From the IMG/VR virus record IMGVR_UViG_3300012041_000027, positions 1 through 48,677 of that record: a DNA stretch of 48,677 nucleotides. One strand, written 5' to 3'. Source of the DNA: a virus. Its lineage: Duplodnaviria; Caudoviricetes. This document shows, one piece after another, positions 1 to 48,677 of this stretch; within the stretch, counting starts at the first letter, position 1, and each line of letters begins with the position of its first letter. The notes beneath the pieces are model-generated. The model had not been told where the DNA came from, made no database searches, and was given only the letters and a program-made list of their open reading frames with translations. Both the position numbers and the translations under genes were made by a program.

Positions 1-212
1 AACGATTCCAAATCAGCTTCTTCCTTATCCCTCATGTCAATGATGGACTTGTAAGCGTTGTGTTTGGCTCTCATGACACTCATCTCCGCTTTGTAAACGT
101 AATGAGCTTCACGAATGTTCAATCCGTTAGCTGATGCAAAAGCAGCTTCGCCTTTACCTTCAGCAATCAAGATAGCCAAATGAGTTAGCGCGTCGTTACG
201 CATCTGATTCAT
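1..212 (-). CDS. Small early protein, 5' part. Continues across the junction into 48647-48677 (80 aa total, MNQMRNDALTHL...ESF|EEATFYKSK)
   Basis: ATG at 210-212 with AGAGGA RBS; frame stays open through base 1 into base 48677 and stops at TAA 48647-48649. Confidence 0.8.
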   Translation of the reverse strand, partial: MNQMRNDALTHLAILIAEGKGEAAFASANGLNIREAHYVYKAEMSVMRAKHNAYKSIIDMRDKEEADLES

Positions 213-239
213 AGTGTCCTCTTCTCTGTTGTGTTGGGA

Positions 240-271
240 CAGAATTAAGGCCACTAAGTAAACTCACTAGT
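240..271 (-). repeat. 5' arm of long-range stem 3 (pairs with 48615-48645)
   Basis: cagaattaaggccactaagtaaactcactagt is the near reverse complement of actagtgagcttatttagtggcctaatcctg. Confidence 0.9.
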
Positions 272-300
272 AAGCGATTTATTATGTTCGCTCTGCATAT

Positions 301-329
301 ATCTCGTAGGCTCTATTAGTGCCCTGATT
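301..329 (-). repeat. 3' arm of long-range stem 2 (pairs with 653-682)
   Basis: atctcgtaggctctattagtgccctgatt vs aatctagggcactaacagaacctacgagat. Confidence 0.9.
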
Positions 330-331
330 AG

Positions 332-433
332 TTACTTGTTATGCTCGCACTTGCATGGTTTTGGAAAAGCCTTGTCGATTGGCTTATCACAAACGTGGCA
401 CATCCATGTATGAAGTAGGATGTTATACCACAT
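332..433 (-). CDS. 33-aa Cys-rich peptide (MWYNILLHTWMCHVCDKPIDKAFPKPCKCEHNK), not in ORF track
   Basis: TGATG coupling to upstream ORF; CxxC and CxC motifs; stop lies just inside the stem-2 arm. Confidence 0.65.
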   Translation of the reverse strand: MWYNILLHTWMCHVCDKPIDKAFPKPCKCEHNK

Positions 434-639
434 CAAAAACCACCAACATCATTCACGTTAGAGAACATCTCTCTCGTAACGATGTCATACACGCTTCTCG
501 TTTCAGGCGTAGAAGCTTTGTATTTGTAGAGCCAGACCTGAGCAGCGTAGAGATTGTCGAATATGCAATGAACATATCCGTTCTCACACTGAATCATGTA
601 GACTAGCTTGTAGTTCTTCCACTTGTAGTTACTCTCCAT
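433..639 (-). CDS. Small early hypothetical protein
   Basis: ATG at 637-639 preceded by GAAGGGTG; ORF track 433..645. Confidence 0.75.
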   Translation of the reverse strand: MESNYKWKNYKLVYMIQCENGYVHCIFDNLYAAQVWLYKYKASTPETRSVYDIVTREMFSNVNDVGGF

Positions 640-652
640 TAACACCCTTCAC

Positions 653-682
653 AATCTAGGGCACTAACAGAACCTACGAGAT
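653..682 (-). repeat. 5' arm of long-range stem 2
   Basis: Reverse complement of 301-329 with two G-U pairs and one bulge. Confidence 0.9.
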
Positions 683-716
683 TACCTGTAACGCATTACT
701 TATGCGCCGCAGGCAA

Positions 717-749
717 AGGATTGTGGATTCTATGAAGTCTACCAATCTA
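717..749 (-). repeat. 3' arm of long-range stem 1 (pairs with 1477-1509)
   Basis: aggattgtggattctatgaagtctaccaatcta vs tagactggtagactttagagaacccacaatcct. Confidence 0.9.
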
Positions 750-760
750 AGGTTAACTAA

Positions 761-1456
761 CTAGTTCTCGTCCTCTTCGTCCTCTTCCGATTCATCATCC
801 GATTCATCATCGGAATCATCATCGGATTCGTCATCATCGTCAGGAACGTCGATGTCATCCAATTCCGGTGACTCATCAGAAGAAGAAACTTCCTCATCTT
901 TCGCCGGTTGAAGAACCACCCCGTTTTCATCAACGAGTGAAGAAGCCCAAAGACCTTTGGCAATCTGGTCCTTGATGAATGAACGCTGTTGTTCTGCCAA
1001 TTCCTCAAAGGACGGAACATGGACAGCATGCGTTCTCTTCATGAAAGCTTGCGTTTGAATCCAAATGCTTGCAAGATTCTCCGCATGCTTTTTGTCCATC
1101 GCAAGTCTCTGTTCAATGATGAATCGAACAAGACCGGACTTCTGTGATTGGTCTTGAATAGACTGGGAACGCCTAATCAAGTCGGCACCACGAAGGATAG
1201 CTTCCTTGAGAAGCCTGTTGGACAATCCCGTTTTTTCGACTGCGGTAATGCAGTCTTTTACGGTGACTTCCGGCGCATCCAAGAAGTCATAATCCCACTT
1301 CTTGACAACACGCGAAACAACCTTGCCTTGCTTGTTCTTTCGCGGCTTGGGAATACCAAAGGTTGTTACCTCTGTAGTTCCCTTTACGCCCTTACCACGA
1401 CGTGCAACGATACACGCGTGAAGTTTGAGAATCGCGTTCTTTACAATCTCACCCAT
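761..1456 (-). CDS. Early hypothetical protein, basic N-terminus and long Asp/Glu tail
   Basis: 231-aa ORF with AGGTG RBS; no family recognised. Confidence 0.85.
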   Translation of the reverse strand: MGEIVKNAILKLHACIVARRGKGVKGTTEVTTFGIPKPRKNKQGKVVSRVVKKWDYDFLDAPEVTVKDCITAVEKTGLSNRLLKEAILRGADLIRRSQSIQDQSQKSGLVRFIIEQRLAMDKKHAENLASIWIQTQAFMKRTHAVHVPSFEELAEQQRSFIKDQIAKGLWASSLVDENGVVLQPAKDEEVSSSDESPELDDIDVPDDDDESDDDSDDESDDESEEDEEDEN

Positions 1457-1476
1457 TCTACACCTACTCTCAGGAA

Positions 1477-1509
1477 TAGACTGGTAGACTTTAGAGAACC
1501 CACAATCCT
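1477..1509 (-). repeat. 5' arm of long-range stem 1
   Basis: 33 bp with 2 G-U and 2 true mismatches against 717-749. Confidence 0.9.
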
Positions 1510-1623
1510 ATTCGCTTGCTACTATTCCGTTGGATACCACGTTATCACAACACGGTGACTCACAAGCATAGCTGTTACAATCATGTCTCACGACATTAGC
1601 TGACGGCCAAAACAGCGGGCCAA

Positions 1624-1643
1624 TATTCGGTTGTCAAAGAGCT
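1624..1643 (-). promoter_or_regulatory. boxA-like antitermination element
   Basis: Minus strand AGCTCTTTGACAACCGAATA resembles rrn boxA (E. coli TGCTCTTTAACA). Confidence 0.65.
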
Positions 1644-1850
1644 ATGGCTAAAGCTATCGCTAGGAAAAGCGTTCATGCTCCAACGGTAGAACGAGAGCAT
1701 CCGTCTTAACGTTAATGCTAGGCTCCATTACTGCACTCTACAGTAACCATCCAACATCAACCATCAACCAACATGGACATCATACACCAGATAGGCCGCC
1801 AACCTAATGCATAGTTCTAATGATAGGATAAGCCATGCTAATGACCACCT

Positions 1851-1940
1851 TGTGCGGTAATCGCCCATCTGTGCGGTAAGCGCACAATTAGTACGGTTTC
1901 GTAGTGTTCGATAATCGCACGTTTGTTCGGTAATCGAACG
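1851..1940. repeat. Four 17-bp palindromic operator-like sites, TGTKCG-N5-CGMACR
   Basis: Copies at 1851, 1870, 1905, 1924. Confidence 0.75.
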
Positions 1941-2090
1941 CTCGCGCATATTTATTCTTAGCTGCATATTTATGCACTAATGCGTTAGTACTAATCGACT
2001 AGTACGAAGGCCCTAGTACGACCCCTTTCGTAGTTCGGTCCCACTGAACACTGTAGGCGGAAGGTAGATACTGATTGTTTTTCTATAGTT

Positions 2091-2140
2091 TATAAAAAAT
2101 TATAAAAAATTATAAAAAATTATAAAAAATGATAAAAAAT
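2091..2140. repeat. 10-bp tandem repeat (TATAAAAAAT x4, GATAAAAAAT), phased A-tracts
   Basis: Directly visible. Confidence 0.95.
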
Positions 2141-2170
2141 GAAAATTTAAAAATGAAAGAGAAAAATCTA

Positions 2171-2275
2171 TTGGGACACATAAATTGGGACATATTATGT
2201 ACAGAGTTGGGACAGTGTAGGGACAGCCACTTTTCCTAGCAAAAACGTGATTTTTTTAGCTTGACACTTGGGACA
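2171..2275 (+). repeat. Five TWGGGACA direct repeats
   Basis: Copies at 2171, 2185, 2207, 2218, 2268. Confidence 0.85.
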
Positions 2276-2289
2276 CTTTATGCTACCCT
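2261..2289 (+). promoter_or_regulatory. Sigma70-type promoter of the virion operon
   Basis: TTGACA-17 bp-TACCCT with extended TG, 21 bp before the first gene. Confidence 0.65.
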
Positions 2290-2310
2290 AGAGAGGCAAT
2301 TGGAGAATCT

Positions 2311-2877
2311 ATGTATATCAATAAAGAAGAATTAGAAAAACGATTAAATAGAACCGAACTAGTTATTAAGAAAAAAATAAGAGCGGATAGAAAAACCGCT
2401 ACTATTGATGAAGAAGGAAATAAGGTTAATGGAGAAAAGAGACTAACTAATGAAGAACGAACTACTATTGGAATCCTATCTGAACTAGATACTAATAAGA
2501 ACATTGCTGAACTATTAGGAGTCTCAGAACAAACAGTCTCTAATGCTTCAAGAGGTTTAACATCACCTACCATTGGAGTAGATAAGGAACTAAAAGAGGG
2601 TGTTACTAAAGGAATCGAAAAGCTCGGTATCGAAAAGATGGACCGGGAAAAGATTATTCAAGATCAATTACTTACTAACCTGGCAGCCGCGCTAGGTCAC
2701 GTAGCAAACAATTTAGATACTACTGATGCAGTTGAGGCTAGCAAGATTGCTTCAGATATGTCTAGGATTCTTTCATCTGTAACTGGACAGAACGATAATC
2801 GTGGCTCCAGAACAGCAATCATTATCAACGTGCCAGCAATGAAAGATGAAAAGTCTTACCAGACGATTACAGTTTAG
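2311..2877 (+). CDS. HTH protein, putative terminase small subunit
   Basis: HTH NKNIAELLGVSEQTVSNA, helical middle, C-terminal beta strand AIIINVP; first gene of the packaging operon. Confidence 0.55.
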   Translation: MYINKEELEKRLNRTELVIKKKIRADRKTATIDEEGNKVNGEKRLTNEERTTIGILSELDTNKNIAELLGVSEQTVSNASRGLTSPTIGVDKELKEGVTKGIEKLGIEKMDREKIIQDQLLTNLAAALGHVANNLDTTDAVEASKIASDMSRILSSVTGQNDNRGSRTAIIINVPAMKDEKSYQTITV

Positions 2878-2906
2878 ATGTTTTACAATCAAGTTAAAGG
2901 TGTTTA

Positions 2907-3317
2907 ATGTTAAAGTTAATGTGTGTAGCTCTAGCTCTAGCTATGTCAATTCATTGCACTAGAGTTATTTATCCACCAACTGGGCCGAGTCAAACAACAA
3001 ATGTTACGCCGACTATTACGAAAGATATTGTATCGTTTAGGGTTCTTGGAAATGCTGTAGGTGCCAAGGTTCGTTTCTCCAACTCAATTGATGGATTGAA
3101 TCAGATTACTACTTCATTACCATTCCAGCAGTCTATTGAATCAGCTAAAGATAATGCTTTCTTTTACTTAGAAGCAACATCAAATGGATACCCAGCGTCA
3201 GTATCTAATCCATTCCTATCAGTACAAATTGTTGTTAATGGAAATTTATTCAGAGAAGCAAGTACCACTTCAGTATTCTTTGACACGATAACTGTTTCTG
3301 GAACCTATCACCGGTGA
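2907..3317 (+). CDS. Putative lipoprotein with small beta-sandwich domain
   Basis: Signal-peptide-like N-terminus ending in Cys, Pro/Thr linker, beta-rich remainder. Confidence 0.55.
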   Translation: MLKLMCVALALAMSIHCTRVIYPPTGPSQTTNVTPTITKDIVSFRVLGNAVGAKVRFSNSIDGLNQITTSLPFQQSIESAKDNAFFYLEATSNGYPASVSNPFLSVQIVVNGNLFREASTTSVFFDTITVSGTYHR

Positions 3318-3324
3318 TTTAATC

Positions 3325-3543
3325 ATGCCAACAGAGTTATTGTCATCGTCTGTTGTAACAGCAATTACTCAGAATACTGTATATGCTTTGCCATTTAAAG
3401 CGTGTATAATTCAGTCTGATGCTGCTGTTGAATTAGCAGGAACAATTACTGGACCTTGGACAGCATATACACCTGGAAGTTTTACTGCTGCTTCATTTGT
3501 CCGTTGCCCTTCCGCCAATACTAATATTTCTGTTAAAGTATAA
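3325..3543 (+). CDS. 72-aa virion accessory protein, paralogue of the next gene's N-terminus
   Basis: Shared VYALP..II.SD..E.A.TI.GPWTA..TAA.FVRC. Confidence 0.75.
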   Translation: MPTELLSSSVVTAITQNTVYALPFKACIIQSDAAVELAGTITGPWTAYTPGSFTAASFVRCPSANTNISVKV

Positions 3544-4442
3544 TGCCTACACAGCTGATTGATTTAGGTGTGCCAACTCCTGTTTTATCAGGAGTAGTAT
3601 ATGCTTTGCCAGAAGGAGCAGGTATTATTCATTCTGATAATCCACTTGAAGTAGCTTTAACTATCAATGGACCTTGGACAGCAAAATCAAATATTAATAC
3701 AGCGGCAGCATTTGTTAGATGTTCAACTAATACAATACTTACTGTTAATCTTTCTAAAGTTACATCAGGAGCATCAGCTGTAATTCCACCAGCATTAACA
3801 TACCAACAACAAGTTCTAGCTGATGGTGCCTCTGCATACTGGCCGATGAATGATGCATCATCACCAATTACAGATTTAGCTGGCTCACGTAATATTACAT
3901 CAATTACTGGTAGTCCAACATATGGTGTAGCTGGTCCACGTTCATTAACTGCAATGAGTTTTTCTAGAACTGCATCAGCAATTCCACCATCATCAGTTCC
4001 AGTAGGAATTAGTTTTACACTGGAAGCATGGATTCGTCGTACTGCTATATATCCTCGTGCATTTATTATGGCACGTAATCTAACGGCTCAGAATGACTGG
4101 TATCTAGCATTTAATACATCATCAGGTGACAGACTTCAATTTGTTTATCGTGATGCTTCAGTCTCTAATACATTATTCTTTCCAATGACATTTCCATTGA
4201 ATACATGGACTCACATAGTTCTTGTAATTACTGGAACTGTTGTTCAGTTGTATGTTAATGGTGTTGCTGCTGGTTCATCTCAAGCATTATTAACGTTAGG
4301 TGGATTAGGTAGTGGTGCATTTCAATTAGCTTCAACTTCAGGTGCTCCATCAGAAGCATGGGGCGGACAATTAGCGGATTTAGCAATCTATCCATTAGTT
4401 CTTTCTGAAGCTAAAATTCTAGCCCATTCAACTGCTCTTTAG
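3543..4442 (+). CDS. LamG/concanavalin A-like domain virion protein
   Basis: AYWPMND, FTLEAWI, WTHIVLV, LYVNG, LADLAIY..LS...I..H motifs. Confidence 0.85.
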   Translation: MPTQLIDLGVPTPVLSGVVYALPEGAGIIHSDNPLEVALTINGPWTAKSNINTAAAFVRCSTNTILTVNLSKVTSGASAVIPPALTYQQQVLADGASAYWPMNDASSPITDLAGSRNITSITGSPTYGVAGPRSLTAMSFSRTASAIPPSSVPVGISFTLEAWIRRTAIYPRAFIMARNLTAQNDWYLAFNTSSGDRLQFVYRDASVSNTLFFPMTFPLNTWTHIVLVITGTVVQLYVNGVAAGSSQALLTLGGLGSGAFQLASTSGAPSEAWGGQLADLAIYPLVLSEAKILAHSTAL

Positions 4443-4452
4443 AGAAGAAGAA

Positions 4453-4695
4453 ATGACTCTAGGTGATTGGGAAGTAACAGTGTCAAAAGAAGAAGAGTTT
4501 GAAAACCAACCAGGTAATCCTGGTGCTGGTAGACAGCGAATGGTTTTCTATGACTTCAAACATGTTCCATCAAACCATGTTCTCCACTTCATGATTCAGT
4601 TCATTAAGCCGCTTTCTGATGAGGCAATAGAAGAACACTTAACCAAGTTCACTAGCCAACTCAAAACCGCTTTCATCGACCCACTTTCTAATTAG
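4453..4695 (+). CDS. Hypothetical protein
   Basis: ORF in tightly packed operon. Confidence 0.7.
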   Translation: MTLGDWEVTVSKEEEFENQPGNPGAGRQRMVFYDFKHVPSNHVLHFMIQFIKPLSDEAIEEHLTKFTSQLKTAFIDPLSN

Positions 4696-4705
4696 GAGAA
4701 TTCAA

Positions 4706-5041
4706 ATGGATGAAAAGAAACTTGCTGCTAAATCTGTTGAAGTAAAAGAATCTACCAAAGACGTAGTAGTGCCGAAAACGATGCGTATGATGCTATTAGA
4801 AGAACAACTAGCTCATCCTGCTCTATTTGTAAGAGCACACTTGCCATCTAATATTGACGATCCTATTCCAGATCCCCCAGTTCTTACTCCATTAACTCCA
4901 GAAGAACAGAAACGTGCTGATGCAAAGGCAGAACTTCTAAAACAGATTGGTGAGATTCTTAAGACGTATGGAGATAGGGAAGCTGATATTCCTGCTGCTT
5001 CTCCCTACTGGTCATTGCTTGCTCAATACAGAGCAATGTAA
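4706..5041 (+). CDS. Hypothetical protein
   Basis: AGGAG RBS, operon context. Confidence 0.8.
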   Translation: MDEKKLAAKSVEVKESTKDVVVPKTMRMMLLEEQLAHPALFVRAHLPSNIDDPIPDPPVLTPLTPEEQKRADAKAELLKQIGEILKTYGDREADIPAASPYWSLLAQYRAM

Positions 5042-5066
5042 TCAGTTTTGCTAAATAGATAAAGAG

Positions 5067-5795
5067 ATGCCAATTGTCCAAAAGAAACCAGAAAGGATAA
5101 GTCCCAATAAAGGTAAGGACATCAACTTACCTTTAAAAGGTTTACCTGAACGATTTCCAACTGGTAGAAAAGCAAGTCATCCAGCAGGTTTACCAGAATC
5201 TTTACGTGAGAGATTAATCAAGTCAGAGGGTTTAACTACTGGAACAATGCACGTTGACGATATACCTTACTTGGAGCAATATCTACATCCTGAATATGAG
5301 GTTCTAGAAAGACAGAAGTTAAGACCTACTAAGAATCCGCGTGGAACAGATAATTTAGAATTCTTTAGACCTAATCGTGAGGAGACTGAAGTTTACGATC
5401 AAAAAGATATTGATAAGTTATCATCAGATTTTAGGGGAAACGAGGGGCAGAAACAAGAAGCAATTAAGAAATTGACCAAACAGCCAGCAGTAGCTTTAAA
5501 CTTACAGGGATTAGGAAATATAACTTCTTCATCCGGTAAAGATTACGATAGTATTTATGACACCTGGGATTTCAATACAGATACTCCACTAATTAGGGCT
5601 AATACACCTGGTCCTAAGAATATAATAGAGAGAGTACCAGAAAATATTGCGAGATCAATTATGAGTAAAGTGGGTAAACCTTATCATGTTTATGAAAGAA
5701 TACCAAAAGGTTCTTATGGAATTATTAAAGATAGTGATGCAATTCAACCATCTACTCGCTTTAGAGATATAAATTTACCTAAAAAGAAGAAATGA
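5067..5795 (+). CDS. Hypothetical protein
   Basis: 242-aa ORF, ATGA overlap with TerL. Confidence 0.75.
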   Translation: MPIVQKKPERISPNKGKDINLPLKGLPERFPTGRKASHPAGLPESLRERLIKSEGLTTGTMHVDDIPYLEQYLHPEYEVLERQKLRPTKNPRGTDNLEFFRPNREETEVYDQKDIDKLSSDFRGNEGQKQEAIKKLTKQPAVALNLQGLGNITSSSGKDYDSIYDTWDFNTDTPLIRANTPGPKNIIERVPENIARSIMSKVGKPYHVYERIPKGSYGIIKDSDAIQPSTRFRDINLPKKKK

Positions 5796-7450
5796 CACAA
5801 GTATCAGTTCAGTCGGTAGTAGAAAGAGAATTTACTCCGACTAAGAAACAAAACGATTTCATTTCAATTCCCTGGACTGTAAAGGAAGCTCTCTACGGTG
5901 GAGCAGCAGGAGCAGGAAAAACAGAACTAATTATTTGGCTACCTTTAATCTATCAATTCCACGAACACCCATTATATAAAGGTATTATCTTACGTCGTAA
6001 TTTAAAGCAGTTAGAAACAGAGTTAATAAGTCGAAGTAAAGAGATTTACCCAAGTCTAGGTGGAGTGTTTAATGAAACTAAGAAGAAATGGACCTTTCCC
6101 AGTGGAGCAGTACAATATTTTGGTGGAGCAGATAAAGAAGATGATATTAGAAAGTTCGACTCCGACCAATATAATCTCATCTCATATGACGAGGCAACCC
6201 ATTTTACCGAATTCCAATATTCATACCTTGTTATGTCCCGTTTGCGCTCTCGATGCTTTGACTTACCTGCTATTGCAAGAAGTGGAACCAACCCAGGAAA
6301 CGTTGGACATGCTTATTTTAAGAACCGATTCGTTAAACCAGATAAGAATGGATACAAATTAATTGTTGATTCCAAAACCGGACTTAAAAGATTATTTATT
6401 CCGGCTAAGATTCAGGATAATCCAGCACTATTAGCTAATAATCCTGATTATATTCAACAGTTAATGTCTCTGTCAGAAGCAGAGAAAAAAGCTAAACTTT
6501 ATGGAGATTGGGACACTTATGAAGGGCAAGTCTTTAAAGAATTCAGACTTGAGCCCCTATCAGATGAACCTGATAATGCAAGACATGTTATTGAGCCTTT
6601 CAGTTTACCGAATTGGTGGCCGAGATTTATTGGAATTGATTGGGGATACAAGGCTTACACAGTTATCTACTGGGCTGCCCTTGCACCAACTGGCAGGGTA
6701 TTTATTTATCGCGAATACGCATTTAAGGAAAAGAAGGTCGTTAGTTACTTAACTGATTTGATTAACCTAACAACGCCAGAAGAACGAGAATTATTATCAA
6801 AGGTTAGGATTTGTCATTCAGCAGACCAGAACAAAGGTGAACCATCTACTATTTATGAGCAATTAACAAAGGCTTTACGACATGCTAATTTTAAGTGTGG
6901 AATTGAACTAGGTGAGAAGAATAGATTAAATGGAAAACTAGTTCTTCATGAATATTTAAGGTGGCAACCAAAAGAAAACCCTGCTAAGATTTATGGGGGA
7001 GATTTTGATAAGGAATATGCAGATAAAATTTTCAGATTATATGGACAGCAATCTTATGTAGAATATGTAAAGATGTTTGAGACTGAGAAAGAAGAAACTA
7101 ATATTCCTAAACTTCAAATCTTTAATACTTGTGAAATGTTAATTGAAACTATTCCAGCTTGTGTATACGAAGCGTCACCGGATGAAGGAAAGAAGAAAGA
7201 GGATGTAGCTGAGTTTGATGGTGACGATCCTTATGATTGCATTAGAATTTTACTATCAGGAATTAGAGAGTATCAGGTAGCAAATGCAAAAGATTTTGAA
7301 CATGCTGCAAAGACTCAAGAAGCTATTACAGGACTTGCTAGCGGCGACCAAACGTCCTTTTACCGGAAAATGGAGTTCTTGGAGAGTAGGAAACAACTCG
7401 CCGAAAATGAAACCACTTTCCGTCGTAGAGGCTTTAGAAGGTACCATTGA
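5792..7450 (+). CDS. terL: Terminase large subunit
   Basis: Walker A YGGAAGAGKT, Walker B ISYDEA, TNPG motif, nuclease GIDWGY and DDPYD. Confidence 0.95.
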   Translation: MTQVSVQSVVEREFTPTKKQNDFISIPWTVKEALYGGAAGAGKTELIIWLPLIYQFHEHPLYKGIILRRNLKQLETELISRSKEIYPSLGGVFNETKKKWTFPSGAVQYFGGADKEDDIRKFDSDQYNLISYDEATHFTEFQYSYLVMSRLRSRCFDLPAIARSGTNPGNVGHAYFKNRFVKPDKNGYKLIVDSKTGLKRLFIPAKIQDNPALLANNPDYIQQLMSLSEAEKKAKLYGDWDTYEGQVFKEFRLEPLSDEPDNARHVIEPFSLPNWWPRFIGIDWGYKAYTVIYWAALAPTGRVFIYREYAFKEKKVVSYLTDLINLTTPEERELLSKVRICHSADQNKGEPSTIYEQLTKALRHANFKCGIELGEKNRLNGKLVLHEYLRWQPKENPAKIYGGDFDKEYADKIFRLYGQQSYVEYVKMFETEKEETNIPKLQIFNTCEMLIETIPACVYEASPDEGKKKEDVAEFDGDDPYDCIRILLSGIREYQVANAKDFEHAAKTQEAITGLASGDQTSFYRKMEFLESRKQLAENETTFRRRGFRRYH

Positions 7451-7682
7451 ATCTCAAAAAGAATTCATTGTCTACCTTCAAGATGAACTGAACTGGTTAA
7501 GAGCTTTCTTAAGAGAAGATAAAATTGAACGAGTTAAGAACGAAGTTGAATTTAAGAGTGCCCGGGGTTATCGTTCAGTTCATACAAAGATACGGGAACA
7601 AGTTCTGGCTAATAAATTAAAGCATTCTCCGTATCCATTAACGCCGGAAACTCATGCTTTTGATACAGAAATAGAAGAATAA
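7407..7682 (+). CDS. Small coiled-coil hypothetical protein (likely start ATG 7407)
   Basis: Fills the TerL-portal gap; TAATG coupling to portal. Confidence 0.65.
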   Translation: MKPLSVVEALEGTIESQKEFIVYLQDELNWLRAFLREDKIERVKNEVEFKSARGYRSVHTKIREQVLANKLKHSPYPLTPETHAFDTEIEE

Positions 7683-9979
7683 TGGGACCGACCTTTCAAG
7701 AACCTAATCAAATTCCTGGACCGATGGATAGTTCATCTAATCCAATGGCTATGCCTCCACAACAAGAGGAACAGGAACCAAAGAAACAGGCAACAGCAAT
7801 TCCTGATGAATATAAAACCTTATTATCATCCTTGCTCTCAATGTGTGAAAGAGAAGATGAAACAGTTCATTATGCCTGGGTCAGAAAAGCAAAGAGATTA
7901 GAACTCTATTTTAATAATATCGTAACTCTCTTCTGGGATAACCTTACTAATGATTGGTCTGTTCCTAATTGGGACGATAAAGAAGCTGAAGGAGTTCCGC
8001 CTAGGATTATCAATATCTACCGGCCACATGCCGAATCAATTATTGCAGCGTTAACGGTAGGAGTTCCTAACGTCCTATTCTTTCCTACTGATGCTGACAA
8101 TGCTGATGATATTGACAAAGCTGAAGCCTTTAGTTCATTAGCTAAGATTGTTCAGAAACATAACAAGGCTAAGTTACTCTATATTAAGATTCTATCAATC
8201 TTCTTTAATCAGGGAACACCATTTATTTATACTTATGCAAAGAAAGATAGAAGATTTGGATACTATCAAACAGAAGAGACATCATTACAAGATCATACAA
8301 CTTATCAACATGAATGTCCTATTTGTGGATATGGTTTTGGTGAGGGTGGAAAAGAATCTATTCCTAATCTTCCCTGCCAATCCTGTGGACAGGTAATTAA
8401 TACAGAAGTAACACCTCAAACTGTTAAAGTCCCTGTCCAGGTTCAAGTAGATAAAGAGAAATCGAGAGTAATAATTGACCCGTTTGGAGTTTTGAATGTC
8501 AAAGTTCCCTATTCTGCTAGGACACAAGAACATTGTGGCTTCCTAATTCTTAAATTTGATCAGTCTATTGCTTCTCTACGATCTATTTTTTGTATTCCTG
8601 GGCCGGCTGGAGAAGAACCACTCATTGAGAACATTGAATCATCAACAGCAGATGTCTCAACTGACACTTCAATCCGTTACCCATCTATTTTTCTTAATAA
8701 TCAGCCTCAAAATACCGCTGTAGTTAAGTGTGTTTGGTATAGACCTTGGCAATTTGACCTATTAGGTGGTCCTAGAGGCTCTTACAAAGAAGAAATTCAG
8801 AAAATTAAGGCAACTTATCCTGAAGGAGTCTATGTAATCTACGTTAACTCCGAACCAGTAGAGATTAATGGTGAAAGTTTAGACGATCATTGGACAATGG
8901 GTTTAGACCCTCGTGCTGCCTCAGTTCATAATGAGCCACTTGGGACAAACCTGGCAATGATTCAGGATATTACTGCTGAAATTGATGAATTAGAACTTCA
9001 AACGATGGAACATGGTATTTCCGAACTATTTATTGCTTCAGATGCCATTGATTTTACTAAATACGGAAATACTCAAGCAAAACCTGGCAATATTACTCAA
9101 ACCTTTAAAGAACCTGGTAGAAATATTGGAGATAACTTTTTCGAAACAAGAACCGCGCAATTATCACCTGAAGCCGGCAACCTCACTCAGAAATATAAGA
9201 ACCTTGCTGAGTTTGTTACTGGCGATTTCCCTACTGTTTATGGTGGTTCTGTTCCAGGTAGTTCAACGGCTACTGAATATACTAAATCTCAAAATCAAGC
9301 TCTTCAAAGATTAGGAACTATCTCTAGTATCTCTGCTCAGCTATGGGCTGATGTAATTGGTAAAGCTGTTAAGGAATATGCAGCTCAATTAGAGTATGAT
9401 GAGAAGCTAGTTGAGCGTAATGCTGGTGGTTTCCAGACTACTAATGTAGACCATATGGCATTAAAGCGTGGTGAAGTAGGAGAATGTGAACCAGAGTTCT
9501 CTGAACTATTACCAATCTCATCAATGCAGATTAAAGACACCTTAATGCAGATTGTTCAAGCAAAAGATCCATTGCTGATGGCTCTGCTCTCACATCCACA
9601 GAATAATGAACTAGTCAAAAAAGCACTCGGGATTCCAGAACTCTACATCCCTGGAATTAATGATAGAACGAAGCAGTATCGAGAAATCTCCTTGTTACTG
9701 CAACAACAACCGATGCCATCCCAGAATTCCCCACTTGGGATGGAATCATCTATTCCACCAGAGGAATTTGACGATCATCAGATTGAAATGGAACTCTGTA
9801 AGGTTTGGTTAAATAGTTCTAAGGGTCAGAAAGCTAAGTCTGAGAATCCTCCAGGTTATCAAAATGTTGTGTTGCATTGGAAAGCTCATCAGATGATGTT
9901 ACAGATGAGAACTGATGTTCCTAATGAAACACCGGCAGGTCAAGAACCAAATACTCTTTCAACAGGATTAGGTGGCTAG
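7682..9979 (+). CDS. Portal protein
   Basis: 765 aa after TerL; IINIYRP, TATE and Q/P-rich C-terminus typical of P22-like portals; internal CxxC..CxxC insert. Confidence 0.85.
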   Translation: MGPTFQEPNQIPGPMDSSSNPMAMPPQQEEQEPKKQATAIPDEYKTLLSSLLSMCEREDETVHYAWVRKAKRLELYFNNIVTLFWDNLTNDWSVPNWDDKEAEGVPPRIINIYRPHAESIIAALTVGVPNVLFFPTDADNADDIDKAEAFSSLAKIVQKHNKAKLLYIKILSIFFNQGTPFIYTYAKKDRRFGYYQTEETSLQDHTTYQHECPICGYGFGEGGKESIPNLPCQSCGQVINTEVTPQTVKVPVQVQVDKEKSRVIIDPFGVLNVKVPYSARTQEHCGFLILKFDQSIASLRSIFCIPGPAGEEPLIENIESSTADVSTDTSIRYPSIFLNNQPQNTAVVKCVWYRPWQFDLLGGPRGSYKEEIQKIKATYPEGVYVIYVNSEPVEINGESLDDHWTMGLDPRAASVHNEPLGTNLAMIQDITAEIDELELQTMEHGISELFIASDAIDFTKYGNTQAKPGNITQTFKEPGRNIGDNFFETRTAQLSPEAGNLTQKYKNLAEFVTGDFPTVYGGSVPGSSTATEYTKSQNQALQRLGTISSISAQLWADVIGKAVKEYAAQLEYDEKLVERNAGGFQTTNVDHMALKRGEVGECEPEFSELLPISSMQIKDTLMQIVQAKDPLLMALLSHPQNNELVKKALGIPELYIPGINDRTKQYREISLLLQQQPMPSQNSPLGMESSIPPEEFDDHQIEMELCKVWLNSSKGQKAKSENPPGYQNVVLHWKAHQMMLQMRTDVPNETPAGQEPNTLSTGLGG

Positions 9980-9981
9980 TT

Positions 9982-11295
9982 ATGTTTCTAGGAAATGTTT
10001 TCAATATTCCAGGTGAAATGGGCGGTTCTAATGAATCTGAACCTAGTTCTCCTGGCCCGACTGACAAAGACATTCTAAATCAGGATGATGACGATGCCAC
10101 TACCGATGAAAAAGTTCCCAGTAGAAGAGGAACCAAGGACGAAGATGAAGAAAGCGAGGATGAAACTGAGGAAGGGAAAGATGAAGAAGAAGAAGATTCA
10201 GCCGAAGATGACGATGAAGAATCTGATGGGACTGGGGATGAAGATTTAGATGATGAAGATGAGGATGAAGAAGATGAAGAATCTATTGAGGAAGTTGCTT
10301 CATCTGATTTATCTAAAGCAGTAAAGAAAGTAGCTCCTGATTTATTTAAGAAGATTCCTGGTCTAAGAGAGGCATTAGAGAGGGATAAAGAATACAGTGA
10401 AGTATTCTCGTCACCAGAAGATGCTAAAGTAGCAGCTAGGAATTCTGGCTACCTTAATGCTGTGTATGCTGATATTGCTTCTGGTGACGTAGACAGGACT
10501 GCTAACTTTCTTAAGGCAGTAAAGAATACTAACGAAGAATCATTTAAGGATTTCTCTCATACTATTTTAGATTCTATTGGTAAGTTAGAACCAGAACTTT
10601 ACGGCGAGGTAATGCTTAAGCCGATGAAGAGAGCTATCATGGCTATGTATGCCGATGCTCTCAAAACTGGTAATAAGAATCTTGCAGCAGTAGCTATTCA
10701 TGCTCATAATTACTGGTTTGATACTCAAGATATTAAGGCTCCTTTAGAAGATAGAAAGAAAACTACTAAGACAAAGGAGCAAGCAGAGTGGGAGAAAGAG
10801 AAAGAAGAATATGAAGGAACACGGAGTAATGAGTTCCGTGGAGCAGTAACAGAAGTAGTTAATCATTCAATGAAATTATCTATTACTAAGGAGTTAGATG
10901 GCGTTAAGTTAGACGATTACCAGAAGAGAAATATTATTAGGGATATTTTCCAAGGAGTAGATGAAGTTCTTGGTTCAGACAAACGATACTTAGGTGGAAT
11001 TCAATCTCTATTCGACCAAGCTAAATCCTCTAAGTATTCACAGGATTGGAAATCTCGAATTGTTAAGGCGTATTTGCAGCGAGCAAGACAAGCATTACCA
11101 GCAATCCGTAATAAGGTATTACGTGAAGCTGGAATCAAGTATAAAGAACAGCCAAAGTCTGAGTCACGCCGATTAGTTCCTGCTGGATTGGGTGGCAATA
11201 AAAGTGAAGGCACAGGTATTGACTTTAGCAGGGTGGATAGGTCCAGAACCACTGACATGGACATTTTAAACGGCAAACCGAAATATCTTAAGTAG
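9982..11295 (+). CDS. Scaffolding protein (putative)
   Basis: Very acidic N-terminus, helical, located between portal and capsid. Confidence 0.7.
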   Translation: MFLGNVFNIPGEMGGSNESEPSSPGPTDKDILNQDDDDATTDEKVPSRRGTKDEDEESEDETEEGKDEEEEDSAEDDDEESDGTGDEDLDDEDEDEEDEESIEEVASSDLSKAVKKVAPDLFKKIPGLREALERDKEYSEVFSSPEDAKVAARNSGYLNAVYADIASGDVDRTANFLKAVKNTNEESFKDFSHTILDSIGKLEPELYGEVMLKPMKRAIMAMYADALKTGNKNLAAVAIHAHNYWFDTQDIKAPLEDRKKTTKTKEQAEWEKEKEEYEGTRSNEFRGAVTEVVNHSMKLSITKELDGVKLDDYQKRNIIRDIFQGVDEVLGSDKRYLGGIQSLFDQAKSSKYSQDWKSRIVKAYLQRARQALPAIRNKVLREAGIKYKEQPKSESRRLVPAGLGGNKSEGTGIDFSRVDRSRTTDMDILNGKPKYLK

Positions 11296-11306
11296 GAGAT
11301 ACGACA

Positions 11307-12566
11307 ATGGCTGTTGGCGGGACACAGTTACTCTCAGTTGAAATGGAAAAGGTTCGTAAGAAGCTGTCAATGCTTTACGAGCTGGAATCCGCTAAGTTCT
11401 TTTCGACCGTAGAAAAGAAGGATACGGAAGTTATCTCTGAACGAGATATGCGTATTCCTCTTGCTATCGGTCCCGGTGGTTACTTCGGGTATTACAATCC
11501 CGATGGTGGAGATTTAGGGATTGGCGATGGACAGACCTATGATAAGGCTGTCATTAACACCGTCAATTTCAAACACGCCATTCAGTGGAATACCAAAGCT
11601 CAGTGGGGAACTGATGACTCCCGTAAGGCAGTTGTCAATCTCTTCAAAGAGTTAATGGCTAAAGCAATGCCTGAGTTTCGTCGTCAGACTGAATCTCAGT
11701 GCATGACTGCTGGTAATGGAGTTCTTGCAACTATTACTAGCTTGTCAACCACTACGTTAACAAATGACACTTTAACCTGCACGACTGATGGTTATGGTGT
11801 TAAGTTGTTACGTAAGGGTCAGCGAGTGCTGGTTTACGATGCAGCATTAGCAGCACCTCGCTCAGTAACTCCAGCAAAGATCATTGCGTATGACCTCGTT
11901 AATAAGAAGGTCCAGTTAGATGCAACGATTGCTGCGATTGCTCCTACCGACGTGATTGTTCCTGAAGGATTATCTGGTGCAAATCCAGTTGGTCTTTTCG
12001 GTGTTCCTTATCACGTTCAGAATAGCACTGTTGGTGCTTGGCTTGGATTACCCCGTGCTACTACTCCAGAAGTACAGGCTAATCGAGTTAATGCAGCAGC
12101 AGCCGCTTTAGCTCCAGCGTTTGCTCGTCGTGCAATTAATGCGATTGGCGATCGTTTGGGAATGGATAACAAGACTCCATTAGCAGCTTGGATGCATCCT
12201 TGCCAGGTTCAGGCTTATGAAGCTCTTGGACAGCTTGTCTCAATCATTAACAAAGAGGCAAGTGAACAAGGTCTTAATCTGTTCTTCAGCGAAAACATGC
12301 GTTTAGCTGGAGCGCCAATCAAGCCGAGTTTCATGTGGAATAAGACTCGGATTGACTTTCTCACTAATGATCATTGGGGTCGTGCAGAACTGACTCCTAT
12401 TGATTACTACACTGTCGAAGGTCGAAAGATTTTCGAGATGAGAGGAACTTCAGGTGGAGTTGCTACCTCTCAGGTGTTTTACATTGTGGCTAGCTGGAAT
12501 CTGTTCTGTGATTGCCCGCCAGCACAAGCGTATATTGATAACCTGGCAGTTCCGACAGGTTATTGA
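11307..12566 (+). CDS. Major capsid protein
   Basis: 419 aa, AGGAG RBS, position, C-terminal NLFCDCPPAQAYIDNL pattern of podovirus coat proteins. Confidence 0.85.
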   Translation: MAVGGTQLLSVEMEKVRKKLSMLYELESAKFFSTVEKKDTEVISERDMRIPLAIGPGGYFGYYNPDGGDLGIGDGQTYDKAVINTVNFKHAIQWNTKAQWGTDDSRKAVVNLFKELMAKAMPEFRRQTESQCMTAGNGVLATITSLSTTTLTNDTLTCTTDGYGVKLLRKGQRVLVYDAALAAPRSVTPAKIIAYDLVNKKVQLDATIAAIAPTDVIVPEGLSGANPVGLFGVPYHVQNSTVGAWLGLPRATTPEVQANRVNAAAAALAPAFARRAINAIGDRLGMDNKTPLAAWMHPCQVQAYEALGQLVSIINKEASEQGLNLFFSENMRLAGAPIKPSFMWNKTRIDFLTNDHWGRAELTPIDYYTVEGRKIFEMRGTSGGVATSQVFYIVASWNLFCDCPPAQAYIDNLAVPTGY

Positions 12567-12616
12567 TAGTTCACCAGAAAATTCCACTCCTTTTACAAGC
12601 TGGTGAAATAGGGGAG

Positions 12617-12663
12617 AGGGGGATTGGCAATTCTCTGTCCGGAGCAAAAGCCAGTCCCCCTTT
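12617..12663 (+). terminator. Hairpin after capsid gene (weak terminator or stabiliser)
   Basis: GGGGATTGGC..GCCAGTCCCC followed by CTTT. Confidence 0.5.
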
Positions 12664-12669
12664 AACTGA

Positions 12670-13240
12670 AATGACTCAAGACGAATTGTTCAATGCAAGA
12701 TTACTTAGAGTATACGGTAGAGAACAACTTACCGGACTACCAAAGTACCGTGTTGTTCGTTCAGAGTTACAGACTGAAAAGCGGTATGGTAGTTACGATA
12801 TTCTCACTCAAGAAACTGGAATCTGGCTTGGAACTAAGCAGGGTTTGGTGGAAATTAAGAAGTATTGGTACTTTCAAGCTGATTGTTGGCTCTTAGAAAG
12901 ATGTGAACCCAATACCAATAGGAAAGACATCTTTCATGATAAATTTACTTACGAACCAATACTTCCTTTTCTCGATAAAGATAATAATGTTTTGCCTCTT
13001 AACTGGAAAGCTATTGAGTTTCTTGTTAGCCGACTGGAAAGAGCTGAGAGAAGGCTGGTCACAGAGACAGAGCATCAACTTGAAGAAGAGAAGAAGATGA
13101 AAGTAGAGGAAGATAGAGTATTTGGTATTCTTGATAATCCAGACCCAATCAAGGAATTGCCAACATTTAAGTCATCAACGTTAATTCCAAAAGGTAAATC
13201 CAATGCCGTCAGCAACCGTATTGTCAATCTGTCCATTTGA
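12670..13240 (+). CDS. Hypothetical virion-module protein (start probably ATG 12670)
   Basis: ORF track 12563..13240; first ATG after the hairpin. Confidence 0.7.
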
Positions 13241-13859
13241 GACTATCGAAATTAAGCCTATTGCCAATGGATACTTCCGTATTCCAGCGGCTCAGAAGGA
13301 TGATTTCGTTCTATTGGTCATCAACGAATCGTCATATATTCAGAGAATGCCAGCTACTGACCATAGTATTGTTATTCCTGTTGCTGCTCATCATATTGCT
13401 AAATCTCTTGTAGATGATTTCATTAACACTGTTATTGAAGCTGATGATAATGCCGGGCCAGGAATGACTTGGTTTGAAGGTAGAGTTACTAAGACAGAAG
13501 TTCCTATTAAGTATGCTGAGGAATTATACAATCTTAGGGCTAGACAAATTCGTTGGTTTGAAAATCTTTGCCGTAAAGCTGATGATGACTGGAATCAGTA
13601 TCATAAGGTTGGATTGATTTCTGGACATCAGCGTTATGCAGCACAGTATTTAGGTTATACTCCAGAGTGGTTGCCTAACTACAACACTAATGCTGGAACT
13701 AAAGATTGTCCCTCATGTTTCTCTAAGATTGACGCTAGAGCTGTTGTTTGTATTAATTGCAAGGCAGTTCTTGATAGGGATAAGGCTTTACAGTTTGGAA
13801 TTATTCCTAATAATCCTGGTAATCAGTTATCCAATGCACCAACTCCTGTGAGAAAATAA
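13203..13859 (+). CDS. Hypothetical protein with C-terminal zinc ribbon
   Basis: CPSC-x10-CINC. Confidence 0.75.
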   Translation: MPSATVLSICPFETIEIKPIANGYFRIPAAQKDDFVLLVINESSYIQRMPATDHSIVIPVAAHHIAKSLVDDFINTVIEADDNAGPGMTWFEGRVTKTEVPIKYAEELYNLRARQIRWFENLCRKADDDWNQYHKVGLISGHQRYAAQYLGYTPEWLPNYNTNAGTKDCPSCFSKIDARAVVCINCKAVLDRDKALQFGIIPNNPGNQLSNAPTPVRK

Positions 13860-14519
13860 ATGGCTCTTTTGGCAAGCGAAGTAATGGATCGTTCAAGAGC
13901 AGTTCTTAATGATGTGGTAATGGATCTTTATACCAATGAGGTCTTACTACCATATCTTAAAATTGCTAATGACGATTTGTCTGATGAACTAGTAGATAAT
14001 GGCTCTACTGTTTCTAAAGATGTATCAGTAGACTTAATTATCCCAATTGGTCAAACAACACCAGTTCTTCCACAGGACTTTATTGTTCCAATTCAGGTAT
14101 TTGAAAAAGATCAGGGACAAACTGATGATTATTACAGGCCAGTAGACCAAAGAGAATTCAATCCTAATCTTTTGCCAGGTAATGAATTACGTTACTGGAC
14201 TTGGAGAGAGCAAACTATCTATACTTTAGGAGCTACTGTCAATAAGCTAATTAGAGTAAGATATTATCGTTTAATCTCCAGTGTTGTGGGAGAAAACAGC
14301 AACGTTGAATTAACTCATGCTCTTAATTATTTAGCTTATCATACTGCTGCTTTAGCTGCTGAACATGTTGGACAGAATCGTCAAAAGGCTATTGACCTGG
14401 AATCACAAGCTACAGATAAAATGTCTAAGTTGTTAAAGAAAGAAGTCAAACAGAGTCACTCCAAACCAACCAGGCGTAGACCTTTCAAACTTAACAGATA
14501 CACAACTTTCGTGAGGTAA
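13860..14519 (+). CDS. Head-tail adaptor (putative)
   Basis: Size, position, helical ends flanking LP.DF..RVRYY beta core. Confidence 0.65.
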   Translation: MALLASEVMDRSRAVLNDVVMDLYTNEVLLPYLKIANDDLSDELVDNGSTVSKDVSVDLIIPIGQTTPVLPQDFIVPIQVFEKDQGQTDDYYRPVDQREFNPNLLPGNELRYWTWREQTIYTLGATVNKLIRVRYYRLISSVVGENSNVELTHALNYLAYHTAALAAEHVGQNRQKAIDLESQATDKMSKLLKKEVKQSHSKPTRRRPFKLNRYTTFVR

Positions 14520-14521
14520 TC

Positions 14522-14884
14522 ATGGCTGAAGCTAAGGCAACTTTCACAACTTCTGATGTTTGGGATGATGGTAAGAAGATTCATGCTGTTGGAAGATTAA
14601 CAGTTACTCCAGCAGCTGATACCTATACTACTGGTGGTATTGCTTTCAATGTTCATGGCAATACGGTAGATGGTGCCGGATTAGGTATTCCACTTCCTAC
14701 TGTTTCATCTCAGCCGTTTTGGGGTAACATGGTTGGTGGAGCTTATTTTGCTCAGTATTTACCGGCAACCAATAAATTAAAGTTTTTAGTGATTGCTGGT
14801 GGAGCAGAAGTAGCTTCTGGTGCTGTTCCTGCTGGCTTGTCAAGTGATGTAATTACTGCTTACTTCATCTTTGACAAGTTCTAA
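14522..14884 (+). CDS. Small beta-rich virion protein
   Basis: GAGGT RBS, YTTGG motif, Gly/Ala-rich. Confidence 0.65.
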   Translation: MAEAKATFTTSDVWDDGKKIHAVGRLTVTPAADTYTTGGIAFNVHGNTVDGAGLGIPLPTVSSQPFWGNMVGGAYFAQYLPATNKLKFLVIAGGAEVASGAVPAGLSSDVITAYFIFDKF

Positions 14885-14906
14885 CAAGAGTTAGGGTGGG
14901 ACTGCA

Positions 14907-16811
14907 ATGGCTAAAATGACCTTACGGGAACATAATCAGGTTCCTGTTGGTGCTTTTAAAGGTCTTTATACTAATGGTGTGGATGATGCAGTCCCACCCG
15001 GCTACTTTATTGATTCACTTAATACTCAATTTGAAACGATTGAGGTAAAGACTCGTGACGGGTTTGTTAAAATCTTTACTCTTGCTAATATTAGGAGATT
15101 TTTTGTCTATAAGAGACTCAATGAAACGTCACGATACCTAATTCTTGATACTGATGGCTCCTTATGGGACTCGCTCTACGGTTCGCCGTTGGTTACTAAT
15201 GCTACGTACAAAGACTTCTCTGCCGTTAATTATCTTAATCGTGCTTATATTACTTTTCATGATAGAGTTAGTGGTATTCCGGGTGCTGTAATTCAAGTTT
15301 ATCAAGGAGAAGGACCAGGAACATTAAGACCTGCCGGTGGAACTCCTCCAAGCGGTTTTACTTTAGACGTTAATATGTCTACCACTTCTGGTAATTTGGG
15401 AGATGGTATCTATCTTGTTTCTGTTTGCTTTGAAACTGATTCAGGATTCATTACTTCTCCTGGTCCAGAAGTATTTGGTCAAGTAGATTCTCCAGGTTTA
15501 TTAAGAATGAATGTAGGGAATATTCCTATTGGACCAGAAGGGACAGTAGCAAGGCGATTACTTGTCACTAAGTCTATTCCTAGAGATATTTGGGATAACA
15601 ATCAATTAGGGTATGAATTCTTTTTCATGCCAGGCGGTCGAATTGGAGATAATACTACTGTTCTTATTACTGAGCTTAATTTCTTTGATGATGACCTTAT
15701 TGATAGTGCGGATTATCTTTTCGATAGCCGTTCAACTCTTCCATGTGGATTAGGATTATCTATTTACGGTAATAGAATGAGTGTTTGGGGTATTCCTGGC
15801 TTTGAACATCATGTATTTTTCTCTAAAGCTATCTTTATAGAGACATTCGATGAAACTGCTGGAATGTTATTTCTTGATCCTTCTGACGCTTCAACTCCTA
15901 TTACTAATACCGTCGATCACGAAACGTCCTTATTCATCCAAACTAGAGACAGGACTTACGTTACTGTTGATAACGGTGACAATCCTAATACTTGGAAGTG
16001 TGATCCTCTCGATAAGGCAATAGGAGCCGAGTGTTTCTCAGTCTCTAAAATTTTAGATTCTCGTGGAACATCAGTTAAGAGATATTTCCAGGGAGATAGG
16101 TCTGGAATCTATTGCTATGAGGGTGGTGGTTTCCAAGATCCACCTTTCTCTACAAATATTACTGATTTATGGGCTAGAATCAACAAAAAAGAATTCAATA
16201 AAGTTCAATTAGTTGATGACCCTGAAAATAAAATACTATACGCTGCTATTCCATTAGAAGGTGCAGTAGAGTGTACTCATATTGTTACTGGTGATTATAA
16301 CAATGCTTTTAACAGGTATGGACAATTAGTAGGTTCCCTAGTTCGTTGGAATCTATGGGCATTTCCCTGGCTCGTTTCAACGATTGTAATTGATACTGAC
16401 CAATTTGCTACTACAGTCTTTAAACAGGCAGGTTTTGAGGGAAATATCTATCAGAATGACTCAGAACTTGTTTTAGATGATAATACTAGGATTACATCTT
16501 ATATTCAAACTCATTTAAATACTACTAAGGGTAAGTTTGTAAACCATTTTGGATTCTTAGAAGCTAGAGTTGAGGGAGTTGGTGGATTAAACATTATTCT
16601 TTATGGAATGAATAACGTAAAGATTATGAATCCACCGAAATGGCACCTAATTCCTGGTCCTAGTCTTTATTACCAGAAACCTATTAACTTTGTAGGACCA
16701 AAGATGTCCGTTAAGTTAATGGCAAATCTTAATGCTGGTGACAAGTTTACTCTATTTGATTTATCAGTAGATTCTAAGCCTCTCTGGGCTGAAACTCCTC
16801 GTTTACCATAA
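14907..16811 (+). CDS. Tail nozzle / stabilisation protein (P22 gp10-like role)
   Basis: 634 aa, beta-rich, FKGL..N..V.TRDG N-terminus, follows adaptor. Confidence 0.65.
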   Translation: MAKMTLREHNQVPVGAFKGLYTNGVDDAVPPGYFIDSLNTQFETIEVKTRDGFVKIFTLANIRRFFVYKRLNETSRYLILDTDGSLWDSLYGSPLVTNATYKDFSAVNYLNRAYITFHDRVSGIPGAVIQVYQGEGPGTLRPAGGTPPSGFTLDVNMSTTSGNLGDGIYLVSVCFETDSGFITSPGPEVFGQVDSPGLLRMNVGNIPIGPEGTVARRLLVTKSIPRDIWDNNQLGYEFFFMPGGRIGDNTTVLITELNFFDDDLIDSADYLFDSRSTLPCGLGLSIYGNRMSVWGIPGFEHHVFFSKAIFIETFDETAGMLFLDPSDASTPITNTVDHETSLFIQTRDRTYVTVDNGDNPNTWKCDPLDKAIGAECFSVSKILDSRGTSVKRYFQGDRSGIYCYEGGGFQDPPFSTNITDLWARINKKEFNKVQLVDDPENKILYAAIPLEGAVECTHIVTGDYNNAFNRYGQLVGSLVRWNLWAFPWLVSTIVIDTDQFATTVFKQAGFEGNIYQNDSELVLDDNTRITSYIQTHLNTTKGKFVNHFGFLEARVEGVGGLNIILYGMNNVKIMNPPKWHLIPGPSLYYQKPINFVGPKMSVKLMANLNAGDKFTLFDLSVDSKPLWAETPRLP

Positions 16812-18226
16812 TGGCTAACGAGAACGCAATTCGTAATTTAATTCGGATTGATGATAAGGAGAATCCAACACTCTTTCGTGCTTTGCAGTTGATGGTTGAC
16901 GATTTATATAAGATTAATAGTGTAGTATTTCCACCTACTCCAGTAGACGGCGACCAGACAGGACCAGGAGCAGGATTATTACCAGCAGTTAGTAACTTTA
17001 CAGGAATAGCTTATCCTGATAACTTAAGATTAGATTGGGATAATCTAACAGGAGCATTTCGCTATTCTATTAAGATGGGAGATGATTGGGATACAGCTAG
17101 ACATATCTTAATTACTGCAACAGATATGGCTAACGTTGACCCAGTTTATCTTAACTTAGTATATGGCACTTACACTTTTATTATTCGAGCAATGGATGTT
17201 AATGGAGTTTTAGGTTTACCAGCTTTTGCGCAGCTAACTATTCCTACTATCGGGCCACCAGATTTATCTGTTGAAGCAATTGTTTCCACTGTTCTTTTAA
17301 GATGGACAGTTCCAGATTCAGCTTGGCGGATTGACCACTACATTATCTATAAGAATGATTTACCGATTGGAACTATTCGAGGAACATTTGATTTAATCCA
17401 AGAACAAGTTGGTGGGACTTATTCATATGCAGTAGCAGCAGTTGATATTGTTGGTAATATTGGCACGCGGTCAGCAGTTAAGACTATTACTTTACATGAC
17501 CCATCAGAGTTTGCTTTCGTTGCAGATATTAAAGCAGAGTTTGATGGTGTTTATGTAAGAACAGTATTTACAGTTTTAGATGGTATTGAAGGAGTATTAG
17601 GACCAATACCAGTTGATACTTGGCAACAGCATTATGTATTCTTTGGGTATGATAATGCTCAAGAACAAATAGATGCTGGCTATCCGCTTTATTACCAGCC
17701 AACTTATGTTGGTGATGGAACTTATGAAGAAGTATTTGATTTTGGTGTAATTCACAAGAACTTAAAAGTTGTTGTAGATTACAGCAAATTGCAAATCTTT
17801 GGTTCTACTAATGTTAATACTTCTATTTCATCTTCTGAGGATGGAATTACTTATACTACTCCTATTGTTGGTGATAGTTTATTAGTTGCTAGTTTTCGTT
17901 ACATAAAAATTATTTGGACTTTTACTAATGTTGATGATAAGTCAGTTGCTTTCATTTCTAACATGCACGTAGTTTTATCAGTTACATTAACATTAGATTC
18001 TGGTTCTATTGATGCGTTAGCTAGTGATGTTGGTGGAACATTAGTAACTTATAATAAGATTTTCACAGGAATTAATTCAGTAACAGCAACGCCGGCAGTT
18101 TCATTGCAACCACTCTACTCTGTTTGTGATGATATTACTAAAGATAACTTTAGAGTTCTAGTGTTCTCATCTTCTGGACAAAGGCAGAACGCAAACATTA
18201 GCTGGAAAGCTCGGGGAATTATCTAG
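16811..18226 (+). CDS. Fibronectin-III-like tail / host-specificity protein
   Basis: L.W..Y.I..YTFIIRAMD and YSYAVAAVDIVGN Fn3 patterns; C-terminal ISWKARG. Confidence 0.75.
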   Translation: MANENAIRNLIRIDDKENPTLFRALQLMVDDLYKINSVVFPPTPVDGDQTGPGAGLLPAVSNFTGIAYPDNLRLDWDNLTGAFRYSIKMGDDWDTARHILITATDMANVDPVYLNLVYGTYTFIIRAMDVNGVLGLPAFAQLTIPTIGPPDLSVEAIVSTVLLRWTVPDSAWRIDHYIIYKNDLPIGTIRGTFDLIQEQVGGTYSYAVAAVDIVGNIGTRSAVKTITLHDPSEFAFVADIKAEFDGVYVRTVFTVLDGIEGVLGPIPVDTWQQHYVFFGYDNAQEQIDAGYPLYYQPTYVGDGTYEEVFDFGVIHKNLKVVVDYSKLQIFGSTNVNTSISSSEDGITYTTPIVGDSLLVASFRYIKIIWTFTNVDDKSVAFISNMHVVLSVTLTLDSGSIDALASDVGGTLVTYNKIFTGINSVTATPAVSLQPLYSVCDDITKDNFRVLVFSSSGQRQNANISWKARGII

Positions 18227-18753
18227 TGTTTATTCGCTACAATGAAGCAATAGATTTCTATGAATATGATACTAGTGCTGGTCAGACTGGCGCTGGTCCT
18301 TGGTTAGTATTGCCATTAGATTATGTTAGATTAACTAATAAACCAGTAGCAACCTCTTATGAAGTTGGTAATTGGACACCATCTTTGGCAGTTGATACTG
18401 GTGGTTCTACTACTTATTCTGAACAAACTGGAAGATATACTAAAATTGGTGACTTAGTTTACTGTTCTTTTAGTTTGACAATTTCAACAGCCTCTTGGAA
18501 TATTTCTCAAACTCTTAAACTTGTTGGATTCCCATTTATTAGTCTTACAGCATTGGCGGCATCTGGAACTCTTAGTTATTATACTCAATCCCGAGCCGTA
18601 TATTCCTTAGATATTTATATGCCTAATGGTTTATCTAGTGCTATTTTTCATTGTCATAATAGTTTCAGCGGCTCTATTGATATTGCATTATTAGCGGGTG
18701 ATATTCCTGCTAATGGTAGATTTATTGGCTCAGTTGTATACAAGGCTGGTTAA
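18226..18753 (+). CDS. Tail fibre / receptor-binding subunit
   Basis: GNWTP..GRYTKIGDLVY..GFPF pattern of fibre head domains. Confidence 0.7.
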   Translation: MFIRYNEAIDFYEYDTSAGQTGAGPWLVLPLDYVRLTNKPVATSYEVGNWTPSLAVDTGGSTTYSEQTGRYTKIGDLVYCSFSLTISTASWNISQTLKLVGFPFISLTALAASGTLSYYTQSRAVYSLDIYMPNGLSSAIFHCHNSFSGSIDIALLAGDIPANGRFIGSVVYKAG

Positions 18754-19013
18754 TGTTAACTAAAACTACTGTTACTGGTTCGGTAGAGATTCTCGAAGAT
18801 AAACGTATGCAAGTGCGTGAGGATATTGTTATTAATGACGATGGAAAAGAGTTATCCAGAATCTATACTAGATATGTATTAAATCCTGGTGACATTGTTA
18901 TTGACAAGCCACAGTTTGTTCAAGATTTATCTGTGTTTCTTTGGACTCCAGAAGTAATTGCAGATTGGAAAGCTAAAGAAGAATTATTAAGTCAGTCTCC
19001 GTTGGGACAATAA
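18753..19013 (+). CDS. Small fibre-associated protein (chaperone-like)
   Basis: 86 aa, TAATG-coupled between fibre genes. Confidence 0.6.
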   Translation: MLTKTTVTGSVEILEDKRMQVREDIVINDDGKELSRIYTRYVLNPGDIVIDKPQFVQDLSVFLWTPEVIADWKAKEELLSQSPLGQ

Positions 19014-20416
19014 TGGCTAATTGGAATCTACCGACAATTACTTCTAGCTATCTCAATGTATTTGCTGAGCTAGATGCAAAATTTATCGACGTTGCTCAGA
19101 TGGGCTTTGGTTCGTCTACCAATGTTCCCAATTTATCTATTCGTTACAATCGCGGTAATTTTGTATTTGAAGAATATGATGGTGTTAATTGGATTGGTAG
19201 GCCGCTTTCTGTAGCAGGTGGCGGAACTGGAGCTAATAGTGCTGCTGGTGCTAGAACTAATCTTGGCATTGGCAGTATGGGAACTCAAAACTCTAATGCT
19301 GTAAATATTACTGGCGGTTCTATTACTGGTGTTTCTTATTCAGCTAGTGACATTACAACTGGAGTTGTTCCATTAGCTCGCGGTGGAACTGGAACATCGT
19401 TAACTTTAGGTGGAGTTGGGCAAGTATTATTATCTGATGGTGGTAAAACAATTTATGCTTCCGGTATCTATATTGATGCAATAAATGCTTCTGCTTTAAC
19501 AGTAGGAACAGTTCCAGCCGCTCGATTAACAGGAGTTGCAACATTAGCAGGTATTAATTACTATACTAATGAGAACAGATATACTATGGAAACTGGTCCA
19601 ACTGGTCCGGTTTTAGTAACTGGAAATACTGGTCCTGCTTTTCAATTATATCATAATAATGGTATAGATTTAGATTTTCGTTATCTAAGATTTATGTCAA
19701 CTAACTCTAATTTATTTATTCAAAGAGTTAATTTAGCATATAATGTAGCTACAACATTAATGGTTATTGATAGGATGGGTTTAGTTATTTGTGAGGGTAG
19801 TGAAATTTACAATCTTAATGCTAGTAAAATTACTATTGGAACTGTTAATCCAGCAAGATTAGGAACTGGAATTGCTAATTCTACTACGTTTCTAAGAGGT
19901 GATGGAACGTGGCAAACAGTAGCAACTGGCGGTGGTGGAGAATCAATTCCATCAGGATTAATCGCACTATTCTCTACTAATTGTCCGGCTGGTTGGACTA
20001 GAGTTGCAGCTTTAGATAGTCGTTTTCCATTAGGTTCAACTGCTTGGGGTTCTACTGGTGGTGCTGCTGGACATTCACATAGTGTTGGATTAAATAGTTC
20101 TAATGCTGGTAGTCATGGACACGCATTTACTGGTAGTGGTAATGCAACTGGTAATGTAGCTGGTAGCGTTAGTGGAAGTACAAATCAGGGAACTAATTCG
20201 ACAATGAATGTTGACGGTGGTGGTAGTGGTTTTATGTCTCGTCAAGAACATTCACATTCGTTTAGTGCGAGTTTTGATGTTCCTGTTAATCATCCAGTTT
20301 CAGTTAGCGGTAACACTGGTAATGTTGGAGATCATAGCCATCAATTGAATGGTAACACAGCAGATGCAAGCTCTTATCCACCCTATCTAACAGTAGTCTA
20401 CTGTCAAAAGGATTAG
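19013..20416 (+). CDS. Tail fibre protein
   Basis: GGTGA..ARTNLG, TTFLRGDGTW, collar-like PSGLIA..CPAGW, HxH motifs, PPYLTVVYCQK end. Confidence 0.9.
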   Translation: MANWNLPTITSSYLNVFAELDAKFIDVAQMGFGSSTNVPNLSIRYNRGNFVFEEYDGVNWIGRPLSVAGGGTGANSAAGARTNLGIGSMGTQNSNAVNITGGSITGVSYSASDITTGVVPLARGGTGTSLTLGGVGQVLLSDGGKTIYASGIYIDAINASALTVGTVPAARLTGVATLAGINYYTNENRYTMETGPTGPVLVTGNTGPAFQLYHNNGIDLDFRYLRFMSTNSNLFIQRVNLAYNVATTLMVIDRMGLVICEGSEIYNLNASKITIGTVNPARLGTGIANSTTFLRGDGTWQTVATGGGGESIPSGLIALFSTNCPAGWTRVAALDSRFPLGSTAWGSTGGAAGHSHSVGLNSSNAGSHGHAFTGSGNATGNVAGSVSGSTNQGTNSTMNVDGGGSGFMSRQEHSHSFSASFDVPVNHPVSVSGNTGNVGDHSHQLNGNTADASSYPPYLTVVYCQKD

Positions 20417-20418
20417 TA

Positions 20419-20802
20419 ATGCGAACATTGAAGTTTGAAGATAATGACGAAAGTAAAATTAGGTTTGAGATTGTTTTCCACGGTCTATTTATTGAAGGCA
20501 ATAGGAACGATAGAAAAGGTTTAACAGTTCTTAGAACAGAGATTCAGTTACTAGATAAAATTGAAGAAATCTCCAAGCCATGTGAATGTGGTAAGACAAT
20601 TGCAGGTTCTAAGGAATCAGATAGAGAGTTAGTATTTATTGATGCAGATGCAACTTGGACAGTTCGACAGATGCAAATTAGTGATCAGGAATTCGATTTA
20701 CTTTATGACTATATTTCTAAGGTTCCGTGGTCAATTGGCAAATCTTCTCGTGATGCACTAAAGACTTTAGATTGGATTAAAAATGCTGGTCAGGCCGGCT
20801 GA
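20419..20802 (+). CDS. Hypothetical protein
   Basis: ORF in operon. Confidence 0.7.
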   Translation: MRTLKFEDNDESKIRFEIVFHGLFIEGNRNDRKGLTVLRTEIQLLDKIEEISKPCECGKTIAGSKESDRELVFIDADATWTVRQMQISDQEFDLLYDYISKVPWSIGKSSRDALKTLDWIKNAGQAG

Positions 20803-21163
20803 ATCTAAAGATACTGACGCTTTAATAGAGCTTCACAAGGGGCATACTTTTCCATTTCCTGATTTCAATAACATGCTAGATATTCTAGTTGTTGAGGATG
20901 ATGGAAAGATAGTAGCTTGGGGATACACTAAGAAATACGTAGAGATAGTATTTGTTTCTAATAAAAGTGCGCCAAAGATTACAAACATTAAGGCGCTAAA
21001 GTTATTGTCAGAAAAGTCTAGCGAACTCACTAAAGCTAGGGGAATTGATCAAGTTCATTCTTACGTTAGGGATGAAAAATTCGCCAAACTTTTAGTGGAA
21101 AGATTTAACTATGGTGTCTGCACTGGAACACCATTATTTCTAAACTTGGATGACAATGGCTAA
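20783..21163 (+). CDS. GNAT-fold-like protein
   Basis: VRPAESKD..LVVEDDGKIVAWG..ARGI..RFNY pattern; precedes ejection genes. Confidence 0.6.
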   Translation: MLVRPAESKDTDALIELHKGHTFPFPDFNNMLDILVVEDDGKIVAWGYTKKYVEIVFVSNKSAPKITNIKALKLLSEKSSELTKARGIDQVHSYVRDEKFAKLLVERFNYGVCTGTPLFLNLDDNG

Positions 21164-22709
21164 AGACGATAAGCAAAAAGTATTTAACGCTTCGATGGAT
21201 AAGGTAAAGTCCTCTGAAACAGAGTATAATGCCTTATCAGATAAAGTTGGTGGCAGGGGAGATGTTACCTGGGACAGAGCTACTAATGACTATAATACCT
21301 CTAATGAGGGATTTAGGAATTATGCTGCTGGTGGTGGCTTAACTCCAGAAGATAAAGAAAGGATGCAGGCATCACTTGGACGATACCAAGGTGCTTTAAG
21401 TGGTGGCGGTGGTGGTGGATTCGCTGCTCCAAGATTAGGAACATCTAACTATCAAAATCTTAATTCGGCTTATGCTAATGCTTATCGTCCTGATTATGGA
21501 GAAGCTGATACTGGATTTAGGAAGTTATCAGGTGAAGGTGGTGGATTTGATAAAGATCAATTAGCCAAGATTTATGGCAATGTTGATACTTTGTCTGGTA
21601 TTGGACAAACTGGCGGTATTACTGATGAAGATAAGGCTAATATCAATCGTAAATCTATTTTAGAACAAGAGGAAACTGGCGGTTACTCAGCACAAGATAA
21701 GGCTCTAATTAGGGCTAAATCTGCTGCTAGTGCTCCTGCTTATTTTGGAGCTTTAAGAGATCAGTTAGAAAGACAAAGAAGTCAAACTGGTAATTTAGCT
21801 GGTGCTGGAGCAGTTGATTTTAAGTTAGCTAGAGAAAAGGCTCAACAGCAAGCTAAAGATAGAACTGACACAGAAATCGGAATGGCAGCAGATATTCGTA
21901 AAGGTAGGGAATCTGCTGGTCAATATCTTTCTGGTAAGAATTTAGAATTAGCTGATTTAAGAACTGGTAATCAAATTTCTGGTGCTCGTGAGGCTGGAGC
22001 ATTAGGACTTAATACCCAGAGAGATATTACTGCTAATCAGGCTGAAGGATTAAAAGGATTACAGAGTTCTCAGACTGGATTAGGTAATTGGGGACTTAAT
22101 CAGGCCGGTGGATTAGACCAATTTGGGTTAAATAGGGCTGGTGGATTAGACCAGTGGGATTTATCTCAAGCTCAAATGGATATGCAAGCTGCTGCTAGCA
22201 ATGCTGGTAGTGGTGCTGCTAATGCTAGGGCTGCTGCTGAAGCTGATTTAGAATATAATCGCTGGTTAACTGAGTATGGTAATTCTCAGAAACAGTATGG
22301 TCTTAGCAATTTGGGAGATCAATACAAGACTAATCTTGGAGCTTCCCAGAATTATACTGGAATGGGCTTAGATGCTCTTAACTCTAAATATGGTACTCAA
22401 GGTGCAATGTTAGGATTAGCTTCACAAAATCGTGGTAAAACAACAGGTGAAAATGCTGCTGCATATGGTAAGATTGCTGGTGCTGCTGCATTAACTTATG
22501 CTAGTGGTGGTGCTGCTGCTCCATTACTAATTAATTCAGTTGGTGAATTAGGTAATGCTCCTGGCGCTGGAACAGGCTATAATGCTCCACAATATGGTAA
22601 TAGATTATGGGGCAATAGTGGAACAGGTGGACAAGCGTTCCCTAATGTACAGATTCCAGAACAGGAATATCAACCTGCCGGTGGGCCGTTTAATCTTAGT
22701 GGGCGATAG
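21150..22709 (+). CDS. Internal virion / DNA ejection protein 1
   Basis: Gly/Ala/Gln-rich, 11-aa repeats GLNxAGGLDQ, hydrophobic GA-rich C-terminal segment. Confidence 0.65.
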   Translation: MTMAKDDKQKVFNASMDKVKSSETEYNALSDKVGGRGDVTWDRATNDYNTSNEGFRNYAAGGGLTPEDKERMQASLGRYQGALSGGGGGGFAAPRLGTSNYQNLNSAYANAYRPDYGEADTGFRKLSGEGGGFDKDQLAKIYGNVDTLSGIGQTGGITDEDKANINRKSILEQEETGGYSAQDKALIRAKSAASAPAYFGALRDQLERQRSQTGNLAGAGAVDFKLAREKAQQQAKDRTDTEIGMAADIRKGRESAGQYLSGKNLELADLRTGNQISGAREAGALGLNTQRDITANQAEGLKGLQSSQTGLGNWGLNQAGGLDQFGLNRAGGLDQWDLSQAQMDMQAAASNAGSGAANARAAAEADLEYNRWLTEYGNSQKQYGLSNLGDQYKTNLGASQNYTGMGLDALNSKYGTQGAMLGLASQNRGKTTGENAAAYGKIAGAAALTYASGGAAAPLLINSVGELGNAPGAGTGYNAPQYGNRLWGNSGTGGQAFPNVQIPEQEYQPAGGPFNLSGR

Positions 22710-22718
22710 GATAAGACA

Positions 22719-24131
22719 ATGATTAACTTTGGGCAACTCTCCAGAAGATTCATTCCACCTAACGCTCAACAGCCAAACAGGAATAGATTTGGTAATATGT
22801 TCAATCAGCCTATGATTATGGACGAAACAGGTAATAATGTCTATAATCCTGGCTATAATATGCAACAACCAGAACAAGAACAACCACTACCTATGCAACA
22901 GGAATTACCTCCTCAAATTCGACCGAGGCAATTCCAGCCTCAACCAATGGAACAGCCACAAATGCCACCACAAGCGGCAGTTCCACAAACTCCTATTTCT
23001 AGGCAACCAATGATGCCTCAGCAACAAGAACAACCGTTGCCAATGCAGCCATTTCCAACATCTCCACCACAAGCTCCACCTGAATTTGACTTTGCATCTG
23101 CTTATGAGAAAATCAATAAACGGCCACAAAGGTTAGCTTATCAGGAAGCTGTTAATAGGGGACCAGAACAGATTAAACGTAGTAAATGGATGCGTTTATT
23201 AGCTGCTGCTGGTGCTGGTGGTGCAGCTTTAGGTGGAACTGACCCTGCTGAAGCTGCAAGAGCTGGTACTGAGGCTTATAATGCTCCACAAGCTCGTGAA
23301 AATGCTAGGTATAAAGAAAGGGTTGCTGGGTTAGGTAATCTTGCTAATATGGAAGATAGTGATATGCAAGATAGGCTTAGATTATTAGAGATACAGAGAG
23401 GTGAATTTTGGAAAGGTAAAGGTGACGTTAGAGAAACTGAGAAAATGGCTATTGAGAAGAGAGATGCAGCAATTCGTGAGGCAGATCTTTCCAATAGGAA
23501 TAGATTCACTAACGCTCAGATTGACCAGATTAAGGAAGAAATCAATAAGAGTCAGACAAGGACTTGGGTTGATAAAACTAGGGGTATTCAATACGAACAA
23601 AAACCCACTGGTGAAATTGTTTCGCATAAGATTGATTCCTCTACTCAAGAGAGAGTTAGAGAAGCTGGTGATACTGCTGGTTCTGTTGCTGAGGCAGAAG
23701 AGAAGTATAAGAAAGCACATGATATGCGCCTTATTCAAGGTGATATTGATGTTGCTGGTCTGCAAACAGAGAGTAGAGAGAATATTGCAGATACCAATAG
23801 ACAGAAGGCTATTGATTTGGCAGTTACTAAGGGTAAATTAGCTGCTGAGAAAGAGCCTGATAAGGCTAGAAAAGGTGTTATCATTAATGCTACAGAGAGT
23901 GTTGCTAGGGGACAATTACCACCTGATGCGTTAGATTACATTAAAGTTAATCCCGAAAATGGTGGGATTTACTCTGAAGGTCCAAATGCCACAACTGAGC
24001 AATTAGTTAAAGATTTGATTTCTAAGTCTCTTCAGAACTCAGGTTTTGGTGACACTACTTCTGGTTCTGGAACTACTAAAGGCGGAACTAGATTTACTGT
24101 TACTCCTAAAGGCGGCGGGGGTGGATTCTAA
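22719..24131 (+). CDS. Internal virion / DNA ejection protein 2
   Basis: P/Q-rich N-terminus, AG-rich hydrophobic stretch, coiled coil. Confidence 0.65.
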   Translation: MINFGQLSRRFIPPNAQQPNRNRFGNMFNQPMIMDETGNNVYNPGYNMQQPEQEQPLPMQQELPPQIRPRQFQPQPMEQPQMPPQAAVPQTPISRQPMMPQQQEQPLPMQPFPTSPPQAPPEFDFASAYEKINKRPQRLAYQEAVNRGPEQIKRSKWMRLLAAAGAGGAALGGTDPAEAARAGTEAYNAPQARENARYKERVAGLGNLANMEDSDMQDRLRLLEIQRGEFWKGKGDVRETEKMAIEKRDAAIREADLSNRNRFTNAQIDQIKEEINKSQTRTWVDKTRGIQYEQKPTGEIVSHKIDSSTQERVREAGDTAGSVAEAEEKYKKAHDMRLIQGDIDVAGLQTESRENIADTNRQKAIDLAVTKGKLAAEKEPDKARKGVIINATESVARGQLPPDALDYIKVNPENGGIYSEGPNATTEQLVKDLISKSLQNSGFGDTTSGSGTTKGGTRFTVTPKGGGGGF

Positions 24132-27100
24132 TGCCACAAGAACCATTTGTTTATCCTGGTCAAACTAGAACAACTCCTACTCCTGGATTATTGGGTAGAA
24201 CTAGGCCAACTCAGTCTACTCAACAAACAACTCCATTTGGACGTAGGAAATATGATGTTAAAGATAGTGAGACTGGTAAGGAATATGAAATAGAGTGGGA
24301 AGGTCCTAATGATCCCACTGAAGATGAAATTAAGGAGATGTTAAGTATTGATGATAAGGGTCCATATTATGGTGAAAGAGCAGGAAAATCTCATGGTTGG
24401 TTAGCTGACCAATTATGGAACGCTGGAAAGAAAGTTATTGATACTGGAAAAGGACTTTTAGAGAGTACATCTCTCGGTGAAACTGCTAGAATGGGAGATG
24501 AATTAGCTAGAGTTAGAGAAGAAGATGCTAAAGCTAAAGCTGCTGGAGCTTCTGCGGTATCTTCATTAGAGGCTAAACGAAAAGCAGAAAGTGACGAGTA
24601 CTTTGGTAAGGTAAATAAGGCATTACGTAATCCTTTTGCCATTGGAGAGATGGCAGGAAATGCGTTAGATCCCACTGGTGTGTTCATGGGAACTACTAGT
24701 GCTGTGCATGACTCTTATGAATCTTTTAAACGGGGAGATGTTGGTGGTGGTGTTGTTTCTGGTGGATTAGCAGTACTTCCGGCTTTTGGATTAAGACATG
24801 AAATTAAGAAAGCTGGTATTCCTAAGAATCTATTACCACCCGATAATCCGGTTGTTCCACCAGTAACTCCTGTTGGCGGAAATCCAGCTAAAGCTAATGC
24901 ATTACCCCCAATTGAAAAATTACCGGGTGCTCCTGAACCTAACATTAGAAAACAGGGACAGCATAGTATTGGTGTTAAAGTAGAGGATGTTCCAACCTAT
25001 ACTGAACAAGGATATACTATTATTGATACATTCCCTGATGGTTCTGTATTAATGGAACCACCTCCTAGGTCTCGTTTTGGACCTACTCCTGGCTTTGGTA
25101 GAGCTACTGTTGAAGAATTAGGTAGACCTCTTACTCCTTTTGAAGAACACATGAGGAAGAAGAAGGATGAAGAAGGTGGATTACCTCCAGTAGAACCTCC
25201 TACTGAACCACCTACTCCACCTACTCCTCCAGTTGCTCCCGTAACTCCACTTACTCAAACTGGACCATTTGGTGCTGGTAGACCTGCTCCACCTGTTGAA
25301 CCAGTAGAACCACCAACTACAACTACTCCAGTTGCAGGCGGACCTACTATTAATTATGGTAGGACTGATAACATTTACAGTATTCGTAATCAGGGTAGTC
25401 AATTCTTTGTTGAACATCCCTCATTACAAAAACCAGCAGGACCATTTAGGAGCTATAATCAGGCTGATAAGTGGATTAATGACCAGGTTAATCCATTTGA
25501 ACAGTTTCCAGTAGAACCACCTACTCCTAAGCAAGAGCCTGTTCCTCCTGTTACTCCTGTTGAATCTCCTGTTGGGCAACCAGTACCACCTGTTGAGCCA
25601 GTTAATCCCTTATTAGATAGAATTAGGGAACTGGATGAAGCTGGAGCACCTGATTATAAGTATAAAGAATTACTATCACCTAAACAGCAAAAGTGGGGTG
25701 GTAAGGTATCTTGGCGTCAACAAGCTATTGATGAAGCTAGCGTTACAACATCAGCTACAAAAGCTATTGGTAAAGCTGAAGCAACTACTAGGAGCAAGGT
25801 TGCAATTCTTAAGGCTAAAGCTGAGGCAGCTAAGGCAAAACTCAAGGCTTTAAATGCTAAGTTAAATCCTCCAGGAAGTGACAAGGGTTCTGTTTCTGCT
25901 GAACTCCTAACTGCTGGATTAATTGATGATGCCACTGTTGAGCGTTTTCACAATTGGGCTAAAGGTTTAGGTGCCTCATTAAGTGATGCAAATTTACTTC
26001 ATTATTTAAAGGTTGTTGAGAAGAGAGATGATATTTCTAAGGCTTTACAAGGTAATGCTTTATTACCTCCTGAATCAAAAGCTGACAGAATACCAGTAGT
26101 AAAGGATGAACCATTTAGACCGGGACCAAAGGCTAGAGATTATATTGAACAACAGAGAAATAATAGCTATGGTTCTAATCAACATGACGTACAAAGAAGT
26201 CCTTTTGAGCAGAGAAATTATGAAGATTTCTTACGTTCATTAGATTGGAAAGTAGAGCCAATTAAAGGTCAAAGAATATCTCCCAGAGAAATGGGTGACG
26301 CAGCTAGGGATGTTACTCTTAAAGATGTAGATGTAATGGGTCATACTGGAGAGTCTTTAGTTCCTAGAACTGAAAAAGCAGTTAGAAGTCATGTTATTCC
26401 AACTGAAGAACAAGTTCGTAAGTTACTCAGGGATAATGAAGCAATAGCTGATAGAGATTTATTAAGTGCTGATGTTGCCGCTAACCGCTATTTAGCTGGT
26501 GAAGGTGGCGATCCTATGGTCTATAGAGAGATGGCTATAGATTCCTTAAGAAAGGTTAAGGAAGCTGGTTTTAAAGATTTTTCTAAACATGAATTAGCAG
26601 TATATGACCAGGTTGTTGAGAAGTTAGATAATGGCTCTAAGACTATCAATGATTTGAGACGCTCAGGTCCAGATGTTGAGGTTCCAAGAAGTGGTTTTGG
26701 AAGATTATTGGATGTTTTTAAGGCTAAAGAAGAACCAATTAAGAGAGATAAGTTTGGATTACCGGCATTAGAAGTTCCTGATAATGTTCCTAAGGAATCA
26801 TTTAAAGAGTTCGTAGCTAGGACTATGGATGGAATGACTCCTGAGAGATTTAATAGATTGCCAGGAGACATTCGTAATGGCGCTGCTGAATTATATAGAG
26901 AGTCTCAAGCTAAGGTAAATAAAGAACCAGGAACAGTCACTGACATCAATAAGTTAAAGCCTAAGTTCCAAGCCCGTAGAAGTAAGTATGGTGTGTTTAC
27001 TTCTGACCCAGCAGAGATGATTCGCAGAATGAAGGATTCTTTTAAGGAAGTTGATAATATTGATGAGGCTCATTTCATTACTCCCGATGGGAAGATGTAT

Positions 27101-30100
27101 AATCATCTTAGGCCATTAGATTCTCATGGTAGCTCTATGAGAGAAATTGGAATTGATATTTATGAAGCTTTAGAGAAAGCTAATATTATTCGTGTTGGTG
27201 CTCCTAATGCTATAGAAGTAGGTATGCCAATATCTAAGACTCAGGCTAAGTTAATTCATGATATGATGATGTCAAATAAAGATCCTAATATGTATGTAGA
27301 AGTGAATAGCGAGAGGGTTCAAAGGCAATGGAAAGCATTTGATGAAAGAGCTACTCCTGAAGCTATTAGAGAGTGGACCAATGCTCAATTCGAGCCATCT
27401 AATACTTTTGCTCCTAAGCCTAAGCAACCTCAAGTTCCTAAGTCTATAGAAGAATTAGAGGCAGCATGGGAAGCCGGTGATCCCAAAAAACTAAAGCCTA
27501 AGTACTCTACAAATTTAACGAAAGAAGAGAAGCTTGTTTTGAATAAGGCTTTAGATAGGCGTCTAGCCCAAGCTAAAGCTCAAGGAGATACCAAGGCAAT
27601 AGCTAGTATTGGAGAAGCTAGGAAACTAATTAATGGTCCACAACCACCATCTATTGCACAACAAGTAAAGGACCATGCTGTTAAGGTTGTAGCCGATAAT
27701 AAGGCTATGCATGAACAGATGCAAGTGAAGAATAAGCCATCTGGAATGAAGCATGAACCAGTATTAGCCGACCCAGGCGGTAAATTAACTCCTGATGAAA
27801 GAGCTTGGATGGAAAAGCATCCATTTGTCCAGGATTTAATGAGATTCCATAGTGATTTGATTCATCACATTATGGAAGTAACTGGCTCAATATGGGCAGA
27901 AGGAATTAGCCATGTAGGATTATCTCTTGATCCTGGTTCTCATGGTATGTCTATATATAATCCACTTACCGGTAAGCATACTATTCTATTCAATTCTTTT
28001 GAGGAAATATTTAATACTCCTGATCCCAGACAAGCAGCTAGAGAATCAGTAACTACTGCTAAACATGAAGCTGCTCATGCTGGAGAAGGTGGTAATGCCG
28101 GAGATGTAGCGTTTACTATTACTGACCAATTAGACCCTCGATTTAAGGATTTCTACAATGATTTAGTTAATCAGGTAAAGGAAGGTGGAGAAGCTGGTGG
28201 TGCAATATCCGGTCATGGAATGGATTGGGTTTACAGATTAGGAGAAATTTATGGCAAATATGGAATCGAACGAACCGCCGAAGCCGCTAAAAGGCTTGAA
28301 TCAATCTTTACCAAAGGTGGTAGATCTGGCGGATACAATCCAGAAATATCGAACTTATTACGCCTCTATCAAGAAAGTAGAAGGAGAGCAGAGACTACGC
28401 CAGACGTTTTCGCAGGAAAGGGAATACAGCAAAAGAGTCCCAAAGCCTGGAAGGGATTTGTTTCTGGGAATAGTGGCAATGCTGGAAAAGGAACTACTTC
28501 CAAACCAGTAACTCCACCATCTAAACCAGTTCCACCAAGAGCAGTAGTAGGTAAAGCTGGATTACTGAATAATAGGAAATTCTCTAGGAAGAATCCTATT
28601 TTTGGTAAGATTTTTGAGAGCTTAATTGCCAATAGAAATGCTGAATTAGCTGCTGGAATACCTCCAAAATTTAGCACATCATTTGTCAATGCAGAAGCTC
28701 AATTGAGACAAGCTGGTTACTTATACAGTGGTAAACCTAACGCTCAAGGTGTATTACCAGCAGGAGTTCCAGCAGGTTATGAGAGAATTACTGGTGGATT
28801 AGGTAAGTTTAGTGGTAAGTATGCTCATCCAGAAATTAGGAAAGTATTAGAGGATTATCTTTCACCTACAAAAACAGGATTATTTAATTCTGCGGTAGAA
28901 GCAGTAGGTAAAGCTAAGTCATTAGCAATGTCATCTGGACTTATTCCTAATAAGCCCTTATTTACTGCTCATGGCTTTAGCATTGCTTCACCTTTCTCTG
29001 GCCGGGCAGTAATGGAAGGTGGATTAAAGAGATGGGGACAAGCAGTTAGGTATGGATTAAACCCCAAACTGGCTGCATCCCATTTAAAGGCTGAAAGGGC
29101 AGATATTATTAGAGCTACGAGAGAGGATAATTATAATCCTAATGTGGACACTAGTATTGGTCATGGCATTACTAAACCATTTAATACTACAACAGGTAAG
29201 TATGGAACTGGCAAGTTTAAGAAATGGACTAATTGGTTAGCTGAAAAACAGCACAAGCATTGGGAAGGACCACTATTTGAACAGATGCTTCCAGCTTTAA
29301 AATGGCAAGGTTGGAAATCTAAACTTGCTGACTTTCAAAAGAAAGGAATGAGTAGAGCTGAGGCAGGTAAAGCTGCTTCTAGGGTAGTTAATGACCATTA
29401 TTCTGGCTATAACACCGATACCTTAATGGAGACTAAGGACTTTAAGACAGTTGCTAGTCTTACTTTCCTAGCTCCTGATTGGTTACGTTCAGCTAAGAAT
29501 ATGGGAATTAATGTTCCCAAGTCTCTCATTACTGAATTGAGAGGTAAAGGAACACCTGAAAGTAGAGCATATTTAAAGGCCGGTGGTAGGATGTTAGCGG
29601 CTTATACTGCTGCTAATCTCTTACAAAAGTCTCTAACCGGCGAATATATGGTAGAAAATGATACAAAAGATAAGTTTACTCTGTTTCTAAATAAGGAGAA
29701 AACATCATATCTTAACCCATTTGGCTCATCAATTGACTTCTTTAAATATCCATTTCTAATGGCTGCTGCTGCCAGTACTGATGGAGAGAAGTTTAGTAAG
29801 GGTGCTGGAGAAATACTATCAGAAGCAGCACAGAATAGACTTTCACCATTAGGCCGGCTTGGAACCGAGTTTATTACAGGTGAAGATTACAAGGGAGAAG
29901 CAAACCTAGCTAGGACTACTGATAGATTTGGTAATTACATTCCAGCTACAACTAGGGGTGCAAATACATTCTCTCAATTGATTAACTTTGGACCACCACA
30001 AGTAGCTCAACCGTGGAATGTTGCAACTGGCAGAGCTACTCCATTAGAGGGTATTCTAAAGGTTGGAGAAATGCCATTTGGATTTAGGAAACCTAAGCCT

Positions 30101-30181
30101 AGACCGGGCAATAGATTAATATTCCCAGGAAATAACTTAGTGCCTAGAGGTAATAGGTTAATCTATGACCAACAGCCCTAA
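24131..30181 (+). CDS. Giant internal virion / polyvalent protein (2016 aa) with HExxH motif
   Basis: Last gene of virion operon; Pro-rich linkers; KHEAAH..GHGMDW. Confidence 0.75.
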   Translation: MPQEPFVYPGQTRTTPTPGLLGRTRPTQSTQQTTPFGRRKYDVKDSETGKEYEIEWEGPNDPTEDEIKEMLSIDDKGPYYGERAGKSHGWLADQLWNAGKKVIDTGKGLLESTSLGETARMGDELARVREEDAKAKAAGASAVSSLEAKRKAESDEYFGKVNKALRNPFAIGEMAGNALDPTGVFMGTTSAVHDSYESFKRGDVGGGVVSGGLAVLPAFGLRHEIKKAGIPKNLLPPDNPVVPPVTPVGGNPAKANALPPIEKLPGAPEPNIRKQGQHSIGVKVEDVPTYTEQGYTIIDTFPDGSVLMEPPPRSRFGPTPGFGRATVEELGRPLTPFEEHMRKKKDEEGGLPPVEPPTEPPTPPTPPVAPVTPLTQTGPFGAGRPAPPVEPVEPPTTTTPVAGGPTINYGRTDNIYSIRNQGSQFFVEHPSLQKPAGPFRSYNQADKWINDQVNPFEQFPVEPPTPKQEPVPPVTPVESPVGQPVPPVEPVNPLLDRIRELDEAGAPDYKYKELLSPKQQKWGGKVSWRQQAIDEASVTTSATKAIGKAEATTRSKVAILKAKAEAAKAKLKALNAKLNPPGSDKGSVSAELLTAGLIDDATVERFHNWAKGLGASLSDANLLHYLKVVEKRDDISKALQGNALLPPESKADRIPVVKDEPFRPGPKARDYIEQQRNNSYGSNQHDVQRSPFEQRNYEDFLRSLDWKVEPIKGQRISPREMGDAARDVTLKDVDVMGHTGESLVPRTEKAVRSHVIPTEEQVRKLLRDNEAIADRDLLSADVAANRYLAGEGGDPMVYREMAIDSLRKVKEAGFKDFSKHELAVYDQVVEKLDNGSKTINDLRRSGPDVEVPRSGFGRLLDVFKAKEEPIKRDKFGLPALEVPDNVPKESFKEFVARTMDGMTPERFNRLPGDIRNGAAELYRESQAKVNKEPGTVTDINKLKPKFQARRSKYGVFTSDPAEMIRRMKDSFKEVDNIDEAHFITPDGKMYNHLRPLDSHGSSMREIGIDIYEALEKANIIRVGAPNAIEVGMPISKTQAKLIHDMMMSNKDPNMYVEVNSERVQRQWKAFDERATPEAIREWTNAQFEPSNTFAPKPKQPQVPKSIEELEAAWEAGDPKKLKPKYSTNLTKEEKLVLNKALDRRLAQAKAQGDTKAIASIGEARKLINGPQPPSIAQQVKDHAVKVVADNKAMHEQMQVKNKPSGMKHEPVLADPGGKLTPDERAWMEKHPFVQDLMRFHSDLIHHIMEVTGSIWAEGISHVGLSLDPGSHGMSIYNPLTGKHTILFNSFEEIFNTPDPRQAARESVTTAKHEAAHAGEGGNAGDVAFTITDQLDPRFKDFYNDLVNQVKEGGEAGGAISGHGMDWVYRLGEIYGKYGIERTAEAAKRLESIFTKGGRSGGYNPEISNLLRLYQESRRRAETTPDVFAGKGIQQKSPKAWKGFVSGNSGNAGKGTTSKPVTPPSKPVPPRAVVGKAGLLNNRKFSRKNPIFGKIFESLIANRNAELAAGIPPKFSTSFVNAEAQLRQAGYLYSGKPNAQGVLPAGVPAGYERITGGLGKFSGKYAHPEIRKVLEDYLSPTKTGLFNSAVEAVGKAKSLAMSSGLIPNKPLFTAHGFSIASPFSGRAVMEGGLKRWGQAVRYGLNPKLAASHLKAERADIIRATREDNYNPNVDTSIGHGITKPFNTTTGKYGTGKFKKWTNWLAEKQHKHWEGPLFEQMLPALKWQGWKSKLADFQKKGMSRAEAGKAASRVVNDHYSGYNTDTLMETKDFKTVASLTFLAPDWLRSAKNMGINVPKSLITELRGKGTPESRAYLKAGGRMLAAYTAANLLQKSLTGEYMVENDTKDKFTLFLNKEKTSYLNPFGSSIDFFKYPFLMAAAASTDGEKFSKGAGEILSEAAQNRLSPLGRLGTEFITGEDYKGEANLARTTDRFGNYIPATTRGANTFSQLINFGPPQVAQPWNVATGRATPLEGILKVGEMPFGFRKPKPRPGNRLIFPGNNLVPRGNRLIYDQQP

Positions 30182-30402
30182 AAGTCATTGATAAACTCTA
30201 CATTCTCCGCTTTCCAACCTTTTGGTCCTTTAACTGGTTGGAACTGAACTACTGGACCTTTAGGGATATTGGGAGGACTTATCATTATAAGTTCTTCCCA
30301 ATCTCCCTTATAGTCCGCAAAATGGAAAAAATACTCTACTCCATTCTCGTCAAGAATAAAGCCATAATGTGAGGGTTTAATTGTCTTTACCCTTCCGAGC
30401 AT
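30178..30402 (-). CDS. Cold-shock domain protein
   Basis: GRVK..YGFI..EYFFH..KGPKG..AENV (RNP1/RNP2-like). Confidence 0.9.
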   Translation of the reverse strand: MLGRVKTIKPSHYGFILDENGVEYFFHFADYKGDWEELIMISPPNIPKGPVVQFQPVKGPKGWKAENVEFINDF

Positions 30403-30405
30403 CTC

Positions 30406-31584
30406 TCAACCCTTCCTAGCTGAATTCCACCAATCAACTGCGGTTTTGGTTAGTTTATACCTAATCTCTTTACCACCTGTTAACTGGACTACGAAACCTG
30501 TTTGACTTAGACTCTCTATTACTCTATCTAATTCAGCAGCGTCGAAGTCTCCAAAACCTTTTTGTAACACCTTTTTCCTAGTTAATTCATAGCTAGGAGC
30601 AGAGAACATAATAACTAGGAATTGCTTTAAAGCACCTGAACTTTGACTATTTCCTTGCATCCCGGCTACCTGTCTAGCAGTATTAGATAGCTGAGAACAA
30701 GCAATAATAGCGTCTGCTACATCATCTTCTTCAATGAACATATCCTCTTTTCTTGATAATGATATGCATGTTGCAATCTTAATAATATGGTCATTCATTC
30801 GGTCATGAGTACCAGTTTTATCATCTACATCTGATTCTCTGTATGGATAAAACCACTCATTATACGTTGTTTTTGCATCCGTAGTCCATTGCATTGTTCC
30901 TTCTAGCTTAGCTATCTTTTTAAGATGAACCGCTAGCTTTTCATAGTCAACCTCGCTAGGGTCATCAATCATTGAATTACTACGATACCTTTTATCAGCT
31001 CCAATTAGTAGCGTTCTAGCTACAAATCCACCCCCTAAATGAGCTTTATCTACTGTCAAATTGAACATCTCTGGATTAGCTCCAGATAATAATGTTAGGC
31101 ATGGAAACCTCAGCTTTTCAACTGGAGAATTTTTGAGTGTGTTAACCCATTCGGGATTATAGTGAGCGTCATATAGGTCCGTTAAAATGGTTAAGGCATG
31201 TGTGGCTTCATAAAGAGAGGAAGCAAATTCACCACTACACAGAAATCCCCTTGCATCTTTGAATGGTATGCTTCCATTTTCTTTAGCCTTAACAATTGCT
31301 AATTCTTTGATAATACCCTCGATACTTCCTCTTCCCGAGATAACTCTGGTGTTATCTACCATTGACACTAACTTCTTAGCTACACTAGGACCAAAACCCT
31401 TACCTAATCCACTTCTCCCAATCAGCAGTATGTAGAGATTGGGTTTTAACTTGTAAGCTCCTTTATTAATAACTATGTTAGGACTTACTATGGCAGAGAT
31501 AGCTGCTAATCCTGACCAGTAAATCCATTGTTTTGGTGTTTCGACAAAATCAGTCTCTTTTATGAGCAACTCCAACCATGACAT
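30406..31584 (-). CDS. DUF3987/YfjI-like P-loop ATPase, putative replicative helicase
   Basis: PNLYILLIGRSGLGKG, LTDLYD, GGFVAR; adjacent to polymerase. Confidence 0.7.
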   Translation of the reverse strand: MSWLELLIKETDFVETPKQWIYWSGLAAISAIVSPNIVINKGAYKLKPNLYILLIGRSGLGKGFGPSVAKKLVSMVDNTRVISGRGSIEGIIKELAIVKAKENGSIPFKDARGFLCSGEFASSLYEATHALTILTDLYDAHYNPEWVNTLKNSPVEKLRFPCLTLLSGANPEMFNLTVDKAHLGGGFVARTLLIGADKRYRSNSMIDDPSEVDYEKLAVHLKKIAKLEGTMQWTTDAKTTYNEWFYPYRESDVDDKTGTHDRMNDHIIKIATCISLSRKEDMFIEEDDVADAIIACSQLSNTARQVAGMQGNSQSSGALKQFLVIMFSAPSYELTRKKVLQKGFGDFDAAELDRVIESLSQTGFVVQLTGGKEIRYKLTKTAVDWWNSARKG

Positions 31585-31594
31585 GGGCTTTACT

Positions 31595-34063
31595 CTAAAG
31601 TTTAAACTTTTTTAAGTCACGATAGTTTTCTCCAACCTCAAAATCACATGGTATTATTAACAAACCACGCTTAATTGAGCAAGTAGAAAAGTCAATTGGC
31701 TGCTCTATGAGGGGTTTTAATTCTTTACATATGTCTTTATATTCTCCTTCCGGCATGTGATAAGTAAGGGAATCATGAGCCTCATTCGCTAGTCTAATAG
31801 GGTATTTTTTGTCCTTAATTGCTAAGGCACTTTGAGTTAACCTATCCTTAACTGTTGACTGAGGTAGGAACGCAAACGCCTCTTTATATAGTTGATTGCC
31901 AGGTCTATTAAAGAACCTTCTTAGCCGGCCAAAGGGGTTAATTAATGACCTACTTAAGTCTATTTGGTCCTTTACTTCCTTGTGAAATACTCCTACAATA
32001 TTAGGTGAAGCAGCATGAAATCTTTCAAGAATCTGCTTTGAACTAAACGCTGAAATGGTAAAGTTAATTTTGAATCTTCTACAATCACTTACTACATTCT
32101 TTAAGAATTCTCTCCATTGCATGTTGTAATTGCCAGCATGTCTAACCTTCTTTCCAATGAATCTTTCAGGTGAATCCTTATCAAGAGAATCAGCAATAGG
32201 GTCATGTTCAAATGATAGGTTTAATTGTCCAGTAATTAGGGCTAGGGCTGCTGTTCTACGGTGAATGTCAATTTTATTGTATGCTTCTAAGAGTAGTTCA
32301 TCATTACTTAAAAGAGCAACTACTCGTCCTTCAGCTTGGCTAAGGTCAATGTTAACGATAACATGTCCTGGGTCAGCTTTAAGGATTCCTCTAACATCTT
32401 GCCCGATATCCCCATGCTTTGTAAGTGTTTTAAATGCGAATCCAATTTTGCACGGTCTAGTTGGTGGGTCCAATATACTATCTGAAGATCGCCCTGTTTC
32501 TGTTCCAACGATTCTAATTTGGGTACGCATCCTGCCATCAAAGTCTGACATTGCATATAGATACGTTGATAGAGTTTTGTTAACTCGGCGTATTTCCAAA
32601 ATACGTGATAATACGTCTCTAATTGATTCATCTCTGACATCTTTTAATAACCTCGAAATTGTATCCTCACCAGTATCCAGGTTCTTATCAACAGGTTTTA
32701 ATCTCATCTGTTCATAGAGTAGTTCCTTTACCTGTTTTGGTGAGTTATAGTTTACATCCCTACCTACAGACACATCTAATTGAACCTGTAAATGCTCGGC
32801 CCAGGTTTGATACTTAGCAATTAGGTAATCTTTAACTCCTTGGTCTAGGGCAAAACCTACCTTTTCCATATCGAAGTAGAGTTTGTGTAGTTTAGTAATG
32901 TATTTATAGTAGAATCCTTTGAGGTCGGTGTGGTATTGTTCTGATAGAATTTCAAGTTCTTTTTCTTGAACCCTATCAACTTCAGCATCAACCGCTGAAT
33001 CTTTAGCGTTATAGAGGAACCACCTATCAGTGTCATGTTTCCCAAAGATGAACTCTTTCCCTTCGTCCTTATAATAAGGCTCACGAGTCCATATGCTAGC
33101 CAAAAACGCCAATCCAACATACGGTATTTCGGGGTTGATTGTATGAGCCTTAAGCGAGGTATCACTTTTTAACCCCTTAAAGGTAAAGCCTAGCATTTCT
33201 AGTTTAGCTTGGTCAAACTTGAAGTTCTGTCCAGCTACTTCTTTAGTTCTAAATAGCTTATCTAAAGACTGCCAAATGAAAGCTAGGTCTGTGGTGGGAA
33301 TTGTTGAGATTTCGTATCTTCCAACTCTACTGAAGAGAGGGATTGAGATTGCTTCGTGTTCGTTCCAAGCAAGGCTAACACATCCAGGAATTGTTGATTC
33401 AATTGTCTCAATGTCTGCAAAGATTCTGTCTGAACTTTTGAACCCCCTATCAATAAATCGAGATACATCGACTGAATTTCTTGCAATAAGGAGTGACCTT
33501 TTAGTAGGATTGAAGCCCGTTGACGCCGACTCATGGATTGCTCTTTTAATGTCATTAGCTAGCACCCATTTCCATACATAAGAAAACATACCCTTTGATT
33601 CATCATGGTCCTCAGAATCATCACTAGCCCTAATTAAATGATAAGGTGAAATAGTTCCTACTACCTTAGCATCACCTACTTGAGAAGAGAGAATTGAACC
33701 CCTATAATTAAGGAGTTTACTAGTTCCTGAAATTACTTCAAATGAACTAGGACCGAGAGTCAGGATGCAGTTAGGTTTGATTGATAGTATTTCATTGTAT
33801 AGTCTCTCTTTCTCCTCTTCTACATCACAGACAGTTCCAATCTGTTTAATATCATTGAATGGTGGCCGGTATCTATAGGTATAAGTTAACCAATAATCTG
33901 TTCTCCAGTTAGCATGATTAAGTTCAATAAATACCCTATCTAAGAACTCACCAACAGAACCCTGAAATGGTTTCTCATATTTATCAGAGGTATTGTCTGG
34001 ATGATCTCCTAGTATTAATAGTTTAGCGTATGGATTTCCTTGACCTGATACACAATTAGGCAT
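31595..34063 (-). CDS. polA: Family A DNA polymerase with N-terminal UDG-like and 3'-5' exonuclease domains
   Basis: Exo DIET, QNFKFD, YNAKD; pol TETGR, DLSQAE, R..GKKVRHAGNY, AHDSL; N-terminal GQGNPYAKLLILGDHP..PFQG. Confidence 0.92.
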   Translation of the reverse strand: MPNCVSGQGNPYAKLLILGDHPDNTSDKYEKPFQGSVGEFLDRVFIELNHANWRTDYWLTYTYRYRPPFNDIKQIGTVCDVEEEKERLYNEILSIKPNCILTLGPSSFEVISGTSKLLNYRGSILSSQVGDAKVVGTISPYHLIRASDDSEDHDESKGMFSYVWKWVLANDIKRAIHESASTGFNPTKRSLLIARNSVDVSRFIDRGFKSSDRIFADIETIESTIPGCVSLAWNEHEAISIPLFSRVGRYEISTIPTTDLAFIWQSLDKLFRTKEVAGQNFKFDQAKLEMLGFTFKGLKSDTSLKAHTINPEIPYVGLAFLASIWTREPYYKDEGKEFIFGKHDTDRWFLYNAKDSAVDAEVDRVQEKELEILSEQYHTDLKGFYYKYITKLHKLYFDMEKVGFALDQGVKDYLIAKYQTWAEHLQVQLDVSVGRDVNYNSPKQVKELLYEQMRLKPVDKNLDTGEDTISRLLKDVRDESIRDVLSRILEIRRVNKTLSTYLYAMSDFDGRMRTQIRIVGTETGRSSDSILDPPTRPCKIGFAFKTLTKHGDIGQDVRGILKADPGHVIVNIDLSQAEGRVVALLSNDELLLEAYNKIDIHRRTAALALITGQLNLSFEHDPIADSLDKDSPERFIGKKVRHAGNYNMQWREFLKNVVSDCRRFKINFTISAFSSKQILERFHAASPNIVGVFHKEVKDQIDLSRSLINPFGRLRRFFNRPGNQLYKEAFAFLPQSTVKDRLTQSALAIKDKKYPIRLANEAHDSLTYHMPEGEYKDICKELKPLIEQPIDFSTCSIKRGLLIIPCDFEVGENYRDLKKFKL

Positions 34064-34415
34064 TTGTAGGTGTCTCTCTAATAGTAACCTTATCTACTCT
34101 TTCATGTAGTGTTGAAGTGTGCCGATTATGATAATCTGCTTTCCAAATTGCCATGTAAACGATAGCATCGTCAAAAGTATCATTTACGCTTTCATGATTA
34201 GGTGGCTTTGTTAACACTACTGCCAACCTAGCTAGCTTAATCCCTACCATTACAGCATATACTTTATCTCTACTATTCTTAAACAACCCACTTAGAAACT
34301 CAGCAAAGTCAAAGTTAAAGAATGGCCCCTTGTCACCAGTGTAATCATCATTCTTTGTCTTGTGAAGTTTCGTCAGCTTGTCGAATGTCTCCGTCACTCC
34401 CGGTATTGTTGGCAT
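34056..34415 (-). CDS. Nucleotide-modification-associated (Nmad1/DUF1599-like) helical protein
   Basis: KNDDY..FFNF..KLARL..ESVNDTFDDAIVY. Confidence 0.65.
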   Translation of the reverse strand: MPTIPGVTETFDKLTKLHKTKNDDYTGDKGPFFNFDFAEFLSGLFKNSRDKVYAVMVGIKLARLAVVLTKPPNHESVNDTFDDAIVYMAIWKADYHNRHTSTLHERVDKVTIRETPTNA

Positions 34416-34665
34416 TTTGATTCTCCTGATTCTCCCAATATAGAACTACTTGATGACCATGATTAACTACAACTTGACCTTCTTCAGTTTCAAGAAATAG
34501 GATTACACAATGACGATGTAAATAGCAATCCCACTCATCACAAAACATCAAATCAACTGGCTCAATTCCTTTCCCACAGTAGAAACAGTTATCGTTAAGG
34601 GATGTACCGTGCATCTTACCAAAATCATGGTCCGGTGTAATAGGATAGATACCACCACAAGGCAT
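34415..34665 (-). CDS. Cys-rich small protein (probable start MPCGG; frame runs on to 34348)
   Basis: ORF track 34348..34716; CFYC, CDEWDC.LHRHC; boundaries approximate. Confidence 0.5.
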
Positions 34666-34666
34666 A

Positions 34667-34861
34667 TTATCGCTCCTCTTTGTATTCGTAAGCCCAATTA
34701 GTAATGACCCAATCATCTATACAGTTTTGTTCTGAAATATAATCAGCCTTTCCAGCCTTCTCCATTCTATCTTTCCAGTATGGGAAGTACTCCTTAAGGA
34801 TTTGTTCTTCCGTATAGATATGCTCTCCTTCAGGATCTTCATACTTATACGTCTTAGACAT
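34667..34861 (-). CDS. Hypothetical protein
   Basis: GAGGTG RBS, 64 aa. Confidence 0.7.
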   Translation of the reverse strand: MSKTYKYEDPEGEHIYTEEQILKEYFPYWKDRMEKAGKADYISEQNCIDDWVITNWAYEYKEER

Positions 34862-34864
34862 AAG

Positions 34865-35287
34865 TCACCTCAATGACCAACAATGGCCGTTAGGAGAGAT
34901 AACGTAAATCTCTTTCTCACTTTGCATTGCGTAGCGGATTGTTTTCCAGGCAGGACTATCTTCAAATTCATTGAAGGTTTGTGGAGTAGCAATAACTATT
35001 GTGCTCTCATCAATCATCCTCTTGTTTCTATCTCTTAGTGGAAGGGGAGAATTGATATTCTTTGCTCCATTAAACCGTTCACTGTTGTCACCGTTACCGG
35101 CTCTAGGATAAAGATCAATTGAGAATCCTTGTCCTACTAAAGTTAGGAAGATGTCATAATCAGCATCTTCTCCACCAACTAGGAATGAATCCTTATCCTT
35201 ATCGAATGAGGGAAGGAAATCCCTAAATCCCTCAAGCTGTTTCTTGGTAATATCAAACCGTGAAGTGATTATTGCAACTTTGCTCAT
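34865..35287 (-). CDS. SLOG/DprA-like nucleotide-binding protein
   Basis: GG..AD, PLRDRNKRMID, S.AWKTIRYA. Confidence 0.7.
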   Translation of the reverse strand: MSKVAIITSRFDITKKQLEGFRDFLPSFDKDKDSFLVGGEDADYDIFLTLVGQGFSIDLYPRAGNGDNSERFNGAKNINSPLPLRDRNKRMIDESTIVIATPQTFNEFEDSPAWKTIRYAMQSEKEIYVISPNGHCWSLR

Positions 35288-35570
35288 GATTCCATAAACC
35301 TCTGTAGTTTGTTCTTTCTTTGTAAAAAGTTATATGCCGCGTTACGATTCCTAATTTGTTCAATTTCTGGGTATAGTTTTAATCCTTTGATTAGAATTAG
35401 AGACACACCTACCCAAGTTTTAGAACGTCTAGTTAACTTAGCTAGTGTTCTAACTGAGATTTGTTTATTGCGTGACTCTAAATATTCAATTAACAGAGCC
35501 AGGTCATTGACCTCTTTGACCCAATCTCTGTAGGATTTAAGATTGTCAATGACCTGCTGTTCGATATTCA
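35284..35570 (-). CDS. HTH-like hypothetical protein
   Basis: SVRTLAKLTRRSKTWVG; probable start MNIEQQ. Confidence 0.6.
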
Positions 35571-35573
35571 TAG

Positions 35574-35756
35574 TTACCTGAGTCGCATTGGGATACTTAC
35601 AACACCAATCAAACTGAGTAGCCAAATGCAAATGAACAGAACGACAACGACACGAATTACTACTTTAATTGGCTGAGACATTGGGATGTAATTCTCTACC
35701 AAGTAAAGCACTAGCCCTAAAACCACTAGAACTATTAGAATTGTAATCATTGTCAT
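35574..35756 (-). CDS. Two-TM small membrane protein (Thivi_2564-like), holin candidate
   Basis: LIVLVVLGLVLYLV..IPM..PIK..VVVLFICIWLL. Confidence 0.7.
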   Translation of the reverse strand: MTMITILIVLVVLGLVLYLVENYIPMSQPIKVVIRVVVVLFICIWLLSLIGVVSIPMRLR

Positions 35757-35769
35757 TCTCCTTGTGAAG

Positions 35770-35853
35770 TGCGACGGGAGAGACTCGAACTCTCAATCCC
35801 TTACGGGCCTAAGATTTTAAGTCTTATGCGTATACCGATTCCGCCACCGTCGC
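35770..35853 (-). tRNA. tRNA-Leu, anticodon UAA; CCA not encoded
   Basis: Acceptor GCGACGG/CCGTCGC-A, D-arm TGGCGGAATCGGTATACGC, anticodon arm TAAGA-CTTAAAA-TCTTA, long variable arm, T-arm GAGAG-TTCGAGT-CTCTC. Confidence 0.95.
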
Positions 35854-35856
35854 AAA

Positions 35857-36207
35857 CTAATATCTACGCCATTCAGCAACGAACTGTTCAACTACCGAAG
35901 CGTTCTTTAATGCAATTTCTAGTACCGCTTTTCGATTTGCTAAACGATCCTCAAGCATTTCAATCTCTGCTTTTAGTTCTGCTACAATAGAACCAGTTGC
36001 AAAGTTTGGGGGTGGGGTTAGTTGAAATTGACTGTATGTCTCTGGTGTCTCAGGCGCTTGCATTGGCTCTGTCATTTCGTCTACATGGATCTTATTAGAT
36101 TCTTTGGTAGGAATCTCACTCTGTTTCTTTGTCATGATTCTGATAGCCTCGATTGTTATTCTGCCAGTGGCAATTAGTGGTGGGGTAGACTTAAAGATTC
36201 CATCCAT
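35857..36207 (-). CDS. Hypothetical coiled-coil protein (true start may be MTKKQ)
   Basis: ORF track. Confidence 0.6.
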   Translation of the reverse strand: MDGIFKSTPPLIATGRITIEAIRIMTKKQSEIPTKESNKIHVDEMTEPMQAPETPETYSQFQLTPPPNFATGSIVAELKAEIEMLEDRLANRKAVLEIALKNASVVEQFVAEWRRY

Positions 36208-36241
36208 AAAAGGACTGGTTCTTTTGACTAGAGAACCAGTA
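36208..36241 (-). terminator. Intrinsic terminator-like hairpin after the SSB-like gene
   Basis: ACTGGTTCT..AGAACCAGT then CCTTTT on the minus strand. Confidence 0.55.
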
Positions 36242-36333
36242 ATAACTAGACTACCTTACATTTCTAGGAACCTTTACTTTGTGTAAGGACCGCGTAAGGT
36301 AGATTTACTAGCTAATCGGCAGCTTAGCTAGAA

Positions 36334-36756
36334 CTATTCCGCTGTTGGCAACTGAGCGTAATCGTCAACCTGATTCACAGGCTTGTTGTTGTACGTTCCA
36401 CGAATCCAATGAGCCAGGAATTTCTTCCCAATCATTGTTCCCTTAGAAAGACGGACATTGAAAGACTTGTCCTCATTCTGTGGGAATCCACAAGCAGAAA
36501 GAAGAGGAGCAGCAAGAACTGGCAACTTTTCACTGAAGTAAATGAAAGAGTTCTCCAGTCCCTTAAAATCTCCAGCAAAGACCTTATAGGTCAAGTGAAG
36601 ATTCTTGCTGTCACCGGCTTTGGAATCAATGATTTCAAAATCAGTGATTTCCGTTGGAAGCCAAGACGGAGCATCAACAAGACGATTCTTGCTAATGTCC
36701 TCAGCGGTGATTCCCCAGACAATTGATTCATCAGCCATATAGATACTACTCTCCAT
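36334..36756 (-). CDS. Putative single-stranded DNA-binding protein (DUF669-like)
   Basis: SKAGD..L.Y.V..G.FKG..IGK..YNNK..NQV pattern; follows AAA_24 gene. Confidence 0.6.
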   Translation of the reverse strand: MESSIYMADESIVWGITAEDISKNRLVDAPSWLPTEITDFEIIDSKAGDSKNLHLTYKVFAGDFKGLENSFIYFSEKLPVLAAPLLSACGFPQNEDKSFNVRLSKGTMIGKKFLAHWIRGTYNNKPVNQVDDYAQLPTAE

Positions 36757-36840
36757 TGTGCATTTTGTTATAGTTGCACTTCTATTTATTATTCCTGCCC
36801 CCGGAATTGGGTGACTAGGAATAATTTTGTGTTACTAAAT

Positions 36841-37641
36841 CTAAAGGAATTCCTTGACCAAATCATACAGATTCTTGTCTGTATAATCAATTGAAGCAGG
36901 AATTTTCAAGGCTGTTTTAGCCTCAAGATAATCCTCGCAAGGTCTTGTGTAACAGGTTCTCTTAATGACTTCCTTGCCAAGATTGTCACTAGTAACCTGG
37001 TAATCGAAATACCAAACCTCATCGAAATAGGTTGGAATGATTGATTCAATCTTAGGTCCAAAGGTAGTAATAGAAGAATACTTAACTGCCGGCTTATTCT
37101 TACCAGCAATTGCAGTTCTCTGGACAGGGTGAGCTGTTAGGAAAAGATTACACTTAAGAGATTTGAGAGTTTCTAGGAGAGTTGAGATAATCATTGCTTC
37201 TCCAGCATATTCATCCCAACTAGGAACCATTACTCCACCAGCAGTAATCTTAGCTCCTTTAGATTCATCACTACCCTTACTACTAGACCAATCTCCCCAA
37301 GAACCTTTCGCTTTCATTTGCATGATTACTGTCGTAGTAGACAAAGAAGTAACTCCATCGACAATAACATTCTGAAAAGGATTATACTTCACAATGTTAT
37401 TAATCGTAGGCTTTAGAGTAGTCCAAATATTATCAGCATTAACACGCTCAATTGAAAAGTCTCCAGCTTTAACTCTTTCTGGAAACCAATCAACAACCGG
37501 CTTATGTCTATCATCAATATCAATAATTAGAGTCTTACCAGGCCAACTAGCAGCAGCAATAGTTTTACCTCTACCTGTTCCACCTACAAACAAAGCTCTA
37601 ACAAACTTATCGTATGTTTCACTATTAAGATTGGTCGGCAT
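36841..37641 (-). CDS. AAA_24 / Sak4-like recombination ATPase
   Basis: GGTGRGKT, IVDGVT, LTAH, YFDEV, AKT. Confidence 0.85.
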   Translation of the reverse strand: MPTNLNSETYDKFVRALFVGGTGRGKTIAAASWPGKTLIIDIDDRHKPVVDWFPERVKAGDFSIERVNADNIWTTLKPTINNIVKYNPFQNVIVDGVTSLSTTTVIMQMKAKGSWGDWSSSKGSDESKGAKITAGGVMVPSWDEYAGEAMIISTLLETLKSLKCNLFLTAHPVQRTAIAGKNKPAVKYSSITTFGPKIESIIPTYFDEVWYFDYQVTSDNLGKEVIKRTCYTRPCEDYLEAKTALKIPASIDYTDKNLYDLVKEFL

Positions 37642-37828
37642 CGTTATCCTCTACGAAAATATCAAGTGGGTCACTGGACAGAACTCTGAGATAAGTTATA
37701 TCTTCATCTCCACCGTAACCTTTTAATTCCATTAAGCCGGCCGGCTGAAAACGAATCTGTTTAACCTTATACTTATCTACTCTTACCACCTCTCTTTTTG
37801 TGTTGAATCTTACTACTTGAACTATCAT
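37625..37828 (-). CDS. Hypothetical protein
   Basis: ORF in operon. Confidence 0.6.
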   Translation of the reverse strand: MIVQVVRFNTKREVVRVDKYKVKQIRFQPAGLMELKGYGGDEDITYLRVLSSDPLDIFVEDNDADQS

Positions 37829-37836
37829 TATTTATC

Positions 37837-38172
37837 TCACAATCCCTTTGGTAAGAGAGAACTCATTAGCTGGTCAATAGAACTTTCAATCTTCTGCTTC
37901 TTCTGCCTAATTCTATCAGGAGTTTTAGTGCAATCGTCACAATGAGGTCTAACGATTATCCTATCGCCATGCTTAAGTTTAGCCATCCTCATAATGAAAG
38001 GACTCTCACATCTATTACATTCCGAAAGCTTTCCCTCTACTAATTCTAGCCGGATGTGATGTGAACAATCCTGTTTAATGCAAATGTAAACCAAGTAAGG
38101 AGCCTTACCAGCTTTCCTAGTTAAATCCTTTAATCTATACTTGTGAATATGCTTTTTCATCGCTTTAATCAC
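37837..38172 (-). CDS. Zn-finger-like protein
   Basis: HIH, CxxxxCxH, CNRC, CDDC. Confidence 0.65.
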   Translation of the reverse strand: MIKAMKKHIHKYRLKDLTRKAGKAPYLVYICIKQDCSHHIRLELVEGKLSECNRCESPFIMRMAKLKHGDRIIVRPHCDDCTKTPDRIRQKKQKIESSIDQLMSSLLPKGL

Positions 38173-39041
38173 TCGTCCTTATCTTCAGTAACAACATCCC
38201 TATGGGCACTCCAAGGTTCACCAATATGGAAGCTGTTTTGAATCTTACGTTTCATCTCCTCATCATTCTCCGAGTTACAGATTCCATTATACTGGCATTT
38301 CATACACTGTGTAATACCAGCAGGTGGAGTTTTTAAATGACTTTGCGGCCAAACATTTTCTTGAATAGCATGGTCAAGAATCTTAGCCCACATGATTGTA
38401 TTCTTAACCCAGCGTTCCTTTACTCCTTCTCCTATTCCTACAGGTACTCTTCTAAACTTCTTCTCTGGTGGATAAGACTTTTGCAGTCCTACTTCATTAA
38501 CGTAAACTAGGTTAGTTCCTGTTGCAATAGAGTAACCGATCAACTGATTATCTAATCCAATGTAATCAGCTCTTAGTCCTCTAAACTTATGATCGTAAAT
38601 TGATTCGCCAAGGCTAGGAAAGTCAGCTTGTAAATCAATCTTTCCTTCATAAACAATCACAATATCCTCATCCTCATGGAGAATGAAAGAAAATGATTGT
38701 TCAACTCCTAACACTTTAATACCATCGAAGTGGTAGTAATCAGTGTATTCGTAGAAAGTCTTTACAATCCATTCACTAGTTTGTAAGTCTAGTTTAAGAT
38801 TCTGGTAATGATTCCTACCAACAATAGCTGATTCTTTAACAGCCTCATCCCAAGCTACACCTTTCTTTAATAGCTTGTAATAAGACTCTAACATAGTATG
38901 TCCTAAATCACCACGTTCCATTGGCATCATTATATCGTTGGGACGATAATTCTTAATGAAGTTTAGGTAGGTGTAGAAAGGACATTTTTGTATGGCATCT
39001 AATATCTGTGAGTCTAATGCTAGGATTCTCTTCTCAGACAT
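38169..39041 (-). CDS. PD-(D/E)XK exonuclease (Cas4/RecB-like)
   Basis: CP, G..GH..LE, E..F..GKID..DHK..Q..GY, CxxCxxxxxC. Confidence 0.88.
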   Translation of the reverse strand: MSEKRILALDSQILDAIQKCPFYTYLNFIKNYRPNDIMMPMERGDLGHTMLESYYKLLKKGVAWDEAVKESAIVGRNHYQNLKLDLQTSEWIVKTFYEYTDYYHFDGIKVLGVEQSFSFILHEDEDIVIVYEGKIDLQADFPSLGESIYDHKFRGLRADYIGLDNQLIGYSIATGTNLVYVNEVGLQKSYPPEKKFRRVPVGIGEGVKERWVKNTIMWAKILDHAIQENVWPQSHLKTPPAGITQCMKCQYNGICNSENDEEMKRKIQNSFHIGEPWSAHRDVVTEDKDE

Positions 39042-39099
39042 ATATTAACTTTTCCTTACCGAACAAATCTTTGATATGAGAGTCTAACGTGTACGTACC

Positions 39100-39128
39100 A
39101 TTATAGCACGTTTCATAACCCTTGTCAA
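39100..39128 (-). promoter_or_regulatory. Consensus sigma70 promoter of the recombination/replication genes
   Basis: TTGACA-17 bp-TATAAT with extended TG. Confidence 0.9.
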
Positions 39129-39161
39129 GAACTTTTTTCAAACTTTCATAAACACAAATAG

Positions 39162-39196
39162 AAAAAGGGCCAGGAGAAGTTAATCTCCCAGCCCTT
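39162..39196 (-). terminator. Intrinsic terminator
   Basis: AAGGGCUGGGAGA..UCUCCUGGCCCUUUUU. Confidence 0.85.
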
Positions 39197-39219
39197 AATC
39201 TATCTAACTACTAACTAAA

Positions 39220-39837
39220 CTAGCCTTCGATTTCCTTAGCCAGCTTAGCCATCTCCTTTTCCCTAGCAGCAAGCATCAGAACCTTAACATGCTCTGCTGA
39301 TTCAACGAGAGACAAACCATAGTTCCGGTTAATCTGTCGTGCAGTCTTTTTGAAAGCTGCTTTCTGATCCTCATTCATTTCAAGATCAGCAATGAACTCA
39401 TCCAGTTCATCCTTAGCTGCTTCCAATTCATAAGCACGCTCATTGAATCCTTCAGCAAAGCAATCAAGCAAAAGCTGCTCATCTGCTTCAACCAACATCA
39501 AAGCATCCTCATACTTAGTGAGAACACCTTTCGTTACCAGTTCCCTTACCTCTTCCTTAATAGTAATGAGCTTTCCAGCCTCATCCTTTCCCAATGCTTC
39601 CCTTACTTGTTCACCATCAGCATCAAGAACAGGAGTTCCATCCTCATTAAACAGAGGCTTTGATTCCTTCTCAACCGTTCGAGTAATCCACTTACCAATT
39701 GCTTTGTAAGTGATCTTACGTGAATTCTTACCGCGAGTATTCTTGACTACTTCTACCAATTCCAAAGGAACGTAAGTCTCTTCAACGGTAGAATCATCAG
39801 CGGTAGAATCAACGACGGTTTCATTCAGGTTTTCCAT
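39220..39837 (-). CDS. Monocistronic acidic hypothetical protein
   Basis: 205 aa with its own promoter and terminator. Confidence 0.85.
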   Translation of the reverse strand: MENLNETVVDSTADDSTVEETYVPLELVEVVKNTRGKNSRKITYKAIGKWITRTVEKESKPLFNEDGTPVLDADGEQVREALGKDEAGKLITIKEEVRELVTKGVLTKYEDALMLVEADEQLLLDCFAEGFNERAYELEAAKDELDEFIADLEMNEDQKAAFKKTARQINRNYGLSLVESAEHVKVLMLAAREKEMAKLAKEIEG

Positions 39838-40003
39838 ATAGATTCTCTTATCCTTTGTGTATTTGAATCTTGATTCGGCGGAATTGCTTCATCTAAGATT
39901 CAAAATTCTAGTTTAAATCCCTAACTTTCCCTGTAGTTCCTGGCCCGGCCTTTACTGTTAACTTTTGCCTTGTCTTACCGCCGGCGCCATGCCTTGCAAG
40001 ACC

Positions 40004-40032
40004 ATTGTAGCACGCCTGAGAGCCGATGTCAA
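40004..40032 (-). promoter_or_regulatory. Sigma70 promoter
   Basis: TTGACA-17 bp-TACAAT with extended TG. Confidence 0.85.
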
Positions 40033-40143
40033 GCAAAATCGTACATCTTACCGCATTTTTTTACAGCCTATCTCACGAACTGTCCCAAAAACGGGACTGT
40101 GAGTTCATATAATAGGTTAATATATCTTTATAGCTCATTGCAA

Positions 40144-41559
40144 TTATCTCTGCTCTAAGTACAAGTCTGGGAATGTAGTAGAATACATCTCCTGTCCCAT
40201 GCTATCAGCATCAAAATGTCTAGCAAGAACCTTAGCAGTAATTCTACCAGGAGTTAAACAAATGAAAACCCAAGGCTTACCTCTAAAGTCTATGATTACA
40301 TCTCCTTCCTTAATCTCGGTTAATGTCCTTCTACTCATTGCTACGTAATTAGTTATCTCCATATCAATCTCCTTCATCTTCCATTGCTTCAAGAACTTCA
40401 ACATAATCGTTAAGTTCTGCTGGCTCTGTCAAATCATCCAACCAATAATCATCAATTGGACAGAGCTTACAATGCTCTTTATCCATGATAGAGTAATCCT
40501 CAAACTTAATTACTCTAGCATCATTAGTTGCATACGTCTCTCCTTCCCCTTTATAGAGAGTTAATCCTAGATACTTATGATGTGAACAAGGAAATAGAAT
40601 TGCTACTACATGTCCTAGCTTGGGATTCTTCTTGCTTCTGTGAACGTTAATCTCTACTATTCTAATCTGTGGTCTTTTCATAGTATCCCTTCTTCCTAAT
40701 GTAAAGTCTCACCCTTAATCAATGTCAAACCTAGCTCATCAATAGCATATTGATTTGCTTCATCAATGAGTCCTTGAACTATCTCTAACCTAGCTAGACA
40801 CAAATCCTTACACTTCAGTATTGCATCTCTCATATCATCTGAAGTTTTAGGATCGTTAGCAATCATTTCCATAACTACTGAAAGTTCATGTATCATTGAC
40901 TGATACAATGAACAAACATTAGTCAAAGAACTGACTACGTTTTTTATCGCTCGTTCGCTCATGTTCATTGATAAGCTCCTGTATAACCTGAATCCTAAGT
41001 TCTATCTGCTGTTTAGTTCTGAGGTTAAATCGCAAACCTCTCTCTAAATCAGGAGGAAATAGGTTTCTCCAGTGCTCTTTAGTAGTAGCAATGAACTTCT
41101 CAATCTCATCATCATTCATTAACCTTATCCATTTAGGCATGTTACTCCTCTTCTAGCTCATGCTGGATTTCATTCATTACTTCCTCACTAGCATGAAGTT
41201 TATCCAATTGTTCATGAACTCTTGTAAGAGCTCTACGATTAACTTGCTTCAACATATCGACAGCTTCAGCCTTTGATATTTGAAGAAGTTCCATTAGATG
41301 TTCAATGACAGCGAGAATGACTTCCTTCTTATCTTTTTCCATATTAATCTCCATATGTCTCTCTGTGAGTAAAGTCACTATCAGTTTGTTTGCACATTAA
41401 AGTACACCAAACTGACATTGGATACATCTTCATGATTGCTTCTTCGTTGTAATTCTTACAGTTCTTGTTAGCACAGATAGATTTCTTATCTCTAATAATA
41501 GGAATTCTATCTCCTGTAACAATAAACTCTTTACTCTCTTTACTAGCCATAACTACCAA
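40144..41559 (-). other. Run of six small hypothetical CDSs (40144-40404, 40364-40681, 40696-40968, 40919-41140, 41142-41378, 41344-41559)
   Basis: Tightly tiled minus-strand ORFs; starts uncertain. Confidence 0.7.
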
Positions 41560-43337
41560 CCTTTCCTTAGTTTCTTACGACCCTTTAACAGAATTGCATC
41601 ATACAACGCTGTTAGAATACTTCCTTCTTCCCAAGTAGCTTCCTTACCATCAAGAGTCTCTTTCATACTCCTTCTTTTCAACTCAACAACGTCAGTGAAA
41701 TACTCATCAATTGTATCAGTAGCAATTGGATAAGTAGCATTTACAAAATACTTCTTCTGTCCAATCCTAATCAATCGACTTTCTGCTTGCTCTTCATTAG
41801 CAGGATTCCATTGTCTCTCTGTAATAATACAATCATTACAGACTTCCTGTAATCTATCAACTCCTTCTCCCATTGCTAGGGTTGAACCGATAATGAACGG
41901 AGTATTGTTAGGCTTACCAGTCCTAGGATCTTTTCTATCAGCAAAGGTAGCAATCATCTCAAACCTTTGCGTTTGATTTAATCCTGAGTGATAGATTAGT
42001 GGGACATCGTAACCACCATCAATACACCAGTTACCCAACAGTTTATAGATAGCATCCATTACATCGGTGTGATGTGCAAAGATTACTAGCTTACCTGTTG
42101 GATTCTCTAAGAGATACTCTATTGCTAGGTCAACAGTTGGTTGAACTTTATTAAGACCAACCAAATGCCTCATTACTGATAACCTAGCGATAATCTCAGC
42201 AGGATTCTTCTTCTTAGCATCTGCTTCCATTTCTCTGATAAACTTAGCTTCTTCTGCTAGATAAGCAGCTTTCAGCTTAGGATTCTCAAAGTCAACATGG
42301 TAGAAGATTCTATTAGCTTTCGTTACCCTAAGTGCAATCTCATCTTGAACTTCTTCCCTAGTTCTCCTAATAATCATATCCTTAGTGTAGTCTGCAAACT
42401 CTTCAGGATACTTAATTCCAGTATATTTCTCGTAACCGTTAACTACTTCTTTCTTAACCCAATAATCTCTATAGTAATTCCGACTATAGAACTTGTTAGA
42501 GTTAAGAATGTGAAGAATAGTGTAATACTCATCGGCGTTATTCTTAATCGGTGTGCCTGAAAGAGCAATTACATTCTTTCCTTCACAAATCCTCTTAACT
42601 TCCTCTGTTCTTTGACTATCTCCTTTAATAGCCTGAACCTCATCCATAATGACAGTCTTAAAAGGAAAGTCATAGAATGGATTCTCTTTCCTAGTTGATT
42701 CAATCTCATGCCCATACTTAGACTTCAAGATTATGGGAGTAGACTTAGAGAATCTCCTAAGAATATCATAGGAAGCAATGTAAACGTTAAAGCCAGGAAC
42801 AGGAGGAATCTTACTATCCTCAATTACTTGTGGAAGTAAAGCCATTCCACACCAATTAAGTAATTGAATCATCCACTGGACTTTTGTGCTTCCTTTGGAG
42901 AGAATGAAAACAGGAAACACTAAATCTCTAAGCTCTGGCCGGTTCCAAGCGTAGAAAAGAATCCCTAATGCTTGAATAGTCTTACCTAAACCCTGTTCAT
43001 CTGCAATTAGAACTCTAAAAGAATTCTCAATTGCAAATCTTATTCCCCTTTCTTGAAATGGATAGGGAGTATCCTTTGTTTTCCTGTTATGAAAGACATC
43101 AGCAGAGATTTCCCTTAATGCTTTCTCTACTTGTTCTTCTTTAGCGATAATCTCAATCTTAATTTCTTCTTGAACCTTCTTAATAATCTCTTGTTCTTCT
43201 TCTACTGTTGGAGGTGTTACTACTAAATGCTTACATGACAACCTTGACAAACGGCCAATTGTAGCAACTACCTTCTTCTTAGTAAGACATTGACTACAGG
43301 TAATCAGTCTTACTTTTTTGTGTTGTAATTCTTCCAT
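41553..43337 (-). CDS. SNF2-family helicase
   Basis: PYPFQ, LIADEQGLGKT, MDEVQ, LSGTPIKN, WNPANEEQAESRLIRIGQ. Confidence 0.95.
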   Translation of the reverse strand: MEELQHKKVRLITCSQCLTKKKVVATIGRLSRLSCKHLVVTPPTVEEEQEIIKKVQEEIKIEIIAKEEQVEKALREISADVFHNRKTKDTPYPFQERGIRFAIENSFRVLIADEQGLGKTIQALGILFYAWNRPELRDLVFPVFILSKGSTKVQWMIQLLNWCGMALLPQVIEDSKIPPVPGFNVYIASYDILRRFSKSTPIILKSKYGHEIESTRKENPFYDFPFKTVIMDEVQAIKGDSQRTEEVKRICEGKNVIALSGTPIKNNADEYYTILHILNSNKFYSRNYYRDYWVKKEVVNGYEKYTGIKYPEEFADYTKDMIIRRTREEVQDEIALRVTKANRIFYHVDFENPKLKAAYLAEEAKFIREMEADAKKKNPAEIIARLSVMRHLVGLNKVQPTVDLAIEYLLENPTGKLVIFAHHTDVMDAIYKLLGNWCIDGGYDVPLIYHSGLNQTQRFEMIATFADRKDPRTGKPNNTPFIIGSTLAMGEGVDRLQEVCNDCIITERQWNPANEEQAESRLIRIGQKKYFVNATYPIATDTIDEYFTDVVELKRRSMKETLDGKEATWEEGSILTALYDAILLKGRKKLRKGW

Positions 43338-43357
43338 TTTGTTATCCTTTGGAAATG

Positions 43358-43900
43358 TTATTTCTTTCGTGCATCCATCATAGCTTTAACCCTAGCTGCT
43401 ATTTCTTCCTTAGGCGTTACCTTTTTCTTCTCAACGTTCATCAATAAAGCCATAGGATTGCTAGGTTCTGCTTCTTTCCTTACATGAGCACTACCTTTAG
43501 GAACAAATCCATCAATTGTCCCACCGTTCTTCTTATCCTTAAGCCTATCCTTAAGTGATGCTTCAAGAATATGCTTAGGAATACCTAACATGTCAGAAAC
43601 ATCAATCTTTTCTTTCTTAGGCTTAACTCTAGGCTCACCTTCCCAATTAACCTTAATGTTAGGGTCAGTGATTAGCTTATCTCTTTCTACCTTAAGCCAG
43701 GGAGCAATACCTTTTCTACCAGTAATCTTATCGTATTGCTGATGGAGTAATGCCCACTCTCTCTTAGCTAAGAACTCAATCTTAGAGATTTCAATGATTC
43801 TTGCTTCGATTTGATCCTTAGTTGTCATTGCTTCAATGGTTATGATTCTTTCTTCTAACCATTTCTTGTAAACTTCAGTGTCAATGTCGTAACTTCCCAT
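43358..43900 (-). CDS. Hypothetical protein
   Basis: AGGAG RBS, 180 aa. Confidence 0.8.
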   Translation of the reverse strand: MGSYDIDTEVYKKWLEERIITIEAMTTKDQIEARIIEISKIEFLAKREWALLHQQYDKITGRKGIAPWLKVERDKLITDPNIKVNWEGEPRVKPKKEKIDVSDMLGIPKHILEASLKDRLKDKKNGGTIDGFVPKGSAHVRKEAEPSNPMALLMNVEKKKVTPKEEIAARVKAMMDARKK

Positions 43901-44004
43901 TTGTTTTATCTCCTGCGAGTAATACCAGATACGCTGACAATCAACAGAACAAAAGACATAGTTAATATCTTCTGTTTCTACTAGACAAGTCTTGCAGTTA
44001 CCAA

Positions 44005-44217
44005 TTACCCACCATCCTTCTTTGCCTTTTTATGGATTGACTCTTGTTCTTCTATTCCATAGAATGTTGCAAGAATGTTAGCAATCACAAAGGATTTACT
44101 AACCCTGTATCTACTAGCTGTCTTTTCAACAGCATAATCAATAGACTTTAATAGGCAAGAAGGAACTGCATTTCTTCCACCTACTACTGGCTTTTGTCGC
44201 CTTACTTTGTAAGACAT
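44005..44217 (-). CDS. Ribbon-helix-helix-like DNA-binding protein
   Basis: IDYAVEKTASRYRVSKSFVIANIL. Confidence 0.6.
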   Translation of the reverse strand: MSYKVRRQKPVVGGRNAVPSCLLKSIDYAVEKTASRYRVSKSFVIANILATFYGIEEQESIHKKAKKDGG

Positions 44218-44218
44218 A

Positions 44219-45813
44219 TTATACTCCTAAAATATCATCAATTTCTTGTTGAAAGTCTAGATAAGATGTTGGATTGATTACTGATACAGTAAAATCAGTA
44301 TCCTTTAGTTGCAGAACAGTTCGCTTATAGACTGTTTCTACTTCATCATCATTACAAACACAAGATGCTTCAATATGCTTACTATGTAACCAACGAACCA
44401 ATATTACTTTCATCTTATCTCCTTATACACTAATTACAGAAATTGCATCATAGATTGTTATTGCTTCTCTGAAGCCATTCTTCCAATACCTAATGAACAG
44501 AGCATTATCAACCTTGATAAGCTCTACTACGTTCTTGTAGGTGATAACCTTGTTAGGTTCTCTGTGCCTGATAACATCAAATTCCATCATTGGAGTTCTA
44601 TTAAATCGTCCTTCTTCTTGCTCTTCATTCATTACTGTCTACCCTTTCCATCTATCATGGCATTAAGGGTCATCAATGCAACTATCTCTGCTAACTGACT
44701 TTTCTTTAACTTACTGAATTGTTTAGTTAGCTTGACTAGCACTTCTTCTCTCTTCTTGTTAGTCATCTTTTACCTCTCATAATCGAATAGTAAGTAGTTC
44801 TCGGTTGACTGATTCTCATTGCATGAGTATGGTTAGTACTTCTCTTACTCTTACAGTGACTAGAAAGTCTTTGAATTAGAGTGTTAGGTAGTGGCCCGGC
44901 TTGTACGGTAACACTTATACCTTTCTTCTTCAAATCCATTAGCTTTCTAATGATGAGGAAATCTTCCCTTGTCATTCTTTACCTCTGCTAAATAAGCATC
45001 ATTGACAATGTACTTGATTGCACAGCTTCTAGAACAGAAAGTCAGTTCTAAGACTGTTACTCCTTCTGCTACATCTTTCTCACAGGCATCACAAACTTCT
45101 ATCTCTTTTAGGCACCAAGAACAGTTAGCTTTCATCGTCCTTATCCTTTCTGTTATGAGTCATACTATCATCATACTCATTCCAAACTTCACCAAATAGT
45201 TCAAAACCTAGCTTGTGAAACTTATACATACACTTACCTTCATTCTCTAGTTTGGTAAGCATGTGCTTAAATGTTTCAATCTGCTCTTGCTTGTTCATCT
45301 TTTTCCTCTTTGATAACTTTTACATTAGAGACAATCCAACCACGCCATGCTTCTACATTACAAAACCTGTTGAAATGTGCCATATTCTGAAATCTACCAC
45401 AAAGTTCTATTTCCTTTGGGTGATTCTTGTGAATGACGTAGTACTTGATTAGTAGCATCTTATCTCCTTGAAGTTAATTCCCTTCCCTATCTCTATTCTT
45501 AAATAAAGATAGGGAAAGGAACAACCTTTCCCATTCTTCAGAACCTATGCCAAAACTTACCCGGTGTTTCTCCTTTAGGAGTCTTACTATCTCTCCTAAA
45601 GTAAACCCAACCAAAATCTTCTGTTTCCCAAATCTTGTAGAAAGAACCTTTAGCGTATTCAATACCATCAAACCAAGTATCTTCTTCTAACTCAACCCAC
45701 TTGGCATTGTCAAGATTACGCTTTTTGTTTCTAACTCCTGTAATCTGACCAAATAAACTTTCCCATGTCATTGTTTTCATAGCTAACAACCTAGTTTCCT
45801 TTCCATGTAACAA
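44219..45813 (-). other. Run of small early hypothetical CDSs (44219-44413, 44423-44632, 44763-44975, 44947-45135, 45276-45458, 45538-45813)
   Basis: Minus-strand ORFs, several with AAGGA(G/T) RBS; 44947-45135 has CxxC and FCSxxC motifs. Confidence 0.65.
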
Positions 45814-46217
45814 GTTCTTTCATAATCGTAGAACTCTTCAATAAACTCCTCTACATACTTCTTATCCTCTTTGCTTTTCCTTTCCAAAGCAGCCCAATTT
45901 ACTACAGGACTAACTCTCTTTCCATTACATTCATTACAGGTAACGTCATACTTACCTGCAAAGTAATCCTCTTCAAAATCAGGGTCATCATCAAAATCTT
46001 CTCTTGAAAGACCCTGAGAATCAATTGATGGATTAACATGCTTACCCTTACCATCGCATGTTCCACAAACCTCATATTCAGCAGGTATTCTCATTTCATA
46101 CCATTCATCTTCTTCTCTTATTGCTTCTCCTTCCTTAGCTTCTCTATCAATAATGAAAACCATGTCTCTCTCATTGAAAGACTTATACCACTTATTGTTC
46201 TGTTCTCTTCTGTCCAT
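45783..46217 (-). CDS. Protein with DnaJ-type zinc-finger repeats
   Basis: CGTCDGKG and CNECNGKR. Confidence 0.75.
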   Translation of the reverse strand: MDRREQNNKWYKSFNERDMVFIIDREAKEGEAIREEDEWYEMRIPAEYEVCGTCDGKGKHVNPSIDSQGLSREDFDDDPDFEEDYFAGKYDVTCNECNGKRVSPVVNWAALERKSKEDKKYVEEFIEEFYDYERTCYMERKLGC

Positions 46218-46343
46218 GTTAGTTCTCCTTTACAAGAATCCAGTAAATCTTAAATGCTAGAAGGTGAATAACAAACCAAGCTTTAGGATAATATTCAATT
46301 CCAATTATCCATTGCTTGGTATCGAATGAGAAATGAGTCTTTC

Positions 46344-46541
46344 TTACCACTCATCCTCTTCAATAGGTTCATCAACATCAGCTTGAGTGTAATACTCAAG
46401 AATAGTTGGGTTATACTTACTCATCTTTTCTTTGTGACATTCTCTACAAGTTCGAGTTAAGTAGATACCTCTACCATCATATTGAATCTCAGAAAACAAA
46501 CCAGAGTCACAATCACAAAGTCTATCGAAATACTCATCCAT
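46344..46541 (-). CDS. Small Cys-containing protein (start MDEYF)
   Basis: AAGGAG RBS; CDC..YDGRGIY..CREC. Confidence 0.7.
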   Translation of the reverse strand: MDEYFDRLCDCDSGLFSEIQYDGRGIYLTRTCRECHKEKMSKYNPTILEYYTQADVDEPIEEDEW

Positions 46542-46669
46542 AGTAACTCCTTTATTAAAGTGAGGGTTTTTACGTTCCAGAACCCTCAAAACTAGAGTAG
46601 TAGATTCTATAGGCTATCCATCTGCTTACACTAGGTTTATTGCGCCTATACCTTTTATTAGCTCTTATT

Positions 46670-46831
46670 CTACTTTGTATCCTTTTCTACACTAATTGGC
46701 ATTTCCTCGTAAATCCTTTCCAGAACTTCTTTCCTTAGTGCTTCAATAGCACCATCAAGATAAGACCATGTGCCAATGTGAGTATCATTGACATACACAG
46801 AATATCCTTTAACTCCTGTCAAGATTTTCAT
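46670..46831 (-). CDS. 53-aa hypothetical protein, not in ORF track
   Basis: MKILTGVKGYSVYVNDTHIG..., fills gap. Confidence 0.55.
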   Translation of the reverse strand: MKILTGVKGYSVYVNDTHIGTWSYLDGAIEALRKEVLERIYEEMPISVEKDTK

Positions 46832-46838
46832 TTCCATA

Positions 46839-47063
46839 CTATTCTTCTACTCCTTTTTCATGGCAATCGCTCTGCATATCTACTCCTTCAAAGGAAAAGA
46901 ACTGTCCTCTTTTCTTATAGTTCAATGTTGTAGATTTAGGAAAGCAAATGTAACAGCTTACCAAAACCTTCTTAACCTTAGGATTACGAAACAATCGGTG
47001 AAGTTTCCAATGTCCACCGATTACTTCTTCTCTCTTAAGAAAAGCATGTCTGTGACTAGCCAT
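46839..47063 (-). CDS. Hypothetical protein
   Basis: GAGGTG RBS. Confidence 0.65.
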   Translation of the reverse strand: MASHRHAFLKREEVIGGHWKLHRLFRNPKVKKVLVSCYICFPKSTTLNYKKRGQFFSFEGVDMQSDCHEKGVEE

Positions 47064-47067
47064 TTAA

Positions 47068-47235
47068 TCACCTCATATCAGAAAAGTAATGAAGTTTATA
47101 AACTTCCAATGAACCAGGATAGTATTTCTCATTCCTAGTAATCCAAGCCTTAGCCATATCAATAGTAGCAAAGGCATGAATATTACGGTTGAAAGCTCCA
47201 TCTTCATCAAAAAACGTTACAATCCATACAGCCAT
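47068..47235 (-). CDS. 55-aa hypothetical protein, not in ORF track
   Basis: AAGGAG RBS; MAVWIVTFFDEDG... Confidence 0.7.
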   Translation of the reverse strand: MAVWIVTFFDEDGAFNRNIHAFATIDMAKAWITRNEKYYPGSLEVYKLHYFSDMR

Positions 47236-47344
47236 ACTAAACACTCCTTTATCAAAGACCTAGACCGCCATTCCGGAGCGTATCACATTGTTAACTTAAA
47301 GTCAAATCGGCCTTTAATTTAGTTATCTTATCTATCCGCTCTAC

Positions 47345-47593
47345 TCACAGTTTGAATTTACCCAATTCCATATCTCTTGCAATACGTTCGTAAACAGTGA
47401 GTTTGCTATCTCTTTCTTTCTCTTCTTTTGTAACCCTTGATTTATAACTTTCTTCCTTTCTTACCCATTTTCTACCGAATAGTCTAATCTCTTCCTCTGT
47501 TTTTTCACCTGGACGAGTTCTAATCCTTTCTTTTGCTAATTTGTTTTGAAAATCTCTTGAAATCTTACCAAAGTAGATTCTCTTTTGTGTCAT
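47345..47593 (-). CDS. Basic hypothetical protein
   Basis: AAGGA RBS, 82 aa. Confidence 0.65.
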   Translation of the reverse strand: MTQKRIYFGKISRDFQNKLAKERIRTRPGEKTEEEIRLFGRKWVRKEESYKSRVTKEEKERDSKLTVYERIARDMELGKFKL

Positions 47594-47639
47594 CTTATAA
47601 TCCTTTTACTCTTTTCCTTTCTTAATAGTGTTATAAGCA

Positions 47640-48075
47640 GTTTAGTGAATACAGAAATTTGGTTGTTTACTGGTTACTATCTGGTTACTTACTGGTTACT
47701 TACTGGTGCTTTACTTCCCTCTAGGCTACCCGTAAGTTGTTGAGCCTGAACAAGTTAGCCGGCTTTCCCCTAGTATAGCATATTCTTATCCTTATGTCAA
47801 GTGTCCTATTTTGAGGTCAGGGGGTTGTTGGTTTTGTATTGTTTATATTTTTTTTTTGTTTTTTTATATAAAAATATAAAAACCCCACCAACCCACCATG
47901 TAAATATTACACTAATAGCATAGGGTAAGAAAGTGACGTATTCCCTCTACTTAGCTTAACTCCTTTAGAATCAACAACTTACAGCTAGTGTATAGGGAAG
48001 TAACAGGCCAGTAAATACACAGAATGTATCTAGTAAGTAACCGGAAAACAACAAAATTTATGTAACAGTGAAACT
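47640..48075. repeat. Large diverged palindrome with 11-bp tandem repeats; candidate origin
   Basis: Nested inverted blocks around an AT-rich centre near 47860. Confidence 0.75.
47772..47800 (-). promoter_or_regulatory. Sigma70 early promoter
   Basis: TTGACA-17 bp-TATACT with extended TG. Confidence 0.85.
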
Positions 48076-48175
48076 CGATAGGATAACTTATGACCTTTAT
48101 CTCTCTTATAATCTATAGGTTAATTAACAGGTTAAGTTAACTTTATAGATTAACCTATAATTTAACTTTTGAGAT

Positions 48176-48224
48176 AAAAAAATAGGGGAATCACTACCCA
48201 ATTAAGGATAGCAATTCCCCTATT
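48176..48224 (-). terminator. Intrinsic terminator closing the stem-flanked operon
   Basis: AAUAGGGGAAUUGCUAUCC-loop-GGGUAGUGAUUCCCCUAUUUUUUU; wobbles fit the minus strand. Confidence 0.85.
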
Positions 48225-48241
48225 GTGTCTCGAATACTCTC

Positions 48242-48379
48242 TCAGTATTTCTTTGCAGGAGAATATTCCACTCTCTTACTCATCTCATACCGAACCAAGC
48301 GCGGCGGATTAAATGCCCGCTTATACTTGGTTGGTATCTTTGGCAGCTTCTTAACCTCTACTCTTCCCCACTTATCCAT
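48242..48379 (-). CDS. 45-aa basic peptide, not in ORF track
   Basis: GAGGT RBS; MDKWGRVEVKKLPK... Confidence 0.55.
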   Translation of the reverse strand: MDKWGRVEVKKLPKIPTKYKRAFNPPRLVRYEMSKRVEYSPAKKY

Positions 48380-48587
48380 TGATTACCTCTTTCTTTGTGA
48401 TGGTTGCTGTTTGTGAAGTATCGCTTGGATTTGTCCACTCCTGATAGTTGGACGCATACAAGAAATGTTCATTTACGGCAAAACCAGCCCCGCGGAGATT
48501 TGCGTAAGCTGATTCGATTGAACCAAAAACGAGAGATAACCACGGCTGTTTCGTGGTGAAGAACCGGACGATGTAAACGTGCTTCAT
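48372..48587 (-). CDS. Small early hypothetical protein
   Basis: AAGGAG RBS, 71 aa. Confidence 0.8.
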   Translation of the reverse strand: MKHVYIVRFFTTKQPWLSLVFGSIESAYANLRGAGFAVNEHFLYASNYQEWTNPSDTSQTATITKKEVING

Positions 48588-48614
48588 ATACTCCTTTCGT
48601 GTTAGTTGTTTAAA

Positions 48615-48645
48615 ACTAGTGAGCTTATTTAGTGGCCTAATCCTG
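48615..48645 (-). repeat. 3' arm of long-range stem 3 (pairs with 240-271 across the junction)
   Basis: Near reverse complement of 240-271. Confidence 0.9.
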
Positions 48646-48646
48646 A

Positions 48647-48677
48647 TTACTTGCTCTTGTAGAACGTGGCTTCCTCG
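48647..48677 (-). CDS. 3' end of the junction-spanning ORF that starts at 212
   Basis: In frame with 1-212; ends with TAA. Confidence 0.75.
   Translation of the reverse strand, partial: EEATFYKSK

What the first reader, a model, noticed from the sequence alone, without database searches (positions are those of the whole stretch)
240..1509. Early genes each enclosed in their own ~30-bp long-range RNA stem (pre-rRNA-like panhandle cassettes)
Seen: three different inverted-repeat pairs bracket consecutive coding units. Pair 1477-1509/717-749 encloses the 231-aa gene, pair 653-682/301-329 encloses two small genes, and pair 240-271/48615-48645 encloses the junction-spanning gene. Each 5' arm ends just upstream of the RBS and each 3' arm starts 1-11 nt after the stop codon. 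Of the 9 non-Watson-Crick positions I count, 6 are G-U on the mRNA strand, which points to selection on RNA pairing. Stems 2 and 3 share UUAGUG(C/G)CCU followed by a single bulge. Short hairpins (272-291, 685-713) separate the units. Established: RNase III cuts long-range stems that bracket 16S and 23S rRNA, whereas T7 early mRNA is cut at local hairpins. Inference: the transcript is cut into end-paired, stabilised (possibly circularised) mRNAs. I do not know this architecture for protein-coding phage genes.
Basis: partly seen in the sequence, partly recalled or inferred. Interest (0 to 1): 0.92.

Follow-up and report, generated by a model that had tools for sequence, protein, structure and literature searches.

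The report
Phage genes framed like ribosomal RNA
In an uncultured sediment phage and its relatives, a run of small swappable genes each sits inside its own 30-base-pair RNA stem, downstream of a copy of the bacterial ribosomal-RNA boxA signal, so the phage likely borrows the host's ribosomal-RNA transcription and cutting machinery to release single-gene messages whose two ends would stay paired.

Summary
Observation confirmed: three ~30-bp stems bracket consecutive coding units (6 G-U, 2 A-C, 1 other; 0 of 300 shuffles match). They are conserved RNA helices. Such stems occur at this locus in 13 of 14 distinct close genomes (window included), up to six in series. G-U outnumbers A-C 95:25, and 20 of 25 pairs covary around one gene family. 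One register of the stem consensus fits the published RNase III proximal/distal boxes (p 0.0001-0.005) and predicts a cut near the outer base, not mid-stem. Arm-gene-arm units change order between genomes, and shared segments end at arms. Best reading: a phage operon built like an rRNA operon, giving end-paired single-gene mRNAs. Transcription, Nus binding, cutting, stabilisation, early timing and host are not shown. Nothing supports covalent circles or DNA inversion. Ten literature searches found no description; this scan noted the same layout earlier on other phage DNA.

The parts
1643..2075 (-). Non-coding leader upstream of boxA; no Rfam family, folding not clearly above chance; promoter not located
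   Evidence: z -1.8; 4 promoter-like sites against 4.6 in shuffles
1624..1642 (-). rRNA-type boxA (GCUCUUUGACAAC plus CGAAUA extension), single copy in the genome
   Evidence: same motif in rRNA leaders and spacer
1477..1509 (-). Stem 1, 5' arm; predicted cut between 1507 and 1506 (alternative: after 1493)
761..1456 (-). 231-aa gene of a clade-wide orphan family (N-terminal RRGKG motif, helical core, acidic tail); no Pfam, PHROG, NCBIfam, PADLOC or fold match
717..749 (-). Stem 1, 3' arm; predicted product 3' end at 718
685..713 (-). Spacer hairpin between units 1 and 2
653..682 (-). Stem 2, 5' arm; predicted product 5' end at 680; carries C-G at two positions that inhibit E. coli RNase III in this register
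433..639 (-). 68-aa gene, unknown function
332..436 (-). 34-aa Cys/His-rich gene, unknown function
301..329 (-). Stem 2, 3' arm
272..293 (-). Spacer hairpin between units 2 and 3
240..271 (-). Stem 3, 5' arm; predicted product 5' end at 270
1..212 (-). First part of an 80-aa gene that continues at 48677-48647 across the contig ends
48647..48677 (-). Last codons and stop of the 80-aa gene
48615..48645 (-). Stem 3, 3' arm
48372..48587 (-). 71-aa gene, not enclosed by a stem
48242..48379 (-). 45-aa basic gene, not enclosed by a stem
48176..48224 (-). Strong intrinsic terminator (19 bp plus U tract) closing the unit
   Evidence: z -7.6

Best explanation
Each coding unit sits inside a conserved long-range RNA helix downstream of an rRNA-type boxA, so the operon likely recruits the host's rRNA transcription complex, folds unit by unit, and is predicted to be cut by host RNase III near the outer base of each helix, which would release single-gene mRNAs whose ends stay paired. 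Shown: the helices, their covariation and G-U bias, the boxA, the tight fit to gene ends, the terminator, and the reordering of arm-gene-arm units between genomes. Inferred: (1) NusB/NusE bind boxA and the complex helps the first 5' arm meet its 3' partner, as proposed for 16S rRNA; (2) RNase III cuts just before the consensus WUUGURRRUU, leaving about 23-26 bp and a 2-nt 3' overhang (predicted products 1506-718, 680-301 and 270-48614); (3) paired ends slow exonuclease decay and keep expression high; (4) the similar arms serve as crossover points for swapping genes between phages.
For: Stems beat shuffles. Serial stems at this locus in 13 of 14 distinct close genomes, window included. 44 of 44 stems enclose sense-strand genes; median 8 nt from stop to arm; 37 of 44 within 20 nt. 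Strand-neutral count 95 G-U against 25 A-C in 39 distinct stems. Nine stems around the same gene family: 92% paired, 20 of 25 pairs changed on both sides, 0 of 500 shuffles. Own-partner pairing averages -47 kcal/mol against -15 for neighbouring arms, 29 of 29 adjacent pairs. boxA in 11 of 16 clade loci. boxA plus the stem's outer motif retrieves 10 bacterial loci, 8 with 16S or 23S directly downstream and 2 cut at a contig end. One of 43 registers fits the published pb/db boxes: 4.47 of 6 against 3.15 for the next; overhang positions paired in 34 and 32 of 34; column-permutation p 0.0001, or 0.0045 with strict pb3. In unrelated viral contigs a stem starts right after boxA in 15 of 70 loci against 14 of 817 random anchors. 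A 477-nt, 95%-identical segment shared by L022 and L038 starts at a 5' arm and ends just past the next one, with different neighbours.
Against: No RNA data, no host, no biochemistry. boxA is missing from 5 of 16 loci that have stems; L015 and L189 have boxA without an enclosing stem; there is one boxA for up to six stems, and in the window it lies 133 nt from the first arm. The family gene is unenclosed in L008, L036, L037, L175 and L189. In the window, stem 2 has C-G at pb2 and pb4 and stem 3 at pb4, which inhibit the E. coli enzyme. A 5-of-6 site arises in 56% of random duplexes, so only the shared register counts. The invariant U-A at column 14 and the mismatch at column 15 are not explained by an outer cut. 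Three non-E. coli 16S stalks score no better than random duplexes on the symmetric profile, and the E. coli 23S stalk scores 10.9 on the oriented profile, under the null 95th percentile of 13.5. Stems are related, so counts are not independent; transcription-linked mutation bias could add to the G-U excess.
Confidence: 0.66

Rival explanations
1. Same machinery, but the main cut is mid-stem at the pseudo-dyad between profile columns 13 and 14 (window: after 1493/732, 667/315, 257/48628), leaving only a 9-15 bp clamp; or both sites are cut in turn.
For: Best symmetry axis is at column 13.5; both strands read YYNNU^NRR (U at -1 in 59 of 68 half-sites); column 14 U is invariant and column 15 is mismatched in 17 of 36; 11 bp or more lie on both sides.
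Against: The axis scores 0.191 against 0.182 for an edge axis. Its two half-sites fit the published boxes poorly (2.15 and 2.21 of 6; G-C at pb2 in most 5' arms).
Confidence: 0.17
2. The helices work uncut: they close each gene into a loop that brings the stop codon near the ribosome-binding site, or insulate and protect the units inside one long transcript.
For: The 16S leader-trailer helix is needed for 30S biogenesis independently of RNase III (PMC10250234); arms hug gene ends; two of three window stems carry E. coli antideterminants.
Against: Sequence conservation in the arms falls on known RNase III recognition positions, and pairing decays just beyond the two overhang positions.
Confidence: 0.1
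3. The units are excised and ligated into covalent circular mRNAs, like archaeal pre-rRNA circles.
For: Paired ends with 5'-P and 3'-OH would be held together (inference).
Against: No bulge-helix-bulge in 47 stems; no RNA ligase family among 69 ORFs scanned, though most ORFs had no match at all.
Confidence: 0.04
4. The arms are DNA recombination sites or single-stranded DNA hairpins that invert or excise the genes.
For: Units are reordered between genomes and shared segments end at arms.
Against: G-U 95 against A-C 25 on the mRNA strand; all 44 enclosed units face the same way; each stem has its own sequence; no site-specific recombinase matched among 69 ORFs; no joints in 14 low-depth contigs from three runs (which cannot exclude rare forms).
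Confidence: 0.03

Closest known systems
Bacterial rRNA operon: boxA/boxC, rrnTAC (NusA/B/E/G, SuhB, S4) and RNase III-cut leader-trailer helices (PMC10250234, PMC8632103)
   Same: boxA upstream; 25-40 bp helix joining sequences that flank the unit; boxC-like UGUGGG in the 5' arm; serial units; strong terminator at the end; RNase III-type boxes.
   Different: Cargo is protein-coding and variable; up to six abutting units; no second boxA and no tRNA in the spacers; boxA is absent in 5 of 16 loci; found in a phage.
T7 early-region RNase III sites such as R1.1 (PMC1540722, PMC3867540)
   Same: Phage transcript with helices that fit the proximal and distal box rules; predicted conversion of a polycistronic RNA into separate mRNAs.
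   Different: R1.1-type substrates are local hairpins; here the two strands lie 160-770 nt apart and enclose whole genes.
Lambda nut sites and N antitermination (PMC10250234, PMC8632103)
   Same: Phage use of boxA and host Nus factors.
   Different: The boxA is of the rRNA type with its extension; no N-like protein or conserved boxB was identified; nut sites are not followed by gene-enclosing helices.
Long-range RNase III sites in Bacillus subtilis mRNAs (10.1101/2023.03.12.532304)
   Same: Intramolecular duplexes of 10-36 bp with up to 505 nt between paired cuts.
   Different: Those are scattered sites; here the helices are fitted to gene boundaries, serial and kept across a clade while the genes change.
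boxA-regulated mRNAs such as suhB (10.1101/091223)
   Same: boxA in front of protein-coding genes.
   Different: There the complex represses translation of a nearby start codon and no enclosing helix is described; the same repression could apply here during transcription and is untested.
Integron gene-cassette arrays (recalled, no call)
   Same: Arrays of small variable genes each bounded by imperfect inverted repeats.
   Different: attC arms are adjacent and act as DNA with an integrase; here the arms flank the gene, are G-U biased on the mRNA strand, and no integrase was detected.

Membership tests
rRNA operon (rrn) | Encodes 16S/23S/5S rRNA | tested here: not met
   Rfam finds only one tRNA-Leu, far from this region; the units hold ORFs
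rRNA operon (rrn) | boxA upstream of the first helix | tested here: met
   1624-1642; 11 of 16 clade loci; motif shared with rRNA leaders
rRNA operon (rrn) | Second boxA in the spacer before the next unit | tested here: not met
   single match in the genome; spacers are median 0 nt and show none
rRNA operon (rrn) | Covarying 25-40 bp leader-trailer helix enclosing the unit | tested here: met
rRNA operon (rrn) | NusB/NusE/SuhB complex assembles on boxA | not testable with these tools
   needs ChIP or in vitro binding
RNase III substrate | Helix of at least 11 bp beside the cut | tested here: met
   core columns 1-23 paired apart from columns 12, 13 and 15; minimum from PMC1540722
RNase III substrate | pb (G-C, W-W, A-U, W-W) and db (U-A, U-G) in one register | tested here: inconclusive
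   clade-wide fit 4.47 of 6, p 0.0001-0.0045; pb3 is U-A rather than A-U; window stems 2 and 3 carry C-G antideterminants; the rules are for E. coli and the host is unknown
RNase III substrate | Staggered cut with 2-nt 3' overhang | not testable with these tools
   no RNA run listed
Archaeal BHB-processed circular pre-rRNA | Bulge-helix-bulge motif (two 3-nt bulges around 4 bp; definition recalled) | tested here: not met
   gaps in 47 stems are 0-2 nt
Lambdoid nut/N system | Conserved boxB hairpin and phage N protein | tested here: inconclusive
   no hairpin above chance beside boxA (z -0.4); no N family match, but N proteins are short and divergent
Integron cassette array or invertible DNA | Site-specific recombinase and DNA-level sites | tested here: inconclusive
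   none matched among 69 ORFs, most of which are unannotated; RNA-strand bias argues against DNA sites

The most novel reading that the evidence does not exclude
A widespread phage strategy in which protein-coding genes are carried as exchangeable pre-rRNA-like modules: host rRNA transcription and RNase III turn a boxA-led array into end-clamped, long-lived single-gene mRNAs, and the same arms act as crossover points through which phages trade host-takeover genes, an RNA-defined counterpart of a gene-cassette array.
Probability: 0.35. Interest if true: 0.92.

Novelty: new variant of a known kind. Interest (0 to 1): 0.8.

Why it matters
Leader-trailer helices with boxA are treated as dedicated to rRNA. 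A phage clade that puts ordinary genes in the place of 16S and 23S offers a natural test of an open question, whether the boxA complex delivers a 5' arm to its distant partner, on a non-ribosomal substrate. It also points to an undescribed way to process and possibly stabilise bacterial mRNA, which could be useful for expression design. The boxA-plus-stem layout recurs in unrelated viral contigs (15 of 70 boxA loci), and the frames mark a set of orphan genes, one family present across the clade, as candidates for the first-acting phage proteins.

Tried and rejected
No RNA holder was listed for window 1-2300, which says nothing about expression. Direct searches for close relatives of the 231-aa and 80-aa genes found no loci or no proteins. 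The 231-aa protein's function stayed unresolved: model pLDDT 78.6, pTM 0.47; no Foldseek match; best VIA Z 6.1 on helical bundles; atlas hits at chance level. Host unresolved: cultured phages are at most 33% identical. The rRNA hits were Geobacteraceae, delta proteobacteria and Bdellovibrionota, but my pattern selected them, so they do not name the host. My first stem finder was too loose and was discarded. My recollection that E. coli RNase III cuts 6 nt after boxC was wrong: the -115/+33 ends (PMC9959188) fall inside boxC; this moved me from the mid-stem to the outer register. The leader upstream of boxA is not supported as a structured RNA. The longer inverted repeat at 47650-48064 is a separate feature. 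Literature: ten searches found no report of this layout; the library lacks most subscription papers and I read no supplements.

Full report
Context. The window is a 48.7-kb phage record, classed linear but 100% complete, with terminase, SU10-type adaptor, family A polymerase, Sak4-like annealing protein and SNF2 helicase. Cultured phages are at most 33% identical. Runs that hold it are freshwater-sediment DNA. The host is unknown. The unit studied runs on the minus strand from a non-coding leader through 1456-1, across the contig ends, to a 19-bp terminator at 48224-48176.

Observation. All three stems are as described: 29/27/28 Watson-Crick pairs, with 6 G-U, 2 A-C and 1 other mismatch. 0 of 300 shuffles of the 2168-nt unit reach the weakest score. 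In a fold of the whole unit each 5' arm pairs with its own 3' arm with probability 0.88-0.95. The join needed for stem 3 rests on an unbroken 80-codon frame, colinearity in relatives and two contigs that run past position 1; it was not read directly.

Relatives. A terminase scan gave 46 loci, 41 at 71-88% identity. I examined the 22 with at least 3.2 kb upstream. After removing duplicates, loci too short to cover the region and two distant ones (32-33%, no series), 13 distinct relatives remain; with the window, 13 of 14 carry gene-enclosing stems here, up to six in a row, and L015 has none. A helicase scan kept 80 of 191 loci. Of the 55 examined, stems were mainly in the closer group, including two new genomes (L186, L188); most distant loci had none. 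In 15 regions that I delimited after seeing the stems, strand-neutral scoring gave 47 stems in 27 kb (scores 36-57) against 9 in 92 kb of structural genes (best 39). The 39 distinct stems hold 95 G-U and 25 A-C pairs. After dropping three overlapping or nested alignments, 44 of 44 stems enclose sense-strand ORFs; the median is 15.5 nt from arm to start and 8 nt from stop to arm, and ORFs fill at least 70% of the loop in 40 of 44. Adjacent units abut (median gap 0). Own-partner pairing averages -47 kcal/mol against -15 for neighbouring arms. For nine stems around homologues of the 231-aa gene, aligned with MAFFT, 92% of cells pair and 20 of 25 pairs change on both sides (0 of 500 shuffles; slid controls 23-46%). 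The stems were chosen by pairing and are related, so these figures are descriptive, but RNA-level selection is hard to doubt. Transcription-linked mutation bias could add to the G-U excess, although the G-U pairs sit at fixed columns.

A boxA lies at 1624-1642, once in the genome. I recognised the motif from memory and then tested it. It precedes the first stem, or the gene run, in 11 of 16 clade loci, and turns with the whole module in L008; it is absent in L001, L019, L022, L186 and L188. In L036 and L037 a canonical sigma-70 promoter lies about 80 nt before it; none was found in the window. boxA followed within 30 nt by the stems' outer motif matched 10 loci in the collection of 185,579 species genomes: 7 lead into 16S, 1 into 23S and 2 end at a contig edge. 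In Enterobacteriaceae boxC lies in the 5' strand of a 25-40 bp leader-trailer helix, the RNase III site overlaps it, and the boxA-bound complex is proposed to hold it for the emerging trailer; moving boxC 6 or 12 nt away cost only 50% or 25% of activity, and the helix matters even without RNase III (PMC10250234: abstract, introduction and passages; PMC8632103: passages). The extended boxA occurs in about 260 viral stretches. Among 70 distinct loci with enough flank, 15 have a stem starting at or just after it, against 14 of 817 random anchors; one of the 15 is a clade member and two enclose no ORF.

Where it would be cut. Thirty-six distinct stems share a 26-column profile, roughly WUUGURRRUUYNNUWRGUSSSCY on the 5' arm; two misregistered rows were dropped, leaving 34. 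I first favoured a cut at the pseudo-dyad between columns 13 and 14. The E. coli 16S ends at -115/+33 (PMC9959188, passages) proved to fall inside boxC, so I scored every register against the published boxes: pb G-C, W-W, A-U, W-W and db U-A, U-G (PMC1540722, passages and parts 2-3 of 7). I placed db at +9/+10 from the 22-bp rule (PMC3867540, section 7). A cut before column 1 scores 4.47 of 6; the next of 43 registers scores 3.15. The two overhang positions are paired in 34 and 32 of 34, and pairing falls to 19 of 34 two columns further out. Column permutation gives p 0.0001 with pb3 relaxed to W-W, which was my choice, and 0.0045 with it strict. This register is joint best in 26 of 34 stems and, read by eye, recurs in loci not used for the profile (L267 twice, L269, L265, L242), but not in L181; L175 and L189 carry the family gene without an enclosing stem. 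Against it: a 5-of-6 site occurs in 56% of random duplexes; window stems 2 and 3 carry C-G antideterminants; the inner half of the profile is unexplained; rRNA stalks do not beat the null on the symmetric profile; and E. coli 23S does not on the oriented one.

Modularity. The 231-aa family (91 clusters at 50% identity) is first, second, third or last in different arrays, and unenclosed when last. L022 and L038 share 477 nt at 95% from one 5' arm to just past the next; L019 and L026 share 642 nt at 86% from a 3' arm to a 5' arm; neighbours differ. Exchange by homologous recombination at the similar arms, perhaps helped by the Sak4-like protein, is an inference from two cases. The enclosed proteins have no family or fold match.

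Mechanism and rivals. Most likely: host polymerase with boxA-bound Nus factors transcribes the unit, each helix closes as its 3' arm emerges, and RNase III cuts near the outer base, leaving single-gene mRNAs with about 23-26 bp of end pairing that slows decay (0.66). Rivals: mid-stem or double cut (0.17), uncut closed loops (0.10), covalent circles (0.04), DNA sites (0.03). boxA can also repress translation of a nearby gene (10.1101/091223, passages), so its effect here need not be positive. No step beyond sequence and covariation is shown.

Comparison and novelty. It works like an rRNA operon but is not one: no rRNA and no second boxA. T7-type sites are local hairpins; B. subtilis long-range sites (10.1101/2023.03.12.532304, passages and section 7) are not gene-framing arrays. 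Ten searches found no description; other papers were seen only as listings, no supplements were read, and subscription papers are mostly missing. This scan's earlier notes report the same layout in other phages. My reading was written down before that look-up, and those notes are unchecked. Look-ups by place and sequence found nothing for this genome. Verdict: real, conserved, a new variant of a known kind; interest 0.8.

Noticed in passing
L019:4533-4657 (-), L022:2430-2554 (-), L026:4656-4780 (-), L038:5219-5343 (-): A conserved ~100-nt non-coding element sits between two units in four genomes with different neighbours, closed by a 9-11 bp stem that differs between copies; no Rfam match; its core pattern matches only five viral contigs, all of this clade. 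Possibly a small RNA in the position a tRNA has in an rRNA spacer. Absent from the window.
   Followed up: partly
window 47650-48064: Long imperfect inverted repeat (108-nt arms, 75%) built of short tandem units, enclosing a TTGACA-17-TATACT promoter at 47800-47772; relatives have a similar repeat right after the array. Candidate origin or genome-end element.
   Followed up: no
window about 2058-2074 (+): A 17-nt motif like GGAAAGGTAGATACTGA lies upstream of the late genes in 10 of 17 clade loci checked; candidate late promoter or packaging signal.
   Followed up: partly
window 750-760 and matching sites in alignment A2: A short UYAACC-like motif follows the stop codon of the 231-aa family gene, just before the 3' arm, in 7 of 9 aligned units; it could pair weakly with the ribosome-binding region.
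   Followed up: no
L008:5081-5945 (+): The whole boxA-stem-gene module is inverted relative to the terminase in this relative.
   Followed up: partly
L031/L172 array: An outer helix starting inside boxA encloses both inner units, a nested arrangement.
   Followed up: no
L047, L049, L085, L090, L094, L065, L070, L076, L095 (boxA loci): In these unrelated viral contigs the helix includes the boxA itself or its 3' extension, as in the 16S stalks of L246, L249 and L250; L050, L059 and L079 show two or three stems in series.
   Followed up: partly
window 24131-30181, 30178-30402, 35769-35853: A 2016-aa protein with no family match, a cold-shock-domain protein and a tRNA-Leu(TAA).
   Followed up: no

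Follow-up and report, generated by a model that had tools for sequence, protein, structure and literature searches.

At the head of a short operon in the viral genome analysed here lies a conserved boxA of the type found in bacterial rRNA (rrn) operons. The operon is laid out like a pre-rRNA and is probably an early one. The window, i.e. the whole 48.7-kb stretch of DNA that was analysed (48,677 nt), corresponds to the complete virus record and has genes for a terminase, a tail fibre, a polymerase and a helicase. Since the ORF that starts at 212 on the minus strand crosses position 1 to 48677 and continues on the other side of the record ends to its stop at 48647, the record is circularly permuted. 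The boxA-headed operon is located on the minus strand, spans ~2.3 kb and is ~66% coding (Table 1). Rfam detects no rRNA in the window, tRNA only, and the units enclosed by helices are ORFs. No Pfam or PHROG family matches gene 2. DNA contigs of three runs match the window over the boxA region with no differences, at sparse cover.

Table 1 Features of the boxA-headed operon and of its surroundings, in the order of transcription; the tRNA gene is added at the end.
Feature	Position	Strand	Remarks
Likely promoter	1779..1807	-	-10 TATGAT (1784-1779), -35 TTAGGT (1807-1802), 17-nt spacer; from alignment to L406
Folded 5' leader	1643..1772	-	boxB-like position; closing helix 1770-1764/1651-1645, inner stem 1746-1728
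rrn-type boxA with 3' tail	1624..1642	-	G[CTG]TCTTTGA[ACT]AAC[CT][GA]AATA; sole exact copy in the genome
Non-coding spacer, 114 nt	1510..1623	-	folding at chance; no counterpart seen in relatives
Helix 1, 5' arm	1477..1509	-	33 nt, 88% complementary to 749-717; boxC-like TTGTGGG (1505-1499)
Gene 1, 231-aa 'RRGK' protein	761..1456	-	N-terminal basic beta-hairpin followed by a helical core and an acidic tail
Helix 1, 3' arm	717..749	-	29 Watson-Crick and 2 G-U pairs with 1509-1477
Helix 2, 5' arm	658..682	-	25 nt, 92% complementary to 325-301
Gene 2, ~68 aa	433..639	-	ORF, no family match
Helix 2, 3' arm	301..325	-	23 Watson-Crick and 2 G-U pairs with 682-658
Helix 3, 5' arm	248..271	-	partner arm 48638-48615 reached across the contig ends; 22 Watson-Crick and 1 G-U of 24
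Gene 3, 80 aa, first part	1..212	-	frame resumes at 48677, stop 48647
Gene 3 end and helix 3, 3' arm	48615..48677	-	stop 48647; arm 48638-48615
Gene 4, 71 aa, and gene 5, 45 aa	48242..48587	-	ORFs outside any helix
Intrinsic-terminator-like hairpin and T run	48181..48224	-	closes the ~2.3-kb operon
Separate near-consensus promoter	47800-47772	-	beyond the operon terminator
tRNA-Leu (TAA), single	35769-35853	-	only tRNA gene

The preliminary description of this DNA had noticed AGCTCTTTGACAACCGAATA on the transcribed strand ahead of the first stem arm. The motif is indeed there, at 1643-1624 (-), 114 nt ahead of the arm (1509-1477). Judged from this one sequence, the boxA pattern could be a chance match. 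The 12-nt form GYTCTTTRAMAA has one match in the window, and at least one match is also obtained in 12 of 100 shuffled sequences. We consider boxA as real because it is conserved in relatives. A search with the capsid protein gave 79 viral loci, and the records behind 40 of them were searched. These records were scanned with TCTTTGAMAACYRAA, one mismatch being tolerated and the reversed pattern being used as a control. Matches were found in 14 of the 40 records versus 2 of 40 with the reversed control; three of the 14 (G023, G024 and G035) are one identical sequence. The matches in G006 and G040 are off-site and were dropped. A variant boxA was found in G015 by a profile scan. Nine of the 15 near-complete records have a leader boxA and it is absent in the other six (G018, G021, G028, G030, G036 and G040).

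In the capsid tree, the window falls within a 100/100 clade of 12 rows, from which G013 was omitted because of its cut capsid gene. Conservation in related phages, named in the preliminary description as a way to check the motif, is observed in this tight clade: eight of the 12 members have both boxA and helices, with boxA syntenic, on the same strand and present once per genome. Three members (G005, G007 and G008) have helices without boxA, and the region is apparently uncovered in G010. Apart from these eight rows, and including more remote kin, boxA is found in G013, in G019, in G022 and in the sequence common to G023, G024 and G035. Alignment of 12 boxA sites shows 14 invariant columns out of 19, flanking columns being mostly at 4-6/12; this invariance is partly built in, as the profile sites were partly selected by pattern and the relatives share ancestry. 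The first G and the last TA, which do not belong to the search pattern, are invariant in 12/12 sites. The sequence 3' of boxA is unconserved across the aligned sites. A metagenome search with the gene-1 family identified 13 loci, six of which are the window, duplicates or loci without upstream DNA. Among the seven loci with upstream DNA, five have boxA, L411 has a variant at most and L417 has none. The strand of boxA is that of the downstream genes in all members. No tandem copies were found in the relatives searched; there is one boxA per genome, always promoter-proximal. In the window, a boxA core without the tail is also visible at 47249-47260 (-), where it closely follows a possible promoter and abuts a ribosome binding site. 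Conservation of this core as a second boxA was looked for and not found.

The boxA of rrn operons recruits NusB, NusE, NusA and NusG as well as SuhB and is involved in antitermination, co-transcriptional folding and RNase III processing. We compared the phage word with its bacterial counterparts. Among ~7,200 loci with the 19-nt pattern in bacterial genomes, 120 were examined, giving 33 16S leaders and 17 16S-23S spacers; 36 of the remaining loci are too short to place and 34 are located elsewhere. The carriers of the word belong to Acidobacteriota, Myxococcota, Bdellovibrionota, Nitrospira, alphaproteobacteria, mycoplasmas and others. With such a spread over many bacterial phyla, the word gives no indication of the host. 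Capsid relatives were found neither among cultured phages nor in bacterial genomes, the polymerase has distant matches only, and a lipoprotein-like ORF has no named homologue. A search of 401 genomes from the phylum to which a Vicinamibacterales record belongs gave best matches that mostly correspond to a low-complexity acidic repeat, and none is host-indicating. As far as the published excerpts go, the boxA sequences of B. subtilis (NusB-binding) and M. xanthus resemble the phage word, and a GAUCUUUGAAA-type boxA is bound by B. subtilis NusB (PMC13753749). For the rrn complex, an excerpt of PMC10250234 describes boxA alone as sufficient. According to the available excerpts, the complex needs boxA, resists Rho and may bring boxC to its partner.

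In rrn operons, RNase III cuts the leader-trailer helices and a substrate of ~22 bp is needed (excerpt of PMC3867540). A set of 12 bacterial operons contains ten boxA-bearing 16S leaders, and in seven of these the leader-trailer helix begins with boxA or its tail. As in bacterial operons, an outer helix starting from the boxA tail encloses the whole array in five phage relatives (G002, G012, G015, G019 and G022). In the phage outer helices, pairing begins only from ~+11, in the tail, and the invariant 5' core is unpaired. Protein binding is favoured over pairing because this core stays outside the outer helices. In the window, no outer helix from the boxA tail is above background (best score 8.2), and a candidate pairing of the tail with 48251-48243, scoring at background, was rejected. 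A boxC-like word is located 25-29 nt after the boxA start in four of 11 boxA genomes (G003, G017, G019 and G022), which is close to the rrn spacing. The corresponding distance amounts to 137 nt for the window and reaches ~203 nt for G009 and G013. The window fails the rrn boxA-boxC spacing, in which boxC follows boxA by 18-19 nt, its first helix arm being 133 nt from boxA. Outside bacterial rrn operons, the extended boxA is also seen ahead of ORFs that resemble, from their translations, excisionases, integrases or recombinases, as well as ahead of a CRISPR-like repeat array and of a cas-like ORF (L259, L266, L287, L299, L314, L324 and others in L255-L334). Some Acidobacteriota and delta-proteobacterial genomes have 5-19 near-copies of the extended boxA.

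The likely promoter of the operon was positioned by alignment to L406, which has a homologous leader and whose promoter is TTGACA-17-TATTAT. The -35 box of the window is degenerate, with two matches out of six. The distance from the end of the -10 box to boxA is 136 nt in the window and 139 nt in L406. We infer a transcription start near 1772. Sigma70-type promoters are found 53-121 nt 5' of boxA in G014, G017, G019, G022 and G024 and 139 nt 5' of it in L406, and promoters are apparently tandem in several relatives. Because promoters and a folded leader precede it, boxA is likely transcribed, downstream of the hairpins, in rrn order. The preliminary description had proposed another -10 element, GTGCAGTAATGG at 1736-1725, with the same flanks as the promoters at ~39100 and ~40004. 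The letters and the GTGC..GG flanks are as described, and the promoter role has to be abandoned. The hexamer, AGTAAT, has no T and A at its first two positions, the promoter scan did not list it, and its counterpart in the L406 alignment is the 3' arm of a hairpin. Region 1725..1736 (-) is most likely the 3' arm of a conserved GAG-loop hairpin of 8-9 bp, TTACTGTA-GAG-TGCAGTAA in the window and TTAATCTA-GAG-TAGATTGA in L406. Compensatory changes are observed between the two.

This hairpin belongs to a folded leader that closes, as a long hairpin, immediately 5' of boxA. The folding z of region 1772-1643 is -2.34, with six of 200 shuffles equal or better, and that of the L406 leader is -1.68. 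In the leader consensus, nine of 27 pairs are changed on both sides, as counted on two sequences from which the structure itself was derived. A structured leader had already been proposed, but between boxA and the first stem. The folded leader is instead found 5' of boxA. The letters gcttg/caagc (1567-1563/1518-1514) and ccgt/acgg (1555-1552/1530-1527), on which that placement relied, are present, and their pairing is not retained as there is no excess folding (z = -0.02 for 1510-1622 and +0.63 for 1460-1725). Rfam reveals no credible family for the leaders, and the upstream hairpins have no common loop sequence across the clade. A sigma54-type promoter is absent in the window. Motifs of the sigma54 -24/-12 type are seen 26-111 nt 5' of boxA in G003, G009, G012 and G015, where there is no clear sigma70 promoter. 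Their scores on a -24/-12 consensus are 9-11 out of 12, the background for at least 9 being ~2 per 10,000 positions. In G013, an ECF-like GGAACC-N16-GTCTAA was spotted by eye ~100 nt 5' of boxA. The clade may swap host promoter types ahead of one operon.

Downstream of boxA, helices of 33, 25 and 24 bp surround three genes of the window, one helix around each gene. Comparable helices are found in none of seven control stretches of the window and once in 10 shuffles. A strand-neutral search in 14 genomes gave 53 helices, 43 of which were automatically classed as gene-enclosing, window helix 2 being placed in the other class. On the transcribed strand, the 43 gene-enclosing helices contain 80 G-U versus 18 A-C and the other ten 15 versus 22, counts that are non-independent since the genomes are related. 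The excess of G-U over A-C (80:18) argues for gene-enclosing helices acting as RNA. A boxC-like TTGTGG register is common to their 5' arms, boxC being defined as in an excerpt of PMC10250234. With 24-36 bp, the arms are long enough for RNase III, as compared with a 22-bp substrate (excerpt of PMC3867540). Our analysis suggests that gene-enclosing helices are probably RNase III sites. Up to six helices per operon are found among relatives, and the two arms of one helix are 290-730 nt apart with a whole gene between them. The genes located between the arms are not the same in all relatives, and arms that resemble each other can surround different genes.

Helices or the RRGK gene are found without boxA in G005, G007, G008 and L417, and with a variant boxA at most in L411. 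Conversely, G023, G024 and G035 have boxA without gene-enclosing helices. Thus, boxA is not needed for helices, since G005, G007 and G008 keep them without it, and the two modules are separable because each occurs without the other in some relatives. In the genomes compared, they appear usually to travel together. In the boxA-less G005 (L239), G007 (L018), G008 (L237) and L417, as well as in L411, long hairpin-rich leaders are observed before the first helix. No credible Rfam match was obtained for those of G005, G007 and G008. These leaders could be alternative RNA antiterminators. G009 and G013 (L084 and L085:1320-1497 (-)) contain a strongly folded insert of ~175 nt between boxA and the first helix, with z of -5.4 and -4.8. 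The insert is alignable between both genomes and has no Rfam match. It is possibly an undescribed small RNA at the position of an rrn spacer element.

Within the operon, constancy is highest for the RRGK gene, with 82 relatives at E<=0.001. Its product has no Pfam or PHROG family. The model has a pLDDT of 84.6 and the protein is predicted to be folded. There is no Atlas match above 0.9, and Foldseek returned nothing at E<=0.001 in the PDB (searched with a first, weaker model) or in viral models. A wide structure search gave a best Z of 6.0 over 55 residues. These failures to match do not establish a new fold. No N-like family was found among 40 proteins compared with PHROGs or 22 compared with Pfam, many small ORFs having no family. 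A cold-shock-domain protein (Pfam CSD, E 3e-8) is encoded at 30178-30402 (-), at the end of the replication operon. From its domain, it is a possible RNA chaperone.

The preliminary description had suggested that the phage mimics an rRNA operon to express its first genes. A boxA-headed, rRNA-like first transcript remains the best account, in view of synteny, of the rrn word, of the helices and of the outer helix in five relatives, while the promoter and the place of the leader are revised as explained above. We consider it fairly probable that boxA, behind a folded leader, loads host NusB-NusE, NusA and NusG as well as SuhB without a phage N protein, at the head of a short early operon whose helices are cut by RNase III. 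Host polymerase would start near 1772. With the leader hairpins folded, boxA would stay open and would load the Nus complex. Thanks to this complex, host RNA polymerase would run fast and resist Rho along a transcript of which about one third is non-coding. The two arms of each gene would pair and RNase III would cut mid-helix, yielding single-gene mRNAs with ends still paired. The released mRNAs are proposed to be protected because their ends stay paired. In this scheme, we infer Nus recruitment, RNase III cutting and absence of a phage antiterminator. More tentatively, and with some doubt, the operon could be a pre-rRNA mimic dedicated to the first-injected genes, in which the rrn complex joins the arms, mRNAs are end-sealed and long-lived, cassettes are swapped, and many unrelated phage groups use the device.

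Other roles of boxA have to be weighed against host-only Nus loading. boxA might work with a phage protein, like a nut site with lambda N, the partner being the RRGK protein or the cold-shock protein encoded at 30178-30402. The constancy of the RRGK gene, the basic N-terminal motif of its product and the hairpins ahead of boxA would fit such a partnership. We find it unlikely, since a folded structure is predicted for the RRGK protein, unlike the small disordered N proteins (excerpt of PMC8632103), and since the two elements dissociate: RRGK occurs without boxA in G005, G007, G008 and L417, and boxA is present in G019, G022 and G024, where tblastn found no RRGK gene. Moreover, the hairpins are 5' of boxA, which is the rrn order, and their loops are unlike across the clade. 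A repressive or sensing role as at suhB, in which Nus binding would cut translation or aid Rho termination and thereby tune expression to the host, recalls the boxA of the suhB and hisG mRNA leaders, which can repress (excerpts of PMC5725501 and PMC12360218). Several relatives indeed have their first start codon just 56-85 nt past boxA. However, the first gene is found at distances of 56-255 nt from boxA across relatives, and the succession of promoter, hairpins, boxA, boxC-like arm and long helix is the rrn layout, unlike suhB; we give this role little credence.

An abundant first transcript could also act as a decoy that titrates NusB-NusE or RNase III and starves host rRNA synthesis. The near-perfect rrn boxA, the apparently tandem promoters of several relatives and the presence of up to six helices per operon are compatible with titration, but a single promoter-proximal boxA per genome, with no tandem copies, fits action in cis and makes the decoy improbable. 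The word might instead owe its retention solely to a stalk for RNase III processing to which it belongs, or be a remnant, with no Nus binding. The pairing of boxA with the trailer in seven of ten bacterial 16S leaders and the loss of boxA in several relatives point in this direction. Against it, phages pair the boxA tail only, and in many of them, including the window, no partner strand was found, the core being invariant nonetheless; this explanation seems quite improbable to us. Finally, the arms might be DNA sites for recombination or excision of swappable gene cassettes, boxA being unrelated. The variable genes between arms and the like arms around unlike genes could be understood in this way. 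This is highly improbable given the 80:18 ratio of G-U over A-C on the transcribed strand, the lack of joints or inversions in the DNA contigs of three runs (at sparse cover) and the lack of a recombinase among 40 proteins scanned.

Host-only Nus loading on a helix-bearing operon can be compared with known systems. Like a bacterial rrn operon, the phage operon has a likely promoter, predicted hairpins, the same 19-nt boxA, a boxC-like 5' arm and helices of 24-36 bp around units, to which five phage relatives add the outer helix from the boxA tail. In contrast to rrn operons, the phage units are protein genes, one boxA serves up to six helices, and boxA can be lost with the helices being kept. 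The window also differs by its first arm at 133 nt from boxA and by the outer helix not being seen. As in lambdoid and mEp021-type nut sites, at least in the excerpts of PMC11893012 and PMC8632103, a phage boxA near an early promoter would recruit NusB-NusE. Unlike at nut sites, boxA is not followed by a conserved boxB loop in the phage, we recognised no N-like protein, and the hairpins precede boxA. The operon also ends at a terminator-like hairpin of its own, beyond which a separate promoter is located. CRISPR-leader and suhB boxA (excerpts of 10.64898/2026.07.09.737519 and PMC5725501) are similar in that boxA is used outside rrn with host factors only. Here, by contrast, boxA is phage-borne and tied to gene-enclosing helices.

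Early mRNAs of SPO1 and SP82 are processed into units by host RNase III, and the sites in these phages and in T7 are local hairpins between genes. As proposed for the operon described here, T7 early mRNAs are cut by host RNase III, and paired ends aid stability (excerpt of PMC3867540). The present helices differ from those of T7, SPO1 and SP82 by their distant arms, by the enclosure of a whole gene and by their position behind boxA. Early antitermination without a phage protein is also known in HK022 put (excerpt of PMC12360218). There, the put RNA structure acts directly on RNA polymerase, whereas the phage element carries the host boxA word. In the open-licence literature, we found no description of an rrn-like boxA together with gene-enclosing helices in a phage.

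The 19-nt word is present in ~410 viral stretches. Among the first 80 of 121 viral loci (82 matches), none is beside an rRNA landmark and 62 are non-coding according to a rough test. A long helix (score of at least 18) follows the word in 16 of 64 full-length viral loci versus one of 64 upstream controls. A few of these loci belong to the clade of the window. If the proposed mechanism is true, lytic phages that adopt the layout of an rRNA operon can rely on the host alone both for processive antitermination and for the processing of their mRNAs, a route separate from lambda N and HK022 put, and NusB and RNase III would be host factors for these phages. The operons would also provide natural protein-coding substrates for the open question of whether the rrn complex is mainly an antiterminator or a long-range pairing chaperone. 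The clade offers natural variants with boxA and helices, helices only or boxA only, and end-paired mRNA cassettes could serve as a tool for stable expression.

Several elements were observed around the operon. A 108-nt imperfect inverted repeat (47650-47757/47957-48064) surrounds the promoter at 47800 together with an A/T tract. It probably acts at the DNA level, as an origin or a terminus, because similar post-operon elements in relatives are without G-U bias. On the other side, 5' of the operon promoter, region 1830-2050 of the window contains repeats and small hairpins. The matching region of relatives has a common ATGGAAC word and a G-rich run, and is near the contig start in G002. Region 1830-2050 is possibly a genome end. 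In G002, region C1:1-1754 is repeated at the contig end, over 1,754 nt and with 99.7% identity, from -601 to +1153 around boxA. This repeat, seen in one contig only, holds the promoter, boxA, the cassettes and the terminator. It may be a long terminal repeat with the first-injected genes, or an assembly overlap.
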